A stretch of 62,999 bases of DNA, counting the filler, from Hyphochytrium catenoides (taxonomy: Eukaryota > Protista > Hyphochytriomycota), in assembly GCA_900088475.1 (NCBI GenBank). It is 13 parts of 13 records of this genome, joined end to end, with 100 filler letters (N's around TTAATTAATTAA, not from the genome) between each part and the next. Parts side by side here need not be neighbours in the genome. Positions count along the whole stretch, not along the records: positions 55,956 to 59,163 come from FLMG01003199.1; 12 more parts are not named here. The stretch is one strand, 5' to 3'. Positions 1 to 62,999 of the stretch are shown one piece after another; the stretch's first letter is position 1; every line of letters begins with the position of its first letter. The notes beneath the pieces are model-generated. The model did no database searches, had not been told where the DNA came from, and worked only from the letters and a program-made list of their open reading frames with translations. A program made the translations under genes and the position numbers.

Positions 1-159
1 GAGAGAGAGAGAAAGGAAGAGAGAGAGAGGAAGAAGAAGAGAGGAGAGGAAGGAGAAGAGAGAGAGAGAGGAGAAGAAAGAGAGAGAGGATGAGGAAGAG
101 GATGAGGGAGAGAGAATGAGAGAGGCGAGAGAGAGGTCAAACTCTAGCTGCGGTCTGAC

Positions 160-253
160 CCTTGAAGTGTGTCTGCAGGAATCTTCCCTTGACTGCTCCA
201 GGACTGGAGGCGAAGCCATGAAGATAAGCGTAACAGTAGCGGACGCCAGCCAT
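160..253 (-). CDS. YqiA/YcfP (UPF0227)-like alpha/beta esterase, first exon only (gene runs off the window start)
   Basis: Manual translation from ATG at 253 gives MAGVRYCYAYLHGFASSPGAVKGRFLQTHFK, matching the YLHGFxSSPxSxK N-terminal motif of YqiA-family esterases. It is followed by donor G|GTCAGA and a CT-rich intron. Too short for the ORF track. Confidence 0.7.
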
Positions 254-480
254 TGCACCTCTCCCCACTGAGAGGAGAGAGAGAAGAGAGAGATGGAAGA
301 CAGAAAGAAGAGAAAGTAAATGTGGAAGGAGGAGGGATTTCCAAAAGGAGAGAGGCTACCTAGAGACTGACCATTGAGAAGCGTGAAGGGACTGTGGGAG
401 CCAAGCGGGCAAGGACACGAGGAGCGAGGGAATGAGGCCACGGCAGAGAGGGACTTGGGAAAGAGAGAGAGAGAGAGAGA

Positions 481-517
<37 letters not shown>

Positions 518-704
518 TCTTCGTCAGTACAAGCTGCAGCAACAAAAATTCTTCCTTTGGAGATGGTAAGGAGCCAGTATACCACTTCCTAAACCGGTTC
601 TGGCTCTTCGTGCTCGATAGGGAATCTCTTTTACCTGATCCTATTCCGCAAGAGAGAGCAAGGGCAAAAAAGTAAGAACAGCGAAGAGACAATCAGAAGA
701 ATGT

Positions 705-738
<34 letters not shown>

Positions 739-1876
739 GAGAGAAAAAGAAGAGAGAGATTTTTATAAGAGGGAGAGCATGGAAGAGGGAGCTGACGCTT
801 GGCGAGCCATAAAGCGGATGCCATGACAGAAGTAAAGAGTCCCTGAGGCAGGCCCCACCACCAGTCAGAGAGTAAGCCCGCCGTCCTCTCGTCCATGGAG
901 GAGAGAGAGGGAAGCGCCAAGCGTCAGAAGAAAGCCATGAGAATGGCAGACAGAGCGTCAGAAATAACGAGAAGCACGAGGGAAAGGAGAGGAAGCGATG
1001 TGGAAGAAGCTGTGAGACTGCTGCTGAGGTCGGTCAGGCCTATAGCCGTAGGAGGAACAGTCATGCGCGGGGTCTCTCTTTCCAGTTCTCTCCTGGCAGC
1101 TCTCTCCTGCAGCTCTGACGCCCGGGAGCTCACGATCGAGCTCTTCCCGCTAAACGGGTGAGAGGATCCTCCCACTGCGCAGCTGTTTCCTTCTTTCACG
1201 CTGTTTGCTTTTCTCTTGCGTTTCGTCTGCCTCTTCTTCTGCCGCAGCTTTTGAAAGCGGCCATAGTCCTTCCTGTTTGTCGCCTCCTGATAATCTTTGT
1301 TCTACTCTCGTCGTCTCTGTGGCTCCATACCTCCGCTCTGTTCTTTCTCTCTTTCTCTCTCTCTGTCTCTCTGTCTCTCTCTCTCTCTGTCTCTCTCTCT
1401 GTCTCTCTCTCCCTCTGCCTCTTGCCACCTCTCTCTCTGCTTCTTGCTCTCTCTCTCTCTCTCTCTCCCTCTTTCTCTTTCTCTCTCTGTCTTTCTCTCT
1501 GTCTCTTTCCCTTCCCCCCTCTCTCTACGGGTCTCTCTCGCCTCTTCTCTATCTCATTCTCTCTATCTCATTGTCCTCTCATCTTCGCCCTTTTTCTCCG
1601 GGCAGCTTCGATCTTGGACTCAATGGCCTGGTCCTACACGCCGCCACAAAGGCCCTAGACAGGCAGATACTCCAACCTTTGGGCCTCGGATCGCTGCGTC
1701 TCCGTGTCCTCTTACGAGGCTCCTCTTCCTCTCTTTTCCCTCTCACTAAGCAGCTGGCGGACAAGGAGCGGGTGCTCGCGGCGCTAGAGGCGCCAGCTGT
1801 GAGAAAGCTGCTAGGCCCAGACGGAGCTGGAGCTTTGGAGCTTGGGCCAGGTCTTGAGGAGAAGCTTAGGAAGTTA

Positions 1877-1990
1877 ATGACAGAGAAGGAGGGAGAACAA
1901 ACTGGAAAGAGAAGAGGAGCATCGCGGACTATTGGCAGTCTAGAGGAGGTCGGTCCTCAATAACCCACTCGCACCCTCTCTTTCTCTGTA

Positions 1991-2034
<44 letters not shown>

Positions 2035-4315
2035 TGCTCTGTCTTGCTCTGTCTCTCTCTCTCTCTTGCTCCTCTTCCCCTCTTGGCCTTTGTTCTGACT
2101 TCTGAGCCCTTTCCTTGTTGTCCAATTCGTATAACTCCTCCTTCCTTCACCCTCTCTGGCTCTCTCTCTCACGTCCCTATACTATGGGAACTCCTAGTAG
2201 ACAACACCATTGCGCACCTGCTAAAGATGCTCTCTCCATTCCGTTGTCCTGGCTGTGCAGAGGCTGCAGTTGCTCGAGCTGGAAGCACGGAAAGAAGGCA
2301 TTAAGGCGCCTAGCAGACCTGTGAAGCCCTTGCCGTCCGACTGCTGCAATTCTGGCTGCTTCCCGTAATCCTCTTTCACTCTCACCCTCTCTCTCTCTCC
2401 ATTATCTCTCTTCAGTACTCTCCCTCCTCTTCCTTACAAGGTCTCCTTTTTACCCTTTCCACCTCCCCGATGAGCATAATCTGTCCTTCCGTTCCCTTAA
2501 ACTGGGTTCTTCCACTTCCGCTTCGGGTCTGAGCTCATTCCTGAGGTTGTCTCATTATTCTCTCTCTCTCCTCTCTGTAAAAATTCAGCTGCGTGTGGAC
2601 GACGTATTATGAAGAGATGCGCGAGTATGAGGAGCAGCTACAGGGCCTTCTGGCACCAGGGCATCTCTCGGAGAGAGGAAAGGAGATTGCGACGATCGGA
2701 GAAGGCGTTAACAAAGAAGGTAACTCAAATACAGCGTGGAGAAAGGCGGGGCTTATTGATTCACCCCTTCTCTCTTTGAGATATGTCTTTGACCATCTTC
2801 TTACTCTGACGATCTGATCTGTACAAGATGTCTCTGCTGTGTACTATCTCTCTGGTTCCCTCTTCCGTCTGTCTCTCATCGTCACACACGTTGATATGCT
2901 GGCCATTACTCTCATGTTAACGTATCTCTCTCTCTCGCTTGCTCCCTTCGCGTAGGGCCCTCTCCCTCGACCACTCCTTTGACCCAGTGTGAACTTTTAG
3001 GAGCATATCACTATCCTCCTAGCCACTGTCTCTTACATTTGCAGGAGAGACATTCGAATCTTGTGTCAGTCTTCCCTTCGCCACTTTTGGCTTCGCTTAC
3101 CTCGACAGCCGGTATTCATCTTCGCTTCTTGTTCGGGAAGACCGGAGACGAAGGTGGGGTCAAGCCACTAGACGTTCGAGACTCTTCGCTCAGTCAACTG
3201 GACGCTGCTGGCTTGAGAGGCTTACAGAAGCTAATGAGAGAGAGGGGAGAGAGGCTTATAGCGAGAGCTTATACACCTCTCCATCCCACCGTTATCCCGA
3301 GACCCTATGCCTCCTCCATCTCTCTTTCTACAACCGCTACGAATGGACACCAGCCCTCGTTGGAAACCTCATTCTGGGTCTATTTGAAGGTCAGTGTGCA
3401 CACTCCAGGTGCTCTTATTTGACTCTGATGGACGGGAATGGATGTAGGTTTATCCTGGAGGCTTGATCTCTTCTGTGTTAGCTTCACTGAAGCCTGGCGC
3501 AATGCTGATTGCAGGGCTAGAAAAAGGACGAGTGGACCCTGCGCAGCTGGATAAAGAGGGAGAGGTGCATCTCGTGGCTGGTGGGACGGGCATTGCCCCG
3601 ATACTACAGGTGCACGGCATGGCTGTGTCTCGCTTCCTCCTTTTCACCTCTTTCATGACGTTTCTGAAGGCTGTAGTTAGATGTTGCTCCGTTCTGAGGC
3701 ACTGCTAGTGTGAGGCACGACACTTCTTATCTTGGCAAAGCCCTCTATCTATCTTCAGCTCTTGCCTTTTGCTTCTCTTCTGCTGCATTGCTCCCCTGCC
3801 TTGGTGCTGTTACTTCCCCTTTTAGATACTGATATCTGCGATAGCTCTTGCACGCGGGTACGGAAGAACACACGGCCTCTCCTTCTAGTCCAAAGAGAAC
3901 CCTCCTTTATTGCGTTCGGCAGCGGGCCGAGGTGCACTTTAGCCAGTATATCCAACGACTCCTCACCCTCCGGCATCTACAAAGAGTCGTAATAGTCATC
4001 ACGGCAGAGACAGAGGACTCATCGCAGGAAACCCAGGAGGATAAGGGTAAAGATGGAAGGGATGGGACTGGCGCTGAGGTCAAAGGTTTCTTTCCAGGTG
4101 CTGAAGTCCATTATGGGAAGCTTACAAAGCCCTTCTTTATCCAAAACCTGCTACCGCAGAAGGAAGAAAAGATCCACGGGACAGGACGTAAGGCCCCAAC
4201 CCTTTCGCTGGTAATGAGTGGGCCCCCTGGCCTGCTTTCTTTGTGCCGAGAGCTGAACGAGGAGCTGCAAGCTTATACTGGTGGTGTCTTCTCTTACGAC
4301 GAAGATGACTTATAG
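1877..4315 (+). CDS. CYB5RL: NADH-cytochrome b5 reductase-like protein with N-terminal Oxidoreductase-like (Cys-rich) domain
   Basis: Phase-consistent exons 1877-1948, 2261-2364, 2589-2719, 2956-3389, 3448-3609, 3845-4315. Motifs: PSRPVKPLPSDCCNSGCFP|CVWTTYYEE (Oxidored-like), ARAYTPL (RxYTP, FAD), LK|VYPGGLISS, VAGGTGIAPILQ (NADH), TLLYCVR, MSGPPG. Start is uncertain; the frame is open upstream to ~1205. Confidence 0.85.
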
Positions 4316-5487
4316 GTTACGGCAGCCCTGTGGCGACTTTCTACGAATGACTTTCTGCCTGCTCTCTCCTATCCTTAGTAGCGGACTACATCGGCACCTC
4401 TTCTATGGAATTGCCCGCCATGAGAGATCCGCAGAAAAGCGCTGGATGGGGCAGACGCTGGCTCGTTCTCTCTCTCTCTCTCTCTCTTGCCACATTTGAT
4501 GGTGAAAGAGGGTGAGGACGTGAACTGTCTCTACTTGAGAGAAGGGCTGTGGGGTCTACACAGCCTCGTCTTTGGCTCACAAGCGCTATTTGAGGCCGAT
4601 GTCAAGGGCCAATGGCGAGGGAGCTGACCTGCCCCCTCCTATCACCAGGATAATCTCTATGAATCACGCACATAAGGTTTCTCTTCCTTCCGTCGGACGG
4701 CCATATCCTAGTTGACAAGGGCGTAACACACGCTCTCGGGAGCGGACGGCACCTTGTAAGACTTGAAAAAACGTGGTGGGCAAGCAGGGAAATGGGGCAG
4801 GGAAAGGTGGTCTACCTTCTCTGTCGGTCTCTCTAGCTTTCATCGGGAACCATTGCTGCACCAAGAAGACGGAGCAGTACAAATGTGGCGGGAATGGTGC
4901 CCACTCATTTGCGCCGTTTTATGTTTTCCTGTCCTCCCAAGTGGATGATCATTCCGCGTTCCGCAGTAGCCGATGAACAAATCATGCCGGATACGGTTCC
5001 TACTAAGACAATTGAAGCTCTGTGGCCTCGCAGACTCTTACACCTTCCTAGGACGGCTAGCCGGAGCGCCTGCACACCGTCGACGCTTACTATACCCACC
5101 TGGACTGGTAATATCTTACTATCTTAGGCAGGAAACTCAACGTTGAATGTAACAGGCCGGAGGTGCAGCAGGAACAGAGCTTGCAGGAGAGAGCGCTGTC
5201 GAGCAGCACTGAAGTAGCCTCCTACAGCTCTTCAATCCAGTTCCCACACCCTCTCGGTTGAATCTCTCTCTTTCTATGTCTCTCTCTGTCTGTAATGCCC
5301 TTCCCCTACCATCTCTTGCAAAAGATGAGAGGAGGCATATCTTCTTGGTCCATCGTGCGAGAGGGACGATCAGGGGTGTGGTTGGGGGGGAGAAGGAGTG
5401 AATGAGGCAAAATTTGTCCTTGCCCAGGAGAAGAGTCTATAAACGGAACACCAAAGAGGGAGAAGAGAGAGTCACACTAATGCAAAC

Positions 5488-5522
<35 letters not shown>

Positions 5523-5771
5523 TCCGCTCGTGCGGCGAGAGAGAGAAAAAGAGAGAGAGAGGAAGCTTTGTTTTGGGGCTCTCTTCCCTCACAAGTTACC
5601 GTGACCTTTCGCTTTGTGTTCTGCAGTATTGCGGAGGTTTAATCAGCGAGTCACATGACCACAGTCCGCTATTGGACCTCGAGAATCCGCACGTTGAACT
5701 GATTCCGAGGTGCTAACGGCTTGTTGCTTTTACCCTGTGTGGTTTTTCTCTTCCTCTTTCTCTCTCATCTT

Positions 5772-5827
<56 letters not shown>

Positions 5828-6271
5828 NNNNNNNNNNNNNNCTCTCCTCTCTCTCTCTCTCCCCCCTCTTTCACTCCCTCTAGCCTTCCCTGTTTCTTAG
5901 CTGTCTCGCTCTTTCTGTCTCTCTCGCTCGAACAGTCCTCTTGTCGCCGCTTCCTGGCCATTCTCCAGCCGAAGCTACGGACGCCGTCCCTGCCGCCGCC
6001 TCTTTCTTTCTGTCTCTCTTCATTCTGGAGCTTCAGCGGTCTCTCTCTCCCTTCTCCCTCATTCGCTGTTTCTCGTCTCCCTCTTCGTCTTTCAAACAGA
6101 ACCTCTGATCTCTTTTGAGCTGCTGCGCTCTCTTTCTCTCTCTTTACTGTCTTTTGTACTGGTCAACGTTCGAAGCTCTTTCTCTCTTTCTACTACTACT
6201 ACTCTCTCTCTCTCTCTCTCTCTCTGTCTTCCTCATCGATCAAAATGCCGGCTTGGGAGGAGCTGGGGCTG

Positions 6272-6371
6272 NNNNNNNNNNNNNNNNNNNNNNNNNNNNN
6301 NNNNNNNNNNNNNNNTTAATTAATTAANNNNNNNNNNNNNNNNNNNNNNNNNNNNNNNNNNNNNNNNNNNN
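6272..6371. other. Artificial contig-joining linker (N44-TTAATTAATTAA-N44), first of 12
   Basis: The same ~100-bp spacer with a six-frame-stop 12-mer also lies at ~8865-8964, 13388-13487, 14748-14847, 17201-17300, 35530-35629, 37148-37247, 39209-39308, 43809-43908, 55857-55955, 59164-59263 and 61723-61822. Confidence 0.98.
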
Positions 6372-8014
6372 CCGCTCAAGACAGCTTGAAAGCGGCATTC
6401 GTTGAGATTGTAGCCGGAAGAAGGAGAGAAAGAAAACGCACTGAGAAAGAAAGATGAGAGAGCAAGAAGGGGGCGCCTGGTGGTTGTTGCTTTCCTCATG
6501 ATGATGGATATCGGTGGTCTGTAAACAGAGGAAGTAGTTGTTATTGAAAAGGAAAAAGAGAGACTATCTTAAGCCGTGACTTTTAGCGGGACAGCATGGA
6601 ACTCGCTGGCTCCAGTGGGTTCCTGTCTGCAGACGAATTGGAAGATTGAGATGTGGCGGTCCGAGCTCTAGACGAAGGAAGGCATGTGAAATGCTATCCC
6701 CTAATGAAGAGACAATCCGGAAGGGGCAAGAAAAGAGAGAGGAGATATCTGAGAAACAGGATAAGAGTGGGGCAGGCAGACAGGGAGAAGCTGGATGAAG
6801 AAGAGGGAGGGAGAGAACAAAGACATAAGGCCACCAGAAAAACGTCGAGTCATACTAGTATTATCCCCACATAGGATCATCAAAGGATCCAGCTAACTGG
6901 ACACTACTAGGACCAAACGGATAGGGGAAGAAAGCCAAGAAGATCCCTTGTTCTCCCGCAAGAACGGAACGATCTCTTCGTTCTCTTATCACTTCCCGCT
7001 GCTTCCTTCTTCCCGGATCTATCTGTCTTGCCTCTGTCTCCAGCGACACATTCTCTTCTCTTTCTAAATGCAACTCCCCACCAAGGACGCTCTTCACTCT
7101 GGTCCTCCCTTAGATCTTTTGTTGCTCAATCCTAAGAAAAAGTAGGAGACAGAAAAGAGAAACAGAAAAGCTTGCCAAGATTCCTTCTGTCTCTTCTTTC
7201 CTAGCTGCTAGTAGACAGAGTGCCAGCTCTCAGATAGTAGACGCTCACCACCCTGGAATCTAGAGAAAGACGAGGAAAGAAGAGAAACGAAAGTGGCCAG
7301 AGCTTCTTCACGGCTCAGGAGGGCTCGCAAGGCTTATTAGTACGAAGCGAAGCCAAGGATCAAAGTTAACCGAAGAGAAGACAAGGTTGATAGGAGAAAA
7401 TGGATCCCGGTTTGGAAGATCACTGTCCAGTGAAGAGCACAATGGACGCCTTTCACTGGCCTTAGGGCCCAAGAACTCGGTGGTAATGATGATGGGAACA
7501 GATGCACAGAGTGTAACAGAAAGCGGAGCTAAGGAGACAGGTAAAGCGCAGGAGCAAAGTCTCGAAGGAAGCAGGGGAGACAGTCGAGATGGAAAGAGCT
7601 GAGATCAGGTCGTACGCAGCGGCAGGAACAACGATTGAAGGCCAAGAGAGAGGAGCAGACTGCAAAGGAGATGAGTGCTCCAAACAGGCAATAGATAGTG
7701 AGGAAGAAAAGCGCAGTACATGTTCCTGCCTACTAACACGGCCAAGGGAACGCTGAGGAGGAGGAGCGGTCAAGCATCGAGGCAGAACAAAAAAGCACTG
7801 AATCCTCCTCGTGAGAGGGCCATGATGTCAACTGCACCTCCTACCGGATCTTCCTCTCCTGTCCTTCCAGTTTATTATAGGGAGGAATGAAGAAAGGCTG
7901 ACATCACCAGGCGCTAGGGCGGCGAACAGCGACCTCGCAAGACAAGAGGGAGGAGGCGGAGTCCAGCAGGAGGCGAGAAGAGTGCAACTGAAGGCCCTGA
8001 GGGGACGGGGAGAC

Positions 8015-8466
8015 CATTGTTGGCAGGTCCGTCAATTTGACTTGTGGACCATTTTGATTTGACCCAATTTGACCAGGTCCAGATCCAGATTGTTGCTTGT
8101 GGATCTTGACCACCCAGATCAAAGCACCAAAAGATCAGTAAATAATCAAATATTATAGTTAAAATCAAATGAATAATCACAAAAAGATCATATGGGGGGA
8201 TGTACTGGGTTCAAGATTTCTAAAGGCCTGAAGTTTGTTGATGTGTTGATGTGTCTGAGTGGGTCAGTCAGTAATCGGAACTGGGTGATACTCTTACAGT
8301 AGTGCCGTGGTACTGATCTTGGTGGTGTTGACCCAAGCCCAAGTATGATCTGGAAGTATGATCTGGACCATGTTGACCATTTTATTTGGACCATTTGACA
8401 CGATATTGACATGTTGACCGGTCCAGATCCACAAAAACCTTCTGGACTGGTCAATTACCAACAGTG
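8015..8466. mobile_element. Non-autonomous hAT-like DNA transposon (MITE), 452 bp
   Basis: Perfect 8-bp direct repeats GGGGAGAC at 8007-8014 and 8467-8474. Imperfect TIRs: CATTGTTGGCA vs reverse complement CACTGTTGGTA (9/11). Many subterminal TTGAC(C)/GGACC/GTCCAGATCC motifs; composition differs from the GA-rich flanks. Confidence 0.85.
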
Positions 8467-8732
8467 GGGGAGACTGCCTATCATAAGAAAGCAAAAGGCA
8501 ATCTAGAGAGAGGAAAGAGAGAGAAGTTTACCTGGAAGAAGCCACTGAGTTAGAAAGGAAAAGCCATAGTAAACTAGCATGGCCTTGACCCTTCTCTCCC
8601 TCCTCCTCTTGCTGTTGCCGCAGCTGCTCGTGCTCTTCTCTGTCGAGAGGGGAAGAGAGAGAAGAGAGAGAGAGAGAGGGACGGAGATAGAGAGTAGAAC
8701 CTCCAATAAACTGCGCGGATTATAGAACATGA

Positions 8733-8791
<59 letters not shown>

Positions 8792-10819
8792 AAGAGAGAG
8801 AGGAGAGAGTATCCGTGATAAGAGCATCTCCACCGGGGGTCTCTATCGCTATCTCTATCGCTATNNNNNNNNNNNNNNNNNNNNNNNNNNNNNNNNNNNN
8901 NNNNNNNNTTAATTAATTAANNNNNNNNNNNNNNNNNNNNNNNNNNNNNNNNNNNNNNNNNNNNCTCTGTTAGCGCGCCGGTTGGTACGTCGTGACCGGA
9001 CTGCTCTCAACAATTAGCTTCGTAGGCCAAGCCACCGCATCCAAGGACGATGAGGGGGACGAAAGAAGGAGAACAGCTTGAGCCATCTTCGGCAGGAGTC
9101 CTGCAAGCACTTGATCGGGACGGCAGAAGGAGGTCCGTCCTCTCTAGCGGCGTCGAAAAAGCAGAGCGAATAGAAACCCAATCTACCCTCTTTATTTTGT
9201 CTTGCCAAGAACCCCACCTCCGTTCCCTGGAATGATGTCGTAACCTAATGACAGCAATAACCAGAACGAGCGAGATAGAGAGATACAAAGAGAGTGAGAG
9301 AGATCGAAGACAGAAAGCGAGTGAAGTGGATGAAAGAACCAGAGGAAGAAACAAATAAAGAGAGAATAATGAAAGAGGTAAGTATGTAATGCAAGGCAGT
9401 CAAAAAGAGCCGCAGAGCTATTAAGGAGGAAGCTAAGAAATAGAGGTTGTCTCCCTGTTCCTCTATTCTTCTCGCTCCTTGTGACGCAGGGGCCGAGAAG
9501 TAGAGTGAAGGACAAAACGTGAATTATCAAAGTAGAGGTAGCAAGCATGTAGATCAGGAGCAAAAGGATCATCCGGATGGGGAAAAACGGAGGGCGCAAT
9601 TTAAGGAAAGGAAAGATAGTGGGGAGCAGCTGCTAAATAGGATGAAAGAGAGGTAAAAGTGAAGAAACTCTACTCGCTTATGATGAAGAGGGAGTAGACC
9701 ACTAGCTTATGAAGAGGGAGTGGGGTAGTGTTTCTCTTTGCTCTCGTCAACTGTTAAGATATGAGGACGTCTTCTCCTTATTTCGTGTCTTGCTGAGGCA
9801 CTTCTTGCTTTTCTAAGGATGACTGTCAGGAGACACAGGGGATGCCCTCTCCTTCCGTTATTCTTTCCTTGTGTTCTCTCTGTTCCTCTATTCTTTTCCC
9901 ATCTTCAGGTGCTGCTTGATGCCTTTCTTCTTTTCCCTCTATCATCTATTAAAATGAGGGAGAGTACGGAAGATCGTGTGATTTATTTCAAACAAGAACA
10001 TACAAGAAAGAAATTGAAATAAGAATGGAAGGCGAGAAGGAAAAATGATGATGGGGCCCTCTCTTCCGTCCCTCTCTCTCTCTCTCTCTCTTCTCCTACC
10101 ATCTCGTCACCATTTTCTATTCTTTGAATCAATATTTTCCCTTCTCTTAACTACGGCGACGGTCGATCTGGCCCCTCTTCATTCTCCCGTCATATTCGTC
10201 CCCCTTGCTTGAGCTTGACTCTTGGCACCTTACCAAGAAAGTGAAGAGAGAGCTAATGCCAGAGTAGCTGATTTATGCATAAAAGTAGACGAAGAAACAA
10301 AGGAGATAAACGTCATCATCCTTTTCCCCCTCCCCAAATAAGGAAGAGAGCATAAATCCATGCATGCGTTAGGTCCCTCTACCTCCTCCTCTACTACTTC
10401 TTTCTGTATTACATTACGAGGGATAGAAGTGAGGTCATGCAGGAATGGAGGAGAGGAATTACCACAAGCGCGCGCGAGAGAAAGAGGGAGAGAGAGACAG
10501 AGAGAGAGAGAGCACGGGAGGCTAGAAGAAACAGAAGCAGTGCGAAGGGGTACACATAGTAAAGAGGTAGACGGGAGATAGATGCGCAAAAAAGTAGAGA
10601 AAGATGAGGAGAGGCGCAGATACTGTATAATAATATAAAAAGTGTGTCTTATGTTCAAAGGAAGCAGGCTATCGGTTATATGTGCGAAGCGATTGAGCGG
10701 TATCGGCGAAGTCGAAACAAAAGGGAAAGAAAGAGCACCACGAAGAATGTGTATAGACTACAGAATTCGCCAAAGGAGCAGAGAGACGGTAAAAGAACAA
10801 AGGGAGTGTTACAATAAGG

Positions 10820-12580
10820 TTAGGAAGGATCATGGGAAAGTAGTTGCTAGGGTTAGGAAAGAGATATATATACGAAGAGGAAAGGAGAGAAAGAACAGCT
10901 GATGTTGTGTGCATAGGGGAAACAGGTAGGGACCGAAAGAAGCCAGAGGGGGGACGTAGGAGTGAGGGACCAAGATGAAACGTTAGACGCTAATGCTTTT
11001 AGCTGAGTGCTTAATGAGAGTTAGTGTTGGACTTTTGGACTTGTGCTCTTCGTAGGAGATTGATGAATGAATTAGTTGATTGAAGTGACCAAGTGCTCAT
11101 CAAGCTCTTGTCTAGTGATTCTTCTAGAGCTAACTAACTAAACTACGTAAGTCGCTAACTTACTACTGAACTACTGAGCTACTTCCTATATCCAAGTTCT
11201 ACGATGAAAGAGCAACACATGCAAAGTAGATAGAAGTAGAAGGGAGTGAGAGAGAAAGACCTCAGAAGAGACACGAAGGAAGAAAGGCTTTCAAGAGCTT
11301 CGGTCCTTGTGTCCAGTGAGAAGTTCAGAGCGCCATCAGAACTTCCATCTGCGAAGTCTAACGCAGAACCAGCACGGTCTAGTGCAGAGACAGTGCGTGA
11401 GAGACTTTCAGTGCAGAGTCCGAACGCCAGCAGTAACTTCCAGTACTCTTTTCAATGCTGAGATGCATGGACGACAAGAACAAAAGAGTCCAACGGACAG
11501 AAGATAACAAAGGGGTCATTTTCAAATTAGGAAGATCATGGGCGAGCAGTTGCTGATAGAGAGAAAGAATAAAGACGAAGGTAAAGGGAGAAAAGGAGCA
11601 TCAAGATTGTTAGAGAGGACGAAGTCCGCAAGAATGTCTAGAGTGAAGCAGACCGGCAAGTGGAGTAAGGACTAAAGCTGAATCATAGTAGAAGTGACGA
11701 GCGTGTAGTCCGTAAGCAAAAGGGTTAAATAACAGAGAGACAGGTTAAGGCAAGGCTAGATAGTGGTGCGCAGTTGTTATAGGGTGATAGAGAGATAAAG
11801 ACGAACAGCAAGGTGGAAAGCGGGCATCAGACAGGATTTGTGCAGAGGACGGAGTTCATTGAGAATAAATCGAGTAAAACAGGATCGGGGAAGTAGGAGT
11901 AAGGGACACATTGAGGTGCGATTGTTCAACGCGTGTAAAACAGTGTAAACAGGTCAAGGGGACGGTAGAGTCCAAGGGGAGTATACCAAAGTTTAGTAAG
12001 CTAGTGGGACAGCGGTGGTGCAGGGAGAAAAGAGAGATAGAGACGAAGGGCAAGGGAAGGAAAGGGCACGAAGAACACTTGTACAGAGAAAGTTGGCGAG
12101 AAGGGGCAAGCAGATGAAGAAAAAGAGGGTGAATGATTGGAGTAATAGAGTTAGGAGGGTGAAATTCGGTGGGCATTTTTAGGATTAGAAAGGAGTATGG
12201 GCGAGTAAAGGAGCATTTTCAAGTTATGAAAGGTACTGAGGAGGGCTGCAATTGGTACCAGGAAGAAAGAGAGATAAAATCAAGAAACAATGAAGGCGGC
12301 ACCAAGAATATTTGTCAAGGATGGAGTTCACGAGAAGGGGTAGAAAAATGACAAGGGTGAAATAATAGGGGAGTAGGGGGTAGTAGGTAGCCAGAGATGA
12401 GGTAAGTAGGGTGTGAAGCATTAGGGCACAAGCAAGATATGAGGCGGACCGCAATTTAATAGGAAGCATCAGGGCTGGGCAGCAGGTAACAGCAGCTGGT
12501 TAGGGATTAAGAGTTAGGCAGATCGCAATTAGTTAGAAAACAGTCAACGGGTTAGGGAAAGCTCATCGGGAAAGGGAAAG
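10820..12580 (+). repeat. Highly degenerate dispersed/tandem repeat (core TTAGGAAGATCATGGGCGAGCAGTTGCT...AAAGACGAAG)
   Basis: Related copies at ~10820, 11527, 11755, 11993, 12185 and 12552, with ~200-240 bp spacing in the central part. Confidence 0.5.
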
Positions 12581-13225
12581 AGCAGCGCATTAGAAAAACC
12601 AGCGAGGTTCGGTAGGAAGCGAATTAAAGAGAGGGTAGTGAGGTTGGAGCGGGCTAGGCGGTGTAAGGAGCAGGTTAGTGTGCTGATAAGGAGCGGGTAG
12701 AAAAGGCAGCGGGTTAGTTTAAGAGCAGCGGCTCAGAAAAGATCCAGTGATGATAAGAATGAGCAGGGGACCAGTAAACGGCTCAGGGTCGGTGATGCCG
12801 AGCGCAATAGGGAGGGTTATAAAGCGCGGCAGGTCGGGAACATTTAGGGATAAAAGAAAGAGCAGCGGGTTATTTAGCGGGTAACTAAGGGCAGCGGAAT
12901 AGCGATAAGGCAGTGGGTTCGGGTTCGGGCAGCGCATTAGAATAAGAAAGGGAGCGGGTTAGGGATACGTAGCGGGATAAGAGACGGGAGCGGGTAAGGG
13001 CAGCGGGTTAGGACAGCGGGTTAGGGTAGCAGGTTAGGGCACCGGATTATGGCAGCCGGTTATGGCAGCGGGTTATGGCAGCGGGTTATGGCAGGTGGTT
13101 ATGGCANNNNNNNNNNNNNNNNNNNNNNNNNNNNNNNNNNNNNNNNNNNNNNNNNNNNNNNNNNCGGCTTATGGTTAGGGATTAAGAGTTATGGCAGCGG
13201 GTTATGGCAGCGGGTTATGGCAGCC
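12480..13225 (+). repeat. Telomere-like G-rich minisatellite, 13-mer GGCAGCGGGTTA(G/T), with degenerate lead-in
   Basis: Scattered GCAGCGGGTTAGGG units from ~12480 become a regular array (GGTTATGGCAGCG)n at ~13045-13224, spanning an N gap at 13107-13163. Confidence 0.75.
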
Positions 13226-14093
13226 TAACAGTATTGTTGACCTCTGCTTGGGTAAGGAGCGGCCGAACGATCTTAGCACTCGTTACCTAAGGAAATTGGA
13301 CATATTCTTTCCTAGCTCAAGATCAGGAGCAAATGTTAGTTGTGCAGGCTTGGGCAGCAAATATTGACCCAACTTCAACAACAACAANNNNNNNNNNNNN
13401 NNNNNNNNNNNNNNNNNNNNNNNNNNNNNNNTTAATTAATTAANNNNNNNNNNNNNNNNNNNNNNNNNNNNNNNNNNNNNNNNNNNNATCATCATCATCA
13501 TAGACCCGCTCTACAAAACAACACCATCACCCTCAACGACCACCGGAAGTACCTCTCCTCTCAAGCAACGACATCGCCTTCGTCCAAAGGAAGAAATCTT
13601 CACCTCACAAAATCGCGCTTAAACCGTACTAAGGAAGTAGGTTGGGTAGCTCACTAGGGAGCTAAGCAGAGCGAACTTACATCTGCATACACTCTACATT
13701 GTAGGGAACAAGAGCCTCATGTGTCCTTTAGGATTCTAGTCGTTTGCCGCTACCGTTGAAACGGATAAGATCAAATCTACTCTGAACTTCGTTCAAAGTG
13801 TTGGAGATTGCAACACGTTCTGCTCACCAGAGTAGCGGTAATAACCTAATCTACACAGGAACACGGAGTAAGTCCCAAAGACGGGCCATGCTGCGCTATG
13901 TGTTCACTAATAATATGGGAACGCCAACGATATCTTGGCCATGCTGCCGTTTCCTGTAAACCAGGTATTTCTTACAAAGTTGGCTGCTCTATTGCACTTT
14001 TTTGGCTAGGTTGCCCTACGCGTCACATCTTCACTCCTGGTCATGCATTATATCCCTGGTCGTCTGTTATTATTACACCCGACTAGAAGAACT

Positions 14094-14747
14094 TAGTTCT
14101 GGCCACAGGAAGAGCTAGGGACAGAAGCGATAGTAGACAACGTAGGTAACCTATCCCATTCACAACTACAGCCCGCAAGAAGACGCCTTTCCTTGACGCT
14201 GCCAATATTGAGATTCAGGACTTATTGGCCACAAGATAAGTCCTGGCGCATTGTTGACCGCTGCTACTTAAAGTACTTAGTTCTGGGGACAGGAAGAGCT
14301 AGACACACAAGCGATAGACAACCTAGGTAACCTATCCAATTCACAACTAGAGCCCGCAAGAAGACGCCTTTCCTGAGGCTGCCATTGTTGAAAATCAGGA
14401 CCCAGACCATACTTATTGGCCACAAGCTAAGTCCTGCCGCATTGTTGACCGCTGCTACTATAAAATAGTTCTGGGACAGGAAGACCTAAGGACAGAAGCG
14501 ATAGACAACGTAGGTAACCTATCCAATTCACAACTAGAGCCCCCAAGAAGACGCCTTTCCTCGGGGCTGCCATTATTGAGAATCAGGACCCAGACCATAC
14601 TAACAAGCTAAGTCCTGCCGCATTGTTGACCGCTGCTACTATAAAATAGTTCTGGGACAGGAAGACCTAGGGACAGAAGCGATAGACAACGTAGGTAACC
14701 TATCCCATTCACAACTAGAGCCCCCAAGAAGACGCCTTTCCTCGGGG
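14094..14747. repeat. Tandem satellite, ~184-bp monomer, 3.5 copies, truncated by contig end
   Basis: Monomers start TAGTTCTGG at 14094, 14278, 14466 and 14647 (periods 184/188/181). Shared blocks: GTAGGTAACCTATCC, CAAGAAGACGCCTTTCC, GCATTGTTGACCGCTGCTACT. Confidence 0.95.
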
Positions 14748-17169
14748 NNNNNNNNNNNNNNNNNNNNNNNNNNNNNNNNNNNNNNNNNNNNTTAATTAAT
14801 TAANNNNNNNNNNNNNNNNNNNNNNNNNNNNNNNNNNNNNNNNNNNNTCAATAAACAGGTTTCTGGGTCTAGAACAAGACAACTAACCGAAAGGTTCATC
14901 CTTTTTGCGTCATTGTGTCTATGTCTATATTTAGCTTTCTCCTTTTACTCTGCGAGCGCAAACATTACTCTATCCCCTAGTCTATATAGAGGACACCGCT
15001 ACTTTTCTAGCGATTGGAGCTATCCTCTTTACGTAGGAGTACTTGTTTCGAGCTAGAAGAAGTGGGTTCCATACACGGGTTAGGTACTATCTCATATTCC
15101 ACTCATCTATTTGTCTGCTGGTAAAGGGACAGCCACTGTGTCTCAAGCAGCACTGATACTTCCTTTTCTCTCTCACCACTTTGCGTAAGCGTGACCTACA
15201 GACGAGCATATTTCACTCTTCCGAGTTCTTGATGCTTCAGACCATTGCCCCTTATTGTCTGGTTAGATTTACTGGCTCAATATCTCCTTGACGTTTTGGT
15301 TCAAGAGATTTCACTTTCCAGGTTTGCTTTGCAAGGGCTTGATGCTGTAACATGAAGCCTGCGTCTTCATCACAATACCCCGTTACTATTATTTTGACTT
15401 CTGGTCCAAGAGGCTTCACCTTGAGGTCCAGCATCAGCTTGCTGTTGTCTCAGTCACACCTCATCAACTAGACCAACAAGCCTAGTGCCAGAAGGCCTTC
15501 GACTTACACTGAGCACAACCTAGCGTCTTCTCGAACGCGCTACTCAATGGAAGCATCCATCTAACCACATCACTGAGTTCCTTCCTTAGCAACAGCCAGG
15601 ATTGCCAGTGGACCACCGAGCAGGGCATGCAGGGGATGGATAGCCTTTATTAGAGTGCCCGCAGAAGGTACTGACCCAAACGTTTTTTAAGCTTGCTTAT
15701 TAACTCTTCTAAAAATTGAACTCCAGGAGGGCCACGCCTGTCTCTTCTTCTTCTGGCCGAGAAAGAAGATGGGGTGGTTCTACAGAACCGTTCTGCAAGG
15801 AAGGTCACCAACTCCTGAAACGCATTATTGTCGAGGAAGCTCTGTTTCAACTTTCTCTCCGTTTACTTGCGGCGCTCAAGAGAGAAGAGCGGAGAGTGAG
15901 GAAGAAGAAAATCAGACTTTGTGAAGGAGTGTTCTTCTCCCGCCGCCCTCCAGAGCTCACCACAAAGAGCGAGTGACGTAGCGGAAGGACTTTTTGAAAG
16001 CAATGTCTCTTGTCAATGAGGCCGATCCCGGCATTAACTGAACTAAAGGTCAGATAAAGAGCAACATTCAAAGGAAGAAGAAGAAGAGGTGCCTCTTCTG
16101 TATCCTTTGTGGAAAAGGACAGGCATGTACCAGAAGGACAAGAAGGAAGGAATAGAGCTCATAAGGCAGAAGAGCGCTTGTAAAACTGATAAAGGACGAT
16201 TGAGGTTGTTCCCTAGGCGACAAGGAGGGGAAGAAAGGAGGACACGTCCCGGTCTTTTGCGGAGATGTGTAGAGTAGTAGAGCTACAGGATCTGGTATTA
16301 TGATGGACAGAGTTCGGATAGGATGCAAATAAAGGTTACTGATACAGGCAAGAAAGAAAGCTTGGGGGCAAAAGGTAAGTAGTAGGGGGCAAGCCAAGGA
16401 AGTCGGAGACTGACAATAGATACAAGGAGGAGAGAGGTTTCAACCAAGCAAAGTCAGTGTCAGCGTTTGAGAAAAATGGGCGTCCACCCAACAGCAGACA
16501 AAGAGAGCTAGTTCTACAGAGTAAACAGTGGAAGATGCTGAGGGGGGATCGACCAACTAGTGAGAGAGAGAACCTTGAAGTAGAAAAAGGTAAAAAGACA
16601 GAGAGAGAGAGAGAGAAGAGACAAAAGAAGAGAGAGAGACAAAAAGAAGAGAGAGAGAGAAAGAGAGGAAAGGAGAGAGAGACACAGAGACAGAAAGAGC
16701 GAGTGAGAGCGAAAGAGAGAAAGCGAGAGAGAGGCGAGAGAAAGAGAGAGAGAGAGCAGCAGAGGAGAGAGGAGTGGGCGATGCACTGCCTACAACCAAG
16801 CCTGCGGATGGACTGGGCCGTAACGTCAGGATCAGGAGAAATGATGATGTTTCCTCTTGTAACGCCGTAACCAACCCGCACCTCATACCTCATATTACTA
16901 TGCCACCTAATAAGTGTCTATAACCCCCCATATGCCTCCGCTATTATTATGACTACTATGACCACCACAGTCATGTTTTTATATTTTTCGCTCATGGAAA
17001 GGAGGTTTAGAGTGAAAGATTCCAAGCGTCCGTCCGTTTTTACACGTGTAAGGAATAGATTTCCGCGAGATATTGTTTGTTTCATCAGTTTTTGATGTGT
17101 GGTGCTTTTTCTCTCCGGCATCAGTTTCCAAACTGAAAGGTCACGCCGCCCATCACCAGCAGGAAGGGC

Positions 17170-17200
<31 letters not shown>

Positions 17201-17688
17201 NNNNNNNNNNNNNNNNNNNNNNNNNNNNNNNNNNNNNNNNNNNNTTAATTAATTAANNNNNNNNNNNNNNNNNNNNNNNNNNNNNNNNNNNNNNNNNNNN
17301 ACTCCAGAACAGTTCCATCACCGCCCTCTTTATCATCTCAGACATCGTGATAAGAAAGTTTGTGGAGGAGATGTTGTGTCCCTGCCTTTGCTGTCGTTCT
17401 CGGGGTCCAGGCCGTCAACATCCTTACTTCATCCGATAGCAAGCAGATGGAAAGCCTACTAGGGAGAGTCGCTAGAGACGACAAACCTTCAGGAACCTTT
17501 TAGCGAATACGTTGTTGCATCATGCAGGTTCAGCGTCGCGGTAAAAGAAGCGAAGATGCCATACGCCTGCTTCTCTGTATGGATACAAATTCCGACTTTG
17601 TGTTATGCAGGAGATAAACGTGGAAAGAGTTGCTAAAGTACACAGAAAGAGAAGGCTGATGTTAATTTCAGGTAGATAGTGCCGGACG

Positions 17689-18968
17689 TTGCAGGAAGAG
17701 AAAAAGCGAGAAGAGAGGAAGAGGCAACAAGGAACCTCAGAAAGGAAAGAGAGTGGGATGAGTTGGATTTTACCAGGGAAAAAGGCTCTTTGGAGGCGCT
17801 CGAAGCGGGAAGCCAAGAGACTTCAGGACAGGGTTGATAGACTGATGGAAAATGATGAGAAGCGGCGGCAATTGCTAATGGAGTTTGAAGAGAAGAAGCG
17901 GCGGCTGGAGAGCAAAAGGAGAGACACGGTAGATTCAGCACCTTATCTTTTCCCCTTTATCTTTATATCTAAAAATGACTCTGATCGCATATGCTTTCTC
18001 CTCAGCTCCTAAGTCAGCCGCTCAGCGGGAGGACAAGAAAAGAAAGAAGTTGGAAGAAGAGCATAAGCTCCAGACCCACATGATCCTCCAAATGCAGCAA
18101 GATGAAATATGTATCAAGAACGTAGTTTCCGAGCGCCTCCCTCCCCAAACCTCACTTGGTATCCATACTGCAATCCTTTCTTCTGCCCCCGTGGCTCAGC
18201 CTCCATGACTGTTCTGTATGCATGCCTGTTCCGTCATTTGCCCCTTGGCACTTTCCAATCATTTGTATACGAGACAAGTTTGTCTTTTCGCTTGGTTGGT
18301 CCTCGGTATACTCTGTCTCTTGCTGAGCTGACGGACATCTTCAACCAGAAATGGCCAGAAATGGAGCTGACCGCACGGGATGCAGAAAGAAAAATAAATG
18401 TTGACCAGCACAGCACAGCACAGAAAGCAACAGGTAGGGAGAAAGATGTGGAAGGGCTGAAAGCGGACGCCGACCAAGAGCACCGCCAGAGCCAGCACCC
18501 TAAAGATAGACAGATCTGGCCAGCAGGGGCCAGAGTGGGAGAGGATGCGGAGGAAAGATGGGAAGGGAAAACGAGAGTAAGAAGGGGGAAGACGAAGGTC
18601 AAACAACAAGGATGTCTTAAGTTCTCGTGATAACTGTCTATTCCTTGACTCCTAAGAAACAGAAAGAGAGCGACAGGCGATGAAATAAAGAAGTTTGAGG
18701 AGGATAGGGCACATCGAGAGCAGGAAAGTAAGAGCCTGGCGAAGCTTAAGGTATTCCTGATGAGTGATCCGAAACATGAGATCGCGGGGCTTTCGGGCTT
18801 GACTGCTACTCCTACAGCCTTGGGAGAGTATAGGTTACATTGAGCAGGACACAGCTGCGCCAAGACTATGGAGTGAATATGTAGTGGCTCCGTCCAGAAG
18901 ACTAACCCCAAGCATAAAATGGGGAAGGGTAGCTTCAAGAGAGCAAAACTGCTGCTCCTACAACTGAT
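17689..18968 (+). pseudogene. Fragmented E/K/R-rich coiled-coil hypothetical gene converging on the recombinase gene
   Basis: Coiled-coil-like segments (EAKRLQDRVDRLMENDEKRRQLLMEFEEKKRRLE; EDKKRKKLEEEHK; DEIKKFEEDRAHREQESK) and one 67-nt GT..AG intron (18751-18817). Exon phases could not all be reconciled. Confidence 0.3.
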
Positions 18969-19599
18969 GGGCTACGGGAAGGTCAATCACCATACTTGGA
19001 GACGACCCTTCGCATCTAGGGGCCAACCATGATGTTATGATACTACCATTCGCAAACATACTGAAGGATAGGTAGAGGTTAATAAGGATACTGCTCTCAA
19101 CCTTGAGAGCCGGAAGGACAACTTCAGAGCATAACTGGTGCTTCTTCTGCGTGAAGGATGGGGATACGAAGAGGTCAGTCATGACGTTAAGTGATTAGTT
19201 CCAAGCATGTCAATCGTCTCATCGTGGGCAAAATTAGCGGTAGTGTACTCACTCTGTGCGTTCTTCCCTTGTCAACTGGAGGGTGCGCTGGTCTACTCAG
19301 AAGTACGTCATGCATCTGTCATCGCCCCACCTACTGTATGGGTCTTGGGCTCCTTCAATGGTAGTGAAGACGTCAAAATGGTTCCACTACTCCAACTCGT
19401 CGCAACTAGGAAGAAAACAGGCAACTAAAGTAGTAGGGGACAATTCTAAGTCATAGCACCCGCCCTCCAGCTTGCCAGCTCGAACGTTGCTTCGAGGATA
19501 CGCAACCTGTACACCGACGCCTCCTCTCCATTTTACTATATAAAAGTTAAGGAGGCTGGCGTTGAGATATTCGCATCGTGCGAACATTGCGTTGCTCAC

Positions 19600-22500
19600 A
19601 GACTATCAAAGGCTAGGTTATGAGTAGGTTGACAGGCGTTGACAAGAGCACCAATGCTACTGCTTCATACCACTCGAGTAGGGAAGTTTCTACGGAGCGA
19701 CTTGGTCAGACGGCAAGGCTCTGGAATTCATTTATCATTTTATACCGTGCTCCTTTGTCCGAATTTTCCTGAAGGAGTCTATTGAGGTTCCGTATTTCTT
19801 TACAAAGTGCTCTAGGTCCTTCTGGCACTCAGTAGACCAAACCTCATAGATTTGCTTTCGGTACAAAGCATTACTCTTCATGGACTTCAGCTCCTTTCTT
19901 CTGTCCATTTCTGACATCCCCCGGGCTATCATTTTACTTTCCGCAACCGCATAGAAGGCTTGGTCCCAATGTCGCATGGGAGGAGCCTTATTCCCGTTTG
20001 TCAGGCTGACGGGCTTGTCATACTGGCGAAGGCAGAAGTGAATATTTCCAGGCGTCTTAGTCAACGATGCAGGAGGTCTGGATACATCCGTCCACCGGGC
20101 AGGAGCTGGTTACGATAAGCATGATACTCAGAGTCTTGTACAGGTGTAAGTTACACCAGCGGGTTTAAGTACCTTCGGCAGGCGATGAATGTATAGTGTG
20201 GCTTGGGCTATCATGCTGATTGCCTCTTGGCCAACCATCCAAGGAGCCCTCCTGGGCGCCACCTGCTCCATGTCCCTCGTTAGGGGGAAGGTGGAGCGGA
20301 TGGCTTTCCTCGGGAGGTACTTCCATCCCATTGCTTGTTGACGCCTCTGAAAGGAAGAAAGTCAGATTTATGGTCAAACCAGTCCACTTACTTTGTCCCG
20401 CCATTTACCGGTACCTGCAATGGATGATGGTGTACTCCTGTCAGCAGGCGGTGTCATACCAGGCATTGCAAGGTATCGGTTCTCCATCTGCTACAGGTGG
20501 ATTTTATCAAGAAGATAAGGATGGGGATAATCCAATTGTCTTTGCGTTCTAGCTACTACTCACCTGGAATCTACATCTATGAGCAATTTTCTCTCGCATC
20601 TGCCGGTATGCCGCGTCAACGAGTTCCGCAAATCCCCCCTGGATCTCCACCATTTCTGATACCACGTTCGGTAGTCCATGCTCCGGAACCTCTGGAAGCC
20701 CCAGCATCATTCTCAATACGTTCACCTTTCCAACCAGCAGATCGAGCTTCGGAATCAACCGGCGACCATCCGCCCCACTGAGCTCATTCCCTTTCATACT
20801 CACGTGACGGATTAAACTGTCCAGGAACTCCATTCCTGGGTTCGTCGAAAAGTTGGTGGGAATCGAATTTCCCGCTTTCCGAAGAAAGTCGCTCATGAAC
20901 CGGTGCAGACAGGCTTCGTTATCCTCTGGTAGATGCTTCCTAGGGATTAAGGCAAACCCAAAACACACCGAAGTCAAGGGGTCAACTTTACGATGGGCTT
21001 ATATACTATGGTTATCTTCTTACGTCCACGACACGTGAATCTTCTGGAAATACCACCATTCAGCCGTGTCATCCCGCTTTGTCTTCAATTGCGTGATCTG
21101 CTGCCGCCCTCGGCCATGCTCGGCATAGTCAAAGTAGACATCACTTCAGAACCAGGTATACGATTGGTCAGGACCACATCTCCTAAAGGAATACTTCTTA
21201 TTCTAACTGCGTTCAATTACCTTTCCCATGGACCACTACTTCGAATCTCGGCGTCCGAGGCGCCACAGCGAGCAGCCCAGTCAACGGCTGACCTAGGAAA
21301 AACATCTGTGTGTTAAAGCCGCATAGCTAATGTGAAAGATCTCGATATGTATAAACTTTTCAGACATGTACCTTCTACAGCTGTGGCTGGTGAGGCCCGA
21401 TCCATCCAGATATACCCTCTCAAAGATGTAAGTGATGCTCTAGCGAAAGAAGCATATGCCGAGTGAAGGAGAGGCCAAGTGAGAAGAAGGACAAGGCAAT
21501 GTCTCAACATCATGACCTTTTGAAATACCCAGTAGACTATAAGTAAGAGAGAGGAGTTCCAAAAAAGTAAGCAAGGAAGAGGGTCACGACATCAATTGAG
21601 AACTATACTATCGAGGCCCGCGGAACATACCTTAAAGAACTCGTCTGCCGATATCGCGTCTCGAGAAACAATCGCCGTACCCTTCCTCTTCCTCGGCGGG
21701 CAAACTGGGCGGCCCTCAAACCTGAATACAGGTCCAGAGAGATCCTTACCAAGGATAACATGAAGCGCAACTATCGCTAGCAGAGTCAAAACCGGACACA
21801 GCTCTGGCTTAGACCCGGGTTTCGGAATAACGTCTTACAGAACGCTAACAGAGTAACATTTAGATATCCTCTTCTTGAATGATTGTCATGAAGCTGCCAA
21901 AGTCGCACCTCTGTTAGACGCCTTCGTAAGCTTTCCCTTCTTATTACGAAAATGTAGATAGAGAAAGGGTGGTATGCCATNNNNNNNNNNNNNNNNNNNN
22001 NNNNNNNNNNNNNNNNNNNNNNNNNNNNNNNNNNNNNNNNNNNNNNNCGAAAGTGAGCTGCTCAATCTCCGACCTTCGGCTGAACGTAGCATGACAGACA
22101 TGGAACATCGCCCACAGAGTAAGATTCGTCATAATGCCTAGGACACCATCAGCGCAACATCAGTTTAGAGGCCCCTAAAACGTAAACGTTGCAAAAGCAC
22201 ACATACATCCGGGAGCCAGTACGGCGCTAACTTCGTCATCTGGCATGACCCTAAGCTCACTTCTTATCCGTAGCATGTCTTCCAAATCATATACTTTGGC
22301 TCTTTTAACGGAGTTCCCTGCCCTGTATAAGTCACCTCTTTACTGGTCGATTAAGTCCTATTAAAAGCGATATGAGCTATGGCTTTATCACTGTCATCAT
22401 CCCGGACTGACAATCTGACCTTTGTTGGCTTCTTATTCATCGGGTTTCTATCTCCCGCAAAGCCGTTCTGATCATGGTACTGACGGAGCTGTGTAACAGC

Positions 22501-23340
22501 GGCCTTCAGAGTTGCTTCGCCCTTGCCTTTCCCTTTAATGGCAGGATTGCCTCCACTTCTGCCAGTACGAATGTATTCATTCTTTGGGGTTACCAGATAA
22601 CCTGTTTGCGTAGAAGTATAGTTCAGTTCAGTAACCTTAAAACCGTGCTCCTTGCTCCTTGCGACCCATGTACTTACGCAGAAAGCCGTGTAGCTGATGC
22701 TCCTTGATAGGAAGATCTTTCTTTAGGTCTACTTTCTCGTTGAAAGCACTCTCGCAAAAGACTTTCAGCTGGTCGACATAGTCTGTCTGGGTAGTATACC
22801 GATGGCCGGTCGGTCGATGTGTCGCAATCTGCCTTATGAGTGCCTGGGCAGCATGATTACCTTTATGCTCTGCGGACAGTCTCGTGCTACCCAGTCGCTT
22901 ATCCGCGGACAAACTAGGACCCTCTCCATTGCTACCAAGATCGCTGGTCGTCCTCCCGCTAGGGCCATGATCATGCCCATTGTTCCAATCGCCTTTGTTG
23001 GAGGAGGAGGGCTCTGGTAATACCGTAACGTCGCCGTTTCCTACGTCCTCCTCATTTCCGTCGTCTGCTGCCTTGCGCTTCCTCGGGTTGCTCTGTCCTT
23101 TCTTCGAACCAGGACCACCTGTCTTTCGGTCCGTGTTTGCTCCAACTACCACTCCACCGTTTGACAGTTGATTCTTCTTGCTTCGGGATTGAGCCTCAAC
23201 AGCCTTGCGGCGCGCCTTACCTTTGCGTTTCGCTTGCTGCACCCCGCGGGTTTGAGCCTGAGCACTTGAAGGGAGGATGCCCCTTACCATTATACCTGCC
23301 CAATGGCTGCTAGAGGACGTATACGGCGGTCAACAAAGTA
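19600..23340 (-). mobile_element. Crypton-like tyrosine-recombinase DNA transposon (boundaries not determined)
   Basis: Spliced YR gene with no recognisable RT/RNase H nearby. A YR with spliceosomal introns and a GCR1_C-like tail is the known Crypton architecture. The segment lacks the GA/CT microsatellites typical of host DNA. Confidence 0.7.
19735..23290 (-). CDS. Intron-rich tyrosine recombinase (Crypton-like, ~880 aa) with GCR1_C-like C-terminus; one in-frame TAA, possibly a young pseudogene
   Basis: 12 exons: 23290-22678, 22601-22420, 22357-22207, 22137-21909 (spans N gap), 21833-21631, 21439-21372, 21292-21221, 21143-21024, 20939-20564, 20490-20415, 20346-20173, 20105-19735; all junctions are phase-compatible. 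Motifs in order: TQTDYVDQLKVFCE..LPIKEHQLHGFL (core-binding-like), ATFSRRSEIEQLTF (box I Arg), FRNKKGK, ELCPV..L..GPVFR, TSHSCRRSAVDWAARCG (HxxR), IRSSGPWES (W), DVYFDY (Tyr). Premature TAA at 22342-22340. Confidence 0.85.
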
Positions 23341-24289
23341 GAAAGGAGCACGGTCTCATCCGTGCTTCGTTGTTCCTCCCCTCCTCTTTTCTGGTGCTGC
23401 GGCCAGCCCTCCTCCCTCTAATGGAGAAGCGCTTACGTAGACTGTTAGCTGGACTAATCGCTCTACCTCTTCCCCTCGGAAAGGCCGATGTCCACCGACC
23501 AGCGAGCTTTGGGTCCCCCGATGAGCAATGGAGATCACCAGTCGACCACGACAAGTAGGATGTGGCTTCGGCGCAGCGGCAGGAGCAGCAGCAGCAGCAG
23601 AAGGAAGAGGAAAAGAAGAGCAGAGGAGGAGAAGGGCTTCTTTATGATGGAATGGATTCGTAGAAAAACCAAGGTAGTTAGTTCTACAAGAACCGAAAGT
23701 AGACCTTTAACAACCAAAATAAGCCTCCACATCTCCCCCTGGGGTAGTAATGGCCCTCCCTCCTCACCTCATCATCGCCGTCGGGCCCGCTCTGGGTCTG
23801 GTCTCTGGTCTGGTTGGGCTTGTCGTTCCATCCGCTTCCATCCCCTCCTCACCGCAGCGGCGGGCGATAACCGATGATGATGAAGGATGCTGCTGCTGCT
23901 GCGCCTTGTGCTCGACGATAAGCTTTTCTAGACAGGAACAGCTGCCAGATCCTCTGATACACTGGCCGCCCCAATGCCAGGCATGGTCAGCGTAGACACT
24001 GACTTCTGCCACTCTTCTGCAAACAAAGGAAGGGTTTGTTGCTATCTTCCCACCCCTGATCTTCTTACTAAGCGACCTCTAGGACTGTCGTTGCCCATGT
24101 ACTCACCTTGAGACGTATCGCTCTCGCTGGTGTAGTCATCGCACCTTCTCTGGCCCCTGTTTGCTCTCTCGGGGTACTTCCTTCTCCGTCTCTTTTCACT
24201 GGGGAGCTGTTTCTTGGTCTTGATTACTTTTTTGGGCCCTCCCTGGTTAAAGATATTTGTTGCCGGCTCAGGTGCACAGAACGATAGAG

Positions 24290-27200
24290 ATGGGCACAGA
24301 TCAGGTTACTAGCAATTCCACTCCTTCTCCTCTGGCTGAGGATGGGGAACCGTTTGTCATGTTAGACGATAATGGAGCAAGGGATGAAGAAATCCGGGAG
24401 CACTTCCGACGGCCTGCTTCCACAAGAAGGAAGACTGGACTCCTTCCCGTCATTCTCTTTGCTCTATCCCTACCCTTCTTGGGCCTCTGGATTGCGGTGG
24501 GGTTCATCCTTACTAGACCTCCCTGGCTACTGGCAGTCCTCTCCTGGATGGTGGTCGCTTTCTGCTGCTATCTTCCTGCACAACTAGGAGGTCCGTTAGA
24601 GGCAGGTCGAGGGCTAGTAGAAGGCTACAGCTTTCAGAGCACTATCTTAGGTAAGATCAGAGTAATCAAGAAAAAAAGACGTCCGCATGCCATCGTAGTA
24701 GAGATTTCCAAGCCTGAGATCAATCCTCGGGTGCATTCTTTGTGATTGTGTCTTTACTTTGCAGTTCCGTAGTCAGTGCTTACTTCATCCTTTGCTAATG
24801 CCACTCTGGCGTTACCTCTTTGAGCTCTCTCGCTGTTCACGTCACTACTCGATCACTTCATCTTTCACTGTCAGTGTTGGTCTCATCTCCTTCATGATAG
24901 TCCATGCAGGCATCATTGTTTGATTAGCTTTTCTCGTGCACGCGGTCTTTGTCCTCTTCTTGTTGCGCTAAGACCATTTTCCTAACAGATATACCTGCTA
25001 TGCTGTTGCTTATCCTGGCCCTCATGGTCACGCTCTCTCGAAGTCTTACTACGTACACACAGCGAGGCAAGGCTGTAGCGGTGTCTTTTACCCTTTTCGG
25101 CTTGAATTTGGCCTTCATCCTCGCCAAAGGCTTCCTCCTTGAGTCTTGGAGTACCAAGGCACCAGCCGTCGGTAGGGCGATCCGAACTATTTCTCACTAT
25201 CCAATGTGAGTTCTCTTGGCGCTTTATTGCTAGTCTTGCACGCTGGACGTTACTTTCGCTTAGCGGGACCTTACGTTGCTTAGATTACGGTATCCGTGGC
25301 GCTCTTTAGCAAACACCAGCCTTTCATCCCGATATCTGTGGTCTCGTTGAGCGTCAATTGACTGAGTTTGTGCTTCTTCTTGGTTCAACCTGTTCTGCGT
25401 TTCAAAGACCTCTCGTTGATGGTGTTTCTATGACTTTGCTGGACTTGTATGGCAGTTCACTGATGCTTGGTGGCCTATTACAGCGCTGCTATTGGTGCTC
25501 TCCGCCCTAAGCCCTTTACTGGTCGCGTGCTCTATTATCCGGTGCTGGCTCCCTCGGTACTTCGATCGACTAGAGGCTTTGGAAAAGGAGTTACTAGACA
25601 AAGAAATAGTTACCAAGCACCAGCTGGGTTATGAGCAGAAAATCATCGCAGGGCTAGGGACCATACATGTACCTTACAGTCCCAGCGGTGACAAGGTGGA
25701 GAATGGTGGAGGAGAGAAGAGCAAAGGACCCGCTCCCGTCATAGTTCTTCTTCATGGGTACGCCGCAGGGAATGGCTTTTGGTTAGCCAATCTAGCGTAT
25801 CTAGCTAGCCACTTTGAGGTGTATGCAGTCGAATGGCTGGGAGTAGGAAGAAGTCAGAGACCGGCCTTTAAGGCTTCTTCGGTGGGTCACTTTGCGAAAT
25901 TTCGGACTTGTTTCTTCCTCCTAAACTCTTCTCTCTCCGCTCACAACTTCTGCTGGTTCGAGTGCTGCGTAATAGCGTAGCCTCGCGACGCGTTCTTGGT
26001 TTGAATGGGTAGTACGTTTCCTCTCTTATACTTTTATTACCCTACGCAGTCCCTCATTGTCCATAGAAGTTGGCCTCCTGCTACAGCTATAATGTCTCAA
26101 CTCCATGTACTCTGCGCCTCCATTAATAGCGTCTCTGTGGATAACCTTCTCCCCTATCCCGCTAGTTTGAGGAGACAATCGACTTTTTTGTTGATCCACT
26201 CGAAGATTGGAGGATAGCCGTGGGACTCGAGAAGTTCATCATACTGGGGCATAGTATGGGGTGAGGTTTGTCTTGTCTTCCCTCATCGTAAAAGATCGTC
26301 AACTGGTCCGTGGCGGCTTTCCATGTCATTGTTTCGCTTGTTGTCGTAGTTTCTGTCTTCCATAGCTGTTTATCTCATGCAGCAGGCTCTCTTGTCACAT
26401 GTCTGCCCGTAGTACCTCGTCCCTTTAGACCACCGGTTGCTTGGGGACATAATGACCGTTGACTCCCTTGTTGTTTACCTCTCATGGCACGCGATTGCTC
26501 CTGCAGAGCTATATATTCCACCTACTACGCTTTAAAGTACCAAGACAGAGTCTCGCATCTGATTTTGGGTAAGTTGATCCAACCGCCTACCCTGCTAGTG
26601 ATCCATTGTCGATTAAGTTCTCTCGTCAAAGAGTATCTTCATTTGCTATCTTTGAGTGGTGATATTTCATGAAGTCGCCATAGTATACTTGCTTGGAAGG
26701 TGCAGTCACTTCCATCTCCTACGTTGGTGTATCTTCTATATAACTACGACCTTCGCATTAATTCACCCTGTCGCAGCAAGCCCAGCGGGGATGGGAGCGA
26801 GACCGGAAGAAGACGCTTTCGCAAGAAAAAATTTAGCTGTCCGTCTCGTTATTGCTCTTTGGGGTTTGGCGATTGGTCCAATGGCGGTAGTCCGCTGGGC
26901 AGGACCACTTGGGCCATGGCTGATGGGAACGATAGCGAACAGAAGGATGGAGGTAAGAGACGGATTGAATGACTGCTCTTCTGTTGACAAATTGCTCGTC
27001 ATCTATGAACTTTCCTTCGGTTTGCTCTAACATGTAAAAGCGATACCTTTAACTTACTCTTGGTTCCATCCCAAGCGTTCATTGGTCCAGACGGAGTTAC
27101 TCCAGCGTCTTACCTCTCGTTTGCCCTAAACAGTGGATGCCAAAGACTAGCTATCTTCGCTCAGGAGAGGTGGATCTGCCTCTCCTTATCTCCTATACAT

Positions 27201-27704
27201 ATCAGAATTGGGCGCATGAAGCCTCAGGGGAGCTTTGCCTTCCTCTGATCCTAGCTCCAGGAGCCTATGCGCAGCGCCCATTAGACAAAGTCATCCGTCC
27301 TGGAGCTCTCTCCTGTCCACTCTCCATCATGTAAGAGAAGACATACGGACAGAGCGCCAGCTTTGGCTGAGTCCTTTCGTTCTGCATTGCCGTATCTTTT
27401 GCTATACTCTCCTCTCCGAGTTCTCTTCTCTCCCAACTTGACTGTTCTGGAGTCAACCATCAGGTGCTTACGATTGTTTATGGTTCGCGGCTCCCGCGTG
27501 TGTGCATGCAGGTATGGCGGAGGACCGGACTGGATGACGAAAGAGCATGGACAGGCTGTAGTAGAGACATTGCGGAAGGCAGGCGAACCAGTGGACTTTC
27601 TCTTGGTGCCCTATGCGGGCCATCAAGTCTTTCTTGATAGCCCTAAAGAGTTCAACGCAATGGTTGTAAAGACCACCAGGAAACTAGGCACTCTGAAGCT
27701 CTAA
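24290..27704 (+). CDS. ABHD4/ABHD5 (CGI-58/Ict1/Cld1)-like alpha/beta hydrolase-acyltransferase with N-terminal multi-TM region
   Basis: Spliced motifs [40 protein letters not shown] (GxSxG intact), [14 protein letters not shown]|[22 protein letters not shown] (HX4D); stop at 27704. Upstream hydrophobic exons 24290-24650 and ~24989-25167 join in phase (less certain). Confidence 0.85.
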
Positions 27705-29075
27705 CCGCCGGAGGGAAGCTTTTCAGTGGATTTAATAGTACTTGACAGGCTGGAAATAACAGCTCTAGACAGGAAATGTTCGAAAAAGATACTTTCTTCT
27801 CTTCTCGAGCTCATGCCAGTGCATCTACCACGCCAGATGCAGCGGAACAAGTGGTCAAAATCACGTGTGGCGAAAATTGGAAAAGGAACAGCGCCTGCTG
27901 CAAAAAAAGAGAGACCTTGCAAGGCTAGCTCCGCCAAGGGCAACGGCAAGACTATTCATAAAGAGGGTGCAAGAGTGATGTGGCTTTTTAATAAGAGATA
28001 CGTAAGGGAACACAACCTGAAGGCAGCTTTGAAGATCGTAGGTAGAAAAAGTAGAGGTCGACAAGAAAGATTCACAGATCGTTCTGCTCAAGGTCTGGCA
28101 TGTCCGCTTTAAGCACTTCTAGATTAGGGACACAGCCTCTTTTTATAAAGCCCTTGATAGCAAATAGGTAAAGCGCGTATTGACAGCGCATGAAGGAGAT
28201 ATGGCTCCCAGGCCTTACGTCAGTTGGGTGGCCTCCTCTCTACACTTACCTAGCTCCGACGGGCCGCCTGAACCTCTTCTTTGCACTAGTTGAGACCTGT
28301 TGTTGACGAAAGAGCCTCCAGAGTGGTCTCTGTGTGTGTGTTGAGTCTATTGTATGAATCTTTTTATGGACGGCGATGGGAAGCTCGATGAGAAGCTAAG
28401 GCGATGAGAAACGGATGCACTCACTTGCTCCTCGGTCTCAATGATCTCTTTGAAGCTTCGTCTGCAGAGCTTGAAGACTGAACCTCCGATACCGCTACAT
28501 TCATGATTCTCAGTGATACAATCTACATATTCAAAAGGAGGAGGATACCTATTCCGAATAATTAGGTCCAGCTTTAGTGTACCCATTCCCACCCATCCCT
28601 TAGTTATGGCCTCGAATAACTTTGGGCCTAACCACATCCCCAAAAGATATATGGCGAAGACTATGCCCGAGAGGCCGGAGTTACTCACCCCGTCCTAGAG
28701 TTTACAGGGGGCTAACCCCCACAAGTCGGGGGCACGTCTGGTCTGCACACAGTCATTTTGAGGGAAAAGTTGCTGAAGAGCTTTCGCAGATCTCTGCCAC
28801 GATGTGAGACTGAGATCCCAAACGAAGATCATCTATCGCATAAGGGCTTCCTGACAGGGAAAGCTCCATCCTTGAGAAAGGGGACAAAAGCAGCTAAGAA
28901 TAGTCCACAAGGAACTAGCTGAGGCGATCAACAAAGGCTACGTTGGAGAAAGGCGCACTGATCTGTCCTTGGCGCGACTTCTAACTTCAAGGTTGGCACA
29001 TTTGGGTCATCTTCTTGAAGGGCTATGGCTGTTCTCACGTTCATTGATCTACGCATCCCCATCTGCTTAACCTAG

Positions 29076-33350
<4,275 letters not shown>

Positions 33351-33731
33351 AGAGCTAGCCAGTATATGGACCAGAGAAGACACATGTAAGGAAGATAGGA
33401 AACAGATCAAGGCAGCAGTAAGCGGAAGACAACTAAGCGAGTGTTTGAGACTAGATCTGCCTTTACGCCTATCTCCTAAAAGTAAAGCAGAGCAGCTTGC
33501 CGCATAGCTTAGCATCAGCAGACCCCATTTGGCTCTCCGGCCTTCCACCAAGGCGCAGCGCCTGATGGTGAGAATAGCGCTGCAGTGGCTCGAACATTGT
33601 ACTATGTAATGTCAAGGGAGTTTGTGAGATAGACCTAAAGCAGAAAGGATGACAAAGCATGGGGGAGAGCGCGGTAAGGGCACCGAGGATAATGGGCCGC
33701 GTAGGAGAGAGAGAGAGAAGTAGCACACACC

Positions 33732-35297
33732 TTATTGGAAAACTTTGCCCTGGTAGTTCTCCTCAGAGTAAAAGGTGCAAATAACATTCTTCCCATCAAA
33801 AAGGCGACCATGTAACGCTCCCAGCGCCTGAAGGGAGGAGGGGTGAGAACAAAGTCGTCACAAAAGCAGCTCCTTGTATTCGCTGTCATCTCTGATTTAC
33901 CAGCTCCCGCCCTAATCCTTCCCAAACTTCCTCCTATCCCTGTTCTTCAGGAATAAGCACACAACAGTTACTAGCTTCATCACCTACGCACAATGACAGC
34001 CCCTCCTCACTCCTCTTACGCTTCTGACAGGAGTCTTCTAGCTCACCTTTGCTGCCTCTTCAGTGTTCTCAAACTCAACGAACACACATCCGAGCGCAGG
34101 AACTTCTTTTCCTTCCTCTCCAGGTTTTTGCACGTGGTAGGAAACGACCTTTCCATATTTAGCACACTCGTCATTGATCTCCTCCCCAAGCTCATCCCAC
34201 TCTCCTTCCTCCATGCCCTGAGGGGAAGAAACAAGGTTGGCGAGCTTGATTATCTTGGAAGGATTCTTCAGCGTCAGGCCGAGAGACTTGTTGGCCATAG
34301 CTTCAGCCACCACCTCATCCCAGGACCTGCGGGAGACAGAGTGATGAGGAACCGTAAAATATCGTCAATGCCCCTAACCTCGCAGCCCTATGGGCTCACT
34401 TTTTCCAATTTTACACCTGCTCCCTAGGCCCGCCGTCCCATCAGTTTATCTAAACTTCCGCCGCTCACGCTTCGTGCATCAAACCTCACATCGTCCTGAC
34501 GTCCTCCACTTCCCGCCCTAACTCTAAGTCTTCCGTGTGCCACCTCTGCAGCCCCCCAACCCTATAAATACTCACTTGACAGGTCCCTGAGGTCCAGTGT
34601 ATTTGGCTGGCCTTCCAACTTTCAGATTCTGGCCCATGAAGGGGATGCCATTCAAGCTCAACATGTTGTTGGCCTCTTCTACGCTGCGCAACTCCACGAA
34701 CGCGTATTTGTCGTTCATTCGTGCTGTCACAATGGGGTTACCTGGAGCAGTAGTGAGATGCACCTGCTCCATAGCTGCCCCAAGGAACTCCACGAAGACC
34801 TGCAACGAGGAAGGACATTATGAGGTGTGGGAGCGGGACAGAACGCAAACGCAACGTATAGAATACAAGGCCCGGCTTTTTGTGTGAAAAGGAGAAGAGA
34901 ACACCAGCTGATAAGTGAACGGACAAATCGCCGTAAAGCTAGGACATCCTCTAAAAGTGCAGAGCTGGTTCTATTCCTAGCTTACCTTCTCATCGACGCC
35001 AGGCGGTGTATTGCCTATAAAGAGTTCTCTTGCAACCTTTGTCGCTGAATCAGTGACAGCTAGCGCGTCCGAAGGCAGTGGAGCCTCGCCTTTCAGTTCC
35101 TGCCAAGTCTTGTGCTCTGTCTGGGGTCCTGTATACTTGGTGGGGCGGCCTATTCTCAAATAGTTGCCCATAAAGGGGATGCCTGTAAGATTGAGCATGT
35201 TTGAAGCTTCTTCTACGGAACGGAGCTCTACAAAGGCGAACTTAGGATTCAGCCGGCACGTTACAATTGGGTTGCCCGGACTGGTGTTGAGCTTCAT
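33732..35297 (-). CDS. Splicing factor U2AF large subunit (U2AF65)-like, 5'-partial
   Basis: RRM segments KFAFVELRSVEEASNMLNLTGIPFMG..RIGRP, ARELFIGNTPPG, KYAFVELRSVEEANNMLSLNGIPFMG..KVGRP. C-terminal UHM KLANLV..EEINDECAKYGKV..GCVFVEF|ALGALHGRLFDGKNVICTFYSEENYQGKVFQ* (TAA at 33734-33732). Confidence 0.88.
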
Positions 35298-35629
35298 CTA
35301 AGGAATAAAGTGCCTATGTAAGTCTGCGTAATAGAGGAAGGCAGGGAGCCAGAGAAAGATGATAGAATAAGGGAAGCAGAGGGCTTTGGCAGACAAAGAG
35401 GGACGGAGAGTAATGGCATGGGGAGAGCGGCAGCGGGAAGATAGGCAGCAGAAAGTGCGATGCGAAATGGGGAAAGAATTTGAGGAGGAAGGGGGCGGGC
35501 AAAGCAGGTGCGCGAAACAACGCGCAGGGNNNNNNNNNNNNNNNNNNNNNNNNNNNNNNNNNNNNNNNNNNNNTTAATTAATTAANNNNNNNNNNNNNNN
35601 NNNNNNNNNNNNNNNNNNNNNNNNNNNNN

Positions 35630-36115
35630 TTTCTCTCTCTCTTTTCTCTTTTGCTCTCCCTCTCTCTCTCTTTCTCTCTCTTTCTCTCTCTGGTTCCTTT
35701 ATATACTTGCTAGTGCTTCTCACTATGTCTCTCTTGTCCTTTGTCCTTTCTTTCTCTCTTCTCCGCTCCTCTCTTCTCTTTCTCCCGCCTCCCTTTCTCT
35801 CTCTCTCTCTCGTTTCCTTGTCCTCTCTCCCTCTCTCCTTTATCTATCTCGGCCTTACCTCCTCTCTCTCTTCCCTACCGTCATAATGCTTTCATGAGCT
35901 GTTGGCGAGTAATGCTTGACCCTCCCAAATCTCTCTCTCCTTATCTCTCTCTCTCTCTCTCTCTCTTCCTTTTTCCTCTCTCTCTCTCATTATAATAGCG
36001 CTTCAAGATAATTCGCCCCGGGCAGCTTGTTATTGACTTGGGAGCCGCGCCAGGAGGATGGACGCAGGTAGAATCTCTCTGTTTTCTGCCTCTCTCTCTT
36101 TCCTCTCTCTCTTTC

Positions 36116-36146
<31 letters not shown>

Positions 36147-36898
36147 GTCCCCTAGCTTTGCTTTCTCTCTCTATTTTCTCTCGCCCCCACATCCGTCTTT
36201 CTCTCTTTCCTTCGCTCTGTCACTCTCTATATTTGCCTCTCTGTCTCTTTCTCTCTCCTTTGCTGCTCTTCCCCTCTGTCATTCTGACCCGTGTCCTTCT
36301 CTCTCTCTCTCTCTCTCTCTCTCCCTTCTCTCATCCTTCTTCTTCCTCTTCTCTCTCTTTCTCTCTCTTCTCTCTCTCTCTCTCTTCTTTCTCTCTCTAG
36401 GTGGCTGCGGAGGTCGTGAGCGGAGAGAGAGGGAGAAAGAGAGAGAGAGAAGGTCTGGTGGTGGCTGTGGATCTGCTGGAGATGGATCCTCTCCCTTCCT
36501 CTGTCATTATAACAGGAGACTTTAGGCTGAGAGACACCAGGAGAGAGATTGACGAGGCGCTGCAGGGGGAGAAAGTCCATGCAGGTGAGGAAGAGAGAGA
36601 GAGAGGAGAGAGATAGGGAAAGAGAGAAAAAGAGAGAGAGGAGATAGGATGCAGGAAAGAAGAGAGGAATAGTGAAAGAGCGAGAGGGGAAATGGAGATA
36701 ACGATAGGAACAGAAATAGAGGGAAAGAGTGAGCAGAAAGGAGAGAGAGAAAGACCGAGAGAGAGAGAGAGACCGAGAGAGAGAGAGACAAAAGAGAGGA
36801 GAGACGACCAACGTCACAAAAGCCAACAGTATTCTCTTCCTTGTCTGTGCCTCATGATTTCCTCTTCTCTCTGTGATTCAGATCGTTTCTCTTTCCTC

Positions 36899-36943
<45 letters not shown>

Positions 36944-37147
36944 CCACCATCGCTCCTCTTCTCTTAGCCCTGTCCATCTGACACTCTCTCGGTCCCTCTC
37001 TCTCTATTCTTTCTCCCATCTGTGTTCTTTCTCTCCCTCTCTGTTCTTTCTCTTTTCTCTCTCTCTCTCTCTCTCTCTCTCAGTGATCAATGACATGGCT
37101 CCGTCCTTCACTGGCGTTCACTCTGTGGACCACGAGCGGCAGGTGAC
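35630..37147. repeat. (CT)n/(GA)n microsatellite-dense DNA, representative block (also ~1-130, 460-515, 1340-1570, 5750-5870, 8735-8810, 16560-16760)
   Basis: Long imperfect CT/GA tracts. They produce most of the LSLSLS/RERERE ORFs in the track. Confidence 0.95.
35999..37142 (+). CDS. RlmE/FtsJ/MRM2-family rRNA 2'-O-methyltransferase, internal fragment
   Basis: Exons RFKIIRPGQLVIDLGAAPGGWTQ | VAAEVV..VVAVDLLEMDPL..ITGDF | INDMAPSFTGVHSVDHERQ, separated by (CT)n introns. Both ends are truncated by linkers. Confidence 0.88.
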
Positions 37148-37247
37148 NNNNNNNNNNNNNNNNNNNNNNNNNNNNNNNNNNNNNNNNNNNNTTAATTAAT
37201 TAANNNNNNNNNNNNNNNNNNNNNNNNNNNNNNNNNNNNNNNNNNNN

Positions 37248-37322
37248 GAGAGACAGAGGAAGGGCGGGAGAAGAGAGACAGAGGAAGGGCGGGAGAAGAG
37301 AGACAGAGGAAGGGCGGGAGAA
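37248..37322. repeat. 25-bp minisatellite x3 (GAGAGACAGAGGAAGGGCGGGAGAA)
   Basis: Three exact tandem copies at the contig start. Confidence 0.85.
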
Positions 37323-40300
37323 GAGAGACAGAGAGAACGGGAGAAGAGAGACAGCAGAGAGAGAGAAAATAAGAATGGTGTTAGCATGGTTCCGCAAAGG
37401 AAAAGGCGGAAGAGAGGAAGGATAGGGTCATTCACCCTCCTCATCCGTCTCGAAGAAGAGTAGGAATGGACTGAAGAGTAAGTGGTGAAGGATTTTAGAA
37501 GGATAAGAGAGGAGAAAAGAGGGACAGATAACAAGAGAGAAAGCAAAGTGACGAGAGAGAGAGAGAGAGAGCAGAGACCAAGAAAGAGAAAGACGCACAG
37601 AGAGAGAAATAATGGGAGTGAGAAATAAAAGAATGAGAACGCGGGAGTGAGGCGGGGAAGGTAGAGACAGGACAAGACAGAGAAAAGCCAGGGAGAAAGA
37701 GAGAACCAAAGAGAGGAAAGAGATGTTATCGTGCATAGGGCATTGAAGGAGGAGGCAAAAAGCCCATAGGAGTAGAGTCAACGTCTGTGCCTTACCTCGC
37801 GGTCAAACTCGCAGAATCTCTTATACAAGTGCACCAGATCCTCAGTAGAGACTACCAGGATGGCGGATAGCGGAGGGCCGCAAGAGAGAGAGAGAGAGAG
37901 ACCGGCAGAGAAGAGACGCAGAGGGAGGGAGAGGGAGAGACTCGTGAGTAAGGTCGGACAGCCAGAGAGATGCGGCGCAAGAAGCACTGCTGATCGTCTT
38001 GACTTTCTTACGCATATAAAGCTTGAGGACATTCTCCACTCTGGAGGGCAAAAGGAGGAGTGGGGCAAAGCAGAGCATTTGCGTGAGAGAGAGAAGTAGG
38101 CGAGGACGGCTTGACCAAGATCGAGACGAAGAAGAGTCTGAGGACAGAGAGTAAAGCCTGAAGAACAATGAACCCCAAACTGGAGACAGGAATGGAAAGG
38201 AGATAAAGGGGAACGAAGGGTGAGAGTGTACAGAGAGAAGAGAGAGAGAGAGAGAGAGAGCACAGAGACAGGGAGATCTTTGACCGGTAGACGTGCAGGG
38301 CAAGGAGAGAAAAAGATAAAAGAAAGTCACAAAGCTGAGAACAGCGGGAGAAGAAGCTCTCATCGTCTAACCTTTCATCGATCTCAGGCAAGATAACCTT
38401 GCTCTTCCAGTTCAGCAGACCCATGATGGTGATGACGGCGTTGCTTCACCTCGGTCACGGTCTTAGGTCTCAGGTGGTGGTCTCCCTCACATGGCAGTCC
38501 TTTGAGCAGAGGAAGGAGAAGAGATAGGACACTGCCGCCACCATCCCCACCTCCGGCTTGCCCTCAATCAAGGCTTCTATTATGATCGCCCTTCCTTCCC
38601 GCTGTTGGACTCTTGGAGCTTCTCTTTCTCCTCCTACTTGCTGCTAGCGGCTTGCAACGCTTACGGCGTCCTCAGGTGGACGCTGCAGCCTCAGCCCCGA
38701 TGCAGAAAGAGCTCCGCTTCTCGTCGCCTTCTCTCCTGTCAGCTTCCTTCTTCTTCCAGCCCACGTTCTGCTTCTCCTTGTTCTCTCTTGTCTCCTCTTC
38801 TGCTGTCTCTTTCTCTTCCTCCGATAGTCTTCTTCCCTGGCCTTCGATGGCTAGCGAGCAGCTTGGTAGCTGCGCTGCCATCTCCTCCTCCCTCTCCATC
38901 CGTCCTTCCTCCAGAGACAGGAGGAGGGAGCCGCCACCAGACAGCAGTGCTGCATGAGTTGCCCTATGGCCGTGGATGGATGGATGGGTCTATCATCCCT
39001 GGTTTCGGGTGCTGGAAACGTTTTGGTTCTCGCAGGACGGAATAGTGTCTGTTAGTGACAGTGGACAAGAAAAAAGGTTGTCCTATCGTGCAGTCGTTGC
39101 TGACCCACTACTTTCTGCTTGATACAATGGCCATTGCCAAACTATTATGTCTTTGGGCAGGGGCCCGGCGGGGGTAGTTGTGTCCTTCCTCTGTCTTATT
39201 GATGCTCCNNNNNNNNNNNNNNNNNNNNNNNNNNNNNNNNNNNNNNNNNNNNTTAATTAATTAANNNNNNNNNNNNNNNNNNNNNNNNNNNNNNNNNNNN
39301 NNNNNNNNCATCACCATTTGATATCGCTCGCTCCATAAATCTCAGTTCCTCAAATAAAACATCATCTTATTACTATGTCAACTTGCACATTTTGTGAGTA
39401 TAAGGGTAACTCTTAGAGTAGCACGTGACCATGAAGCCTTCAATTCAGAAGCATTGGTTCAAAGGGAGGCGGGGGAGCCCTGTTATGTCTGTGATTGTAA
39501 CAGGACACAGCTAGGAGAAGGTAGTAGCAGGCTACTTTACCTTCTTTTCTGTAGTGGGCGCTCGGCTCAGCATCGTTGACTGTCCCCCAGACGAAGAGAA
39601 AAAGATTGCCGATGTTGAAGGACGACGCATTTTGGCTAGGAGGCTACGCACGCAACTGCAAGTGTCCTTATAAATTGGTGCCAATCATTGCTGGACCAAT
39701 GACTCATCGACCGCCCGATAGTAGCCCTACTATAGCCTCTACGTAATGATCGTGACACGCGCAATTTGTGCCATCTCAACCGACCTTCTTCACCGGGAAC
39801 CGAAGGAAGAAAGACGAAGATGCTGGCATCACACCTCCGCAGGGCGATGAAGGAATGATCAGAGATGAGAAGCCTCCAGACCGATCTGAGGATCTTCACA
39901 TATCGCTCAGCTGATAGATCGAGATGACCTTCACATGTGGCCACATGTTGTATGTCACTAACAGCATAACAACACGTACTGTGGACAGTACAAGCCTTGT
40001 TTCCCGTGTTATTTACTTAAAGCCTCTTCTGCCCTTTTTTGGCTCTCTTTTACTCTACCCCCTACTACAATATCTCCTTAGCTTACTTCCACTCTGTTTC
40101 TCTGTGTTTCTTCTTTCGCTCAGTCATTTTGTATTTTACAATCCAATCGTTCGCACAAATATCTACGTAGCGTTTTGCTCTCTGTCTAGCAGCCTCTGGA
40201 CCGCCCAGCCTTGATAATATAGGTTTCCCGTCAAAATCATACCTCACCTCGACTCTGTCTTGTGTCCAACTGCCACCCTCCACATTCCACTACAGAACAC

Positions 40301-40914
40301 ACAACAACAGACAAAATAATAGTCTCCTGAGCATTAGCCATCCCTCATAGAACCAAGCCCAGAACGCGACGGTGGGTAATAAAGCTAGAATCGCTAACAT
40401 TATCTTAGCGTAACGGCGCATACTAGGCGCGTCCATTGTCAGCATCTGCAGCTGGAGCGGCGACAGAGAAGTTTCCTCGCCAGCTCTTCAATAAACTGTG
40501 CCCTCGACAGAAGACAGAGATGGACAGACCCACAAAGACATCTTAGCTTGTCAGATCTTGCGATTGGTTCTCCTCGCGTCATCTTCCTTTTCAATAAGAG
40601 ACGAAGAGAAGGGATCAGGCAGAGATTGACGAGTTTGTTCCTAATAGTAGCAGAAGTCTGAGCTGGCGTGCCCTCTGTTATAGGAGAAAGCGATACTCAG
40701 GCAAGACAGCCGTACCGAATCAAGAAGCTTTCCATTACCTCCTTTGGGCAACCGATTGGCTCCTTGAAGTCAAAGACAACTTCCTTCTTTCGCCAGGACA
40801 CCAGGACAGTTGGGCCAAGCGACTGTACTTGTCGCAGTGGTTCTTGGCAGTAAGTCCGCGTCACAAGACCTCTTCAGGCCCAGCTACAGGTCCTTTACAT
40901 TCGAGGAGGACAGA

Positions 40915-41916
40915 ATGCTCGACAAGAGCTTGGGTCCTCACCCTGAAGATATCAAAGCAAACACCTCTACTCAAACATCGACCAAGATGTCAGCTGGTGA
41001 AGAGGGAAGGGAAAGACATGCCACGAGCTCTGCTGGTGTACGCCTCAATCAGTCCATAAACAAACTGCCAGAGAGTATGCAAGAGGCTCAGGTTCATTTT
41101 AGATCTGTCGTCAAGAGTGAGCTGCAGCAGTTGATGGCAGCAGGCGTAGCACGGGAGAAGGCTGTTCAACTGCTATTAGGGAGGATAGTGGAGAACTTCA
41201 CAGCCCCTATGGAAGATGATGTTAAGCATGTCATGAAGACATTTCAGCTGAATTATGACGATGCTGTCAGAGCTCTCATAGTCAAACAAGAACTTGGTCG
41301 ACTGAAGAGAAGAGGCCTCGCACCGTTAGCAGCAATAGAAGAGCTGACGCGGAAAATGCAAGGTGCCACGTTTGAGTCTGAAGAAGATCCAGTCCAGTCT
41401 ACACCATTGAGCACTACCATTGAAGAAGCAACAACCAGCTGCTCATCCGCAAAAGAGAGCAATTCTTTTCCTGAGGATGAAGGGGTAAGTCCAGAATCGG
41501 TTGGATATGACTTATCGTCACCTCCCCGTCCAGAGGCAGGGGATAGCGTGCTGTCTTCTGCACGCAGCAAAAAAAGGATTGTTCCGCCAGAGGCCGAGAC
41601 GGAAGAGACAGAGAATAGTGTGAATCACCCACCGCAGTCCCAAAGGTTACCTCTTCCCTTGGACTTCCACAAAGCCTACCCTAGCTCCATACTACGTCCG
41701 TCACAGGTGACAACTACCCTTGGGACGAAGAGGAGACAGTACACTGCCGACTGTCCGAATGAGAAGCAAGAGTCTAGCAATAACCATTCTATTCGACCAG
41801 CCAAGAAAGCGCGCAGTAAGTCTCCCCTGAAGTCGCCGATGCCAGCAGGAGTAAAGAGAGACAGGACGCTGGATAACGAGCCTCTTCACGAATGTGCAAA
41901 GAGGATGAGATTGTAG
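40915..41916 (+). CDS. Hypothetical protein, intronless; helical N-terminal domain plus S/E/P-rich disordered tail with basic NLS-like end
   Basis: 368-codon non-repetitive ORF (first ATG 40915). Helical segment VKSELQQLMAAGVAREKAVQLLL..YDDAVRALIVKQELGRLKRRG..AIEELTRKM. Confidence 0.75.
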   Translation: MLDKSLGPHPEDIKANTSTQTSTKMSAGEEGRERHATSSAGVRLNQSINKLPESMQEAQVHFRSVVKSELQQLMAAGVAREKAVQLLLGRIVENFTAPMEDDVKHVMKTFQLNYDDAVRALIVKQELGRLKRRGLAPLAAIEELTRKMQGATFESEEDPVQSTPLSTTIEEATTSCSSAKESNSFPEDEGVSPESVGYDLSSPPRPEAGDSVLSSARSKKRIVPPEAETEETENSVNHPPQSQRLPLPLDFHKAYPSSILRPSQVTTTLGTKRRQYTADCPNEKQESSNNHSIRPAKKARSKSPLKSPMPAGVKRDRTLDNEPLHECAKRMRL

Positions 41917-44900
41917 ATATGATTGTACATACCTTGAGGCCACAATTGTCAGTATACTATGAGAATGGTTGTTAATAGCGTGTGGCCTCGGCCCTGTCCA
42001 TACAGTGTCTTAGTCGACTACCCAGCCAAAGGTAACCATAATACACAGTGCCCTTTTAGCTTCTTGTCAGCCCTTTTTGTCCATGGCGGACATAACATTG
42101 TTTGGTCGCTCTGGACTCATTTGTCAGGCGAGTTACCAGTCATACCTACGTCCTATTGCCCGTCCATGCATACCAATACTTCTTGTTCTCACTGTCACGT
42201 CCTCGCCTGTGTAATAAAGTTCATAAGCCTAGTAGCTGGACGGTCGAGACATTGCTAGTTGCCGTTATAATTGTTTGGCTCTGGCTTTCGTTATCGTGGT
42301 GTTTGACGCTGAAGCTGTTTGCTTCTGTTTGGAAAGGCCTACCCTGCCTTAACCTCCCTTACAAGTCCTCAATAAAGGCAAGCCTATGTTAAAGCGCTAT
42401 TTAGCCCGATGAAAGGACCATGGAGTTCCCACCCATATAAAAGCGCTGTTGTTACAATCCTACTTCTTCAAGCTTTGTTCCTCAGTTGGTTCACTCCTGA
42501 CGTGAGGATCCGCATCAGGAGGAACCGATGAAACATTTCCACAATGTGCTTCCTTGGGTACAGCAGGGATTCACAGTAGGGCCAAAGCAGCATCTGCCCA
42601 GGACATGAGATAAAGTGCATGAGCTAGCAGGTGGAGGTGCTTTTTGCTCCCACCGTTATCGCTAAAGTGTTGGAGATTGTCACCATAGAATGACTCCATT
42701 CCTGCACCATCCCGGGGCAGGGGACATGTCATTCCACTTCTCTAGCTGCACGACCTCTGGATTCTCAAGATATTGAGCTCGGCATTCAGCCCTTATAATC
42801 TACTATAGGGACCCTACTAAAAATTCTCCGAACCGCTCCTACAACCTAGTGGTCTTTCAACCTCACTATCCATCAGGACCAAAGCACACCAAACTCTCCA
42901 ACTAAACACGAAGATCTGTTGCTGCAGGGCAAAGGGGCAGTGCAGAAGATATGCTATTCCTCCGCGATGATGATGATGAGACGAGGGTTATCGGGGCCAG
43001 TTCCAGACTCTAGCTGTCTCATCCTCCGCGCCGGCGATGCTCCCAAAGCACCAACTACCAAACGCCACAGAAATGTTAGCAGCCGATTGGCGTTGGTGAA
43101 AGGTTATTGCTCTTCCTAGGCGCGGAGGTTTCCAATCAATAGATTTCTATGAATGAAAGAATAGTTCCGTATCCTAAATCTATGCAATTAATTTGCATAC
43201 TATCAAGGAGGGGAAAGTATCAGCAGAAGGTTATTCTGAACATAAGACACGTGTGAATTATTCAAAGCCTGTTCGTGTTGAAAGCTTCGCGATTCGGGCC
43301 GTTTCTGAGTTTGGCTGTGGGACTGACACGGCCACAGTGTCTCTTCCTCGTGCTGTCCCAGGACATCCATGCAAACGCTCACCGCGCTGCTGCTCCTGTT
43401 CGCTCGCTCGGGCGGCGTCGAGGGCATCCAAGCTCCTCTCTGGTTGACGGTGAGAAGCGAAAGTTCAGCACTTATCAGTGCGGGAGCCAGTCGGATTAGG
43501 CTGGATGTAGGTGAAAGCTCACCTTCGTGACATCCCTCCTGCTTGCCGCCGTGATTCAAAGTTCCAGTTTACTTGAGGACATTCACCACGCTTTCAAAGC
43601 AAGTGATCGGCAGAGACACGGTTTTATTGAAGCGTTGTCTTTGCAGGTCGTGGATCAGGGCCAACTGTCCTAACCTCTAAGAAGCTTCACAGTCCATCGT
43701 CGCATCCAAGATAGCCGACATTGGTTTTTCTCTCAAAACCATGCCTCCTCAATCTCAAACAGCAGTCTCATGGGTATGGATGGATATGCTCAAGCCAGCC
43801 AATCTTCTNNNNNNNNNNNNNNNNNNNNNNNNNNNNNNNNNNNNNNNNNNNNTTAATTAATTAANNNNNNNNNNNNNNNNNNNNNNNNNNNNNNNNNNNN
43901 NNNNNNNNCACAGGAGCAGCAAAGAGATGGAGACTGATGGCACAACGCATGCGACTGTCCATCACTCTGTGGCGCTTGCTTTGTTAGTCCAGGGCAAAGA
44001 GCACAGTTTACCTCCTCCTTGCCTGTCCCTTTCCTGGCAGCTTCCAGAACCTACGAGCATGCTCACCCACAGCCTGTCTGGCCCGAAGATTCAAAGTCGT
44101 TCCAAACTGATGTGTTGACTGCTTTTTGACTCAGGCGTTTGACTCTGTGGTGTCGTTTGTCTTTTGTCTTTGTCGTGAATGTCAGCAAGCCGTTGCTAGA
44201 TGCTTCGAGATGCTCCAACAACAAGACGACGGAAGTGGGCAGACTTGACCTTTGACCTGATAGATTGCCCATAACAGCAGCCTGTGATCCATCCTGCTTT
44301 GCTCTCTTTCAAGAGATAGTGGAGGTTTCCCCACAGTGATGGCGGTGTGGGTACTGCTTTTTGCAGTGGTTCAGTAGCCGGCCACTTGCGTTGGGATGAC
44401 GAAACCTAACAAACGTGTTCGGAGTGGTTATTTTTACTGGTGGTCGACATCAAGACCTGCCATTTTGTCAACAAGGAAAGCTTGCCAGCGAGCATTCGCA
44501 CGGGCAGCATGGCAGCTTCACACATCATAGAGTTTATGACTGAAAGCCACGATTCATCAGCGGCAGCTCAAAATATAACGGCCACAGGCAGAAGGTTGCA
44601 GTGTTAAAACCCTCCGGAACCTTGAAAGCAATTGATAAACACTGCTTCTATGACTACGCCTCCTCTTAACCTCCATCAACAGCTTGCCTGGCTTTAAGTA
44701 CAGGATCACTCTAAGAGCCAGTCCTTATATTATAAAGTCTATTGCTATTACCGTGCTTCTTGTAAGGTTCGCCAATAAGCGGGCTCGCAGGTAAAAAAAG
44801 TGACGCTCCCTAATATAAGCGCTAACTTTCATATAATACCTCTCCTTCCTTCTTTATGTTGAAGTATAAAAGTGCAGAAGGACGCTCCTCGTAGACTTGC

Positions 44901-45312
44901 TTATCTAAAGCTTTCTATAAAAAATACTACTACCTTGCTATCCAAGCAGTCCCCGGCCTTACCCAAATAAATTGTCAGAGTGATGGAGTCAATGAAAATC
45001 TGAAGCGCAGTTCGTGGACAAGCTTATAGTAGCCAACCCTTGCAGCTGGCTGACACCTGCAGCTGACTGAAAGGCTTTCTCGCTATCCACTTCTTGAGAA
45101 CCTCAGGAGCCTCCGCAAATCAAGCTCCGTTGGTCAACACAGAGAGGGATAGGGATACCAGGCCTGCCTGGGATATAGAGAGCCTGACCGAGTTCGGAAA
45201 GCCAGCAGCCTGCTCTGGACAGGCTACTCTCCCTTATCTGCCATGCAATGCAATATTGAAAGCAGTATGAGGTGCCGCAGTACCGAAGTAATAGGTCCAA
45301 AGCTAGCCTCCA

Positions 45313-46345
45313 CTAGCGCAGATTAAGAGCCTTCTTGCGCAGTAGCAGTTCATCAAAGTCGCTGAGGTTGTCCAGTGCATCTTGGACGCCCCACCTAAAC
45401 TGTGTCCGAGCCCAATCTTCACAAGTTCTTACATACAGCCAATGCGGCCACACTCTACGCCAGTCACCTAGTTGAATGACCTTTGCTGGTCTATCCTCAA
45501 AAGGAATAGGGCAGTTATTTGTTAGCGAGCCATCGAGACAGTGGTTTCCTCGATAGAACTTGGTCAGTGAAGGGCCAAATATTGACACCCATCCAGAAGC
45601 TGTCATGCAGTCAATCATGTCCTCGTTATCGTCCCACCCAGTGAACAACTGGTTCTTGGGTTATATGGGGTGAGCACAATGAAAGATGGAGCGCGGGAGA
45701 GAGACAGGGACGAAACGAGTAAGAAAGGCAGAGAGATAACATTGAAGTTAGCCACGTATTAGCTCTTAGCATTTGGGGTATCCAAGAGCTTCTTACCTTC
45801 ATTCCGAACCCGCCCAGCCTTGTGACGGAGCAGTAGAATTTATAGTTAGCTGCTTTATAGGCATCCTCAGGTAGCCTCTTCATCGTGAAGCCTTTGACAT
45901 CTGGGATCCAATGATAGAGAGACCGGAGTGGTCTCTTCCCTGTGTGGTTTATAAGGGGGACGTTCCACTCTTCAAACTCCTTCCTCACGTCGGCACCCAA
46001 CGCTAGGAGGAGAGCTGGAAAGCAGCCCGCACTTGAACCCGAAAAGATGACGTTGTCCAAGTGAAAGTGCTGCTGGATGACCGCGGCGACGCCCAGAAAG
46101 TAGTTGTACATGCCACCGCAGCCACCAAAGCCAAGCTGGACGAAGCCATTTTGACGTAGGGAGGAGCGGAGTACACGAGAGGGGAGAGCAGCATTATTCA
46201 TTTCTTTCTCGGCTTTGCGCTTGCCGCCACGGCGAGCTAGGACTCCAACATCGTTCTCATCCGCCTTCCAAGAAGGAAAAGGACCGAAGGGTACTACATC
46301 CGTGCTAGACGCTGCTTGTGAGTTTGGCGACCAGAAGCTGTCCAT
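45313..46345 (-). CDS. Patatin-like phospholipase (PNPLA family)
   Basis: GFGGCGGMYNYFLGVA (glycine-rich oxyanion loop), GSSAG (GxSxG), DMIDCMTAS, CLDGSLTNN (DGx). One intron, 45796 to ~45655/45649. Confidence 0.88.
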
Positions 46346-47864
46346 ACTGAATAAACCCTTGGCGTGGTGATATGCCGGGGAATAGGCTCAAGACGCGGTT
46401 CTGAAGCCACTAGCAGTCCTCTCAATCGGCCCTAGGATAAGGTATGTCAAGAACTGAATGCTTCCTCTCCTTAGCCGATCAAGAGCTGTCAGAAGAAGTT
46501 CTCAGTCAATTGAGCTTCCTCCGGAGTAACTCTCAGGTCAAGCCTTCAGGTCTCCGGCTCTCACGATAGGTCCTCGCTTGACAACGGCTTTGGCCTCCTT
46601 ATCTTCTGGACCGACCCACCTCAAACCATCTTCGCAGCTTGACCAACATCCTGTCATCCTGTCTCTCTGACTGACAGCAGGAGCTGGTAACGTCTACGTT
46701 CTAGCATCCTGAAAGGTATATCGTGGATATATTAGAGAGTTAGAAGAATAACACCGTTCGAATGATGAATCATCATGACCATTTGCCCTCTTGTTGTGGG
46801 CGGCCGCAATCCGTTTCTCTTTGCTTGATCTTTAGCTCCGTCATCAGTCATCAGCTACTTGGGGCCTTTCAATGACAGGACCAACTGCTGTCGGCACGGT
46901 AAGGACGAGCTGTAGAAAGAGATGCAGCCTCAGACCGAGGAGACATCCTCAAGATTCATACGCCAACAGGTAGCAGGTAACGGGTGGTGAAATAGAAGAG
47001 AATGGGTGCCCAAATATGGAAGCTAATGACCGAAGGATAGATAATAAGGCACAAGAAGCTTCAACTCTGGTAGGGAATGGCGGAGCCTCAATGGGCTTGT
47101 CAACTCCAGCAGACTGTTAGTGCTTGTCATCCAAATTGACCTCTATGGCCGCAATGCCTTTTCTTAGAACGGCCACCGAGTGGATTTACTTCGAAAGAAA
47201 GCTGGTCTCTAGCTCGCGAAGCGGCGGCGACCTGTATCCCTAAGTAGTGGTAGAGGATGTTGTCAAGGCAGCTGGAGATCGCCAGCGGCCACTCAGAGAA
47301 GTGGGTGCCCGTGATAAGAAGAAGTATAACTCCTCAGTACCACTGCGGCTGCCTGCCAGTGCTGCTGTCTCAGGTCTCTGAAGTTTCATGCTGCCACGGT
47401 TCTGCTCAGAAGCGAAGTAACCTCAGCAGCTCCGGGCCTAGAGGACAGTTATTGAAACAGCTGTAAGCGATAGCGAAACTAGAGATTGTATATAATAATT
47501 TCACCACGGTGACCATAACATTCACTCTTAGCCTGCTGCTCTGCCCGTAAGTGCTCCAATAAGTACGGGGGCCAGCCACCAAAGAGGAAACAGCCAGCTG
47601 AGTTTCCCCTGCTTCAGTCTAGGCCGATACTTTATTATTGATCCTCTCGCTCAAGAATAAGGGTTAAGAGAGCTCGACTAATGTATGGACCAGAAGTTAA
47701 GACGGTAGATCAAACGCTGATCAGACATACTTCTTGTCCCCAGTCGTTCGCGGGCGGAAGTGAGACGCAAACTGCTTCCTGATGCCTTGAAAACAGTGTC
47801 ATCGTTTACAAGGTCTGCTGAGGCTTGCAGAATGGCTAGGAGTCTATAAGTCAGGAGCTTGGCC

Positions 47865-50837
47865 TCACTCTTCTTCACTTTCTTGTCCTCTTCCCTTCCC
47901 AGTGTTCCTTCCAACTCTTGCTTCCGGAGGGCGAGATACCAGAGATGACAGGAGACCGAGAGAGTCTTCGTCAAAAGCCACCTCATAGTTCTGCAGGACT
48001 TCAGCGACAATTTTGTCGACCCCAAAGTCGGGTCGATTTTCAGCCAGTGCTTTTATGTAGCAGTAAGCAGTCTTCCCGTCAATAGCGCCTTCCTGCTTCT
48101 CGAGAATGTCCAGCAGCTGCTTACACTGTGTCAAGTTTCCTAGATTGGCGTGAGCCGCGACCAACAGCCTGATAAGCCAACTCTGAGACTTGCCACGGAG
48201 CATATCTCCCTTCTGAAGCAGCTCCTGCAGTTTCTCCAGGTTCCCCATTCTCGCATAGCCCATCATTAGCCTCTTTACCATGAAAACATCTGGCTGCTGG
48301 TGTAAGGTCGGCATCACCTCAAAGATAAACTTCTCTGCTTCCGAGAGCCTCTCCTCATCGATGTAGCGACGTAGCAGCCAGTTACAAGCAGCCAATGTAG
48401 GCTTCCAACCACGTTGCTTGTACCCGTTCAGCACTAAATCGGCCGTTTTATCAACGCTCTCCATCTTCGCGGTGACCTTAACGAGGTTGTCATAATGCCT
48501 CGGTTCTAAACTTGCTCTATGCATAACCTCCATCGATTTATAGACAGCCACAGCTTTGGCCGCCTGGCGATTTTGCACATAGCCAACCAGAATCATCTCC
48601 CAGATGAGAAAATCTGACTGGACGCCCAGAGTTGGCATCATCTTCGTAGCAAAACTATGCGCTTCAGCTAATCTTCTCGCAGAGACGTAGTGATGAACTA
48701 GAACCCTGCAGACCATCACTGGAAGCTGCAAGCCCCTCTCTCTAAATCCAGTGACCATGACCTCAGCCATTCTGTCCACATTCCCAGCCTTACCATGAGC
48801 CAGTGCAACGCACTCCAGGTGCCTCGCCTCGGGCTTATGTCCGTATGTCGCCTCCATTTTTAAAATGCATGCTTCTGCTTCGTCTGCCATACCCAACTCC
48901 GCGTATGCTTCCAAAAGCCTCTGTATGCTTGAAAGTTCAAGATTTTGACTGTTGTTTAGACGTGGCCCTACCTCGGCTATGCAGCTCCTTGCTTCGTTCA
49001 TCCTCCTGGTCCTCGCATCAGAGCAAGCCAGGTGCCTCCAGGCACCAGACGAAGGCTGCCAACCGTGTCTTTCGTACTCCTTCAGAGCGAAATCGCTTAC
49101 TTTCTCCACCTCTCCGAGCTCACCATAGCCCATGACCACGGAATCGAGGTAGCGTGGTTGAGTTTCCACCCCAAATAGTGACTGTACATCTTCGTAAAGG
49201 GTTACTAACTTGTCTGTCAGTCCCAGGGCGCCATAAAGACGGAACAACTCGTATAGAGCCGCACCCACAGAGTCTAAGTCCCCGACCGAACCGCGGCGAC
49301 GAGAGAGTATCTTTTTGGCGCTCATATACCTTGGGGAGCACCGATACGCCAGAAGTAGAAGCTTTAGGCAATGGACGTTTGGGGAGATGCCCATTTTGCT
49401 CATGTTTGATAGCTCCTTCTCCGCGGCCTCAGGGTTACCCTCCTGAGCGTAGGCTCTGATGAGCAAAGAATGCAGCCAAGCATCTTTAGGTTTAAATTGA
49501 AGCCGTCCCATCAGCTCGTGAACAACCCGTGACATTCCTTCTACGTCACGTGCCGCGAGGAGGCCTTTGAGCGCGGCCTGAAAGTAAGGATAGAGAGGAG
49601 CCCCGTTCGTTTCTGACCTTTCAATCAGTATGCGGGCGACACCATCATAGCCTGAGGACAAAGCTGCGTGTTTGACCGCCCGAAGAGAGGCACTATCGTC
49701 TGTCGATCGCAGTCTCATTGCTTCAGGCAGAATTATGTCTCGTATGTCGGAAAATCCAGGTTCAGAGCCTCTATCTTCCTGCAGGTCAGCTATAACAGCC
49801 TTTGGCAGCTTCTTGACCAAGGTTGGAGAGACCGTCAGCCCTGTCTGCAGGATAGAAAGAGCTGAAGGCCAATCTCTCGCAGACAGGACACAGCGGAATA
49901 GAGCCTCTTTGACTCCTGTGTCCATTTGGACGCCACTTTCTGCTTCAACCTTTCTCACAAACGCCATTGCTTTTGCTCCCTCCTTGGCCAGCTCGTACCC
50001 CTCAAGCATGACTATAAGTGTTTCTCGATTGGCGATCAACCCATGAGTGGCGAACCCTTCCTGACAGAGCTGTTCTGCCTCTTTCAAACGTTTCTCCCAG
50101 GTATAGGTACGCAGAAGCTTGTGCATCGCAGCCATGGATGGCTTCAGGCCCCGGCGTCGCATCTCTATCAGTAGCTTTTCGGCCTCTGTGATGCATCTGT
50201 GATTCTCAAGGAACTTGAGAAGATTGGGCGTCTTCTGGCACCAGATATTAAGGCCTAATGCAGTGGCCATGTCATAGATGCACCTTGAGAGCTCGCCCTC
50301 GCCATAACCAGCAATGGCCAATGCCTTCATTGCCATCTCACAGTGCTCTATTTGCACCCTAAAGCCTTGTCCTCTTGTCCTTTGGAGGAAATCCATAACA
50401 CCGTCGTAACCCTTCTCCTTAGCAAGCTTACAAAGAAGATCAAAGGTGAGTTGATGAGCATCGTTAGAGTTAAGACCATTCCCCTTTTGCCAGATCAAGG
50501 TTTCGGCTTGACGCCAATCACCTCGATCGATGGCTGAACGGATACGTGGCTCTGACGCTGCTCCATTGTTGCTTTCCTTTGTGTCGGAGGCAGTAGTCTT
50601 TACGCTGCAGAAACTCCTTGAGACGCCAGCTTCTGGGAACAAAAAAAGGTGCCGAGGAGGAGAGGTACATCCAGTGCTCCCTAGCTCTCGACTGTTCCTC
50701 CGAGCTTTGATAATCTGGGAGACTGGATACGATCGTACCACTGACTGACGACCTCCATGGTTCACAAAGAAGACGCGTGGATCTTTGGCTTCGCCCTTCC
50801 ATGCTAAGCATCGACTGCTACGCCCGAGAGCCTTCAT
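47865..50837 (-). CDS. Pentatricopeptide-repeat (PPR) protein, probably organelle-targeted
   Basis: 990-aa intronless ORF with recurring ~35-aa units (MRRRGLKPSMAAMHKLL, LLIRAYAQEGNPEAAEKELSNMSKMGISPN, LLEAYAELGMADEAEACILKM, WKPTLAACNWLL). R/S-rich N-terminus. Confidence 0.9.
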   Translation of the reverse strand: MKALGRSSRCLAWKGEAKDPRVFFVNHGGRQSVVRSYPVSQIIKARRNSRELGSTGCTSPPRHLFLFPEAGVSRSFCSVKTTASDTKESNNGAASEPRIRSAIDRGDWRQAETLIWQKGNGLNSNDAHQLTFDLLCKLAKEKGYDGVMDFLQRTRGQGFRVQIEHCEMAMKALAIAGYGEGELSRCIYDMATALGLNIWCQKTPNLLKFLENHRCITEAEKLLIEMRRRGLKPSMAAMHKLLRTYTWEKRLKEAEQLCQEGFATHGLIANRETLIVMLEGYELAKEGAKAMAFVRKVEAESGVQMDTGVKEALFRCVLSARDWPSALSILQTGLTVSPTLVKKLPKAVIADLQEDRGSEPGFSDIRDIILPEAMRLRSTDDSASLRAVKHAALSSGYDGVARILIERSETNGAPLYPYFQAALKGLLAARDVEGMSRVVHELMGRLQFKPKDAWLHSLLIRAYAQEGNPEAAEKELSNMSKMGISPNVHCLKLLLLAYRCSPRYMSAKKILSRRRGSVGDLDSVGAALYELFRLYGALGLTDKLVTLYEDVQSLFGVETQPRYLDSVVMGYGELGEVEKVSDFALKEYERHGWQPSSGAWRHLACSDARTRRMNEARSCIAEVGPRLNNSQNLELSSIQRLLEAYAELGMADEAEACILKMEATYGHKPEARHLECVALAHGKAGNVDRMAEVMVTGFRERGLQLPVMVCRVLVHHYVSARRLAEAHSFATKMMPTLGVQSDFLIWEMILVGYVQNRQAAKAVAVYKSMEVMHRASLEPRHYDNLVKVTAKMESVDKTADLVLNGYKQRGWKPTLAACNWLLRRYIDEERLSEAEKFIFEVMPTLHQQPDVFMVKRLMMGYARMGNLEKLQELLQKGDMLRGKSQSWLIRLLVAAHANLGNLTQCKQLLDILEKQEGAIDGKTAYCYIKALAENRPDFGVDKIVAEVLQNYEVAFDEDSLGLLSSLVSRPPEARVGRNTGKGRGQESEEE

Positions 50838-51422
50838 GCACTGCTAACCTAGGCCAGTGGCAAAGAGCCACTACTGAATGGTCACAGCCAGCTCAAGGCT
50901 AGCTGATGTGGACGTCCTATCACGTCATAGTAGACCACTGAGGAAGATCAGGTCATTGACGATAGTCTCAGGATGCTTTTCGATTCGTCCGTGTAGCCAC
51001 TGTGACGACCTGATCATCGATGCACAGGCCGAGCCGCAGACTCAACGCTGGACTGGTCAGAGGCACAGACGGCAGGAGATGCCGCGGCACAGCCCAGACG
51101 AACGATAATTGACCTGTCAAGTTGACTTGATCCGCACCCAGTCAATTTTAGATGCACTCAAACCTGACGATGCAATGAAGACCTGTGGATAGTTCACAGT
51201 CAAAAATCATAATACATTTTACTTGCGAGTTACGAAGATGAATTTTAACGTCAAAAATACCAGTCAAGCTCCCCCTCACTTGTAAAAAGTTGCGAATCGG
51301 TTGTTCAGACTCTGAAAGCCAAGCTGAAGCTCAACACCTCCTCCTTCAGCCACCATTGGACCCTTGATGTTGAGCTTCGAGGCTTCGACCCCTGGCAATG
51401 GCATTGTGGCAATAGCAGGAGG

Positions 51423-53893
51423 ATGCCAATGCCATCGGCGAAGACGCTCCGCTGTCCGCGATGCCTCACACCGTCGGAAGGTCTAACAGTCTCTCTTTCT
51501 TTCCGCCCATCAGCGACCTTGGGAAATTGCCTCCATCAGGGTGCCAGGGGTCTCTATGCGCTTCAAGCGGAGCAGGGACTGCTCGTTATATTCAAGCTCT
51601 GCCAAAACGATGATGATGGTAAGCCGATTGAAGCCTAGCTGACGACTGGTGGCGTGGCCCCTGCTGATCTTTTGTCCAGGGGTATCAAGGGATGAAGCTC
51701 ATTTCCTCAAGGTCATTAGCAGATACCCTTACACAGTGGCTTGCGTTTCTTGGTCCAAGGACGGCAGATGGTTAGCTGCTGGTATTGTGGGGCCCAGATG
51801 CGCTGTACACATCTTTGACGCAGAGCACGATTTTCGCATAGCCTTTGACATCACAACCTCAGCAGAACCAAAGGACATTCTTGTCGTGCCAAAGCGCACT
51901 TGCCAGCTGTCCTCACAAGGGGCTGCCAATACTTGTCTAGGTCTTGCGCGCGCAGAAGACGGCGGGAAGCCGTCTAGATCAAACGTGCACCAACTTCAGG
52001 GGCAAGGACCTGAAGTCCACCTCATCCTGGGTGGTGTTGGCGGAATCCAGGTCCATCGTTTGCCTAAGGAGCTATCTGATCCGCCGATACTAGTTGCCCC
52101 AGAGCTAACCATCTGCAAACTAGGTCTTTCCCTTGATAACTCCTACTTAGCAGCTGCAGCTTATGATGGTAGGTTGGAGGTATGGGTGTTAAGCGACATT
52201 TTGGAAGGCACTCCTATGCCGCCAAAGTGGCCCTTGAAGCTCCACGAACAGAAAAGAGCAACAAGCGTCGCTTTCTCTCCATGCGGGAGGCTCCTAGCGG
52301 TGGGCTCTTGGGACAAGAAACTCTCCTTGTTCCTACTTGAGGATGGACAGGAAGGTCTGGCGGCTGGAGGTCTCAGGTCTCGCCAATCTCTCCCTGTATG
52401 GAGCCATGACGTAGGGAAGCAGGCCTCGTTGCCCTCCTCAGAGGTCAAGCTTAGCAGAAACATTGAGAATGTGGCTCTTCGTGCCTTGAGAGTCCCTACT
52501 CTTCTCGCTTGGGCTACTACGAAAGGACAAGGTACCAGTTACCTTCAAGTGGCTGCGGGTGATACGCTCGAAACCCATCATATCCCTTCTGATCTCTCTC
52601 ATCTCACTCTTGGTGCGTTCAGTTCTCAAGCTCCCAAACCCATATCCTACCACGTTCAGCCTGGTGAGTGCATCGCCGGCATAAGCCTTGCCTGCACTAG
52701 AAGTGAATGCTCTTCTCTTTCATTGGTGACCAAAATGGGTAATCTTACTCGGCGGTGGTGCCATGGTGCTCAGGCATCTTTAATCGGACACTCGGTCACG
52801 ACCTGGCGTCAAAAGTATATTTTCCAACAGAATGAAGGAGGCGCTTTCGCCATAGAGACTGCGGGCCCTGATTACATCCTCTTCCGTTATTCACCCCTGG
52901 GGACTCAAAGCTCTCATGGCTCTCGCTTGGTAGTGGCTGACATGCTAATGCAGACAGACCTGCCATTTCTTCTCCACTATCAGTCCTCTACGTACCCGCT
53001 TTCGGAGTCAAAGGAAGACGAAAGTCAGGGCGCGGGAGGAGGACACAAAGTGGACATTACCATGGATCAGAGCTGGGTAGATGACAGTGATGAGCCAGCG
53101 TTATACAGAAGAGTATTCTGTATTGGCTACGCTTTCGTCGTTGTTGCTGCAACCTCAGTTTTTGTTTATCGAGACAAGGCCGATGGGGGTTCGGGCCAGT
53201 GGGAGCATCACGCGGCAGGATTAGAGGTGATACTCTCTGCTGTAGTTAGTGGTGAGTTGTTTCTTGGTCGCTCGTGTTATCGTCAGTCATGCTTCTTCTT
53301 AGGCAGCTAAACCCATTCTCTGTATCTCTAGTATTGGTATTGATTAGTAAACGATGACTGGAAGTCCAGGAGGTTAAAATAGAGTTCTCTTTGACATTCT
53401 TTTGGGCAGGAAAGTGGCTTTTGCTGATAGGGCGAGACGGCGAGGTGTGCCTGGTCGATACTCTTAAGATAGAACTGCATTGCGAGTCGACCTTGGATCT
53501 GGCTTGGATGTCAGAGGCAGGATTCCCCTTTCGCCGGTAAGCAGTCAAGCCGTTAATGGTCTGTATAATAAAGCTTTGCATTCTAAACGGCTCGCAGTTG
53601 TTACGTCAATGGCAGCTCTTCCCGTCTGGAGGCAATCTTGCGCACATCTGTCAGCCACAACAGCACTGACTTTCCCCTGCTTCTGAGATTCGATGGTAAG
53701 TCTTGAAAAGCTATTGCGTCCTTTGAGGGCACGTAGGGGCCTTGGGCTAAACTTGTCTCGAGAGAGAAAAGGTCTTGAATCAATACTTGGAGTTAGCTGT
53801 GTCCGCCTAACAGAAGATGGCTCGGATACCGTGGATGGGAAGGCATCGTATTCATTCCTTGAGGAGAACGCAGCATCCAGAAGCGTTGAGTAA
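51423..53893 (+). CDS. WD40-repeat protein
   Basis: Main exon ~51680-53251 with VACVSWSKDGRWLAAG, LSLDNSYLAAAAYDGRLEVW, SVAFSPCGRLLAVGSWDKKLSLF. Flanking exons 51423-51618, ~53410-53537 and ~53796-53893 are tentative. Confidence 0.75.
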
Positions 53894-54350
53894 GCCTGAA
53901 GACCGTTGATGGTGACCGAGGTTAGTCTCATGTCCCATAATTTGAGCACCACTTGCCACCGTCTGATGCAAACTTTTCTTCCCGTGACTTGTAGATAGCC
54001 GATTGCCCTCGCTCTAGTAATGGCTCATGATAGGTAATGTTCGCTTCTGCTAACGTATGCTAGAGGGCAGAGGTTTATTATATCGTTTCGTCAGCGCGGG
54101 CAGTGGTCCGTTGTCCATGGCTCTATTATTTAATTTCAAAGGTGAAGGTAGGGTAGCAATTCTTTAAAATTTAACATTATCAGAAGCATCAATCGTGACT
54201 GACGAGAGCCTTCAATCCTGGGCCATCACCACGACAGTTTAAGCTGCATGAAAGAACTGCATGATAGACCCACACAAAGATATGTTAATAATAGAATAAA
54301 TAGCAAACGAATAGTGAAGAAGAAATAGAGTGGCTCGGAAGGAAGGAGGT

Positions 54351-55799
54351 CTATGTGAGTCTGCCCAGATCGAAGTGACTCGATCCCATCCCAGTAGTGA
54401 CAGCAACAAGCCAACTATCCATCTCGGCCTTGGAATTGCCCCTGAACGTTATCACCGCTGTATATCCCTCCGCCATGCTAAGATATTCTCCTTCTCGGTC
54501 TCTCGATCGCTTAATGCTGAGGTTGTTATCCAGACGCAGCACCAGGGCTGGCTCCTCATACTGAGGATGCTGGTAGCAGAGGAGCTTGTGCCCAATAATA
54601 GCACACCAAAATCTCTCTTCAGGAAGTTTCGGTCCGTATCCAGAGCTGCTTGTTTGTTGAGCGGCAACTCCACCCCCTTTCATCTCGTCTCCATCGTCGC
54701 TGCTACTGGACTGAGGGGATCCACGGCGAGACGAGGTCAAGCGCTTCCGCATATTGAGGACGTGTGCCGCGATACCCTTATCTTTGAATTTACTAAGGGT
54801 TTCTTGAACATAACTTGTATAGCTCTTACTCCGCCTTAGTGGAGGCTTGCTTGTCGCGGGAGCTTCTGTCGTTACGCAGCTATGGCTTGCCATCTTGCGC
54901 AACAGGTGAGCCTTTGATCGAGACTCAAATCCTCTGGCAGGAAGAGAAGCAGAAGAGCCAAGAAGTTCGCCCGGACCCCCCTCCAGCATGGCGACAAGAT
55001 CAGGGCTGCGGAGAAAACCGCATTTGCTCTTGTGAAGCAAGGGACTGATCTGCCTTAAACCGAATGAACACATCAAGGCCGACCTGTCATCTGCACCTTT
55101 ATACCAGGAGGATGCCATCTCGCGGTATGGGGCTGCCTCAATTTTAGTGTCATCAGTGGGATGGGTGGCATACCATGGAGAGCGGAAAGTGTCTCCCATC
55201 CATAGCGGTACGTTGATCTCTTGCGTGTACGCAAATGCCACGTGACAGTATGCATCGGCCAAGATGAAGTCGCAGTCTCTGAAGTCCTTGAAATCATAAC
55301 GCAGCTGGCCCCTGAATACATTCATAGAGGTGCACGTCACGTCGAGACGTTTAGCGAGATAGGGCGGGAGGCGAGAATAGACCGTCAAGACGATCTCGCA
55401 ATCGCTGGAGACGCCAGGAACTACGATCTTTCTGTCGAAGAAGACGGTGCCATCTATGTGGTCCGTGGCTGGAACAGTGTACTCGTACATGAGCGGGCCG
55501 AAGGGTTTCCGTACGACACTAATGTGCAGGAATGTCTCGCTGTTTGGTGGCGAAAGGCTCTGCGGAAGATTTCTGATCTCTCCAAGGGTGAGCACCACTG
55601 GCCTCAATATTCGGGACATACCTCTGCGGACAATTCTCCTAAACTTGTACCGCAGCCAAAGGCTCCGAAATAGGCAGCTAGCTCTCCGCATCGCCTCCTC
55701 ATTCTTTGAAACATCTTCACGACCTATGGTGCTCTTCCCATCACCTTTGTTCTTAAGCCATAAAGGAAGCTCAGACACACCGACTGGGCTTTGAGACAT
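54351..55799 (-). CDS. Protein with IQ-like motif, possible C2-like middle region and C-terminal PH domain (may be 5'-partial)
   Basis: 482-aa ORF. RASCLFRSLWLRYKFRR (IQ-like); ERFWCAIIGHKLLCYQ..PALVLRL..ITFRGNSKAEMDSWLVAV (PH signature with terminal Trp helix). Frame is open to the contig end. Confidence 0.75.
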   Translation of the reverse strand: MSQSPVGVSELPLWLKNKGDGKSTIGREDVSKNEEAMRRASCLFRSLWLRYKFRRIVRRGMSRILRPVVLTLGEIRNLPQSLSPPNSETFLHISVVRKPFGPLMYEYTVPATDHIDGTVFFDRKIVVPGVSSDCEIVLTVYSRLPPYLAKRLDVTCTSMNVFRGQLRYDFKDFRDCDFILADAYCHVAFAYTQEINVPLWMGDTFRSPWYATHPTDDTKIEAAPYREMASSWYKGADDRSALMCSFGLRQISPLLHKSKCGFLRSPDLVAMLEGGPGELLGSSASLPARGFESRSKAHLLRKMASHSCVTTEAPATSKPPLRRSKSYTSYVQETLSKFKDKGIAAHVLNMRKRLTSSRRGSPQSSSSDDGDEMKGGGVAAQQTSSSGYGPKLPEERFWCAIIGHKLLCYQHPQYEEPALVLRLDNNLSIKRSRDREGEYLSMAEGYTAVITFRGNSKAEMDSWLVAVTTGMGSSHFDLGRLT

Positions 55800-55955
55800 C
55801 GCAACCGCTTCCGCGCGAGACTTCGGGAAGGATAAGGTCGACCGTGGTGAACGTCNNNNNNNNNNNNNNNNNNNNNNNNNNNNNNNNNNNNNNNNNNNNT
55901 TAATTAATTAANNNNNNNNNNNNNNNNNNNNNNNNNNNNNNNNNNNNNNNNNNNN

Positions 55956-58039
55956 CAAGCTGCTCGGCCTGGTGACTCGTAGAGATATCGATTTCTTCGA
56001 GGACCGCTCTGTCAAACTTAGAGAGGTGATGACCCCAGTAGAGCAACTGATCGTTGGAAAATACCCTTGCACATTGGAAGAAGCCAACAAGATCCTGCAA
56101 GGTTGCAGGAAGGGTAAGTTCAGTAGAGGATAAAGAGGCTTCCAAGCTAGAGAGAAGAGAGACAGGGAGAGGAAGACAGGTACCGACATAGAGAGAAAGA
56201 GATAAGAGAACTACAGGGGTAAGAGATTGGCGGTTAGTACGATCGAGCCTGTGAGGAGAACAAGGACGCGACCCTGGGTCTATCTATAGTGCAAAGCAGT
56301 AGACCTAGAGACACCTAACCTCAAGATCCACGCGCCGTGCTTGCTCTCTCTCGGCTTCTTCTTTTCTCAACCTCTGCTATGGTTGCTTCTCTTAGGCAAG
56401 CTGCCACTAGTCAATGACAAGGGCGAGCTCGTCTCTCTAGTAACCAGAAAGGATCTGCTGAAGAACAGAGACTTCCCCAACGCTCTAAAGGACCCGAAGA
56501 CAAAGCGCCTGCTGGTTGGCGCTGCAGTCTCTCCTGAAGATCCTGAGAGCAAAGAGAGAGTCAAAGCTCTTGCTGAGGCAGGCGTTGATGTTATTGTCCT
56601 TGATGCTAGACATGGAGACTCTGGGGCTCAAATTGGCCTCATTAAGGTAATACTTGGACAGGCTTCATTCTCTTTCTCTCTTTTTTCTCATCACTCTCCT
56701 TTCTTTCTCTCTCTCTTTCTTTCGCTCTCCCTCTCTCTCTCTCGCTTCAATGAACATAAATATTCCATCTCTCCATCTCTTCTCTCTCTCTCTCTCTCCA
56801 GATGTACCACTTTAGCGACTTTCGGAGACCTTGATGGTTTCCTCGACTCTATCTCAGCATCTTGCTGCAGTTCTTGGCTTTTTATCCTTTGGATTGCTTC
56901 AATCACTCTACGTAATGGGTGTGGCTTTATCTTGACCCGATCTCTCGCTTCGCCGCTGTCTGCAGCACATCAAAGAGAATTATCCGCAACTGGAGGTGAT
57001 TGGCGGCAACGCTGTCACCCGCAGACAGATATTGAACCTCATCAATGCAGGAGTAGATGGATTGAGGATCGGCATGGGAGCGGCTTCGGTGTCTGCTGCT
57101 GCGGAGCTGAAGGCTGTAGGCCGCGCACAGTTGTCTGCCATCTATTACACCGCCAAACTAGCTAGAGAGCATGGTGTCCCTGTCATTGCGGACGGAGGAA
57201 TCGTGAACTCCGGTTGTCTGATCAAAGCACTTAGTTTGGGGGCGTCCTGCGTGATGCTAGGCCAGATGTTGGCAGGGTAAGCTTCTCCGGCATCAGAGGA
57301 TGGTCTATTGCCTCAGCTGTCGGGCCCGGGGTCTCTCTAAGTGGCGAGGGTCCCACTTGCTCGGGTCCTTCCATCCCTGGCTCTCCTAGTCCTTGTTAGG
57401 CTCTGTTCTGTCTATTACACGTCGGCGATCTGGTTCATTCATTTGTTTCTCGTCAACATGAGCTCCTGAGACCAGTAGTAGTCATCTTTCTACTGATTTA
57501 TCAGCTCTTGTCTGTCTCTGAAACTCACCTCCCGACAAGGATAGGCACTAACTTCCTCTGCTCTTCTAGCACGGACGAGTCTCCCGGCGATTACTTTTAC
57601 CAGGACGGGATGCGCCTAAAGCATTATCATGGTGTCAACAGCAATGCAGCACTGCGTAGAGCTGGAAGGAAAGGTAAAAAAAGGCCGGCTGTTTCTTTCT
57701 CTTAAGCGACTGTTTGGGAAGGACTAACTCAGGCGACACCTTTCCGTCCGTTCACCTCTTCTCTTTCTCTTATGGCGCACAGCCTCATACTCGGAGGAGA
57801 GGCGCTTTGTGGAGGGCGTAGCAGGGGCTGTGGTCGATAAGGGAACGGTACGGCGGTATATCCCGTACCTTGCACAGAGCATAAGGCATGGTTTCCAAGA
57901 CATGGGGCTCCGCTCTATCTCTGCCGTTCATGACGCGCTCTACAGTGGCTTCCTGAGGTTCGAGCTGAGGTCCGTGAACGCTCAGACAGAGGGAGGGGTC
58001 CACGATCTTTTCTCTTATACAAAGAGACTCTTCCAGTGA
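55956..58039 (+). CDS. IMP dehydrogenase homologue with CBS/Bateman domains but degenerate active site (probable pseudoenzyme), 5'-partial
   Basis: Exons 55957-56113, 56396-56646, 56966-57276, 57570-57673, 57783-58039. [82 protein letters not shown]. Catalytic loop reads [12 protein letters not shown] instead of [12 protein letters not shown]. Confidence 0.92.
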
Positions 58040-61000
58040 AGATCCGGAGAGAGAGAGTAAAGAACGCGATGAGAGCAAAAGAAAGACAGACTTGCTGTGT
58101 CGGAGGAACATTAATGGAGACCCAAGAGCTGTTCTTCGCCATGTATTTAACTGCTAATAATAATGAAGCGAGAGGCCTCAGACTCTTCAGCAAAGAGAGA
58201 GAGAGGAGCTCAAAGCCCTTGAAGAAGCAGCGGAAAGTCCTTGAAGGAGTGATAGAATAAGAATTGCAGAAGAGAGTGAAGAGAGAAGCAAGGGAGAGAG
58301 TACTATGATACAAAAACGAGGAGAGACGGAGAGAATTAGAGAGAGAGACACACATCAAAACGGATGATGTCCGCACTTTGACAGCAGAGCAAAACGGACA
58401 GCGTAGTCCGAGAGGCGGCGTCTCCATTCTCAGGTGGAAAGGATTTCCTAACTGAAGACGTTGGTGGAGCTATTGCGGGCGGCTCTTCCTCTCTCCTCGC
58501 TTCCTCTTATCTCCTGACTCAGACTTGATCGACTTTGAAGGTCAGGAAATCACAGAGAGAGAGAGAGACGGACAGAGAAATGACAGAAAGAGCATTAGAA
58601 AACCTTGTTAACAGGATGTGTGAGAGCGACGGACTGAAGAGGAGAACAGGCTGATTTCTTGTGGCAGCGGACAATCGAGAGCCGCGCTAGACGAGCGAGG
58701 CAAGACAGATGAAGAGTGTGACCGTGGGAAAGAGAGAGAGTGTGTGGAAGAAAGATTATGGTACGTGAGAGAGATAGCACAGGCACGAACCTTTTCCCTT
58801 GACAGCTTCTTTAGTTTTTCCAGTGCCTCATCTTCCTCTTTCTTCAACCCTAAGCAGCCCTCCCTAGGTCGCAATGGTCCGAACGAAGCGAGTTACCCAG
58901 AGGCGCCCAGGACGCGATGGGGCAAGACAGAGCAGGCGCGTGGTGAGAGGAGCGAGGTATAAAGGACAGACGAAAGGACACAGAAGTCCCAGACCTTCTC
59001 GTCTCTTCAAGCGCTTTATCTCTGAGTCGCGCTTTCCTTCTGTTGTTGAGTCGAATCCGGTCCAGGAGCTCCCTTTGCTGGGGAAACACAGAGGCAAGAA
59101 AGAGTTAGGAGACGTACAGCTTAGGCTATTATGGCCAACAAGTGTGCAGAAAGGGAGGAGACANNNNNNNNNNNNNNNNNNNNNNNNNNNNNNNNNNNNN
59201 NNNNNNNTTAATTAATTAANNNNNNNNNNNNNNNNNNNNNNNNNNNNNNNNNNNNNNNNNNNNATGGAGACGACGAGGCTGCCATCCTGACACCTCCTTC
59301 TCTCTCCCGCCGGCGTAGGGCAATAACTATTATGGAAATTGAGGACATTATTAGCTGAAGGTTGTTGTTATTAGCCGGAAGAAGAATGATTGCAGGCCGA
59401 CGACATTAAACGCTGATGTACTAGATTATTATAGGAAGGAGGCGAGGAGAGCAAACCTACTTGGCTTGTACTAGGGACGGCGGGGAGAAAGGGCAGTCTA
59501 CTGCCAATCTACGGGCTTCCCAACAAGGCAGCCTGTTTGTTCATAGGGTTAACAGAGGAGGGCAAGACATCCGGTGAGGATGAGAGACTGTGACGGCAGA
59601 TATCCCTTAGAGGTGGAGAAGAAGAGAGGCTACACTGAGAAGGACAAGAACAGACAGAAGAAAGAAGAAGACAGTCGTTTTATGAGTGATCTGTCCGATG
59701 ATTCTACGTGGAGGCAGACTCTAGCTAGATGTTGCGGCGCATCATCTTTGCCAAGAAGCCAGCTGTTGCTGCTTATCGATGGATGCCGCCGCTGCTCAAT
59801 CACAAGCAGCGCCTGATCATTATAAAGCGGAGAGGCAGTCCATCAGAAGATGTGGACTATGTATGCTCTACGAGCTCGCTATGCCCTCCCCCACCCATCT
59901 CAATCGCCGCAGAGCATAATAAGCGATCAATCCTCTAGAAGGTAAGTCAGTCTTTGAAAAGTGGCGAGAGGCTACCTGTCAACGGTGGCTGTCGTGAATG
60001 CAATGTTCTCCTCGTTGTTGGAGCCACGCCAAGGACTTTTACCGAGAGTGGTCTAGATAGTAGATATAGAGGAAAAGGTGTCGGCGAGCTGCACAGCGCT
60101 GGTCTTGACACAAGATGAGGTGAATCAAGTCAGAAGAAGAAGCGGTTGCGGCTGTAGCATATGCGGCAGGCAGTACGTTAAATTCAGGGCGGGGCCAGGT
60201 CCTATCTCTATGAAGCTGGTGGCCGCTATCTTTTCCTGGTATTTACCTATTTATTGCCCCTGCACTCTCAGTCAGCACTTTGATCAGCACCTGCTGCTGA
60301 CTATGACGACGTCCTCCACTGATTATTGTTGAACGACTGAGCTTTTCGACGACTGACTGCCAATCTGCCGATGGCACCCGAGGATGCGCACGTAGCTTCA
60401 GCAGCAGCTCGTGGGGGCTCCTCCTATAGCCTCCATAGAGATCATATGCGGCAGCGGGGCGCCACTGCTGATGCAGCAATAGGAGGCAAGCTGGAGCAGC
60501 AGCCAGAGCAGCAGCCTAGCAGGAGGAGGACGGACAATGACGATGAAGAAAGCCAGCCGCCGCAAGCCAAATCCTTGTGTTTGCGCCACTTGAAGTCTTG
60601 AAATCTTAGTCCCGAAAAGAAAGACACGCTCGGGCTATGAAAGTTCTTATACAACGATACGGGCTACGGTGTGAAATAAATGGAAGCAAATGAATCTTTC
60701 AAAAGTACGGTCTAAAGTGAGTAGCTTCTGGGGGCAGCTTGGGGGGACGAAGACTAATATAAGAGTTGATCCCTCGATCATCTGTCAGCTGAGCCTCTCT
60801 GGCTGCCCCAAGTAGCGCCATCCCAACTGCCAAGAAAGCGCGAAGCTTCAGAAAGAGCTTCTGTCTCGACGGCTCAGGCATCCCTTCATCTGGGTATGGA
60901 GACTGATCTTCGACGGGTCAGTCGGCAAGAACTGATGCGCCTGCTCGGGGTGTCGCTGCGTTAGCCCGCAACCAAGGGCTGCCCAGCAACAAAGTGAGGA

Positions 61001-62999
61001 GATAGGTAGGATGTGTTCGAAGGGTTGTTGTTCCCGCTACACGCGGTGCCATAGGTGGACTTTACCGGGCTGAGGTCTTCTCTGCGGCTGTGCGTGCCGA
61101 GGCGGCGGTAATTAAAGCATCTTTGCTAGGAGCTATAGCTCTGAGCTCTGATACCGGTGAGGAGGCTCATGGTACGTACCACGTCTGAGCAGCTGGAAAT
61201 GGCTATTGTTGGCTGCTCTATTTCTGCCCCACATTCCTCAGTGAGCTACTTTGCTGCTGACCATTGTCAGTATCTCATTCATGAGAAGAAGCCACCGAAC
61301 AGCAATTGATAAAGCGATGACCAGGAGCATTGACCCACTGGGGAGCGACAACGCGAGCTGCTGCTGCTGAGAATGCAGAGACCCTCCGTGGTGATCCTTC
61401 TTGGCCTAGGCTATTTGATGGGGATTCGGAGTGTGCCAGTAGGTCATGATAATAATACTTCCTGCGAAGACCACTGCGCTGCTGTCCTCAGTTGGATATT
61501 GGGGCCTTTAGAGCGTATCGCACGCGGAGAGACAGAGCCCGTCGTGTTTGGTTTTTCGACTCGTCCTTCTAGGCCTTTGAAATACTATTGCCCGCTTTGG
61601 CCTACTGCTGCGTGAGACCATCGTGTCCGTTGTCAGCTGAATGACGTGGTTCAAGGTTCTTCAGTCTGGACTGCTCAACATTGAGCTTTGACTCCGTCGA
61701 TCGTCCTTCAAAGGCCAAGCAGNNNNNNNNNNNNNNNNNNNNNNNNNNNNNNNNNNNNNNNNNNNNTTAATTAATTAANNNNNNNNNNNNNNNNNNNNNN
61801 NNNNNNNNNNNNNNNNNNNNNNAAGAGAAGCAAGAAGAAGGCCTGCTGCAGGAGGAAGAGTAAGAAGAAAGGCAGTCATGGTGAAGAGATAAGAGGAGAG
61901 AAAGAGGAACAGACCCAGCACTAGATAGGGAAGAGGCCAGGTGAGACCGAAAAGGGAAGGCAGAGGGCCAATTGGAAGAGGAAAGGGAGATGTAGAGCAA
62001 CACAATAAGGAGAAGAGAAAGAGAGTCAAAGTAAGAAAGCAAGGCGGAACAGAGAGAGAGGAGGCANNNNNNNNNNNNNNNNNNNNCCACTTCCGCTGTC
62101 AACGAGAACAGCAAACTTGGCGGTGGCTCGAGCCTAGCCGGCCACCTGGAACCTGTGACTGCCTAGGATGATGAAATCTCAGAATGGGAGGCACTCGTGG
62201 GGGGATTGTCGCGAGATTGCATCGTGAGGAAAGGCACTAAGCACTCCCTATTAAGCCACATACATTGCATCCCTCTCGCTTTAGCTCTCGAACGGTGTCC
62301 GCGGTCTGATGTGATCTCTTCTGTTTCCCACTAGTAATCCTGACCTGAATATTGGTGCAGGAAAAAGGCTTACTCAGCTTTCTCCTCAGCACCTCGGAGG
62401 CGGCATACGAAAACAGCTGCTAAAGCCTGATGCGACACTGCCGATTGTACAAAGATGGAACCTCGTTGAGGATAGTTTGGAAAGCGCTAAAGCAAGTAAT
62501 ACCGGGACAAAAGCCGTTAAAAAGGAGCGGAAAGAGGGAAAGGGAAGAGAGGAGAGCTTTAGAAGAGAGAGGTACAAGAAGCGCAAGATGGAGAAGAGAG
62601 AAGAGTAGCAGCTACGAGGGTGGAGAAATCATAGAACAGAGACGTTTATACAAACAGATAAGACAACAGAGGATTTTTTGAGACTCACAAGAATGATGAG
62701 CAAGAGACAAATAGAGAGGAACTTAGGAAGAGCAGCAGAAGAAGGGGCACAGAGGGATAAAAGAGAGAGAGACGAATGCAGATGACGTAGTAGATCATCA
62801 GCAAGAGAGTGTTCATCATCGTGTCGCTTTGATACAAATCGTCCTCAAAGACTTGCCCCTCCGACAGCAATCTGACATCTGGCCGCTGTTGCTGTCTCTA
62901 AGGTGAAGAACTAACTCAGCAGATGGGTATATCAGCGATCGCCGTCAGGGCAACTCTGACTCTGACTCATCACTCATCATACAGTGTTTCTTGGTAGTG

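Follow-up and report, generated by a model that had tools for sequence, protein, structure and literature searches.

A Probable Crypton-Type Tyrosine Recombinase Gene, Very Divergent and Split by Many Introns, in Hyphochytrium catenoides

Introduction

Crypton-type recombinases are rare, show a patchy distribution and are poorly catalogued outside fungi and animals. A chain of short open segments in the genome of Hyphochytrium catenoides raises the question of whether they are the pieces of one gene for such an enzyme and, if they are, whether that gene belongs to a mobile element or to the host. The window, i.e., the whole stretch of DNA analysed (62,999 nucleotides), joins 13 parts of the assembly GCA_900088475.1, and the locus lies in the part from FLMG01000661.1 (positions 17,301 to 35,529), referred to below as the 18-kb piece. 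Judged from the sequence, the locus is best read as one intact gene of an intron-rich eukaryote coding for a very divergent tyrosine recombinase of the Crypton kind, probably that of a Crypton-type DNA transposon.

Gene structure

On the minus strand, between positions 19735 and 23290, 12 open coding segments separated by 11 GT..AG introns keep to one frame and add up to about 870 codons, not counting the content of an assembly gap (Table 1). The splice junctions were predicted from DNA alone, and the phases were tallied segment by segment. In minus-strand reading these phases agree, and no in-frame stop is found in any coding segment. The numbering of exons 1 to 13 splits one segment at the assembly gap, so that exons 4 and 5 taken as one exon give a total of 12 exons and 11 introns. 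The original prediction of a protein of about 880 aa, encoded by 12 exons separated by 11 introns and starting with a basic N-terminus, is borne out by this model, a basic and low-complexity N-terminus being seen in exon 1.

The introns are 45-191 nt long, all 11 are of the GT..AG type, and their GC content ranges from 0.35 to 0.46 versus 0.52 in exons. Synonymous codon usage read in the frame of the model is correlated with that of the neighbouring genes (r of 0.38), whereas the two alternative frames give r of 0.05 and 0.26. An alternative donor in exon 12 at 20172, combined with an acceptor before ACG..TPGN, gives the version of the last intron that had originally been drawn.

At the nominal 67 N of the gap, the flanking frames differ by 1 nt. 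For the recombinase profile, about two further residues within the gap would suffice. The missing sequence may contain several codons or a small intron. A size of 67 nt is also typical of the introns of the recombinase gene.

Table 1. Features of the recombinase locus, numbered along the window.
Feature	Positions	Strand	Description
Exon 1	23290-22678	-	ATG at 23290; basic, low-complexity N-terminus of ~135 aa, then start of core-binding domain; donor C/GTAAGT
Exon 2	22601-22392	-	Helix of core-binding (N-terminal) domain; profile columns 70-108 = Cre 81-119, XerD 65-89; profile rank 4 of 726
Exon 3	22335-22207	-	Linker and start of catalytic domain; Cre 126-151; profile rank 39
Exon 4	22137-22048	-	Box I, catalytic Arg in ATFSRRSEI; open into gap; profile rank 1
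Assembly gap	21981-22047		67 N, length estimated
Exon 5 (or continuation of exon 4)	21980-21909	-	Emerges open from gap; beta-hairpin Lys in FRNKK aligned to Cre K201
Exon 6	21833-21631	-	CPV...GPVF region between Lys and HxxR; GPVFR aligned to Cre 232-240
Exon 7	21439-21372	-	LTSHSCR; His and Arg aligned to Cre H289 and R292; profile rank 2
Exon 8	21292-21221	-	AARCGASDAEIRSSGPW; Trp aligned to Cre W315 (His in XerD); profile rank 7
Exon 9	21143-21024	-	DVYFDY; candidate nucleophile Tyr at 21127-21125
Exon 10	20939-20564	-	First part of C-terminal extension of ~330 aa; predicted all-helical, low confidence
Exon 11	20490-20392	-	Open, phase-consistent
Exon 12	20346-20157	-	Open, phase-consistent
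Exon 13 and stop	20105-19738, TGA 19737-19735	-	Supposed GCR1_C tail; predicted helical, low confidence
Palindrome	23345-23368 (feature 23342-23368)		GGAGCACGG-TCTCAT-CCGTGCTTC; 9-nt arms matching at 8 of 9 positions, 6-nt spacer
Second 12-mer copy	22642-22653	+	Inside intron 1
Third 12-mer copy	19744-19756	+	Overlaps the final codons of the gene
13-nt inverted pair	19744-19756 / 23342-23354		Perfect; brackets the coding region

Recombinase signal

All similarity tests were run exon by exon. A Cre-family profile (P1 Cre, D6 Dre and six phage relatives) was searched by hmmsearch --max against the 726 six-frame pieces of positions 17301-35529, in which exons 4, 7, 2 and 8 took ranks 1, 2, 4 and 7 with colinear profile positions. 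The probability that at least four of the top seven pieces come from the eight exon pieces is 2e-7. Per-exon local alignments against a profile of 13 phage and bacterial tyrosine recombinases were also chained. The chained score was 245.9 versus 149.9±8.2 in 150 residue shuffles, none of which reached it (z of 11.7, range 10.7-11.7). As controls, reversed exons scored 144, exons of neighbouring genes 146±5, non-recombinase exons of the same gene 159±5, and the real exons in random order 199±12. By the profile ranking and by the chained alignment with its controls, the recombinase signal at this locus is judged to exceed chance, and similarity at the profile level extends, exon by exon, across both the core-binding and the catalytic domains.

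An earlier profile of six sequences gave a chain z of 3.2 only and placed exon 4 at rank 12; the strong signal thus hinges on the later addition of Cre-like sequences. Against the six-sequence alignment, hhalign matched exon 4 at the correct position (P of 0.047) and returned no match for exon 8, while a word search with the alignment of six bacterial recombinases recovered near-identical XerD only and left the profile depth unchanged. Local identities reach 10 of 20 residues between exon 4 and XerD 137-156, 6 of 10 between exon 5 and FimB, and 8 of 16 between exon 8 and Cre 300-315. When Cre, lambda Int, XerC/D and FimB/E were compared pairwise with the six-frame pieces by BLASTP and phmmer, no exon was individually significant.

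Catalytic residues and proposed mechanism

In the traceback of the chained alignment, an Arg, a Lys, a His, a second Arg and a Trp sit on Cre R173, K201, H289, R292 and W315. The Arg of exon 4 aligned on Cre R173 / XerD R148 is the first of two, with codon 22078-22076. The stretch from the catalytic Arg to the Lys crosses the gap of estimated length, and the Arg-to-Trp spacing is 23, the same as in Cre. The candidate Tyr stands at Trp+8, a distance one residue shorter than the smallest among the 13 reference recombinases (+9 to +11), and it was not chosen by the alignment. The catalytic order of the superfamily, namely Arg, Lys, His-x-x-Arg, His/Trp and Tyr, had been proposed for this protein and is found in it, with five residues on Cre columns followed by the Tyr at Trp+8. 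The coordinates originally assigned to the Arg codons of FSRRSE (22078-22073), to HSCR (21385-21374) and to the Tyr of DVYFDY are all correct, and RNKKGK, CPV..GPVF and GPWE were located in exon 5, in exon 6 and at the end of exon 8, respectively.

Cre and Dre are the best-matching recombinases of the solved type, and they share with the present protein the Trp, instead of His, before the Tyr and the Arg-to-Trp spacing. Overall identity to these phage enzymes is, however, far below pairwise detection, and the present gene is eukaryotic, split by introns and provided with long N- and C-terminal extensions.

The protein would begin with a basic N-terminus, probably serving nuclear import. The core-binding domain would then run from the end of exon 1 through exon 3, the catalytic domain would occupy exons 4-9, and an extension predicted to be helical would follow in exons 10-13. 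By analogy with the chemistry of Cre, XerD and Flp, the Tyr would attack DNA and form a 3'-phosphotyrosyl link, and paired strand exchange would proceed via a Holliday junction between two short sites.

Family relationships

A feature search of the Atlas based on a protein language model gave, as the best named clusters for exon 6, DUF3504 (0.94, 8 hits), DUF3435 (0.87), NDC10_II (0.80) and "Tyr recombinase domain" (0.79). DUF3504, DUF3435 and NDC10_II are Crypton-type families, in agreement with the Crypton likeness first suggested for the locus. This likeness of exon 6, together with a recombinase gene standing alone, i.e., without reverse transcriptase, methyltransferase or DDE transposase in the 18 kb seen, points to the Crypton kind.

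Pfam searches with every exon at E<=1 and E<=10 returned no Phage_integrase, DUF3504, DUF3435 or NDC10_II, the exons (22-69 aa) being too short for significance alone. Exons 6 and 13 gave nothing meaningful when searched by sequence against the PDB, and no match was obtained from word searches with exons 1 and 10, the window's own proteins included, or from metagenome scans with exons 6 and 10. A HMMER search of 1.84 billion proteins with exon 6 produced two matches, both internally repetitive and unrelated to recombinases, which were rejected as spurious. Viral scans with exons 6 and 13 produced one locus, at which the match runs antisense to the terminase gene of a phage contig and was attributed to chance. 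Relatives of exons 1, 6 and 10 were found in none of the protein, metagenome or viral collections searched with each.

The recombinase is followed by a C-terminal extension of about 330 aa (exons 10-13), the end of which had been taken for a GCR1_C tail. This assignment was not recovered. Indeed, at E<=1 Pfam gives no GCR1_C for exon 13 and only sub-threshold DUF1877 and NHase_beta_N, the PDB gives nothing, and the Atlas look-up gives noise only. Single-sequence AlphaFold predicts helical structures for exons 13 and 10, with pLDDT values (54 and 53, respectively) too low to allow a search by fold. The related claim that CryptonF and CryptonS are both defined by a GCR1_C tail is inaccurate in that CryptonS elements do not encode GCR1_C (Kojima & Jurka 2011, PMC3212892).

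Like Cryptons in the broad sense (Goodwin 2003; PMC3212892; PMC13465315), the present eukaryotic locus codes for a tyrosine recombinase alone, with a full catalytic set, has spliceosomal introns and lacks reverse transcriptase, and with the active CryptonF of Chlamydomonas it shares a gene-proximal intergenic position (PMC9977147). Most described Cryptons have far fewer introns than the present gene, and Cryptons are described as being without terminal inverted repeats, whereas here a 13-nt inverted pair brackets the coding region. The long region C-terminal of the recombinase recalls CryptonF (fungi, oomycetes and green algae), but CryptonF combines the recombinase with GCR1_C, for which the last exon has no Pfam match at E<=1. 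CryptonS (oomycetes, diatom), compared by description only, is also without GCR1_C and also has a C-terminal region after the recombinase; this region is conserved in CryptonS, and the termini are of the TATGG type (PMC3212892). The CryptonA/DUF3504 proteins, which include Glomhoppers and the ZMYM/QRICH1/KCTD1 derivatives, provide the clusters nearest to exon 6, whereas the Pfam model of DUF3504 matches no exon. Animal Cryptons have no C-terminal domain, whereas the present protein continues for about 330 aa past the recombinase.

Mobile element or host gene

The gene is flanked by genes for an alpha/beta hydrolase, V-ATPase subunit A and an RRM protein, whose intron style is that of the recombinase gene. 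Exons of V-ATPase A are closer to the chains of plants and animals than to that of yeast, so that a fungal host near yeast was rejected, as regards close relatives of yeast and not fungi at large. Among the flanking open pieces, Pfam recognised the alpha/beta hydrolase only. No reverse transcriptase, RNase H, methyltransferase, DDE transposase or capsid-type domain was found in the flanks within the 18 kb seen, where the recombinase is the sole transposition enzyme; the absence of reverse transcriptase was implied by the Crypton likeness first suggested and is upheld over these pieces. No long repeats occur in the 18-kb piece.

The gene is accordingly regarded as a tyrosine recombinase of the Crypton kind, either mobile or domesticated. 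The second case, in which a Crypton would have given rise to what is today a cellular gene in single copy (compare KAT1, Cbf2/Gcr1 and the DUF3504 genes), is possible but rather unlikely, and a host gene recently derived from a Crypton-type transposon is ranked below a transposon recombinase. Under domestication, the catalytic residues would be kept for a host function, e.g., programmed rearrangement or switching. Such an origin would fit the at least 11 spliceosomal introns, the short-intron style and GC3 like those of the neighbouring genes (0.55 vs 0.57), the compact position at less than 1 kb from the neighbours on both sides, and the lack of any second copy or fragment of the gene in the 18-kb piece. 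These introns, the tight fit among host genes, the one copy in 18 kb, the host-like codon usage and the lack of recognisable short terminal direct repeats are counted against mobility. Heavy intronisation is moreover tied to diversification or domestication in the Glomhopper paper (PMC13465315), but introns are compatible with mobility as active Chlamydomonas Cryptons carry them (PMC9977147). Catalytic residues are missing from the domesticated Crypton recombinases known so far, namely those of the DUF3504 genes, Cbf2 and Gcr1, which have lost them (PMC3212892), whereas all six positions are filled here. A conserved host gene should also have annotated orthologues, and none was found for three exons. 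A recombinase of a Crypton-type transposon remains the preferred reading.

It is quite improbable that the locus is no recombinase at all, being either a real lineage-specific gene with coincidental motifs and profile signal or a wrong spliced model. The absence of any exon-level match in Pfam, the PDB and protein collections, the Tyr spacing off by one and the junctions predicted from DNA alone would all be expected in that case, whereas the chained alignment stands at z 10.7-11.7 with four kinds of controls at background, five catalytic residues fall on the correct columns, and the independent Atlas look-up gives exactly Crypton-type families.

It is very unlikely that the 18-kb piece holds only the recombinase end of a larger element, be it a cargo element of the Starship type, a retroelement of the DIRS/Ngaro type or an integrated virus. 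The Atlas clusters nearest to exon 6 do include DUF3435, the domain of the Starship "captain", and the visible stretch is just 18 kb, but the flanks are ordinary housekeeping genes of the same intron style, reverse transcriptase, RNase H, methyltransferase and capsid-type domains were not found in them, and 11 introns would not be expected in viral genes. A DIRS/Ngaro/PAT/VIPER retroelement was rejected on the lack, in the 18 kb seen, of reverse transcriptase/RNase H beside the recombinase and of long repeats, and a retroelement or virus in general was rejected on the domains missing there and the many introns.

Repeated motif and candidate binding sites

The 12-mer ACCGTGCTCCTT is present three times, always at the recombinase gene, and is the sole such triple in the 18-kb piece; any 12-mer triple arises in 8 of 300 simulations. 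A 9-mer is seen five times versus 0.22 expected, four of the five copies being at the recombinase locus. One copy of the 12-mer is carried by a lox-like palindrome situated 55-78 nt upstream of the ATG, which is, on sequence grounds, a candidate for a recombinase-binding core site or a promoter element. The arms of the perfect 13-nt inverted pair are separated by 3585 nt. The 5 nt outside them (TTTAT and CTCAT) are alike at three of five positions in what is a single copy only, from which no short terminal direct repeats were recognisable. The repeated arms CCGTGCTCC, found in the palindromic pair, in the intron 1 copy and in the last-codon copy, would be candidate enzyme-binding sites.

To our knowledge, the recombination sites of Crypton-type recombinases are essentially unknown. 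It is doubtful that the locus represents a lineage of eukaryotic tyrosine-recombinase transposons not described before, in which the arms bound by the recombinase can be recognised at the ends of the element. Were this so, the two arms of the 13-nt pair would meet in the excised circle to give a lox-like site, the palindrome upstream of the gene would mark the place where an arm of the element adjoins a similar arm of the target, and this would be the first Crypton-type element with a recombination site readable directly from its sequence.

Significance

As it stands, the result is a sound annotation of a gene previously missed and not a surprise. The present copy looks intact and is very divergent, exon 6 finding no relative among 1.84 billion proteins, and it is accompanied by a candidate binding motif that is directly testable in vitro. 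If mobile, the gene would add a lineage to the eukaryotic recombinase transposons, whereas a domesticated gene whose active site is intact would offer a rare example of a host that has retained a working site-specific recombinase.

Gene model and assembly gap

On the minus strand, from 23290 to 19735, GT..AG introns can link stop-free stretches whose frame changes, and the resulting spliced gene (hereafter the recombinase gene) is very probably both genuine and a tyrosine recombinase gene. The surrounding region analysed (17301-35529, hereafter the piece) is ordinary eukaryotic DNA, with a GC of 0.50 and numerous short introns. Junctions were set from the sequence, with phases and stops checked for each segment; phases agree across all 13 coding segments (E1-E13), each of which is open. 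The gene comprises about 870 codons, and its 11 introns (45-191 nt) have a GC of 0.35-0.46 versus 0.52 in exons. The original prediction of 12 exons and 11 introns is matched by these 13 segments, since only an assembly gap parts E4 from E5, and its motif coordinates are confirmed throughout. For the last intron, a second donor (20172) paired with an acceptor before ACG would alter only a few residues.

At the nominal 67 N of the gap, the frames of E4 and E5 are off by one base. The number of N is only estimated, and 67 nt would equally suit an intron of this gene, so E4 and E5 may or may not be continuous. In the profile alignment, the residues flanking the gap leave only about two columns uncovered between them, which suggests that little coding sequence need be missing.

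Features of the recombinase gene and its surroundings, with hmmsearch ranks (Cre-family profile, 726 pieces) and positions in P1 Cre from the traceback of the chained alignment
Feature	Position	Strand	Content	Rank	Motif vs consensus	Cre traceback
E1	23290-22678	minus	open coding segment			
E2	22601-22392	minus	open coding segment	4		81-119
E3	22335-22207	minus	open coding segment	39		126-151
E4	22137-22048	minus	open into gap	1	ATFSRRSEI vs atllRssEl	162-181, Arg at R173
Gap	21981-22047		N run			
E5	21980-21909	minus	open on leaving gap			Lys at K201
E6	21833-21631	minus	open coding segment			LF motif, 232-240
E7	21439-21372	minus	open coding segment	2	LTSHSCR vs itgHSvR	His and Arg at H289 and R292
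E8	21292-21221	minus	open coding segment	7	AARCGASDAEIRSSGPW vs aaragvsikeimklgrw	Trp at W315
E9	21143-21024	minus	open coding segment			
E10	20939-20564	minus	open coding segment			
E11	20490-20392	minus	open coding segment			
E12	20346-20157	minus	open coding segment			
E13	20105-19738	minus	open coding segment, then stop 19737-19735			
ACCGTGCTCCTT copy	19744-19755		over last codons			
ACCGTGCTCCTT copy	22642-22653		in intron 1			
ACCGTGCTCCTT copy, inverted	23343-23354		53-64 nt upstream of ATG			
Inverted pair	19744-19756, 23342-23354		outer ACCGTGCTCCTT copies			
Palindrome	23345-23368		GGAGCACGG-TCTCAT-CCGTGCTTC			
CAG/CTG runs	23579-23603, 23888-23911		opposite orientation			
Open piece	24251-24742	plus	ATG, hydrophobic stretch			
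V-ATPase subunit A	29174-32600	plus	many short exons			
RRM pieces	34575-34817, 34980-35297	minus	adjacent, open			

Profile tests for a tyrosine recombinase

Searches, profile tests and folds were all run exon by exon. The reference recombinases, independent of the window, were P1 Cre, lambda Int and E. coli XerC, XerD, FimB and FimE, to which were added D6 Dre and six distant, Cre-like enzymes from phages. When these references are aligned, Arg, Lys, His, Arg and Tyr of the catalytic set form invariant columns. Against the 18-kb region, cut into 726 stop-to-stop pieces, pairwise comparison gave no significant single match and a six-sequence profile gave a weak signal. With the eight-member Cre-family profile (P1 Cre, D6 Dre and the six phage relatives; hmmsearch without filters), E4, E7, E2, E8 and E3 match at colinear profile positions, and the probability that at least four of the seven top-ranked pieces come from the eight exon pieces by chance is 2e-7.

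In a chained local alignment, exons are aligned singly and the pieces are obliged to succeed one another along the profile. The real exons in real order score 245.9 with the profile of all 13 references, versus 149.9±8.2 for 150 residue shuffles (z 11.7, none reaching the observed score), 144 for reversed exon sequences, 146±5 for segments of neighbouring genes, 159±5 for the same gene's non-recombinase exons and 199±12 for the real exons in randomised order. The Cre-family profile alone gives z = 10.7. The weak point of the assignment is the putative catalytic tyrosine: the candidates in DVYFDY stand at Trp+5 and Trp+8, versus +9 to +11 in 13 of 13 references, and a free-gap alignment favoured a Tyr further downstream.

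Relatives and Crypton-type families

Exon-wise searches found no family in Pfam (recombinase exons, E<=10), no relative of E6 or E13 among PDB sequences, no match in word searches with E10 and E1, and nothing in metagenome scans with E10 and E6. Exhaustive HMMER comparison of E6 with 1.84 billion representatives returned no true relative, the two proteins obtained being dismissed as internally repetitive and unrelated. The sole viral locus is a chance match, antisense to the terminase gene of a phage contig. These sequence searches indicate that the collections contain no close relative of the searched exons, queries of 22-125 aa being blind to distant ones.

In the Atlas feature search, the named clusters nearest to E6 correspond precisely to the eukaryotic recombinase families that are Crypton-type or Crypton-derived, namely DUF3504 (0.94, eight hits; second entry 0.90), ZMYM2/QRICH1 C-terminal (0.88), DUF3435 (0.87), NDC10_II (0.80) and 'Tyr recombinase domain' (0.79). 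This agrees with the profile result as a lead, not as proof.

The GCR1_C tail initially read in E13 was not recovered: Pfam at E<=1 gives no GCR1_C, PDB and Atlas give no signal, and the viral scan contains no relatives of E13. Both E13 and E10 are predicted as helices, with pLDDT (54 and 53, respectively) too low for fold searches. According to Kojima & Jurka (PMC3212892), CryptonF combines the recombinase with GCR1_C, CryptonS has a conserved C-terminus lacking GCR1_C, and the Cryptons of animals lack any C-terminal domain. Defining both CryptonF and CryptonS by GCR1_C is thus wrong, because CryptonS lacks it.

Genomic context and repeated motif

The neighbours of the recombinase gene are an alpha/beta hydrolase gene, the catalytic subunit A of the V-ATPase and an RRM protein, and no transposon or viral domains were found in the flanks. 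In solved structures, chains from plants and animals fit the V-ATPase exons better than those of yeast, the one clue to the affinity of the host. The RRM segments encoded by the two adjacent open pieces are U2AF65-like and 73% identical over 59 aa, which points to a tandem duplication, either of exons that would be candidates for mutually exclusive splicing or of a whole gene. The open piece at 24251-24742, matched by TctB weakly and below threshold (E 3e-4), is probably the membrane-anchored exon 1 of the hydrolase gene, which would continue at 25420. Two CAG/CTG trinucleotide runs, about 290 nt apart, sit within the divergent intergenic region of about 1 kb between the hydrolase and recombinase genes.

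The piece contains three copies of the 12-mer ACCGTGCTCCTT, no more, and all lie at the recombinase gene; no other non-simple 12-mer of the piece reaches three copies, and among 300 simulated sequences 8 contained any such triple. Around the coding region, the outer two copies pair as a perfect 13-nt inverted repeat, and the upstream one is half of a palindrome whose 9-nt arms flank a 6-nt spacer, the same layout of inverted arms and 6-nt spacer as a tyrosine-recombinase core site. These copies could be candidate recombinase-binding sites, element ends, a promoter motif or chance.

Transposon or host gene

Within the window, assignment of the recombinase gene to the Crypton kind, that of stand-alone eukaryotic recombinases, is well supported. 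The recombinase gene is predicted, with moderate confidence, to be a live transposon, as its complete catalytic set and the lack of annotated orthologues would suggest; a domesticated gene is rather unlikely. Heavy intronisation, a host-like composition (GC3 and synonymous codon usage similar to the neighbours') and a single, snugly placed locus speak for a host gene. Introns are compatible with activity (PMC9977147; PMC13465315). Its product is a new, very divergent representative of a known kind of recombinase.

Follow-up and report, generated by a model that had tools for sequence, protein, structure and literature searches.

The gene described here, found in a window of 62,999 nucleotides made up of joined pieces of the Hyphochytrium catenoides genome, encodes a protein of the IMPDH (inosine-5'-monophosphate dehydrogenase) family that has lost its catalytic residues. 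Its residues and its place in the tree make it a derived representative of an ancient clade of Cys-less paralogues, found side by side with canonical IMPDH in relatives. We consider it probable that the product is an expressed and selectively maintained IMPDH-family protein which is unable to carry out the IMPDH or GMP reductase reaction and would work instead as a non-catalytic, nucleotide-binding oligomeric subunit. The initial annotation of this DNA had already proposed a retained, non-catalytic paralogue, in agreement with the residue losses and the selection data given below. It had treated the gene as a single odd paralogue, however, and this part has to be given up in favor of an old and widespread clade.

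The gene lies on the piece at 55956-59163 (FLMG01003199.1), the edge of which truncates its 5' end. Translation gives five exons and four introns, each of the latter bounded by GT and AG, and the reading frame is open through all five exons up to a TGA stop codon at 58037-58039 (Table 1); the frames and splice sites are therefore intact, as had been claimed. Across intron 1 the frame reads CRK-G-KLPLV, the same as in canonical IMPDH. The C-terminal two thirds of the protein lie on the piece, and the N-terminal half of the barrel is outside it. Exons B, C and E match PF00478 with 46.6, 118.4 and 34.2 bits, respectively, all above the gathering score of 25.6, while exon D reaches 20.8 bits. With PF00478 matched over the barrel, and with a best IMPDH match in PDB at E 7e-31 (phmmer), the protein belongs to the IMPDH/GMPR structural family. 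The CBS domains had also been described as preserved. This could be judged only for the Bateman remnant formed by exon A together with the beginning of exon B. There, exon A aligns with the columns of the family's second CBS motif and retains the Arg-x-Asp motif, and the Pfam CBS score is 18.8 versus a cut-off of 24. In the 3' flank, ORFs have no Pfam match and no coding sequence could be recognized. Contig depth is extreme at 56705-56811 in intron 2, and it is very high in the 3' flank around a (GA)n tract at about 58550-58570.

Table 1. Features of the IMPDH-like gene of H. catenoides (positions in the window)
Feature	Position	Strand	Description	Basis
Exon A	55956..56113	+	5'-truncated, in frame from 55957; last CBS motif region, ending CRK	translation
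Intron 1	56114..56395	+	282 nt, GTAAGT...TTAG	splice sites
Exon B	56396..56646	+	end of Bateman domain and barrel strands; DARHGDS replaces DSSQG[DN]S	PF00478, E 3e-12
Intron 2	56647..56965	+	319 nt; (CT)n microsatellite at ~56690-56800	
Exon C	56966..57276	+	catalytic-loop exon; gapless against human IMPDH1 289-391	human IMPDH1, E 7e-31; PF00478, E 4e-34
Ser codon TCT at the catalytic-Cys site (human Cys331)	57092..57094	+		alignment, contigs of X1 and X2, relative L001
Intron 3	57277..57569	+	293 nt; two haplotype contigs, ~50:50, over 57386-57471	
Exon D	57570..57673	+	finger, YHGVNS replacing YRGMGS, start of flap; human 393-423	
Intron 4	57674..57782	+	109 nt	spliced out in X4 contig
Exon E	57783..58039	+	shortened flap without Arg-Tyr, Glu at Gln441, EGGVHDL, TGA; human 436-514	PF00478, E 2e-8
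3' flank	58040..59163	.	GA-rich, low complexity; presumably 3' UTR and intergenic	

Exon C is ungapped and about 55% identical to human IMPDH1 over its matched segment. The catalytic Cys of the GSIC(I/T)TQ loop is missing: Ser stands at human Cys331, and the three following positions (Ile332, Thr333, Gln334) are Ala-Ala-Ala. Both the gapless alignment and the change of ITQ to AAA had been noted in the initial annotation, as had YHGVNS and DARHGDS, and all four are confirmed by our translations and the phmmer alignment (exon D, for example, reads KHYHGVNS). In the NAD site encoded by exon B, Asp274 is present, but the Ser-Ser-Gln that follows it has become Ala-Arg-His, and in the adenine subsite the Gly-Thr-Arg/His and Phe282 columns are replaced and not conserved, so that the NAD site is not preserved. 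At the purine contacts, Val replaces Met414 and Asn replaces Gly415. The flap is four residues shorter than in the human enzyme, with residues 1-31 of exon D aligned with human 393-423 and residue 5 of exon E with human 436. The initial annotation read its Arg-Tyr dyad as Ser-Tyr; the loss itself stands, for Arg-Tyr (human Arg429-Tyr430) is absent from exons D and E in every alignment register considered, but the Ser-Tyr assignment depends on the alignment. Counting back from the Gln441 position, where exon E encodes Glu, places Arg-Lys at 429-430 and Ser-Tyr three residues further on.

Much else is retained. As had been proposed, the DGG and C-terminal GGVH segments are preserved (IADGGI in exon C, EGGVHDL in exon E), the latter belonging to the EGGVH segment that builds the inter-subunit cation (K+) site. 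Arg322, Asn303, Ser329, Asp364-Gly-Gly and Tyr411 are also kept, together with the finger hairpin, the Bateman Arg/Asp ribose-binding motifs and, most likely, the (beta/alpha)8 barrel. In the ribose-phosphate cradle, Ser329, Asp364, Gly366, Gly387 and Tyr411 are present, and Ser388 is Gln both in this gene and in the closest relative, L001. This last change in the sublineage makes it uncertain whether the active site would bind even a nucleotide.

IMPDH reportedly forms a covalent Cys-C2 intermediate (E-XMP*) that is hydrolysed with the Arg-Tyr dyad acting as base (Hedstrom, Chem Rev 2009), and replacement of the Cys by Ser or Ala kills the activity. The H. catenoides protein, with Ser in place of the thiol nucleophile, Ala at loop positions Thr333 and Gln334, and the flap dyad, the NAD subsite and the purine contacts gone, would thus lack the machinery for IMPDH or GMPR chemistry; its designation as a pseudoenzyme is well supported by these residues.

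The simultaneous absence of many catalytic residues from a fragmentary assembly might also indicate a decaying pseudogene or a sequencing or assembly artefact, but the data already contradict this reading, which we regard as hardly credible. Contigs from the DNA runs X1 and X2 span exon C and are identical to the window there. A contig from X4, a run from another study, covers 57056-57239 and shows nothing but C>T and T>C differences from the window; for this reason it cannot contain a Cys codon (TGT or TGC) at this site. The relative L001 has Ser at the same position as well. The coordinated residue changes are no sequencing error, as had been argued against a miscalled base. Another X4 contig joins exon D to exon E (57671 to 57781, 109 nt skipped, which with the cut moved by 2 gives GT..AG borders at 57673|57783). 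The library type of X4 is not recorded, and this contig is likely a transcript. Between the X1 alleles and the window there are five synonymous differences and one Met-to-Ile replacement, counted over 260 synonymous and 808 non-synonymous sites (the four SNPs in exon A are all third-position and synonymous), and the introns hold more differences. The pair of haplotype contigs in intron 3 suggests that the organism is diploid.

L001, an AT-rich contig from a freshwater metagenome, is the closest relative but a distant one, and it carries the same derived residues. Over the 129 codons compared, pN is 0.125 and pS is 0.88, the latter saturated; the differences fall 26/6/88 on the three codon positions, and GC3 is 0.58 versus 0.22 in the AT-rich L001. 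The gene is kept under purifying selection. Lack of expression together with a dN/dS near 1 had been named as evidence that would tell against a retained gene; the likely transcript and a pN far below pS point the other way. The five open exons with canonical splice sites, the recurrence of the same sequence in independent runs and the position of the gene within a conserved clade likewise speak against decay.

In the best matches among 1.84 billion representatives, the Cys position is occupied by Ala or Ser, and the motifs DA[RKQ][QHN]GD, xVKAVGR and GGVHDL are common to them. The initial annotation had asked whether a Cys-less clade is conserved in relatives, and it is: in the phylogenetic tree, 55 of the 56 rows that lack the Cys group together in a single clade (SH-aLRT 95). 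Exons B, C and E, which were given a row each, are all inside this clade, B and E being placed in a subclade of oomycetes and ochrophytes with support 91, although placement within the clade is loose in this quick-search tree with fragment rows. The clade is found in oomycetes, golden and brown ochrophyte algae, labyrinthulomycetes, Platysulcus and one chytrid. Both a Cys-less and a canonical IMPDH are carried by at least seven species of Phytophthora (P. infestans, P. cactorum, P. nicotianae, P. ramorum, P. idaei, P. rubi and P. capsici). The P. infestans orthologue is XP_002906713.1, and Hondaea provides a labyrinthulomycete one. A flagellar or cytoskeletal link, suggested by the occurrence of the clade in zoosporic lineages and by kinesin-IMPDH gene models in P. 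nicotianae, was rejected; the fusion looks like read-through from a neighbouring gene, and no other support was seen.

At the catalytic-Cys column the clade has Ala in 28 members, Ser in 24 and Gly in 2. Among 149 near-invariant columns of the canonical enzyme, 113 are kept in the clade and 28 are lost, the lost ones clustering in the NAD subsite, the catalytic loop, the purine contacts and the flap. The losses of the clade as a whole are the nucleophile, the flap Arg-Tyr dyad and the NAD and purine contacts; what it retains is the barrel, the ribose-phosphate cradle (in most members), the finger, the K+ segment at the C-terminus and the Arg/Asp motifs of the Bateman domain. Near-invariant residues of its own are Lys at human 337 (49/55), Cys at 372 (44/55) and Asp at 505 (54/55), and there is a further gain of Ser/Arg in a QSIRHG motif (S in 52/55). 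The H. catenoides gene has all the shared derived residues: DARHGDS, Ser331, LKAVGR (Lys 337), NSGC (Cys 372) and GGVHDL (Asp 505). The alignment between the clade profile and human IMPDH1 extends from one end to the other (residues 15-514), with a five-residue gap over QKRYF. An AF2 model of one clade member (P0217; pLDDT 84.9) has human and Ashbya IMPDH as its top Foldseek matches (TM 0.78-0.85 to full-length IMPDH structures); of the CBS pair, the H. catenoides piece carries the last motif only. A search of the ESM Atlas gave generic IMPDH clusters only. No paper on a eukaryotic Cys-less IMPDH was found in the open-access literature, which is not proof of its being undescribed; the clade is apparently an old and widespread branch, undescribed as far as this literature shows.

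Comparison with known systems may provide some clues regarding the function of these proteins. Canonical eukaryotic IMPDHs (human IMPDH1/2, Ashbya gossypii) have the same fold and domain order, that is, PF00478 with an inserted Bateman/CBS pair, and share with the clade the finger, the K+ segment, Asp364-Gly-Gly, Tyr411 and the Bateman Arg/Asp motifs. In the clade, however, Cys331 is Ala or Ser, Arg429-Tyr430 is deleted, Gln441 is not kept, Ser275/Ser276/Gln277 and the adenine subsite are replaced and Met414/Gly415 are variable; the gene in the window additionally replaces Thr333, Gln334 and Ser388. The GA/CT-rich introns might call to mind a coccidian such as Toxoplasma, but a coccidian affinity was rejected: a partial Toxoplasma gondii IMPDH (P0412) is canonical and only 61% identical, the two haplotype contigs suggest a diploid, and in the tree the exons group with sequences of stramenopiles. 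Among three M. tuberculosis genes, IMPDH activity was shown for guaB2 only (PMC10912719). Mycobacterial GuaB3 (TIGR01304) is likewise a second IMPDH-family gene beside an active enzyme, its IMPDH activity not demonstrated; the clade, however, is a different family. It is eukaryotic, lies among the eukaryotic IMPDHs in the tree and has retained the Bateman domain, and the scores of its members and of exon C are 39-76 bits, with the TIGR01304 cut-off at 342.1. The CBS-containing GMP reductases of trypanosomatids and mycobacteria (PDB 6jig/6lk4; GuaB1) have the same barrel with an inserted Bateman domain and are matched by the clade profile, but they keep the catalytic Cys. The clade lacks it, and exon C and the clade members fall far below the GMPR and GuaB1 equivalog cut-offs.

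Another parallel is offered by the dead paralogues that regulate metabolic enzymes, of which the PRPS-associated proteins are one case. Others are the trypanosomatid AdoMetDC prozyme (PMC5201418) and the dead paralogue of deoxyhypusine synthase (PMC3663545). The pattern is the same: a catalytically dead protein under selection, beside an active enzyme, with oligomer interfaces retained. In those systems hetero-oligomers and activation were demonstrated experimentally; for the clade, the likeness lies in sequence conservation. The conserved Bateman, finger and interface motifs lead us to infer a role as sensor or partner: the protein could be a stand-alone sensor of purine nucleotides, or it could join the catalytic IMPDH in tetramers or octamers of mixed composition and tune the regulation of that enzyme. 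It is possible, though we propose it only tentatively, that the clade is a dedicated regulatory subunit which joins the cell's own catalytic IMPDH in mixed octamers through the conserved finger and tetramer interfaces; its Bateman domain would then read adenine and guanine nucleotides, and no IMP would be consumed in its dead pocket.

Two further readings keep an enzyme. According to one, the protein is still the working IMPDH of the organism, with Ser as nucleophile. Ser does serve as nucleophile in other enzyme families, and the clade scores just above the NCBI IMPDH equivalog cut-off (500.1 and 482.0 versus 481.5), which is why it is annotated as IMPDH in the databases. But Ala occupies this position in half of the clade, Cys-to-Ser and Cys-to-Ala mutants are inactive, the Arg-Tyr dyad and the NAD subsite residues are gone, as are Thr333/Gln334 in this gene, and relatives have a separate canonical copy with Cys; we hold this reading to be very improbable. 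The other, a neo-functionalised enzyme that keeps the ribose-phosphate cradle and uses Lys337, Cys372 and Asp505 for non-thiol chemistry or another substrate, is unlikely but has more to recommend it. The residues specific to the clade are near-invariant and may point to a new chemistry and not just to a scaffold, tree branch lengths indicate conservation as tight as in the canonical enzyme, and Ser329, Asp364, Gly366, Gly387, Ser388 and Tyr411 are retained in most members. Against it, the nucleophile position is free among Ala, Ser and Gly, and the purine- and NAD-contact positions are variable, not re-fixed. Moreover, because the sublineage of H. catenoides has lost further pocket residues (Thr333, Gln334, Ser388) and is still under selection, it may be argued that selection acts on something other than the pocket.

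IMPDH is a textbook drug target. Its catalytic cysteine is described as 'completely conserved' in a recent review (PMC10912719). With the Cys-less clade, the data point to an evolutionarily deep and well-conserved branch of eukaryotic proteins that has dispensed with the nucleophile, the dyad that activates water and the NAD site but has retained the regulatory domain and the assembly surfaces. Many database entries from oomycetes, algae and labyrinthulomycetes under the name 'inosine-5'-monophosphate dehydrogenase', which exceed the NCBI equivalog cut-off by only a few bits, are probably no dehydrogenases. Therefore, metabolic reconstructions and counts of IMPDH 'isoforms', including those for plant-pathogenic Phytophthora, may be wrong. 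If the dead copy partners the live one, this would be a new layer of purine regulation, and if the clade is indeed a regulatory subunit, GTP synthesis in stramenopiles would be under the control of a hetero-oligomeric IMPDH of the 'prozyme' type, an arrangement that, to our knowledge, is not known for this much-studied enzyme. In a sense, the clade is a natural experiment in which the function of the Bateman domain and the octamer can be seen apart from catalysis.

The piece at 55956-59163 (GC 0.505) carries five exons of a single gene, cut at its 5′ end by the edge of the piece. All four introns (282, 319, 293 and 109 nt) have GT..AG ends, so the splice sites are intact as first described. 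Exon C aligns without gaps to human IMPDH1 289-391 (E 7e-31), placing Ser (TCT, 57092-57094) at the catalytic Cys331 and Ala-Ala-Ala at Ile332, Thr333 and Gln334. The translations of exons B and D likewise contain the reported DARHGDS and YHGVNS, where canonical enzymes have DSSQGNS and YRGMGS. MMGS has become MLGQ (Ser388 to Gln), and Gln441 is Glu. Since residues 1-31 of exon D correspond to human 393-423 and residue 5 of exon E to human 436, the flap is four residues shorter than the human one. The initial annotation read the flap Arg-Tyr dyad as Ser-Tyr; the residues alignable to human 429-430 are Ser-Tyr in one register and Arg-Lys in the other, so the dyad is gone in either case while its replacement depends on the alignment. 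IADGGI and the C-terminal segment are retained in exons C and E, again as described. Preservation of the CBS domains can be judged here for the last CBS motif, the one part of the Bateman domain within the piece.

Features of the piece carrying the IMPDH-family gene
Feature	Positions	Strand	Evidence or remark
Exon A	55956-56113	+	translation
Exon B	56396-56646	+	translation; match to Pfam PF00478 (IMPDH/GMP reductase family)
(CT)n microsatellite	56690-56800		
Exon C	56966-57276	+	translation; PF00478 match
Exon D	57570-57673	+	translation; PF00478 match
Exon E	57783-58039	+	translation; PF00478 match; ends in TGA
3′ flank	58040-59163		low-complexity, GA-rich; no Pfam matches found to its ORFs
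(GA)n microsatellite	58550-58570		

The gene is neither a sequencing error nor a pseudogene. Contigs across exon C from two DNA runs of one study (X1, 2011; X2, 2017) are identical to the window. A contig over 57056-57239 from X4, a run of another study under another organism label, differs from it solely by transitions, C>T or T>C, from which a Cys codon cannot arise. A base-call error, already doubted in the initial annotation, is thereby dismissed. A 167-nt contig of X4 joins 57673 to 57783, removing intron 4 precisely at its GT..AG ends, and this joined form was not seen in the DNA runs; although the library type of X4 is unrecorded, the contig is most simply a spliced transcript. Between X1 and the window there are six coding differences, all at third codon positions. 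Across 260 synonymous and 808 non-synonymous sites, five of them are synonymous and one replaces Met with Ile; the introns carry additional substitutions and indels. At 57386-57471 (intron 3), 58444-58527 and 58587-58817 (both 3′ flank), X1 and X2 each contain alternative contigs in about equal proportion, differing by many substitutions and small indels. This pattern points to a heterozygous diploid with two haplotypes, or to two strains, and weighs against a haploid apicomplexan as the source. In each of the three DNA runs, summed contig depth over the two microsatellites exceeded that of the flanks by a factor of hundreds, indicating that such simple repeats are very abundant in the genome; apparent joints of mapped contigs there were rejected as repeat artefacts.

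The nearest relative found is protein P0017 on L001, a 517-nt freshwater metagenome contig. It shares with the window the derived Ser 331, Ala-Ala 333-334 and Gln 388, and has G-I-N-S at the GMGS position. Base composition is very different, with GC3 at 0.22 in L001 versus 0.58 in the window gene. Across 129 aligned codons the differences fall 26/6/88 by codon position, with pN 0.125 against a saturated pS of 0.88. The shared derived residues, together with this low pN, imply that the degenerate active site is old and under strong purifying selection. An intron in L001 (373-425; about 53 nt, AT-rich) lies after TDE, three codons downstream of intron 3 of the window (57277-57569), which lies before TDE; this offset is an apparent intron slide or independent gain.

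When exon C was run with phmmer against 1.84 billion representative proteins, the highest-ranking matches had Ala or Ser in place of the Cys. Cluster look-ups, and word searches that used full-length members as queries, gave named members of this Cys-less clade in oomycetes (Phytophthora infestans, P. cactorum, P. nicotianae, P. ramorum, P. idaei, P. rubi, P. capsici, P. megakarya, Pythium oligandrum, Globisporangium ultimum, G. splendens), ochrophyte algae (Tribonema minus, Discosporangium mesarthrocarpum, Chromulina nebulosa, Ochromonas danica, Dinobryon, Florenciella parvula), Platysulcus tardus, labyrinthulomycetes (Hondaea fermentalgiana and probably a Thraustochytrium) and one chytrid fungus, Batrachochytrium salamandrivorans (P0265). 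At least seven Phytophthora species have both a canonical and a Cys-less paralogue. A quick IQ-TREE search gave a maximum-likelihood tree with 101 rows, in which a single clade takes in 55 of the 56 non-Cys proteins (SH-aLRT 95) and branches somewhere among eukaryotic canonical IMPDHs. Entered as separate rows, exons B, C and E of the window all fall inside it, B and E in an oomycete and ochrophyte subclade (support 91) and C on a long basal branch. P0265 groups with labyrinthulomycetes (SH-aLRT 97), not apart from all stramenopiles, alongside the unnamed P0198, P0191 and P0211; such a placement could arise if the gene moved between zoosporic lineages, or if it is ancient and has been lost many times.

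Several further observations touch on this family. Other phmmer matches (P0078, P0053, P0074, P0090, P0097, P0081) are Cys-less IMPDH-like proteins outside the main clade; P0078 clusters in the tree with the canonical P0091, and one group has the loop GMGCSSL-x-S. The nucleophile seems to have been lost several times among IMPDH-like proteins. P0417, a 168-aa Cys-less fragment from an ENA metagenome, is more degenerate than the window protein (loop GEGSVATAHLSRPVGR), with no YRGxxS motif and little of the flap, but with GGIHDLHSF still intact at its C-terminus; this fragment excepted, the window sublineage is the most eroded form of the clade seen here. Three P. nicotianae models from one locus (P0310, P0307, P0308) fuse a kinesin motor (PF00225) upstream of the N-terminal part of a Cys-less IMPDH, probably by read-through between neighbouring genes, and a G. 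splendens model (P0317) likewise runs on into a RING-finger protein.

Columns were compared between 28 canonical and 55 Cys-less rows. Among 149 near-invariant canonical columns, the clade retains 113 at 80% or more, and just 28 drop under 50%. The losses cluster in the NAD subsite (Gly-Thr-Arg, an Asp, Ser-Ser-Gln-x-x-Ser), in the catalytic loop (Ile, Cys, Thr, Glu), at the purine contacts Met414 and Gly415, and in the flap, where Arg-Tyr and Gln441 are among them. The clade profile spans human IMPDH1 15-514, with a five-residue gap exactly at QKRYF. Kept are Arg322, Asn303, Ser329, Asp364-Gly-Gly, Gly387-Ser388, Tyr411, the finger hairpin T-x-E-x-P-G-x-Y-F-x-x-D-G-x-R-L-K, the EGGVH segment and the Arg-x-Asp motifs of both CBS repeats. 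Further near-invariant residues are specific to the clade, namely Lys 337 (49/55), Cys 372 (44/55), Asp 505 (54/55) and the Ser and Arg of Q-S-I-R-H-G, every one of which the window carries. An AlphaFold2 model of the clade member P0217, built from a 58-row alignment (A2), reaches a mean pLDDT of 84.9; confidence is low in the catalytic loop, flap and C-terminal tail alone. Full-length structures of human and Ashbya IMPDH match the model at TM 0.78-0.85.

Both IMPDH and GMPR chemistry run via a covalent Cys-C2 adduct, hydrolysed in IMPDH by water that the Arg-Tyr dyad activates. In the Cys-less clade the nucleophile position drifts among Ala, Ser and Gly; this, with the deleted dyad and the unconstrained NAD subsite, argues that the protein cannot be an IMP dehydrogenase. 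Selective retention of all but the catalytic and cofactor contacts is characteristic of a pseudoenzyme maintained for binding or for assembly, in line with the non-catalytic paralogue first proposed. The finger is the element by which IMPDH tetramers stack into nucleotide-controlled octamers, and its conservation with that of the Bateman motifs makes a nucleotide-responsive, non-catalytic oligomeric subunit the most likely, if unproven, candidate role. Such a subunit might work by itself or co-assemble with the canonical enzyme. The main rival is that the clade evolved a new enzymatic function using its own Lys, Cys and Asp, for which the near-invariance of Lys 337, Cys 372 and Asp 505, peculiar to the clade, speaks.

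By structure the protein falls within the IMPDH/GMPR family, but it comes short of the catalytic features that define the two enzymes. It belongs neither to bacterial GuaB3 (39-76 bits against a cut-off of 342) nor to GuaB1 (about 50-200 bits against 549-675). Against the NCBI IMPDH equivalog TIGR01302 (cut-off 481.5), clade members score 500.1 and 482.0 bits and a canonical Phytophthora copy 639 bits. P0195 and P0265 clear the cut-off by just 0.5 to 19 bits, and automated annotation therefore names such proteins IMP dehydrogenase. The closest functional analogues of the proposed subunit are dead-paralogue regulators, for example the prozyme of trypanosomatid AdoMetDC (PMC5201418) and the dead paralogue of DHS (PMC3663545). 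Searches of open-access full texts turned up no account of a Cys-less IMPDH clade in eukaryotes, although it may be described elsewhere, and a 2024 review calls the catalytic cysteine of IMPDH "completely conserved" (PMC10912719). The finding draws its weight more from the clade than from this one gene.
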